24,522 nt of DNA, from positions 1 through 24,522 of the IMG/VR virus record IMGVR_UViG_3300048576_000531, one strand, 5' to 3'. Positions 1 to 24,522 of the stretch are shown here, one piece after another; the stretch's first letter is position 1, and every line of letters begins with the position of its first letter. The notes under the pieces were generated by a model. It was not told the DNA's origin and did no database searches. It worked only from the letters and a program-made list of their open reading frames with translations. This DNA is from a virus. Its lineage: Duplodnaviria > Caudoviricetes. A program made the position numbers and the translations under genes.

Positions 1-546
1 TTATTTTTCATTAACAAAGTAAGTTTTTATTGTCTGCTGAATCTCTTTTATATCATCCTTATTCAACTTCAAAAACGGCCTTGCCGGAATTGTAATTGTG
101 TGAGCTTTAAAAGTAAAACCCTGTCCGGGAGCGCCCTTTCCTTTTTTGAACCGTCCTTTTTTATCCCCCTTTTTGTACCGGGCGCGATTAAAAGTTTCGC
201 TTCTTGCGGCCATAGTAATTTTACCGCCTTCCTGCAAAATACGGGCGTAAACTTTGTTTGTTCCCGCAATGGATTCATTATTATCGAAGCGGGTGGATAT
301 TGAACGCAACAAGTTTCCCTTACGGATTAACATTCCGGAAGTATATCCTTTTCTGGATTTATCCTTAAGGGTAGATTTGGCAAGCTGCGGCCAGCCGCCC
401 AATCTTTTTCCTTCAGTCTCGAAATTTTTCTGAACCGCGTTATACATTATTTGAGCGATTTCTCTCATCAGCGGCTTTCGCTCTTTCATTTTACGGAGCA
501 TCGCCCCAATGGTTCTATTAAGAACAACTTTATTCTCATCATCCAT
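1..546 (-). CDS. Phage virion morphogenesis protein (Mu gpG / P2 gpS-like)
   Basis: 181 aa with NFETEG..GWPQLAKST, LIRKGNLLRSI, GTNKVYARILQEGG and C-terminal IPARPFL motifs. It follows MuF, as in Mu. Confidence 0.88.
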   Translation of the reverse strand: MDDENKVVLNRTIGAMLRKMKERKPLMREIAQIMYNAVQKNFETEGKRLGGWPQLAKSTLKDKSRKGYTSGMLIRKGNLLRSISTRFDNNESIAGTNKVYARILQEGGKITMAARSETFNRARYKKGDKKGRFKKGKGAPGQGFTFKAHTITIPARPFLKLNKDDIKEIQQTIKTYFVNEK

Positions 547-575
547 TTGATTTATTTTTTATTTATTGTTATTAT
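547..575 (+). promoter_or_regulatory. Sigma70-type promoter antisense to the packaging operon
   Basis: -35 TTGATT (547-552), 17-nt spacer, extended -10 TG (567-568), then TATTAT (570-575). The predicted +1 at ~581-582 coincides with the first base of the long RNA stem. The region is AT-rich, so a chance match is possible. Confidence 0.7.
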
Positions 576-581
576 TGCGGT

Positions 582-705
582 GAAGATTTAACACAGACTG
601 ATAGCAGGAAATTTTCGGCGCGCCTGCGGCATTATCTGCTCTTAGCAAGCATGAAATGGTATGGTGGGGAGTAGCCGGCCACCCGGTCTGATGTTAAATC
701 TTTCC
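582..705 (+). ncRNA. Candidate structured small RNA, four-way junction (cloverleaf topology)
   Basis: P1 582-600/684-703 (19 bp, bulged A691, G-U pairs at 599/685 and 582/703). P2 GCAGG 604-608/CCTGC 623-627. P3 630-640/648-658 with 7-nt loop CTTAGCA. P4 GGTGG 663-667/CCACC 679-683, abutting P1. A promoter lies upstream and T-rich sequence downstream. Confidence 0.7.
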
Positions 706-1932
706 TTTTATAAGTTTATATTTAGCTTTATCTTGCAAATTCAAAGCCGGGACTCTTAACGCAGTATCGATATAATTAACAATCCCTTTCTGTTTAAGCT
801 TATAATTAACAGTAGCGACAAATTTAGCTTTTTCGTTTCCAAGAGAATAAACGTAAAGGATATTACTATTTGCTTCCTGAAATAAAACTGCTTCTGGATT
901 ATTAACCAACTTTGGTAGATTTTTATAATCTTCAGTAGAAAGAGCTGTGCCTCGTGTTTTATGGATTCCTCTGTCTGCGTGAATCAATTGTTTATCGCTA
1001 AAAACTATAACGCCGGTATTAGGCACAATTCCTTTTTCTTTAAGAAAATTATACACATCATCATCAAGAAAACCGACGGTTTTAGTGTCGCCGGTCAAAG
1101 GTTTCTCTCTTGCAAGGACGCTATCCACCCAATCTTCAAAACCCTGCTGCCATTCGTCCGAATTTACTACATTTGAGATTATATCAGATTTGAGCTTTGC
1201 ATCCTTAAGCCCTTCCACTTTATTCCAGAAAGAAACATCAACTCCGTAATTAGTAGCTCCCGGATTATAAGCCCATTCTTGCGGCGGCAATTCTTTTTCC
1301 GGAGGCAAAGCGTTTTCAGCCTTAAGCCCCAGCTTTACTAAATCGCTTGAAGAGAGCGCAATAACGTAACATCGGCATCCCCAATCATTAGGGGGGTAAT
1401 AAATTTGCCAGAAAGGATGGTCATATCGGTATACTTTATTATTAAGCGCGGCATGTTCGGGCCGGATATTATCATCCATTATCCCTTTATATTGCCAATA
1501 GGGGCGGTTATCAACATTTAAGATAAGCTCTTTGTACCGGCCAACAGAATATGCAACATTCATGTTGGTCTCATAAATAGTAAGCAGTCTTCTTGGACTT
1601 CCAAGTTGAACTTCCTTAGCTTGACCTGTTTTGGGGTCGGTCATTTCCTTTTTTCCCCACCAGCCTTTCGTTATTAAAGTCGGCGTTAAATCTCTCTGGA
1701 ATTGTTTAAATGTAATTCCGTCAGTAAGGCTTTTCAGGCAGGAGTCTTTAATATCCCTTAGAATGTCAACGTTCATAGCTTTTGCAATCGTAAAGGATTT
1801 GTTATGCGCATCCCGCCATACGTCGCGCCAGTCAAAGGATATTTCATATCCTTTGGAGTCTAAATACTTCACTCCATTTTCAGGCGCAAGACTGAATAAG
1901 TACTGTAGGTTAATATTATTTGTTTCCGGCAT
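694..1932 (-). CDS. MuF (Mu gp30/gpF) head morphogenesis protein with C-terminal putative BECR-fold nuclease (PBECR/MuF_C-like) extension
   Basis: MuF domain motifs: FTIAKAMNVDIL, GWWG, RRLLTIYETNM, PYWQY..IMDDNIRPEH, YPPNDWGCRC. An extra ~130-aa C-terminal domain carries LIHADRGIH...EDYKNLPKLVNNPEAV...YIDTA. ATG at 1932 was chosen; GTG at 1938 is the alternative. The C-terminal domain call is less certain than the MuF call. Confidence 0.85.
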   Translation of the reverse strand: MPETNNINLQYLFSLAPENGVKYLDSKGYEISFDWRDVWRDAHNKSFTIAKAMNVDILRDIKDSCLKSLTDGITFKQFQRDLTPTLITKGWWGKKEMTDPKTGQAKEVQLGSPRRLLTIYETNMNVAYSVGRYKELILNVDNRPYWQYKGIMDDNIRPEHAALNNKVYRYDHPFWQIYYPPNDWGCRCYVIALSSSDLVKLGLKAENALPPEKELPPQEWAYNPGATNYGVDVSFWNKVEGLKDAKLKSDIISNVVNSDEWQQGFEDWVDSVLAREKPLTGDTKTVGFLDDDVYNFLKEKGIVPNTGVIVFSDKQLIHADRGIHKTRGTALSTEDYKNLPKLVNNPEAVLFQEANSNILYVYSLGNEKAKFVATVNYKLKQKGIVNYIDTALRVPALNLQDKAKYKLIKGKI

Positions 1933-3415
1933 TAACACGCCCTAAAAGTTCACTGTAGAAAAGCGCTTTTTCAAGGAGATTTTGCAACTGTGTTGTATTC
2001 ATTTTCGGATAAGTCTTAGAAAGCTTTTGGGAAACTTCATTAAAGTTACTTGAATTATGAACAAGGTCAATTACCGGCTTAAGAGTTTGCTCAATTTGTA
2101 GCTGCAGAAGCTTAGCTGGAAGTTTCGAAACAGATTCGCTGATAACATTAGCTTCTTCAGCCTCAGAAAAATTCCCGGGCGAAACCGGAAGGCTGTCGTT
2201 TTGAGCATCAACGATTTCAATTTCATCATCTTCAAAACCGTATGTCCGCTGAAAATATTCCTTGGTAAATTTCACGCCGGTTTCCCTGAGCGTTTTGTCC
2301 CGTGTCGCAATGTCTAAATCAACGTCCTCTTTTTCGTACATAATAAATTCCGGTTGTTCTGAAGAGCCGAAATTTATCTCGCTGATGAAGCCAATTATTG
2401 TATTGATTATGCCGGTCACAATTTGCATGTCAGATTGCGCAAGAGCGTCCGCCACGCCCTGATGCGTCTTTGACGCGGAGAATGAGCCTTTATTTTGAAG
2501 CTCTGTCGTAAGAGTCTCGTTAAGGACGGCCTTTGAAATTTCAGTATTACAAAATTCAGCAAGCCCCCTGAATATATCAGCTGAAGCTCCCTTGCCTGCG
2601 GGTTCTTTAATATCTACGCTTGAGTCATCAGGTATGACGGCCACTGCGTCCTGAATCATATCTTCAAGCGAATCTAATAAGTTATCTTTATCCTTTGAGT
2701 CCGCGCCGCGGGGTAGTTTGCCAATCACCCAGGGTATTCCAAACTTTTCGGTAAAAGTAACCCAAAATTTCATGCCCCCTTTTTTGAAGGCAAGAGGCCA
2801 AAAACAGCGCGATAATATACGGTCGCCGTAAGGATTATCATAACTTGGTTTATGCTGGGCCACACAAAATTTGTAAGGATAACCGGACAGGTCAATTCCG
2901 TTGACGGGATTGTCCTTTGTTTTAAAGCGTAATTCGTTATTGTTACCGAATACAAACCATTCCTGCGGTTTTGCTTGTATTTTAGAAGGAAGCGTAAGAG
3001 AGCCGTCGCTTTGCCAGGTAATTTCTATTGTTTGAAAACCAAACAATACGGCGTCAAGTATCTCGTTAATAAGGTTATGCATATTTATTTTTTTGAATAA
3101 TGCCGTAATAACCTTTGCTTCGCGGCTTTTCGCTTTACCGCGGTCAATTTCCCAAATTAGTTTCAATACATTACTCTTGCGTTGTTCTATCACGCTGGAG
3201 ACATGCGCGTCAACAAGAATGTCGCGGTAAATCCTTATGTCCCGTCCTTGTTTCCTCAGAATGGGATCAGGGTCGGGAAGGTACTCAAAAAAATTCCCGT
3301 AGTAATAAGAGGAATTTTCGCGTAAAGCCACTTCAGTAAACAAACTGTTGTTTCTGCGTTCGGCAAATGAAAGAAAAGAGCCGTCAGGAAGCCAAAGTCC
3401 ATCATTAGTCATCAT
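1916..3415 (-). CDS. Portal protein (Mu gp29 / DUF935 family)
   Basis: 499 aa with DAHVSSVIEQRK, ILDAVLFGFQTIEITW, YDNPYG, FTEKFGIP, CNTEISKAVL.ETLTT. Lies between terminase and MuF. Confidence 0.92.
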   Translation of the reverse strand: MMTNDGLWLPDGSFLSFAERRNNSLFTEVALRENSSYYYGNFFEYLPDPDPILRKQGRDIRIYRDILVDAHVSSVIEQRKSNVLKLIWEIDRGKAKSREAKVITALFKKINMHNLINEILDAVLFGFQTIEITWQSDGSLTLPSKIQAKPQEWFVFGNNNELRFKTKDNPVNGIDLSGYPYKFCVAQHKPSYDNPYGDRILSRCFWPLAFKKGGMKFWVTFTEKFGIPWVIGKLPRGADSKDKDNLLDSLEDMIQDAVAVIPDDSSVDIKEPAGKGASADIFRGLAEFCNTEISKAVLNETLTTELQNKGSFSASKTHQGVADALAQSDMQIVTGIINTIIGFISEINFGSSEQPEFIMYEKEDVDLDIATRDKTLRETGVKFTKEYFQRTYGFEDDEIEIVDAQNDSLPVSPGNFSEAEEANVISESVSKLPAKLLQLQIEQTLKPVIDLVHNSSNFNEVSQKLSKTYPKMNTTQLQNLLEKALFYSELLGRVNAGNK

Positions 3416-4781
3416 AATTCTCCGTTATTTTTTTCGCCTGCCGCCTGCATCTTGAAGATACATTAACAGGGCCGGCGTCTGATTTTGCCGCATGACACAT
3501 TAAGGCCGCGGCCCAGAACCGGTCTGCATGGCCCAATACTTTATCGGCGTCAGCATCAAACCTGATATTATTCGATGCGGTTGTAATTTTACGAATGGAA
3601 TGAAAATCCTCTCTTATGTCATTGTCATCAGGGAATAATATTCCAATATCTTCTATTTTTGTCCGTAGTGAAAAAGCCAGGTCTTCTTTAACTCGCCCGG
3701 TAAATGTCACCCCCTCTACTCTGTTATCCCCGTATTTTTCAACAGCCTCTTCAGCTAACTGCATTCCTAACCCAGTCGAATCAATACATGCGCGGTATAG
3801 TTTCGGATTACCAAGGAGATGGTACAAGTAAGCCTTTTGAATTTTAAAAGGCGTATTTTCCATTATTTTTATATGCCTTGTATATAATGTTCGGCCAATC
3901 TCCTCAGCGACCCACATAACAGTCAGGTGTTTTTTCCGGGCAATGTCTACACCAAGGAACAAGGAGCCTTTTAACTCAAGGTTAAAATATTCGGAAAACT
4001 CATCGTCATTCCAAAGCGTATCAGCTTCACATTTTTGAATTTCCTCATAAGTAAGAAAAGCAGTAGCTCCGTCAATCGCATGACATAAATACTCCTGTTC
4101 CCATGTTTCGCGGTCAAAGCAATCTTCTTCCTGCTGAGACAGCCATTCTTTTCGTTCTGTCGCGGTAGTTTTGCGCTTATAAATTCTATCGACAAGGCCG
4201 TCATCCACCGCTTTGTTAATATCAACGGTATGAAGAGACCAGCGAAGTTTACCCTTCTTTATCGATTCAATGAATTTGTAAAAGCGCGCACTTTTACCAT
4301 TATGCGTGGAAAGTATTCTTAAAGGGAAACCCCATGTTACAGTCGGTTTGGCAGCTTTCCACATGGCAACAGCGTCATCGTGGTGCGCGAATTCATCAAG
4401 GATTACTTTCCCGCCTTTACTTCGGAATGCTTTGGGGTTGGATGAAAGCGCATTTATTCTTGTCCCATTAGTAAATTCTATTGTGAAAGATTTAATATCA
4501 TTTTCAGAATCAATCACTATTTCGCCAAGGTCGCGCGCTCCAATATCAAATAGTTTAGCCCACTTGGCGCAATATAGAATATATTCTTTCGCTGCAGATA
4601 TATCTGCCGATGAGAACCAAACCACGGGAACTCTGTTTGAAACACAATCCTCAACATCCTCATAAGACTGCACATAGGTCGCGCCAATACGCCTGCTTTT
4701 CTCCCAAATTTTTACAGGCGAGGTATCTTTAAGCCATTCAATCTGGTAAGGCAAAAAGTATGCATTTTCTTGTGTATTCAT
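3405..4781 (-). CDS. terL: Terminase large subunit (Mu gp28-like)
   Basis: FLPYQ..W, Walker A-like EKSRRIGAT, Walker B VILDEFAHH, coupling motif ILSTHNG, nuclease motifs LGVDIAR, IDSTGLG and HADRFWA. Confidence 0.95.
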   Translation of the reverse strand: MNTQENAYFLPYQIEWLKDTSPVKIWEKSRRIGATYVQSYEDVEDCVSNRVPVVWFSSADISAAKEYILYCAKWAKLFDIGARDLGEIVIDSENDIKSFTIEFTNGTRINALSSNPKAFRSKGGKVILDEFAHHDDAVAMWKAAKPTVTWGFPLRILSTHNGKSARFYKFIESIKKGKLRWSLHTVDINKAVDDGLVDRIYKRKTTATERKEWLSQQEEDCFDRETWEQEYLCHAIDGATAFLTYEEIQKCEADTLWNDDEFSEYFNLELKGSLFLGVDIARKKHLTVMWVAEEIGRTLYTRHIKIMENTPFKIQKAYLYHLLGNPKLYRACIDSTGLGMQLAEEAVEKYGDNRVEGVTFTGRVKEDLAFSLRTKIEDIGILFPDDNDIREDFHSIRKITTASNNIRFDADADKVLGHADRFWAAALMCHAAKSDAGPVNVSSRCRRQAKKITENYDD

Positions 4782-4810
4782 CTTTTGCGAATGTTCTCCT
4801 CGAGTATATT

Positions 4811-4860
4811 GTTTAAAAGCGTTTAAAAAGCCTTTAAAAACCGTTTCTTGCGTTTAAAAA
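4811..4860. repeat. Helically phased TTTAAAA repeats
   Basis: TTTAAAA at 4812, 4822, 4833 and 4853 (spacing 10, 11, 20) in the terS-terL intergenic gap. Confidence 0.6.
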
Positions 4861-4912
4861 TGGCGGGGGGTAGGCTTATAGCGGTTTGGGCGAACCCCCT
4901 CTTAAAATGCAT

Positions 4913-5305
4913 TTATAGGCCAAGTAAATCTTTCTTGACCATATCAATTGTCTCCTGGCTAATTGACTTCTTTTTATCTGCTTCAACCGGAGTATCACCG
5001 ACATCTACTCCCTGAAAAGATTTTAACGCGCCAATTGATTTTACAAGTGCAAAAATATTCTGAGGAGATGGATTAGTACGAGCTTCTTTTACCTGGGTTT
5101 TTACAAGTTCAATTAAATCTTCCTGAATACTTGCAGTTGAATTCTGGTACTTGGCACGTTCACCATCCCAGTTAAATTCTGTTTTCCAGTTATATAAAGT
5201 TTTTCTTGAAACATTATTCTTCAGCATGTCGGTAATGGTATCAAGGGCAAAGCCCTGAATCACATACAGCCTTTTTGCTTCTTCATAATAAACGGCGCGT
5301 TTCAT
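4913..5305 (-). CDS. Probable terminase small subunit (DUF1804-like HTH protein)
   Basis: N-terminal HTH EEAKRLYV...VSRKTLYNWK....WD. Located directly upstream of terL. Confidence 0.75.
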   Translation of the reverse strand: MKRAVYYEEAKRLYVIQGFALDTITDMLKNNVSRKTLYNWKTEFNWDGERAKYQNSTASIQEDLIELVKTQVKEARTNPSPQNIFALVKSIGALKSFQGVDVGDTPVEADKKKSISQETIDMVKKDLLGL

Positions 5306-5547
5306 AAGCCCCAGTCGTCTTTGATTTTAGCGATTTTCGCTGTAATATCGCGAGCCTGAATTTGCAGGTCGCGAAAATCCTTAACCATAACAAAAGTTTT
5401 TTCCAACTCCAAATCAAGAAATTCAGAAAAAGGGTCAAGGAGCTCTCTTATCTGGATGAGATACGCCTCAGCTTTCATGTTGATAGTTTCGTACTGTTTC
5501 TCTAAGTCGGCAAGGCGCCCCTTTGCCTTTAGTAATTCGCCACTCAT
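5302..5547 (-). CDS. Hypothetical coiled-coil phage protein
   Basis: 81-aa helical, charged ORF with 4-nt overlaps with both neighbours, consistent with translational coupling. Confidence 0.7.
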   Translation of the reverse strand: MSGELLKAKGRLADLEKQYETINMKAEAYLIQIRELLDPFSEFLDLELEKTFVMVKDFRDLQIQARDITAKIAKIKDDWGL

Positions 5548-5777
5548 TTCTTTGCCTCGTTTTTATTGTTGTAGTCAACTTTTATTTCGAGACGGGTTAA
5601 AATACCGGTTAACAATTCCTTGTATTTCACATCGTCCTCCATCAGTTTAAAAATCTGCGTCAGCTGATCTTTAGACTGTTTTTGAAACATTTTCATTGTG
5701 TAATACCAGATAACAAAAAGTATGGTTGGCATACCTCCATTGTTCAGCAGCTTGAGCAGTTCGACGCTTAAATCCAT
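5544..5777 (-). CDS. Small membrane protein, holin-like (one TM plus coiled coil)
   Basis: 77 aa with hydrophobic GGMPTILFVIWYYTM followed by a charged helix. GAGG SD-like sequence upstream. First gene of the leftward arm. Confidence 0.55.
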   Translation of the reverse strand: MDLSVELLKLLNNGGMPTILFVIWYYTMKMFQKQSKDQLTQIFKLMEDDVKYKELLTGILTRLEIKVDYNNKNEAKK

Positions 5778-5955
5778 GCGAGCCTCGTGTGTTAATAAGT
5801 ATAAAATGGTTGGGAAATCTAATCAAACAAGAAGGTCAGTTGGTAATAAATGGGTTAGTAAACGGTTTGTTTGAGAGGCTGATTAACAATAGTTAGTTTG
5901 GCATCATCAAAATTGATTTGTTAAAATAATTCAAGAAATAACAATAAGCAAATTT
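5778..5955. promoter_or_regulatory. Divergent promoter region between packaging and capsid/tail operons
   Basis: 178-bp AT-rich gap between head-to-head genes, with imperfect repeats GGTCAGTTGG (5834), GGTTAGTA (5853), GGTTTGTTTG (5864) and AGTTAGTTTG (5891). Exact promoter boxes were not resolved. Confidence 0.55.
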
Positions 5956-7047
5956 ATGAAGTGGTTTGAAATTTTTAAGGCAGGTACTCATACTGATTCA
6001 TCAGGAGTTGAAAGGAAATATACCGAGAAAGATCTGGATACAATGGTTTCTAAGTATAATCCTTCCGAGCATGAGGCGCCGTTGGTCATAGGACATCCGA
6101 AAACAAACGACCCCGCGTATGGCTGGGTCGAAAAAATAAAAAGAGTCGGCGACCGGCTTCTTGCTTTACCGAAACAAGTCGTCCCTGAATTTGAAGAAAT
6201 GGTCGAAAAGGGAATGTTTAAAAAGATTTCAATGAGCCATTACCCCAATATGACACTACGGCATGTGGGTTTTCTTGGAGCCGTTCCACCCGCGATTAAA
6301 GGGCTTAAGGATATAGAATTTAACGAAGGAGAAAACGAAATAGTAATTGAGTTTTCGGAAAACTACAGAATAAATTCGATTGGCCGGGTTTTCCAAAACC
6401 TGCGCGATTGGCTTATAGAAAAATTTGGTATGGAAGTAGCTGACCAGGTGGCCAGTCAATATGTAATTGATGATTTGAAACAAAATGTGCCGGAAGCTGA
6501 AGGTTTGCCGGATTTTGGTGAAAATAATAATCCCGGAGAGGAAATGGATAATAATGAACTTCAAAAAGAATTGGCGGAATTAAAAACAAAAGTTGCCGAA
6601 TATTCGGAGGCTGTAAAAACAAAAGATGCCGAAAATGCTTTATTAAAGAAACAATTGGCGGACACTCAGACGGCCGAGAGAAAAAAAGATTATACGAGCT
6701 TCTGCGAAAAGCTGATTAAGGAAGGAAGGTTGCTGCCGGCCAATAAAGATTCAGTTATGCAGAATCTTGAAGCGGCCTGGCAGAGCGGAGCCGAGGTCAA
6801 TTATGCTGAAAGTGGCGAAACAAAAACAATTTCCGCAGTTGATAATTTGAAACGTCTTTTGTCCGCAATGCCTGTTAGTATTGATTTTCAAGAAATCGCG
6901 ACAAAGGAAGCGGCCGGAGGCCAGCAATCAGAAAACGAACCTGAAACGCTGGCAAAAAAAGCCCGCGAATATCGCGATAAACAGAAAGGACAGGGGTATG
7001 AAATCTCCTTTACTGAAGCTGTTAATCACGTAAAAGAAAAAAAATAA
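5956..7047 (+). CDS. Prohead protease with C-terminal scaffold (Mu gpI/Z-like organisation)
   Basis: WFEIFKAGTH, HEAPLVIGHP...PAYGWV, KKISMS, LRHVGFLGAVPPAIKGL, followed by a coiled-coil C-terminal half ending ISFTEAVNHV. Confidence 0.88.
   Translation: MKWFEIFKAGTHTDSSGVERKYTEKDLDTMVSKYNPSEHEAPLVIGHPKTNDPAYGWVEKIKRVGDRLLALPKQVVPEFEEMVEKGMFKKISMSHYPNMTLRHVGFLGAVPPAIKGLKDIEFNEGENEIVIEFSENYRINSIGRVFQNLRDWLIEKFGMEVADQVASQYVIDDLKQNVPEAEGLPDFGENNNPGEEMDNNELQKELAELKTKVAEYSEAVKTKDAENALLKKQLADTQTAERKKDYTSFCEKLIKEGRLLPANKDSVMQNLEAAWQSGAEVNYAESGETKTISAVDNLKRLLSAMPVSIDFQEIATKEAAGGQQSENEPETLAKKAREYRDKQKGQGYEISFTEAVNHVKEKK
6544..7047 (+). CDS. Putative nested in-frame scaffold protein (internal start)
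   Basis: GGAGAGG at 6535-6541 directly before in-frame ATG 6544 (codon 197), at the start of the coiled coil. Parallels Mu gpZ inside gpI. Confidence 0.6.
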   Translation: MDNNELQKELAELKTKVAEYSEAVKTKDAENALLKKQLADTQTAERKKDYTSFCEKLIKEGRLLPANKDSVMQNLEAAWQSGAEVNYAESGETKTISAVDNLKRLLSAMPVSIDFQEIATKEAAGGQQSENEPETLAKKAREYRDKQKGQGYEISFTEAVNHVKEKK

Positions 7048-7084
7048 AAAATTAAAATATTCAAAAAAAATATTTGGAGCGGAA

Positions 7085-7462
7085 ATGAATAATCCGGATA
7101 GGATAAAAAACTATATAGCTGAATCAGCTATCGGACAGTACAGAATCGGAAAATTCGGGTCAACCGATGATATGATTGTGCAGGCTAATGCGGCTTCGGA
7201 TTCTCTAATTGGCGTTTGCTGTCAGCCTGGAGGAGCGGCAATCGGGGATAGAGCGGATATGGTATTAACCGGTGCAACAGAAGTCGAGTATGGCGGTTCA
7301 GTTGCAAGAGGCGACAGATTAACTACGGATGCCTCCGGCAGAGCTGTTACCGCCTCTCCTTCTACCGGCGTAATAAATAATATAATTGGCCTTGCAATGG
7401 AAAGCGGAATAGCCGGGACAATTGGCTCTGTCCTGTTCGCGCAAAGCCAGATAAAAGGTTAA
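7085..7462 (+). CDS. Capsid cement/decoration protein (DUF2190-like)
   Basis: 125 aa, Gly/Ala-rich, with VARGDRLTTDASGRAV and IIGLAMESGIAG. Lies between scaffold and capsid. GGAG upstream. Confidence 0.8.
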   Translation: MNNPDRIKNYIAESAIGQYRIGKFGSTDDMIVQANAASDSLIGVCCQPGGAAIGDRADMVLTGATEVEYGGSVARGDRLTTDASGRAVTASPSTGVINNIIGLAMESGIAGTIGSVLFAQSQIKG

Positions 7463-7498
7463 AAGATATTTTTAAAATAATTTTATAAGGATAAAAAA

Positions 7499-8425
7499 AT
7501 GGCTAAGACACCTTTCCCATTGATACCGGAACTTATGGCGATTGCTATTGCCTTTGTTAATAACAAATTAATTGCCGATATGGTCCTACCCAGAATACCG
7601 GTGGGGAAACTACAATTCCAGTATCTTGAACATAAGATGGAAGAAGGATTTACTTTGCCCGAAACAAAGGTTGGCAGAAAAGGAATACCCAATCAAGTCG
7701 AATTTAACGCAACGCTTAAAACGGGGTCAGTTGAGGACTTTGCCCTTGATGATATTGTCCCAAACGATGATGTGGATAACGCGCCAAAAGGATACGACCC
7801 ATTGGGCAGAGCAGTTGAAGGATTAACTAATTTGATTCTCTTAAAAAGAGAAGTCCGGACTGCTTCGCTTGTTTTCAATCCTAATTCTTATCCGTCAACC
7901 AATAAAGTTGCGCTATCGGGAACCAGCCAGTTCAGCGACTATACAAACAGCGACCCTATTAAAACAATAACAGACGCTCTTGACGCGATGATAATGCGCG
8001 CCAATAAAATGGTTATCGGCCGCTCCGCTTATTCTGTTCTTGCGCGTCATCCAAAGATAATGAAAGCGGTCAACAAGAACGCGGGCGATACGGGTATTGC
8101 CAATCGTAAAGATATTGCCGACTTATTCGAACTTGATGATATTCTGGTAGGTGAAGGATGGGTTAATACGGCAAAAAAAGGCGAGCCTGTTTCTTTACAA
8201 AGAGTGTGGGGAAAAAATATTTCGCTAATCTATCAGGATATGACCGCGACAACGACACAGGGAGTGACTTTTGGAGTGACAGCCCAATATGGCACAAGAA
8301 TCGCGGGTTCCATGCCACAGCCAAAGGTAGGCGCGCGGGGAGCGCAACTTGTTCGTAGCGGCGAAAGCGTTTCAGAGCTTATTCTTGCGGGAGCGGCAGG
8401 ATATTATATTCAAAGCGTTTGTTAA
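7499..8425 (+). CDS. Major capsid protein
   Basis: 308 aa with LIADMVLPRIPV, LILLKREVRTA, FSDYTNSDPI and VWGKNISL..FGVTAQYG, typical of lambda E-like HK97-fold capsids. AAGGA SD. Position after scaffold and cement genes. Confidence 0.88.
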   Translation: MAKTPFPLIPELMAIAIAFVNNKLIADMVLPRIPVGKLQFQYLEHKMEEGFTLPETKVGRKGIPNQVEFNATLKTGSVEDFALDDIVPNDDVDNAPKGYDPLGRAVEGLTNLILLKREVRTASLVFNPNSYPSTNKVALSGTSQFSDYTNSDPIKTITDALDAMIMRANKMVIGRSAYSVLARHPKIMKAVNKNAGDTGIANRKDIADLFELDDILVGEGWVNTAKKGEPVSLQRVWGKNISLIYQDMTATTTQGVTFGVTAQYGTRIAGSMPQPKVGARGAQLVRSGESVSELILAGAAGYYIQSVC

Positions 8426-8504
8426 TGGGATTAAAAAAGCGCATTAGCGCGTATTACAAACCACCACCAGCTCAATAGAGTAGTTCAGCTGCTCATGTCA
8501 CCTT

Positions 8505-8530
8505 CCGGGCGGCCTTGCCCAGCCGCCCGG
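8505..8530 (+). other. Perfect 9-bp all-GC hairpin after the capsid gene
   Basis: CCGGGCGGC (8505-8513), loop CTTGCCCA, GCCGCCCGG (8522-8530). No U-tract, so it is more likely a stability or pause element than a canonical terminator. Confidence 0.6.
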
Positions 8531-8551
8531 TAAATATAAACGGAGGATTAA

Positions 8552-8725
8552 ATGGCAAAGGCAAAAAAAAATGACACTATGCTGCAATATACGGTTACCG
8601 GAAGAATTGAACACAACGGGAATACCTATAAACCCGGCGATTTAATAGAACTCTCTGAAACCGAAGCGGTTTATCTTGAGGGCTTTTTGGGCGAAGGAAA
8701 ACCGGTTGAAGTTAAATCTGAATAA
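8552..8725 (+). CDS. Small head-associated protein (57 aa, absent from ORF track)
   Basis: GGAGG SD at 8542-8546. Translates MAKAKKNDTMLQYTVTGRIEHNGNTYKPGDLIELSETEAVYL..., an HNG..Y.PGD.IEL pattern common in small genes after capsid genes. Stop lies 2 nt before the next ATG. Confidence 0.8.
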   Translation: MAKAKKNDTMLQYTVTGRIEHNGNTYKPGDLIELSETEAVYLEGFLGEGKPVEVKSE

Positions 8726-8727
8726 CA

Positions 8728-9189
8728 ATGTATTGTTCTATTGATGACATATTGAATGACTTCGACAAGACTACAATAGTCCAATTGGTAAACGATGAGA
8801 ACAGAGTCGATGATTCTATTGACTTATTGAACCCGGCGGACAATTGTACAATGCGTATTCTTGAGCAAATAAAAGCGGCAGATGATGAAATTGACGGGTA
8901 TTTAAGAAGCCGCTATAATTTACCCTTAACAACAACTCCGGCGCGCATTAAGCAAATTAGTAAAGATTTAAGCATCTACAACATCTATAAACGCAGACAC
9001 AGAGCCGATATGCCTGATAGTTTAATAAGCCTCTATAAGAGTACAATCGGAGAACTCGAACAAATAAGGAAAGGATATATAAGTCTTGAAATTACTGATA
9101 CGCCCGGAATTGTTGAAGCGGCAGATATACTAACCAATAAAAAAGCAAATGATAAAATTTTTACACGCGATTATTTAAACTCATTTTAA
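8728..9189 (+). CDS. Head-tail adaptor (Mu gp36 / DUF1320 family)
   Basis: MYCSIDDI start, ADDEIDGYLRSRYNLPL, DLSIYNIYKRR, LEQIRKGYISL. Confidence 0.88.
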   Translation: MYCSIDDILNDFDKTTIVQLVNDENRVDDSIDLLNPADNCTMRILEQIKAADDEIDGYLRSRYNLPLTTTPARIKQISKDLSIYNIYKRRHRADMPDSLISLYKSTIGELEQIRKGYISLEITDTPGIVEAADILTNKKANDKIFTRDYLNSF

Positions 9190-9190
9190 T

Positions 9191-9637
9191 ATGACAATAA
9201 AAGAAGTAAAAGACCTGATTAAAGCAAAACTTGAAGCGGATATTGCCCTGCTTCCGGATGCGGAGCGGATTCCGGTTGAATATCCGAGAAGTGTAGACGG
9301 ATATAAGCTTAACCATCCCCGCGCATCTTATCTTCTTGTGTACAGAGGAGCCAAATTATCTGAAAATAATGCGCCCAATGTTCTTGTGCAGGACAGGGAT
9401 ATTGAAATAAGCGTAATTGCCGTAGTAAGAAGTCTTGCCAACGGAAAAACTGCAGAAGAACATTTGGATTTTATTGCCGATTCGATTGCCGGCCTTGAAG
9501 TTGAAACTATGCGCCCGGACGGCAGAATACAAATAACAAGCGAGGAGTGGATAAAAGAAGAAGATGGAATATGGTGGTATGCGATAACATTTAAAATACC
9601 CTTGGAATTTGTTCAAGTTGAATACAGGAATGCGTAA
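9191..9637 (+). CDS. Tail terminator/completion protein (Mu gp37-like)
   Basis: 148 aa with YKLNHPRASYLLVYRG and EEWIKEEDGIWWYAITF. Follows the gp36-like gene. Confidence 0.75.
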   Translation: MTIKEVKDLIKAKLEADIALLPDAERIPVEYPRSVDGYKLNHPRASYLLVYRGAKLSENNAPNVLVQDRDIEISVIAVVRSLANGKTAEEHLDFIADSIAGLEVETMRPDGRIQITSEEWIKEEDGIWWYAITFKIPLEFVQVEYRNA

Positions 9638-10212
9638 TGACGAATTTTGATTTTGCTTATATATCCACTATGCAATATGAGGGGGGATATGTTAATGATC
9701 CCGCAGATCGCGGCGGCGAAACTTATAACGGTATTTCAAGGCGGGCGCATCCAGATTGGAAAGGATGGGCTGTAATTGATGTACATAAAAGACAAAGGAA
9801 CTTTCCAGAGAATTTAGAAAATAACAGCGCCTTAAATAGTCTGGTAAAGGGATTATATAAAACAGGTTATTATGATGTATTTAACGGGGATTTGTGGCCA
9901 ATTCAATTAAGCGCGGTTTTATTTAATATTGCCGTTAACTGTGGGGTCAATACAGCGATAGAGTATTTACAAAGAACGCTCAATCTTCTCAATGACAACC
10001 AAAAGCGCTATTCGGATGTTGTTGTTGACCGTATCTACGGAAGCACAACAGGCGTAATGCTAAGCGCCTGTTTGAAAGCAAGGCCCTGCGATTTGATATG
10101 TACGGTATTAAGGTCGTATCAGGCTAAGCGTTACATCGAAATCATGGAAAGCCGGCCTACACAGGAGAAATATATTGGCTGGTTTAATCGTTTATCATTC
10201 ACCAATAAATAG
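9637..10212 (+). CDS. Endolysin, glycoside hydrolase family 108 with C-terminal peptidoglycan-binding domain
   Basis: EGGYVNDPADRGGETYNGI signature, LFNIAVNCG, LQRTLN, C-terminal GWFNR. Confidence 0.92.
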   Translation: MTNFDFAYISTMQYEGGYVNDPADRGGETYNGISRRAHPDWKGWAVIDVHKRQRNFPENLENNSALNSLVKGLYKTGYYDVFNGDLWPIQLSAVLFNIAVNCGVNTAIEYLQRTLNLLNDNQKRYSDVVVDRIYGSTTGVMLSACLKARPCDLICTVLRSYQAKRYIEIMESRPTQEKYIGWFNRLSFTNK

Positions 10213-10222
10213 AGGAAGTACT

Positions 10223-10603
10223 ATGGACTACTTAAAACCAATTGCCTATTTGAGTGCGATAGTAATTGCATTCCTGTTCGTTTTTATCTTTCCCGGTTCG
10301 GGAATTGAAAACATTATTATCCCGATTATCGGTTCGCTGGCCGGCGGGATAGGACTTACAAACTGGCGTAACAATTACGGCCAGATAAAAGACTGGTTCA
10401 AGAGTAAAACAATATGGGGCGCGTTATTCTCGGCTGTGCCGGTTATAGCATCTGTCGTTGTAGGGGCGCTTAATATTGCTCTTCCGGGCTGGGTAACTAC
10501 TCTGCTTGCATCATTAATAACAATTGGCGGCGGCGCTTCTCTCATTGGCATTATCAGCGCGGTTAATGTTAATAATCAGGTTGTCAATAAAACCGGCTCT
10601 TAG
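10223..10603 (+). CDS. Probable holin (multi-pass membrane protein)
   Basis: GAGGA SD before ATG 10223. About four hydrophobic segments and a WFKSKTIWG motif typical of holins. Adjacent to the endolysin. Confidence 0.7.
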   Translation: MDYLKPIAYLSAIVIAFLFVFIFPGSGIENIIIPIIGSLAGGIGLTNWRNNYGQIKDWFKSKTIWGALFSAVPVIASVVVGALNIALPGWVTTLLASLITIGGGASLIGIISAVNVNNQVVNKTGS

Positions 10604-10634
10604 TTTTACTATACGTTCACAAAATGGAGAAAAT

Positions 10635-11414
10635 CTGAGTAATCTTGAAATAAACGCGGCGGGGAGTCTTGAAATAAATAAAATCCATTTGGGGGATTGT
10701 TTAGACTTAATGGAAAAAATAAACGACAGGTCTATTGATTTAATAAACTGCGACCTGCCGTACGGAATTACTGATTGTCCCTGGGATATAGTAATTCCTT
10801 TTGACGCTCTTTGGAAACAATATAATCGGATAATTAAGGATAATGGAGCTATTGTGTTAACGGCCAATCAACCGTTTACAACAGACCTAATCAACAGCAA
10901 CCGGAAGATGTTCCGCTATGAATTAATCTGGGAAAAAACAAAAGCGACCGGTTTCCTTAATTCGAAGAAAATGCCTAACAAAGCGCATGAAAACATTCTT
11001 GTGTTTTATAAGAAACTACCTGTTTATAATCCGCAGAAATATCAAGTTGATAAAAGGTTTATTCACAGGAAGCGTTTCATTCGCAAAAGCGCGAAGTCAA
11101 ATGTCTACCGCATCGGGAAAAACGAAAGCATTTATGTCGATACGGGAGACAGATACCCTATATCTGTGCTCCCCTTCCCGTCTGCAGGCGATAATTTGCA
11201 CCCAACGCAAAAGCCCGAATTGCTATACGAATACTTAATTAAAATGTACAGCAATCCAGGAGATTTAGTATTAGATAACTGCGCAGGATGCGGAACTACA
11301 GGAGTGGCCTGCGTTTATACCGGTAGAGATTTCATTCTTATTGAAAAGGAAGAAAAGTATTGCCGAATTGCGCAGGAAAGAATTAATGACGCAATTATTC
11401 AACTAAAAAGTTAA
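10635..11414 (+). CDS. Orphan DNA methyltransferase, N4C/N6A (beta-class motif order)
   Basis: IHLGDCL, catalytic DLPY (DPPY variant), HENILVF, HPTQKP and SAM-binding VLDNCAGCGTT at the C-terminus. The start is uncertain: in-frame CTG 10635 follows GGAG (10626-10629), while the track start at 10524 overlaps the holin. Confidence 0.88.
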   Translation: MSNLEINAAGSLEINKIHLGDCLDLMEKINDRSIDLINCDLPYGITDCPWDIVIPFDALWKQYNRIIKDNGAIVLTANQPFTTDLINSNRKMFRYELIWEKTKATGFLNSKKMPNKAHENILVFYKKLPVYNPQKYQVDKRFIHRKRFIRKSAKSNVYRIGKNESIYVDTGDRYPISVLPFPSAGDNLHPTQKPELLYEYLIKMYSNPGDLVLDNCAGCGTTGVACVYTGRDFILIEKEEKYCRIAQERINDAIIQLKS

Positions 11415-11418
11415 TGGT

Positions 11419-11844
11419 ATGAAAAGGAAAAAAGCTTTCAAAATAGCAGCTATAATTACATTGGCGATAATGTTCTTATTATTTGCCGGATGTAATAATA
11501 AATGCGCTCAGCAATTGCAAACTGAAAAGGAATACGTTTATCTCTATGCTCCTATTGCCGATTCTCTTCAAGGATATGGAGATACTGTAGTACGGTTTCA
11601 GAAAGTAATAGAACGCGATACTGTTTTGAAAGTCGAATATTACCCGGATACAAAAACTATCCGGATAAGAGCTCCGACTGATACAATACGCATCCATCAG
11701 CCTGCTGATACGGTAGAGCGTCAAATACTTGTTAAACCGCCCCTAACCGAAAAGCTTGGCTTAGTATTCATCGGCGTAATTATCACAGGCGTGTTTGCGG
11801 CGTTTGGTTATTTCATTTATAAAAAGAAAACAGGAGAAAGTTAG
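11419..11844 (+). CDS. Lipoprotein with C-terminal TM helix, candidate unimolecular spanin
   Basis: Basic N-terminus, hydrophobic core, lipobox FAGC (Cys25), beta-rich middle, C-terminal TM LGLVFIGVIITGVFAAFGYFIY then KKK. Located at the end of the lysis cassette. Confidence 0.7.
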   Translation: MKRKKAFKIAAIITLAIMFLLFAGCNNKCAQQLQTEKEYVYLYAPIADSLQGYGDTVVRFQKVIERDTVLKVEYYPDTKTIRIRAPTDTIRIHQPADTVERQILVKPPLTEKLGLVFIGVIITGVFAAFGYFIYKKKTGES

Positions 11845-11845
11845 A

Positions 11846-12793
11846 ATGTCAGCACAGGTTAAAGCAGGTATTAAGGAAATGTTAATGGCGGCCGGCGGCG
11901 CGGAATTTCCAGCGGCGTCAGGATTTACCTCAAATCCGCCGACAATATTCGGTCTGGGCTATCGTGATAAAGGAAGTGTGGAAATTACCCATTTTAACCC
12001 TGATACCGATAAAGATGGAAGAGAGTTCCCAGCCATGCTTAATTTCAAAGCCGAATACGGCTCTAAGCAAATGGACCCGGCGGCAATGAAATTTTTTTTC
12101 CAATGCGCGCTTACAAGCAGCATAGCCGCTAAAGTCATAACCGGAAAGCCAGTAAAAAATGAGAATTCAATTGTATCGGCTGACGGCGGCATATTCTCTT
12201 TTGATTCTTCTAACAGCCTTGGTTACTCATTTGAACTGGACTTAACGCCGAAAAGTCGGATTATCAAGCATACTTTAGAGAGAGCTTTTAAATATTCAAA
12301 TCCTCTGCCGGGCGTATTTAAGGACGCCGTCTCCGCTACCGCTCCTTACGCGGCTAATGTGATACCCTTTTTCAGGAAATCCGCCGTGCCTGCCGGTTTC
12401 ATCAACCCCTCATTCTGCAATATTGAAGATGAAAATCTTGCGGATTTTAAAATAAATATTAAATGCGAGGGCACAAAAAACTTATTCAACAAGCAGGAGA
12501 ACAACTCTTTTGTTGTGGAATTAACAGCGTCAAGAAGTAAACCTTCCGCGGCGGAATTATGCGAATATCTGTTGCACTCTTTCAAAGGGAGCATATCGCT
12601 TAGAATACCTCTCGGAACAACGGCGGATACTGACGATCTGTTAATTAACTTTGCGGCCGATGGACTCACCCAGACTGGCAAAGGAACAATTGATGATGAT
12701 AAACGCCAGGCCGATTTAATACTTAAAGGGAAGTATGACATGGATTATGCTTCCGTGGACGAATCTGGCATCAATTTAAACACTTATTTATAA
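11846..12793 (+). CDS. Probable major tail tube protein
   Basis: AGGAG SD at 11832-11836 before ATG 11846. Beta-rich 315 aa. Directly precedes the frameshifted chaperone and tape measure genes. The call rests on synteny. Confidence 0.6.
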   Translation: MSAQVKAGIKEMLMAAGGAEFPAASGFTSNPPTIFGLGYRDKGSVEITHFNPDTDKDGREFPAMLNFKAEYGSKQMDPAAMKFFFQCALTSSIAAKVITGKPVKNENSIVSADGGIFSFDSSNSLGYSFELDLTPKSRIIKHTLERAFKYSNPLPGVFKDAVSATAPYAANVIPFFRKSAVPAGFINPSFCNIEDENLADFKINIKCEGTKNLFNKQENNSFVVELTASRSKPSAAELCEYLLHSFKGSISLRIPLGTTADTDDLLINFAADGLTQTGKGTIDDDKRQADLILKGKYDMDYASVDESGINLNTYL

Positions 12794-12813
12794 TCCAAAC
12801 CTCACTCATGCCG

Positions 12814-12872
12814 CCGGGTTCGTTAGCAGCTGTTTCGACAGCGTTCTCCGTGCTAATTAACCCGGTTTTTTT
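12814..12872 (+). terminator. Extended hairpin with U-tract (intrinsic terminator/attenuator)
   Basis: CCGGGTT/AACCCGG outer stem, TTAGCA/TGCTAA middle stem, GCTGT-TTCG-ACAGC apical stem, then T7 at 12866-12872. Confidence 0.7.
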
Positions 12873-12887
12873 AAAGGAAATAATAAC

Positions 12888-13316
12888 ATGGAAACTTACA
12901 TAATAAACGAAAAAAAATTCGTTCTGGAAGAACTAACAGTTGGCGAATTTGAGAACATCATATCGCTGTTAGGCCTTCTTGACGTTAATGTACCGTCCAA
13001 TTTACAAGCCTTATCAGATGAAGCAGTTTCAAGAGAATCATTGAAAAAGCTGAAGAACACGCTATCAATTGGCGATTTGATTAATAATCTTTTTAAAATG
13101 TTAGGTTCGGTTGGTTCCAACGGAATACTCAGCAATTTACTTTCAATTATCCTTACAGAAGCCAATACGCAGAAAAAGGAAAAACCGGAGTTTTTTGTAA
13201 AAACCAAAAGAACAGTTGCAATGAAGGCGCTTAAAGATTTTTTATCTGGAGAGGGGAAACAGCTCGTTACTGGGATAATAGAATTGATGCCGTTGAACAA
13301 ACCGAAAGAGAAATAA
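12888..13316 (+). CDS. Tail assembly chaperone (lambda gpG analogue)
   Basis: 142 aa between tail tube and tape measure. AAGGA SD. Contains slippery heptamer T TTT TTA at 13238-13244. Confidence 0.8.
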   Translation: METYIINEKKFVLEELTVGEFENIISLLGLLDVNVPSNLQALSDEAVSRESLKKLKNTLSIGDLINNLFKMLGSVGSNGILSNLLSIILTEANTQKKEKPEFFVKTKRTVAMKALKDFLSGEGKQLVTGIIELMPLNKPKEK

Positions 13317-13543
13317 CAGAAGAAGCGGCAAACCTGAGCAAAATATGCCCCGATTATTATATCCCAACGGTTTCATTCACGAAGCTTGAAATAATAATTC
13401 GAACCCTCGCCGTTGGCGATATTACGAAAATTGAAACAATAAGAAGACAAAAATTAAAAGATGCTTATAAGTATTACTATTTAACGAAGGTCGAACACAT
13501 TAATAAAATAATTGAAGATATTGCGGCATTGAAAGGCGATTAA
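13238..13543 (+). CDS. -1 frameshift extension of tail chaperone (gpGT analogue; absent from ORF track)
   Basis: The -1 frame is open for 101 codons from the slippery site (FFIWRGETARYWDNR...TLAVGDITKIETIRR...ALKGD*), has no ATG, has a stop at 13232 just upstream, and ends in TAATG overlapping the tape measure start. Confidence 0.85.
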   Translation, partial: FFIWRGETARYWDNRIDAVEQTEREITEEAANLSKICPDYYIPTVSFTKLEIIIRTLAVGDITKIETIRRQKLKDAYKYYYLTKVEHINKIIEDIAALKGD

Positions 13544-16500
13544 TGAACGATGAAGTCAAATTAAAAGTAAGCGTTGACGGACGCGCAGGCGAGATAGCTC
13601 TTGAACAGATATTTAACAAGTTCAATCGACTGTTTGAAATAGCCGGCCGGGCAAAGGAAAGCATAGAGACCTCGCTATCCAACATGGGAAATGTTGTCTC
13701 CGGGTTAAATCAAGGAATAGAATTAGCCGAAAAAATAATCGCCGTCCTTTCAAAGCCCGTTTCTCTTGCCATTGATTTTGAGCAAGCCCAGGTCAGTTTT
13801 GAAGTCCTTTTAGGCTCAGCATCCGCGGCTAAGGATAAAATAGCGGAATTAAAGGAAGATTCCGCCAAAACGCCATATCAATTTGCCGATTTACAGCAGG
13901 CAACAAAAGTTATGCTAAATTTTGGTATAACCGCCGGCCAGGTGCGTCCATTGCTGATGATGTTGGGAGATATTGCGGGAGGAGATTCGCAAAAACTTTC
14001 CAGCCTTGCCCTGGTAATGGGGCAGGTGTCCAGCGCGGGGAAATTGCAAGGACAGGATTTATTACAGCTAATCAATGCCGGATTTAATCCCCTTCAGGAA
14101 ATAAGCCGGACGACAAATAAAAGCATGGGGGAATTACGCCGCGAAATGGAAGCTGGTAAAATTTCCTACGACATGGTGACTGGAGCTTTCAAGAGCGCAA
14201 CCGGCGAAGGAGGGCGTTTCCACAACATGATGGAAAAGCAATCGCATACGCTCGGCGGCTTAATAAGCACGGTTAAAGATTACATTGACCAGGGACTTGT
14301 GAAGCTTGCAAATTCCGGTTTGTTTGATGTAATAAAACAGCAAATTGAAGCCATTTCCAAATATTACACCGAAAACGAAAAAACAATTGATGAATTCCTG
14401 AATATTTTTGGAACCGCAATCGGCCTGACAGCGCAATTAATCGTTGAAAACGTTAAGAACATAATGGCCGTATTTTCTTCTGTTTGGGAATACAAGGATA
14501 TAATACTTGGCATAGCTTCAGCCGTAGCGATACTTACGGCCGCAATAAATACAGATGTAATTGCTCTTAAACTTATGTATGCGTGGGACGCGTTAGTTGC
14601 CGCCGGAAAGACCGTAATGACAGTCGTAACAAACGGTTTAACAATTGCGCAGGCCGCTCTTAATGTAGTCATGAACATGTCTCCTATTGGGTGGATACTT
14701 ACTACAATCGGCTTGGTGGTGACAGTCTTGACCGTTGTCATCGGCCGTACTATCGGCTGGGGAAAAGCTTTTGAATATTTGAAAGCCGGCTTATTGATAG
14801 CATGGGATTACATGAAAGGCTTCGGTAATTTTGTGATTCAATTTGCGACCGGACTAACCCAATTGCTCACTCTCCCTTATCAGGTAATGTACAGAACAGC
14901 AGTGGAAATGTTCAGCAAAATCGGCTCGATGATGAAAAAGCTTGTGACGGGTGATTTTTCCGGCTTGTGGGAAGATATTAAATCGGGCTTTGTAACCGGT
15001 TTTAATGATACTGTTAAAAGTACCATAAACAGTTTTCAAAGCGCGTTTAATTCGTTTGACGGTTTGGGAGATAAGGCAAAACAACGCTGGGCCGACGCCG
15101 GTAAAGAAGAACAGAAAAAATCAGAAACAAAAAGTAATGCCAATGCGCAAAAACAGGACTCAACGAATAACAATAAAGATTCCGGCCCCTGGAAAGAGGA
15201 TAAAGCGGCTATTGACAAACTGGAGGCTGAGAAAAAACAAAAAGAAGCTCAGGCAAAAGACTCAATAGAAAACGAACTGGAACTTCAACAGAAACTACTT
15301 GATATAGACCGCCAGTATGATTTGCTTAAAGTGAAATATGAAAAAGAGCATGAAAACGAACGAACTTCCGCGCGCGCAAAAATAAACGCTGATTATGATG
15401 CCAAGCAGGCGGAGCTAAACAAAAAAAAGAGGGAAGCCCTTCAAAAAGAGCGCAAAGAGGAACTTGACGCGGCCTGGGAGCTCAGAAGCAAAGAACTGCA
15501 GTACTTTGAAGCTACTGACCTTGAAATGCTTGAAACTAAAAAAGCGTATCTGGAAACAGTACGCGGCTTATATAAACAAGGAACAAAAGAGTACCTGGCA
15601 GCTCAGCGTGAAATTAGCAATATAGATTTTGATATTCTGATTGAAAATCAACGTCAGAGAAAAACACAACAGACAAACAGCCGTGAAATCAACACCAACA
15701 GTAAACGTCTTAAACTAACAAAATCAGGTAATGAGCAGGAACTTGAAAAGTTTGACTCAAAAGTCGAATATGATAAAGAAATTGAAGAATTGCAAAAAAA
15801 ATACGATAAAGATGAAATTACTTCAGAGGACTATTTCAAAGGCCGGGAAAATGCTGAAACAGCTCATCAGCAAAGACTTCTTGAAATAAAAACGAAATAT
15901 TATGACAATTGGCTTGGACGCCTCGCGAATCTAAGCCGCGCGGAGCTTGACGCGGCCAAACAAATTATAGATAATATAGGAGATGTATTTGGCAAGATAG
16001 GCAATATAGTCGGACAGAACGCCAAGGATGAGGCTGATAGTACAAAAGCATCGCAGAAAGATAAAATTGAGGCTGACAGGGAAAAAGCTTTATCATACGC
16101 GCGTACTCAACAGCAGAAGGATAAAATCAATAAAGAGTACGACGCGAAAGAAAAGAAAATGGAAGATGAAGCGGATAAGCGCGCTCGCGATAAAGCCGCA
16201 GATTGGTTTGCTATTCAAAAAGCGGCAAGCATTACAAGCGCGATTATCAGCACTTACGAGGGCGCGAATAAAACCATAGCTCAGGGGGGATTCTGGGGCA
16301 TAGCTTTATCAATTGCCACAATAGCCGCCGGACTCGCTAATGTAGCGGTTATTGCCGCACAACCTTTACCTAAGTACTCCAAGGGAATTATTGGTATAAA
16401 TGGGCCGGGAACTGAAACATCCGACTCCATCCCCGCATGGCTTTCAAAAAATGAAAGTATAATTAACGCGGATTCTACCAGAGCGGCCTCGCCTGTCCTG

Positions 16501-16788
16501 CGCCTCATTAACAGTAGCGCTGTTATGGCAAGAAGAATTAATGACTTCGTATTCGATAATGTAATCCCCGCCTATATTAGCGCAAATGACTATAACGGAA
16601 ATAGTCCAATAAGTGGTTCGCATGTCAGCGGAAATGTTGAACTCCTTGGTGAAATACGAACAATGAATAAATATTTGCGAAAACAGACGGAAACTCCCCC
16701 CAAAATCAGACTGGAAGTGGGGAGCGACTTTGCCACGAAAATGTATAGAATGGGAGCGGCCACCATGCGGAAGGAAAGCCTGTCATGA
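13543..16788 (+). CDS. Tail tape measure protein
   Basis: 1081 aa with tape-measure domain (FEVLLGS...KTPYQF...GKLQGQDLLQLINAG), hydrophobic central region, long coiled coil, and C-terminal GPGTETSDSIPAWLSKNESII motif. Confidence 0.95.
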   Translation: MNDEVKLKVSVDGRAGEIALEQIFNKFNRLFEIAGRAKESIETSLSNMGNVVSGLNQGIELAEKIIAVLSKPVSLAIDFEQAQVSFEVLLGSASAAKDKIAELKEDSAKTPYQFADLQQATKVMLNFGITAGQVRPLLMMLGDIAGGDSQKLSSLALVMGQVSSAGKLQGQDLLQLINAGFNPLQEISRTTNKSMGELRREMEAGKISYDMVTGAFKSATGEGGRFHNMMEKQSHTLGGLISTVKDYIDQGLVKLANSGLFDVIKQQIEAISKYYTENEKTIDEFLNIFGTAIGLTAQLIVENVKNIMAVFSSVWEYKDIILGIASAVAILTAAINTDVIALKLMYAWDALVAAGKTVMTVVTNGLTIAQAALNVVMNMSPIGWILTTIGLVVTVLTVVIGRTIGWGKAFEYLKAGLLIAWDYMKGFGNFVIQFATGLTQLLTLPYQVMYRTAVEMFSKIGSMMKKLVTGDFSGLWEDIKSGFVTGFNDTVKSTINSFQSAFNSFDGLGDKAKQRWADAGKEEQKKSETKSNANAQKQDSTNNNKDSGPWKEDKAAIDKLEAEKKQKEAQAKDSIENELELQQKLLDIDRQYDLLKVKYEKEHENERTSARAKINADYDAKQAELNKKKREALQKERKEELDAAWELRSKELQYFEATDLEMLETKKAYLETVRGLYKQGTKEYLAAQREISNIDFDILIENQRQRKTQQTNSREINTNSKRLKLTKSGNEQELEKFDSKVEYDKEIEELQKKYDKDEITSEDYFKGRENAETAHQQRLLEIKTKYYDNWLGRLANLSRAELDAAKQIIDNIGDVFGKIGNIVGQNAKDEADSTKASQKDKIEADREKALSYARTQQQKDKINKEYDAKEKKMEDEADKRARDKAADWFAIQKAASITSAIISTYEGANKTIAQGGFWGIALSIATIAAGLANVAVIAAQPLPKYSKGIIGINGPGTETSDSIPAWLSKNESIINADSTRAASPVLRLINSSAVMARRINDFVFDNVIPAYISANDYNGNSPISGSHVSGNVELLGEIRTMNKYLRKQTETPPKIRLEVGSDFATKMYRMGAATMRKESLS

Positions 16789-19700
16789 TTATTAGAACGC
16801 TTATCCGCGAATATGACTATCCTGAGAATGTAGTTAATATAACTACTGGCAGCAATATTCTTCAAGGCACAGGAACTAAGTTTTCTTTATTGAAAATTGG
16901 GAGCTTGGTCGAAATAGACAGTTATGGATTTGCGGGAAGAGTAATTTCAATTGAATCTGATAATCAACTTACTCTTGACAGAGCTCTGGATTCGACGCTT
17001 GAAAATAAAAACTGGTGGATTGATATTACAGGCTATCTTCTCCAAATATCCGGACGCTCAAGGAAAGTTGAATCTGATAATGCCGGAGAAGCCGGAGCAA
17101 TTACATTCGATAACCTCGAATTGCAATATTACTTTGGTGAAGGCCTGACTCATGACAATACTTTCATTGAAAACCCTGTTCCGTCTTTTTTTAATAATAT
17201 CAGCTCTTCAAAGAGGTTGTTGATAAAATTAAAGGTTGCCACTTGGGATTTTAACCCCGAAGGGGTTTTTGTGGTAACTAATAATTACGAACAGCTGGTT
17301 AACGAAGCTGCATTGTCTTTGCTTGTTAATTACAAAACAAATCAGGTACGTCAGATATATGAGGGCGTGATTGACTTTTCAGCTATTACGTATCCTTCTT
17401 ATCCGGATGGTGAAAGCGAGTTTTATAACTCTGTCAAATTTAGAGTTTTTGATAAATTAAGTGCAATATCGCTTTTGTCGAATATTCTTCCCAGACAACA
17501 TGATCTTTTATCCCCCCTCTTAACTGGAGCCACAATTGATAGGATAGAATTCCTAAAACATTGGGATAATACTTCATTTAGTTTTAAATATCTCAAAGCA
17601 GGTACTTCAAGTAGTTATTCACCCCAAATTACTGATGATAATAATACTCCAAATCTTGGTGATATTCTGCAAATGAATATGTTGCATACACAAGAGGAAG
17701 ATTCAGACAAATTTGCCCTTCTTACATTTAAGTATTTAAAAGTAGTGTCTCTTATAGATCCAACACTTAATAGAGTATATTATGATTGCATTACTAATGA
17801 ATTAGATTATTTCCAAGGGACAACAAGTCAGAATAAAAGCGGAAATCCAAGCCCTCTGATACGGAATGCAGCATTAAAATGGTACAATAATTTATTTTAT
17901 AATGAAGATATTTACATAAAACAATGGAACAATAATAAAAGCTTAAGAGGGCCTTCCGGGCCCTATGAAACGGGTTTTATTAATGTGGCCGGTTATGAAA
18001 TTGTAGCATTAGATGGAATAAAAATTCTAAAAGCTATCATTAAACAAGTGTGGAATGATGTAAAAGTTGTCAATAAGCTATATGACAAGAATGGGGAATT
18101 AATTACGGAATTCAGACTACCTTTAAACTATATTTTCCAACTTCTGGATGAAAAACTATTTGGTAAAGAAATCCTTGATGCTTTAATATTTTTATCAAAT
18201 AGCATGAATTGCTACCTATATTTCAATCAAGAGAGTGAACTCGTTCTTCAAAACGTACAATCATTGGATGACAGTAACCCAAGTCTTGATAAAGCAATTC
18301 CTGTAGAGCTATTATCAAAAATGGAAAAAGAAGAATTTTGGGACAAGCTAATAGATGCCGCAGAAGTAAAGGTCAATAGTTGGATTAAAGAAAGTGAGGA
18401 TGGGCAAGATTATCTCACGGGAGAAGGATACGCTTACAAGAGGCAAGGTATTAAACCGCGTAACCAACAAACGTCAGAAGTATTTATAGATGTAAATTCA
18501 CTATTAGACTTGGGAATAACGGTCAATGAAGATGGATCACTTAACGATCCAACGGTTGAAAATAACGACCAATCTGCCATCTTAAATCGTATAGCTGATT
18601 ATAAGGCGGCAACCAGAATAGATTTTTACGGCAAGCGACATATAAGTTATAATCTTACTTTTTGCAAAATGACCTCGCAAATGTTAGACTGGGATATGTT
18701 GACAACATTTACTTTTATCAAGCAAAAATGCTTCGAAGGAGATAAAAATAACGGCAGATATTTTATCCAGAAATTAGACTTTAACGACGCGGCCAATACT
18801 GTTGACATTAAACTTGTTTCAATAAGCAGAATTGATTATGACGAAAGCCAGGTATTAATAGGAACCAAGCCGGATAACACACAAAAAGTTATAATAAAAA
18901 GCAGTAATGATTCAAGTTATATTCCAAGCAAAACTATCTATGCTAATTACCAGATTAAGAAAACCGACGGGATTATATATTGTAATGCGTCAGGCAATGA
19001 TATTTCTATTGAATTACCAAATGTAAGTAATAAAAACGCGGAATATTTGCTTAAACGAATTGATAGGTCGTTTAATAAAATAGTAATAAACGGCGCCCTG
19101 GGAAGTTATTCAAATCCCGAATTGGCGTATGCCGGCCATGAGATACGTTTCAAAAGTAATGGTTATCATTGGGTGGTACTCAATGATGTTAATGAAGTAA
19201 GATTAACGACAAAGCTCATTACTGAGGACTATACGGTAAAATTAACAGATAAAATGCTACTATGCGATGCGTCGACACAAGATATTACTATTTCATTTCC
19301 TGAGCTTGAAGGAAGCAAAGATTATGAAGTATTGATTCGTAAAGTCGATAACTCCGAGCATAAGGTAATTTTACAGGCGACCATTGATAATTTAAATAAC
19401 CCTGAAATGTATTATTGTAATGAGGAAAAGCGGGTAAAATCAAATGGAGCACTTTGGCAAACTATTAATAATATTGACTTACACAGGTCATCAAGAGTAG
19501 ACATTTCTTCTGATTATACATTAAAGCTTGGAGATAAAGCAATATATGTGGATGCTACTTCAGGCAATATCAATCTCTTTTTACCAACCCCGGCACTTGC
19601 CAAAAATTATGAATTCTACATTACGAAAACAGATTCTTCAGATAATGAAGTCATCATCAATGAGATGCTAAACGGGGTGTCGTTTCCAACATTGTCCTGT

Positions 19701-22592
19701 CGCAATCAAGACTTTATAATTCGCTCAGATGGCGCGCAGTGGTGCTTCGTTAATGGCTATTCAACATTTACAATAATAACTGAATCGCCTCTTGATAATC
19801 GTACGCCGGCATACATCCATGAACGCATATATGATAAAACGCGAAAAGTATGGTGGCAGGCTAAAGGCTCTGGGAAAAGTGATTGGGCGCGTATTACCAA
19901 TAGTGAAAAAAAATATACCGAGGGGAATAATCCAAACGGGCGTGTTACCCCGGATTATATCGGCCAACCATGCAATGTTTTATTTAATAATAAAAGCGAA
20001 GTATGGTATAGTAAAAGTTTACTTGATAATTCATGGCATAAATACATCGGGTATGAAGGTAATGATGTAGTAATAGAGCCTCTCGCTGCAGATGGTAAAG
20101 TGATAATCAGAAAACCGGGTGGCGACCCAACAAAAGTTTTGCAAATATCCTTTGAGGGCGACCTATATAAAATAGTCAGCGACGGTCTGAAAGTTAAGAA
20201 CTTGAAAGACGAAGAGGGCAATATAATAGCTGCAATTGAACTTGCAGATTATGAAGACAGACAACCCGGAGATATGTTTTATCTGGGAGAATCTGGTAAA
20301 TATAAAAGACTTGCGGCTCAGGATGGGTATTTAAAACATACCGGCGGGCAGTATGTATTTTCGGAAGGGACTGGGGATACTGGCGATGTATACTGGACGG
20401 ATGTCAAAGACAGGCCAGATAAATTAAGTGAATTTACGAATGATACTAATTACATTTCATCAGAATTTCTTATCGCGAATAGTTACATAAGACAAGGGAG
20501 CACGCCAGAGACGAGTTATTTGACTGAGGCGTTGGCCAATTCTACGTATGCCCCCGCCGCTTCACTTAACGGATTAGCTTCAGAAGAGTGGGTAAATGCT
20601 CAAGGATATTTAAAAAATGCGGATTTTTCAAATTATGCCTTAAAATCTGATGTCAGTTCGTTGCAACAATGGGCCAATAGCAATTTTGCCGCTCTCGATT
20701 CAATTCAAACGCTCGCAAGTGAGGAATGGGTTAATGCTCAGTATTATATTAAACAAGGGACAACACCTGAAACCCATTACTTGACAGAGAAACAAACATC
20801 TGACGCTTTTGTTAAAGTGGCGGATATAGCAGGTTATCCAAAAACCGAATGGGTTCTTTCACAAGGTTTTCTTAAACAAGGAACAACGCCGGAAACGCAA
20901 TATCCAACAGTTCAATATGTCAATAATACTTTTGTGACGCCTGATTTATTGACTGGCCTGGCAACAGAATATTGGGTCAACCAGCAAGGTTATATCAAAC
21001 AAGGCAACACTCCGGAAACGACCTACGTCACAGCTTCTTATGTAAACGCAAATTTCGTAACGCCTGATTTATTGACCGGGCTGGCAACAGAATATTGGGT
21101 CAACCAGCAAGGTTTTATTAAACAAGGTAGCACTCCAGAGACTACTTACGTAACGGCTTGGTACGTAAATTATCATTTTGTTACGCCTGACCTACTGGAA
21201 GGAGTGGCTTATCAGAGTTGGGTTAATTCCCAGAATTTCCTTAAACAAGGTTCAACCCCTGAAGCACAATATCCGACTGTTCAATATGTCAATAATACTT
21301 TTGTCACCCCGGATTTATTAAATGGGGTTGCCTATCAGAGTTGGGTCAATTCTCAGAATTTCCTTAAACAAGGTTCGACCCCCGAAACACAATATCCAAC
21401 CGTTCAATATGTCAACAATACTTTTGTGACGCCTGATTTATTGACTGGCCTGGCAACAGAATATTGGGTCAGCCAACAAGGTTTTATCAAGCAAGGCAAC
21501 ACTCCGGAAACGACCTACGTCACAGCTTCTTATGTAAACGCAAATTTCGTAACGCCTGATTTATTGACTGGGCTGGCAACAGAATATTGGGTTAACCAGC
21601 AAGGTTTTATCAAGCAAGGCAATACTCCGGAAACGACCTACGTCACAGCTTCTTATGTAAACACAAATTTCGTAACGCCTGATTTATTGACAGGGCTGGC
21701 AACAGAATATTGGGTTAGCCAACAATGTTTTCTTAAACAAGGAATCACCCCCGAAACACAATATCCAACCGTTCATTATGTCAACAATACTTTTGTAACG
21801 CCGGATTTATTAAATGGGGTTGCTTATCAGAGTTGGGTCAATTCTCAAAATTTTATAAAACAGGGAACGACTCCGGAAACAACTTTCGTTACAGCTCAAT
21901 ATGTAAATAGTAATTTCGTTACACCGGATTTATTAAATGGGGTTGCCTATCAGAGTTGGGTCAATTCTCAGAATTTCCTTAAACAAGGTTCAACCCCTGA
22001 AGCACAATATCCGACCGTTCAATATGTCAATAATACTTTTGTCACCCCGGATTTATTAAGCGGAGTGGCTTATCAAAACTGGGTTAATTCTCAGAATTTC
22101 CTTAAACAAGGTTCAACCCCTGAAACACAATATCCGACCGTTCAATATGTCAACAATACTTTTGTCACCCCGGATTTGCTTGAAGGAGTTGCATACCAAA
22201 ATTGGGTCAACCAACAAAGTTTTCTTAAACAAGGAATCACCCCCGAAACACAATATCCAACAGTTCAATATGTCAACAATACTTTTGTCACCCCGGATTT
22301 GCTTGAAGGAGTTGCATACCAAAATTGGGTCAACCAACAAGGTTTTCTTAAACAAGGAATCACCCCCGAAACGCAATATCCAACAGTCCAATATGTCAAT
22401 AATACTTTTGTAACGCCGGATTTATTAAGCGGAGTAGCTTATCAAAACTGGGTGATTAGCAACTATTCCAATAAAACTCATCAGCATTCTGATTTTTCAG
22501 GCACAATTTCATTCTATTCCACAGATGGCGCTCTTATAGACTTAAACATCGAAAATGGAATAACCTCATTCTTAATAACACAAAAAATTTAA
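16785..22592 (+). CDS. Giant tail tip/fibre protein (hub-like N-terminus, three beta-domain repeats, 41-aa tandem repeats)
   Basis: 1935 aa with ATGA overlap with tape measure. Three DASxxxIxIxLP...KxDxSxNxVxI...SxGxxW domains, two TPxYI..W motifs, 13 FVTPDLL repeats and a terminal HQH motif. Confidence 0.8.
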   Translation: MIIRTLIREYDYPENVVNITTGSNILQGTGTKFSLLKIGSLVEIDSYGFAGRVISIESDNQLTLDRALDSTLENKNWWIDITGYLLQISGRSRKVESDNAGEAGAITFDNLELQYYFGEGLTHDNTFIENPVPSFFNNISSSKRLLIKLKVATWDFNPEGVFVVTNNYEQLVNEAALSLLVNYKTNQVRQIYEGVIDFSAITYPSYPDGESEFYNSVKFRVFDKLSAISLLSNILPRQHDLLSPLLTGATIDRIEFLKHWDNTSFSFKYLKAGTSSSYSPQITDDNNTPNLGDILQMNMLHTQEEDSDKFALLTFKYLKVVSLIDPTLNRVYYDCITNELDYFQGTTSQNKSGNPSPLIRNAALKWYNNLFYNEDIYIKQWNNNKSLRGPSGPYETGFINVAGYEIVALDGIKILKAIIKQVWNDVKVVNKLYDKNGELITEFRLPLNYIFQLLDEKLFGKEILDALIFLSNSMNCYLYFNQESELVLQNVQSLDDSNPSLDKAIPVELLSKMEKEEFWDKLIDAAEVKVNSWIKESEDGQDYLTGEGYAYKRQGIKPRNQQTSEVFIDVNSLLDLGITVNEDGSLNDPTVENNDQSAILNRIADYKAATRIDFYGKRHISYNLTFCKMTSQMLDWDMLTTFTFIKQKCFEGDKNNGRYFIQKLDFNDAANTVDIKLVSISRIDYDESQVLIGTKPDNTQKVIIKSSNDSSYIPSKTIYANYQIKKTDGIIYCNASGNDISIELPNVSNKNAEYLLKRIDRSFNKIVINGALGSYSNPELAYAGHEIRFKSNGYHWVVLNDVNEVRLTTKLITEDYTVKLTDKMLLCDASTQDITISFPELEGSKDYEVLIRKVDNSEHKVILQATIDNLNNPEMYYCNEEKRVKSNGALWQTINNIDLHRSSRVDISSDYTLKLGDKAIYVDATSGNINLFLPTPALAKNYEFYITKTDSSDNEVIINEMLNGVSFPTLSCRNQDFIIRSDGAQWCFVNGYSTFTIITESPLDNRTPAYIHERIYDKTRKVWWQAKGSGKSDWARITNSEKKYTEGNNPNGRVTPDYIGQPCNVLFNNKSEVWYSKSLLDNSWHKYIGYEGNDVVIEPLAADGKVIIRKPGGDPTKVLQISFEGDLYKIVSDGLKVKNLKDEEGNIIAAIELADYEDRQPGDMFYLGESGKYKRLAAQDGYLKHTGGQYVFSEGTGDTGDVYWTDVKDRPDKLSEFTNDTNYISSEFLIANSYIRQGSTPETSYLTEALANSTYAPAASLNGLASEEWVNAQGYLKNADFSNYALKSDVSSLQQWANSNFAALDSIQTLASEEWVNAQYYIKQGTTPETHYLTEKQTSDAFVKVADIAGYPKTEWVLSQGFLKQGTTPETQYPTVQYVNNTFVTPDLLTGLATEYWVNQQGYIKQGNTPETTYVTASYVNANFVTPDLLTGLATEYWVNQQGFIKQGSTPETTYVTAWYVNYHFVTPDLLEGVAYQSWVNSQNFLKQGSTPEAQYPTVQYVNNTFVTPDLLNGVAYQSWVNSQNFLKQGSTPETQYPTVQYVNNTFVTPDLLTGLATEYWVSQQGFIKQGNTPETTYVTASYVNANFVTPDLLTGLATEYWVNQQGFIKQGNTPETTYVTASYVNTNFVTPDLLTGLATEYWVSQQCFLKQGITPETQYPTVHYVNNTFVTPDLLNGVAYQSWVNSQNFIKQGTTPETTFVTAQYVNSNFVTPDLLNGVAYQSWVNSQNFLKQGSTPEAQYPTVQYVNNTFVTPDLLSGVAYQNWVNSQNFLKQGSTPETQYPTVQYVNNTFVTPDLLEGVAYQNWVNQQSFLKQGITPETQYPTVQYVNNTFVTPDLLEGVAYQNWVNQQGFLKQGITPETQYPTVQYVNNTFVTPDLLSGVAYQNWVISNYSNKTHQHSDFSGTISFYSTDGALIDLNIENGITSFLITQKI
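18930..19750 (+). repeat. Three diverged ~95-aa domain repeats in the tail protein
   Basis: NYQIKKTDGIIYCNASGNDISIELP / DYTVKLTDKMLLCDASTQDITISFP / DYTLKLGDKAIYVDATSGNINLFLP, ending respectively SNGYHW / SNGALW / SDGAQW. Confidence 0.85.
20838..22455 (+). repeat. Coding tandem repeat, 13 x 123 bp (41 aa)
   Basis: FVTPDLL codons recur from 20931 to 22407 (12 intervals of 123 bp). More degenerate copies lie upstream from ~20480. Confidence 0.95.
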
Positions 22593-22605
22593 CGCAGGAG
22601 ATAAA

Positions 22606-22842
22606 ATGGAACCCAAGAAAGATGAAATAAAATTAAATAAAGAAGATGCCCTTTCACTCTATAATTTAGAATTGCAGTGCAAACTCGTTAAGGCTGAGAT
22701 CCGAGAAAAAGAAGTATTTTTAAGAGAGATGCAAATCAGGTTTCAAAGCGAGCTCGACACCCATTTGCAAGGCAATCAATTACTGGGAATAGATTTTGCG
22801 AATGGGATAATCAAATATTCCAAAGAAAAAAAACAAAAATAA
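22606..22842 (+). CDS. Small coiled-coil protein, possible tail fibre chaperone
   Basis: AGGAG SD, 78 aa helical, directly after the giant fibre gene. Function inferred from position only. Confidence 0.6.
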   Translation: MEPKKDEIKLNKEDALSLYNLELQCKLVKAEIREKEVFLREMQIRFQSELDTHLQGNQLLGIDFANGIIKYSKEKKQK

Positions 22843-22851
22843 AAGAATAAT

Positions 22852-23298
22852 ATGCTAACGATTAGGATAAAAGATTTGCCCGGAACGAACACATTTGGGA
22901 GCGAATATATAGCAATTGATTCCGCCGCAGATGGGACGAAAAAAATAACTAAAGATACGCTCTTTAACAGCTTTCCGGAAGCATCTTCAACAAGTAAAGG
23001 ATTATTAAGCTCCAGCGATAAGGGAAAACTTGATAATTTATCACAAAATACTCCCCTTGACCTAAGTATTTTTGTTTATGGCGAAACGGAACTAAATGGT
23101 TTACAAGACGGGGTCAATAAGGTTTTTTATATTGAATTCAAGATTTTCCCCGAGAAGGAAGTAATTTACTTGGGGCCTGGCAGGTTGGTCAGGAGTATCG
23201 ATTACTCTGTGGAGTATCAAGACGTACGAACAAAGATAACATTCACTGTTCCCCCATTAGCCAATGACATCATTCATTATGACGCAATAAAGGGTTAA
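22852..23298 (+). CDS. Tail fibre/adaptor-like protein
   Basis: N-terminal IRIKDLP...DGTKKIT motif, ASSTSKGLLSSSDKGKLD fibre motif, and C-terminal DGVNKVF...DYSV...ITFTVPP..D.I beta-sandwich pattern seen in phage tail proteins. Confidence 0.6.
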   Translation: MLTIRIKDLPGTNTFGSEYIAIDSAADGTKKITKDTLFNSFPEASSTSKGLLSSSDKGKLDNLSQNTPLDLSIFVYGETELNGLQDGVNKVFYIEFKIFPEKEVIYLGPGRLVRSIDYSVEYQDVRTKITFTVPPLANDIIHYDAIKG

Positions 23299-23301
23299 GA
23301 T

Positions 23302-24522
23302 ATGAAAAAAATATTTTTAATTGGTCTTTTGTTATTAATCAATATAACAGGATGCGCGCAACGTGATAATCTCCTTCGGCAGGATTTTGTCAGGGGATTG
23401 CCGGATTCGCTTCGCAAGAAAGCGGATATATCCTGGGTGCAAGCCCAGCAATATTTAAAAAATGGTTATACTCCTGCAACCACTTATGTAACTGCCGATT
23501 ACGTAAACAATACTTTTGTAACGCCGGATTTATTAAGCGGAGTGGCTTATCAGAGTTGGGTAAACCAACAAGGATTCCTGAAGCAGGGAATTACACCGGC
23601 CACACAGTATCCTACCGTTGATTATGTGAATAACAATTTTGTAACGCCGGATTTGCTACAGGGTTATGTCACAGAAAATATCCTTGCCAATAGGAACTAT
23701 ACAACAATTGCCGCCGTGATGAGCTATTTAAACTATGATGAATTGATTCGTCAATACGCTATTTCGATAACGGGTAACGCTTCTGCTACAGAGGATTGGG
23801 TAGCTGAAAATTTTGCGACAAAATCACAGCTTGATTCTATTCAATCAGGAGGCGGGAATTATTCAATAGATACTAACAAAATTGCTACTCATTATTATGT
23901 CGACACCGCAAGGATTAACATTTGGAATAAGTTTTCACAAAAATCGGATGTGGGGCATGAACATCCTGGTTACTTTCAGTCTCAGGATACGACGAGTCTC
24001 TTTTACCTTAAATTTTATGCAAAAGACACTGCCATTTCCAACAGAGCCTACTTGTCACATGGGCATTCAAACTATCTTCAATATTCAGACACTGCGAATT
24101 TATTCTATACTAAATTTAATCAACGTGACACTGCGATTGCAAATCGCGCTTATGTAAATCATACTCATTCAAAAACAGTAAGAATACCACAGACATATAC
24201 AATTTCCGGCGAGATTAAAGTACCTTCTGGGGATACCGATTTCATCAATCCGTTTTTCATTGCTCTGCCATCCGGACAGACAGCGCGACTTGTATCTTGC
24301 AGATATGTAATTAATTCAGGAACAAGCGCTTCTGTTAAATTGCAAAAAAACGGTACAGATATAACAGGTTTCACTTCAATCAGCGTTTCAACAACAGCGG
24401 CCAGTACTACGCCTACTTCAGTACCTTTAACCGATAATGATAAATTAGCACTTGTTGTAACCGCTGTAAGCGGAACACCCAGAAATCTCTCTTTTACCAT
24501 TTTCATTGAATATACTTTTTAG
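23302..24522 (+). CDS. Tail-fibre-like protein with lipoprotein signal peptide
   Basis: MKKIFLIGLLLLINITGC (lipobox, Cys18), two copies of the 41-aa repeat, 34-aa-spaced HxH motifs (HEH, HGH, HTH) and a C-terminal beta-rich domain. Confidence 0.7.
   Translation: MKKIFLIGLLLLINITGCAQRDNLLRQDFVRGLPDSLRKKADISWVQAQQYLKNGYTPATTYVTADYVNNTFVTPDLLSGVAYQSWVNQQGFLKQGITPATQYPTVDYVNNNFVTPDLLQGYVTENILANRNYTTIAAVMSYLNYDELIRQYAISITGNASATEDWVAENFATKSQLDSIQSGGGNYSIDTNKIATHYYVDTARINIWNKFSQKSDVGHEHPGYFQSQDTTSLFYLKFYAKDTAISNRAYLSHGHSNYLQYSDTANLFYTKFNQRDTAIANRAYVNHTHSKTVRIPQTYTISGEIKVPSGDTDFINPFFIALPSGQTARLVSCRYVINSGTSASVKLQKNGTDITGFTSISVSTTAASTTPTSVPLTDNDKLALVVTAVSGTPRNLSFTIFIEYTF

Follow-up and report, generated by a model that had tools for sequence, protein, structure and literature searches.

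Our analysis suggests that the Mu-like temperate phage described here encodes, in place of an immunity protein, a tRNA-mimic RNA antitoxin that would counter a predicted tRNase borne on the virion; on the sequence comparisons below we regard this as probable. The presence of the RNA goes with an intact predicted active site in the C-terminal domain of the minor head protein MuF, and not merely with the domain itself. A broader proposal, towards which we lean more cautiously, is that virion polymorphic toxins with tRNA mimics as their immunity genes are widespread in Mu-like temperate phages: a BECR tRNase would be delivered from the capsid, the elbow of tRNA would be copied by a separately transcribed RNA, one class using a canonical T-loop and the other loop-loop base pairs, and Mu itself would be a relic that has lost both parts. 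The module is real, widespread and apparently undescribed. Neither a published description nor a specific Rfam family was found in the open literature; subscription journals and the supplements of Weinberg 2017 and bioRxiv may hold the motif.

The MuF locus and the RNA opposite it

The window, by which we mean the whole 24,522-nt stretch analyzed, comes from a Mu-like temperate phage. Its minus strand carries genes for terminase, portal, MuF and a gpG-like protein; from 5956 on, genes for protease, capsid and tail lie on the plus strand (Table 1). Positions 5544-5956 form a divergence point between the packaging genes and the capsid and tail genes, which are thus not one-directional; a 77-aa ORF there (5544-5777) has a weak Imm30 match below the cut-off. 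The MuF ORF spans 694-1938 (ATG at 1932, stop 694-696), lies downstream of the portal and terminase genes in the same operon, and encodes a full-length gpF orthologue carrying the Phage_Mu_F domain.

Table 1. Features at the MuF-gpG junction of the window
Feature	Position	Strand	Basis
Mu gpG-like neck/tail-completion gene, next in head operon	1..546	-	Pfam Phage_tail_S E 2.2e-22; PHROG 26
Predicted sigma-70 promoter: TTGATT, 17 nt, TG, TATTAT; start expected near 582	547..575	+	Pattern match and -10 boxes in homologues
tRNA-shaped RNA, class II; long acceptor-like closing stem 582-600 / 684-703	582..703	+	Folding, covariance model, both-side pair changes
D-like arm, stem 604-608 / 623-627; loop 616-619 pairs with T-like loop	604..627	+	
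Variable middle arm at anticodon-arm position, 7-nt loop 641-647; no conservation across homologues	628..662	+	
T-like arm, stem 663-667 / 679-683, stacked directly on closing stem; loop 674-677 pairs with D-like loop	663..683	+	
MuF (Mu gpF/gp30 orthologue), minor head protein, 412 aa	694..1932	-	Pfam Phage_Mu_F E 4e-23; PHROG 220 E 3e-97; 34% identity to Mu gp30, residues 1-400
MuF-C/PBECR-type predicted RNase domain, residues 257-412	697..1164	-	Sub-threshold Pfam MuF_C, Atlas neighbours, structure model, residue conservation
Predicted pocket residues His318 (979-981), His324 (961-963), Lys370 (823-825), Lys380, Thr390 (763-765)		-	Residue conservation
Mu-type portal, upstream, same operon as MuF	1916..3415	-	Pfam Portal_Mu E 1.3e-96

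The original prediction gave MuF a C-terminal extension of ~130 aa; the extension is present, but its size is nearer ~155 aa. The domain matches Pfam MuF_C at E 0.0037 (17.8 bits, against a cut-off of 27.6). Its Atlas neighbours are all MuF_C/PBECR domains (MuF_C, PBECR2 and PBECR3), with a recognition score just below 2300, the reliable level. It can be aligned to the C-terminal domain of Mu at E 5e-4, and 349 relatives came up at E<=0.001 in a search without profiles. The best fold matches of its structure model (pLDDT 97) are the toxins BrnT, colicin D, RelE, HigB and CdiA, which are BECR RNases, at weak Z-scores of 4.4-5.2; a Foldseek search of the PDB returned nothing at E<=0.001. His318 falls in model helix 57-63 and Thr390 in the last long strand, in agreement with the PBECR site described as a His residue borne by the N-terminal helix with a C-terminal Thr/Ser (Iyer et al. 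2017, PMC5512222). The accessible text of that paper calls the MuF-C domain of Mu itself inactive and suggests that PBECRs may spare host tRNA, leaning to mRNA or CRISPR RNA as targets. PBECRs have since been placed in the colicin-like BECR group (bioRxiv 10.64898/2026.08.28.747851), and because characterized members of that group mostly cut tRNA, we infer that the MuF C-terminal domain is an active tRNase.

As anticipated from the sequence alone, no immunity-sized ORF was found between 547 and 693, that is, between the MuF stop at 694 and the next gene (1-546): the sole ORF wholly inside this 147-bp gap is a 29-aa frame with a TTG start, so that the small immunity ORF of a MuF toxin-immunity pair is missing. 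The absence is no evidence by itself, because Mu and D3112, which have a decayed site, likewise lack an immunity ORF.

The gap had also been proposed to hold a folded element on the opposite strand, with a stem overlapping the MuF stop codon, and this proposal was upheld. A covariance model built only from three other phages (L139, L095 and L212) matched the window at 593-691 on the plus strand with 54.1 bits (E 1.8e-12), and its next-best match in the whole window scored 11.4 bits. The closing stem extends ~10 nt into the end of the MuF gene, across its stop codon and final codons. Positions 578-705 fold better than shuffles on both strands (z of -2.8 on the plus and -3.4 on the minus strand), so the strand is not given by folding alone; two G-U pairs in the 19-bp closing stem on the plus strand would be A-C if read on the minus strand. 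Across five class II RNAs (see below), 98% of cells are paired and 9 of 21 pairs have changed on both sides, and covariation as high as that in the class I and class II helices was reached in 0-1 of 500 shuffles. A search of positions 1-2500 against Rfam gave nothing except a chance Histone3 match. No carrier of the RNA was listed among sequencing runs; the single run labeled as RNA, and flagged as probably DNA, contributed two 151-nt pieces that are uninformative on expression. The window thus contains a real conserved element on the plus strand, which is likely to be transcribed.

The predicted promoter on this strand stood less firmly. The TTGATT-17-TATTAT arrangement is present, but such a pattern alone is at chance level (6 in 2.5 kb, vs 6.1 in shuffles), and its support comes from the homologues. 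Of 40 class I RNAs, 35 have a -10 box with at least 5/6 matches no more than 30 nt upstream, as do 10 of 21 RNAs of class II, vs 8.3 and 3.4 in shuffles, and none of 17 loci that have lost the histidine has one at the matching distance.

In layout the window RNA resembles a tRNA, having a four-way cloverleaf, a T arm stacked on the acceptor stem and a D-loop/T-loop contact. It has neither the canonical T-loop nor the conserved anticodon loop of a tRNA and is recognized as one neither by ARAGORN nor by Rfam, and the model of the overtly tRNA-like class I RNAs described below scores it at E 9, which is not significant; because that model misses it, the likeness to tRNA is one of layout and position and does not draw on sequence homology. 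A generic cloverleaf parser was used for coordinates only, because GC-rich coding DNA also triggers it. The tRNA-like layout, which was not part of the original prediction, favors a decoy or antitoxin reading.

Two classes of RNA among MuF loci

Behind MuF tails that bear the histidine, two kinds of RNA occur on the opposite strand. Class I RNAs, which have a canonical T arm and a D loop, are overtly tRNA-like and share the place and orientation of the window RNA. Their anticodon arm varies in length and loop even between close relatives and is often a tetraloop hairpin, and they have no conserved CCA; 17 of 21 pairs have changed on both sides among 16 sequences. In class II RNAs the parts run in the order of closing stem, 2-3-nt linker, D-like arm, variable arm, and T-like arm stacked on the closing stem, which is also the order in class I; the loops are different. 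The two classes alternate among close relatives of the protein, as in L095 (class II) beside L111, L113, L096 and L099 (class I). Their layout, position, strand and alternation point to equivalence, although sequence homology between them is not evident.

Canonical tRNA has a contact between the D-loop and the T-loop. In class II, 18 of 22 parsed RNAs allow at least 4 Watson-Crick pairs between the D-like and the T-like loop, vs 23 of 384 cross-group combinations, and the observed total of loop complementarity was reached in 0 of 2000 loop shuffles. These figures refer to the 22 of 39 candidates that parsed sensibly with a parser blind to loop pairing, in six groups defined by eye. Within a 13-sequence subfamily the loop-loop helix is paired in all cells, and 2 of its 5 pairs have changed on both sides. 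The class II loop-loop pairing may thus be a base-paired stand-in for the tRNA contact.

General tRNA tools see little of this family. ARAGORN calls a tRNA at 6 of 57 loci, and the Rfam tRNA score was just reached, as a borderline result, at 2 of 20, with nothing relevant at 13 further loci. The ARAGORN labels, at L175, L243, L229, L257, L195 and L149, are tRNA-Pyl, -Val, -Ala, -Lys or unknown, and genomes may list these RNAs as odd tRNAs. In phage B3 (ORF34; L324:1193-1291) and phage CAM-P21 (L326:1174-1266), hypothetical proteins of 32 and 30 aa are annotated exactly over the antisense RNA. These two ORFs are probably spurious and could be mistaken for immunity genes.

To place the window in context, we compared 322 further MuF loci, covering MuF-borne copies of the domain at the F-G junction; a search for copies of the domain outside MuF, with their surrounding DNA, yielded nothing usable. 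Together with the window, 288 had a stop and 250 nt beyond it (the counts leave out 35 loci without one or the other), and 252 of these were nonredundant: 85 with a window-like tail, 72 short MuFs, 91 with other long tails, and 4 with broken MuF frames, which were likewise left out of the counts. At E<0.001 the class I model gave 42 matches, all antisense to MuF, spread over 40 of 84 loci, of which 16 were seeds; at E<0.1 it matched none of the 72 short MuFs, in line with the expectation that the structure would not follow MuFs lacking the domain, and none of the 91 other tails. The class II model is narrow, matching among 70 loci only its 3 seeds and L001.

Co-occurrence of RNA and domain, which the original prediction had put forward as a check, was found in a sharper form, with the RNA tracking the predicted active site. 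Among the 85 domains, the models alone place an RNA at 44 of 64 loci bearing His318 vs 1 of 21 lacking it. Adding 22 manual calls (7 parsed and 15 by eye) raises the counts to 63 of 64 vs 4 of 21, the 63 including 7 parser calls and 12 calls by eye. Blind folding separates the groups weakly (z<=-2 in 23 of 68 vs 2 of 17). Four or five of the 5 pocket residues are present at 61 of 67 RNA-bearing loci vs 0 of 18 RNA-less loci, where the maximum is 3; in RNA-less lineages, His318, His324, Lys370 and Lys380 decay while structural core residues persist. On a tree built by a quick method, with long-branch warnings, there are 11 label changes, at least 9 of them forced by well-supported branches, and at least 9 independent losses of the active site, that of Mu included, coincide with loss of the RNA. 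Independent pairs gave 6-8 in the same direction and, in nearly all pairings, 0 in the opposite one (sign test, median p 0.03-0.008). The gap itself follows the same division: gpG starts -14 to +8 nt from the MuF stop in 16 of 17 loci without histidine and RNA, and of the 64 short MuFs whose gpG was located, none has a gap of 85-190 nt.

Ten annotated phage loci fetched later gave a similar picture. Three lack the histidine and have no gap; of the 7 that bear it, 4 have class I matches, B3 and TJ1 are class II-like by eye, and Ralstonia phage YO088 has no RNA. YO088 and the related prophage L345 have kept His318 and lost Lys370 and Lys380. The two Ralstonia prophage loci that count as exceptions on this ground, L328 and L345, have no adjacent RNA. 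A further exception, L223, has kept the histidine and has no clear RNA. Four loci have an RNA without His318, three of them keeping the second histidine. In L059, L319, L321 and L347, Gly or Ser occupies the His318 position, Lys follows two residues on, the second histidine is kept and a T-arm RNA is present; these tails perhaps have an alternative active site. Two further exceptions are only apparent: at L190:3174-3515 and L008:2925-3722, ORFs of 113 aa and 265 aa have been inserted between MuF and the RNA, which is kept ~400 and ~900 nt away.

Possible functions of the RNA

In the model that we favor, the RNA would be transcribed from its own promoter in the gap, independently of the late operon, and because of that independence would be made in the lysogen. 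MuF with its C-terminal tRNase would be packaged and delivered by the virion, and the RNA would bind the tRNase domain as a decoy inhibitor, mimicking the tRNA elbow and acceptor arm. Protection would extend to the lysogen, or to a cell in which MuF is being made late in infection; a naive cell that receives the virion would have none until RNA is made. Once the enzyme had died, the RNA would be dispensable.

The alternative that we take most seriously, though we think it unlikely, is that the RNA is a working partner of the MuF nuclease and serves it as a cofactor, as a guide or as a dedicated substrate; it might, for instance, be co-packaged, or be processed by the nuclease into a tRNA decoy that weakens the host's tRNA-cutting defenses. 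Such a role would explain the joint loss of RNA and active site equally well. It also draws support from the hypervariable middle arm, from the tandem RNA copies behind single MuF genes (three at L149:3151-3459 and two at L194:3078-3281), and from the proposal in the accessible text of PMC5512222 that MuF-C binds RNA, with host-defense RNAs as targets. However, the promoter stands apart from the late operon and points the other way, an arrangement that would fit expression in the lysogen better than co-packaging; the variable arm is short, self-paired and often a tetraloop hairpin, offering no spacer-like single strand; and a partner role leaves an active RNase without a visible immunity factor.

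Other roles appear considerably less probable. It is improbable that the RNA silences leaky MuF in the lysogen in a type I-like manner, by cis-antisense action or convergent transcription: it is always antisense and adjoins the 3' end of MuF, and in the window its closing stem reaches the stop codon, but the overlap is ~10 nt or none, the RNA has outlasted the two insertions mentioned above, and antisense action needs no conserved T-loop or loop-loop pairing. That the RNAs are real or degenerate phage tRNA genes, resupplying translation after host tRNA is cut, we consider highly improbable, since close relatives differ in the length and loop of the anticodon arm, which is often a tetraloop, no conserved CCA follows the stem and the RNA of the window receives no tRNA call, despite the ARAGORN calls and borderline Rfam scores at a few other loci. 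The minus strand folds about equally well, as a structure acting in the sense mRNA (as terminator, stabilizer or control of gpG translation), or an incidental one, might do; this is the least probable reading of all, because the models match the antisense strand only, the T-loop and -10 box read correctly on that strand only, and the structure has been lost without loss of gpG. A tRNA-mimic antitoxin would be the most economical reading, covering the copied elbow and acceptor arm without a fixed anticodon, the separate expression and the joint loss.

If that reading is correct, RNA immunity joins the polymorphic toxins, a tRNA mimic can serve as an antitoxin, and the C-terminal domain of Mu gpF, which has long lacked an explanation, is what remains of a toxin-RNA pair that has died. 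The PBECR substrate question would also become directly testable, because the shape of the RNA points to tRNA and phage B3, which is in culture and infects a laboratory host, carries both parts. Attention would further be drawn to an undescribed RNA family that is misannotated as odd tRNAs or tiny hypothetical proteins.

Related systems and other MuF tails

The closest protein parallels are the MuF polymorphic toxins (Jamet et al. 2017, PMC5576092), which likewise carry a predicted toxin C-terminal to a MuF head domain and are encoded in temperate-phage packaging operons. In the accessible account a protein immunity gene is usual, whereas the MuF gene here is not followed by one. The PBECR/MuF-C domains of Iyer et al. 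belong to the same domain clade as ours and share the helix histidine and C-terminal Thr/Ser, but the accessible text of that paper (PMC5512222) does not mention an immunity factor or an associated RNA. The Minerva preprint mentions neither MuF nor a nuclease.

The proposed module would work in the manner of a type III toxin-antitoxin pair. The type III systems ToxIN, CptIN and TenpIN, as described in the accessible text of PMC12283969, also combine a protein RNase with a folded RNA that contains a pseudoknot and is proposed to bind the protein directly, with tandem copies at some loci, and the AbiF RNA antitoxins would be comparable. In type III the antitoxin lies upstream in the same operon, with a terminator between, whereas the window RNA is downstream, antisense and behind its own predicted promoter. 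In contrast to the type III tandem repeats, the window has a single copy, and tandem copies occur only at L149 and L194. The loop-loop pairing of the window RNA is also a pseudoknot, of a different kind from the type III H-type knot, and in the MuF module the RNA is a cloverleaf and the BECR-type toxin domain is part of a virion protein.

The allo-tRNAs found near toxin-antitoxin loci (Mukai et al., PMC5389517) are similarly nontranslating tRNA-like RNAs beside toxin genes, but they keep anticodons and have 8/4 or 9/3 cloverleaves, and the accessible text shows no specific toxin partner. The orphan RNA motifs DUF3800, drum and skipping-rope (Weinberg et al. 2017, PMC5737381) resemble the present case in having several unrelated folds per protein family, on either strand. 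They accompany another protein, and neither the window nor any of 33 related loci gave such a match in Rfam 15.

Convergent structured elements, recognized by eye, also follow MuFs whose tails are of other BECR types (PBECR2, PBECR3 and an unnamed group, the last being the only one that was aligned). Examples are L004, L098, L120, L283, L322, L037, L088 and others, which have their own elements just past the MuF stop, in several other folds and many behind a -10 box; elements of the PBECR2, PBECR3 and related tails had no Rfam match. Several non-BECR tails are followed directly by small ORFs, as protein immunity would predict.

Two further observations concern neighboring genes. In the window, a 1935-aa ORF at 16785-22592 has no Pfam match, and one 13-mer repeated within it at 21248, 21986 and 22109 suggests internal repeats. 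Among the short-MuF loci, L200, L205, L214, L226, L256 and ~25 more have a conserved ORF of ~270 aa between MuF and gpG.
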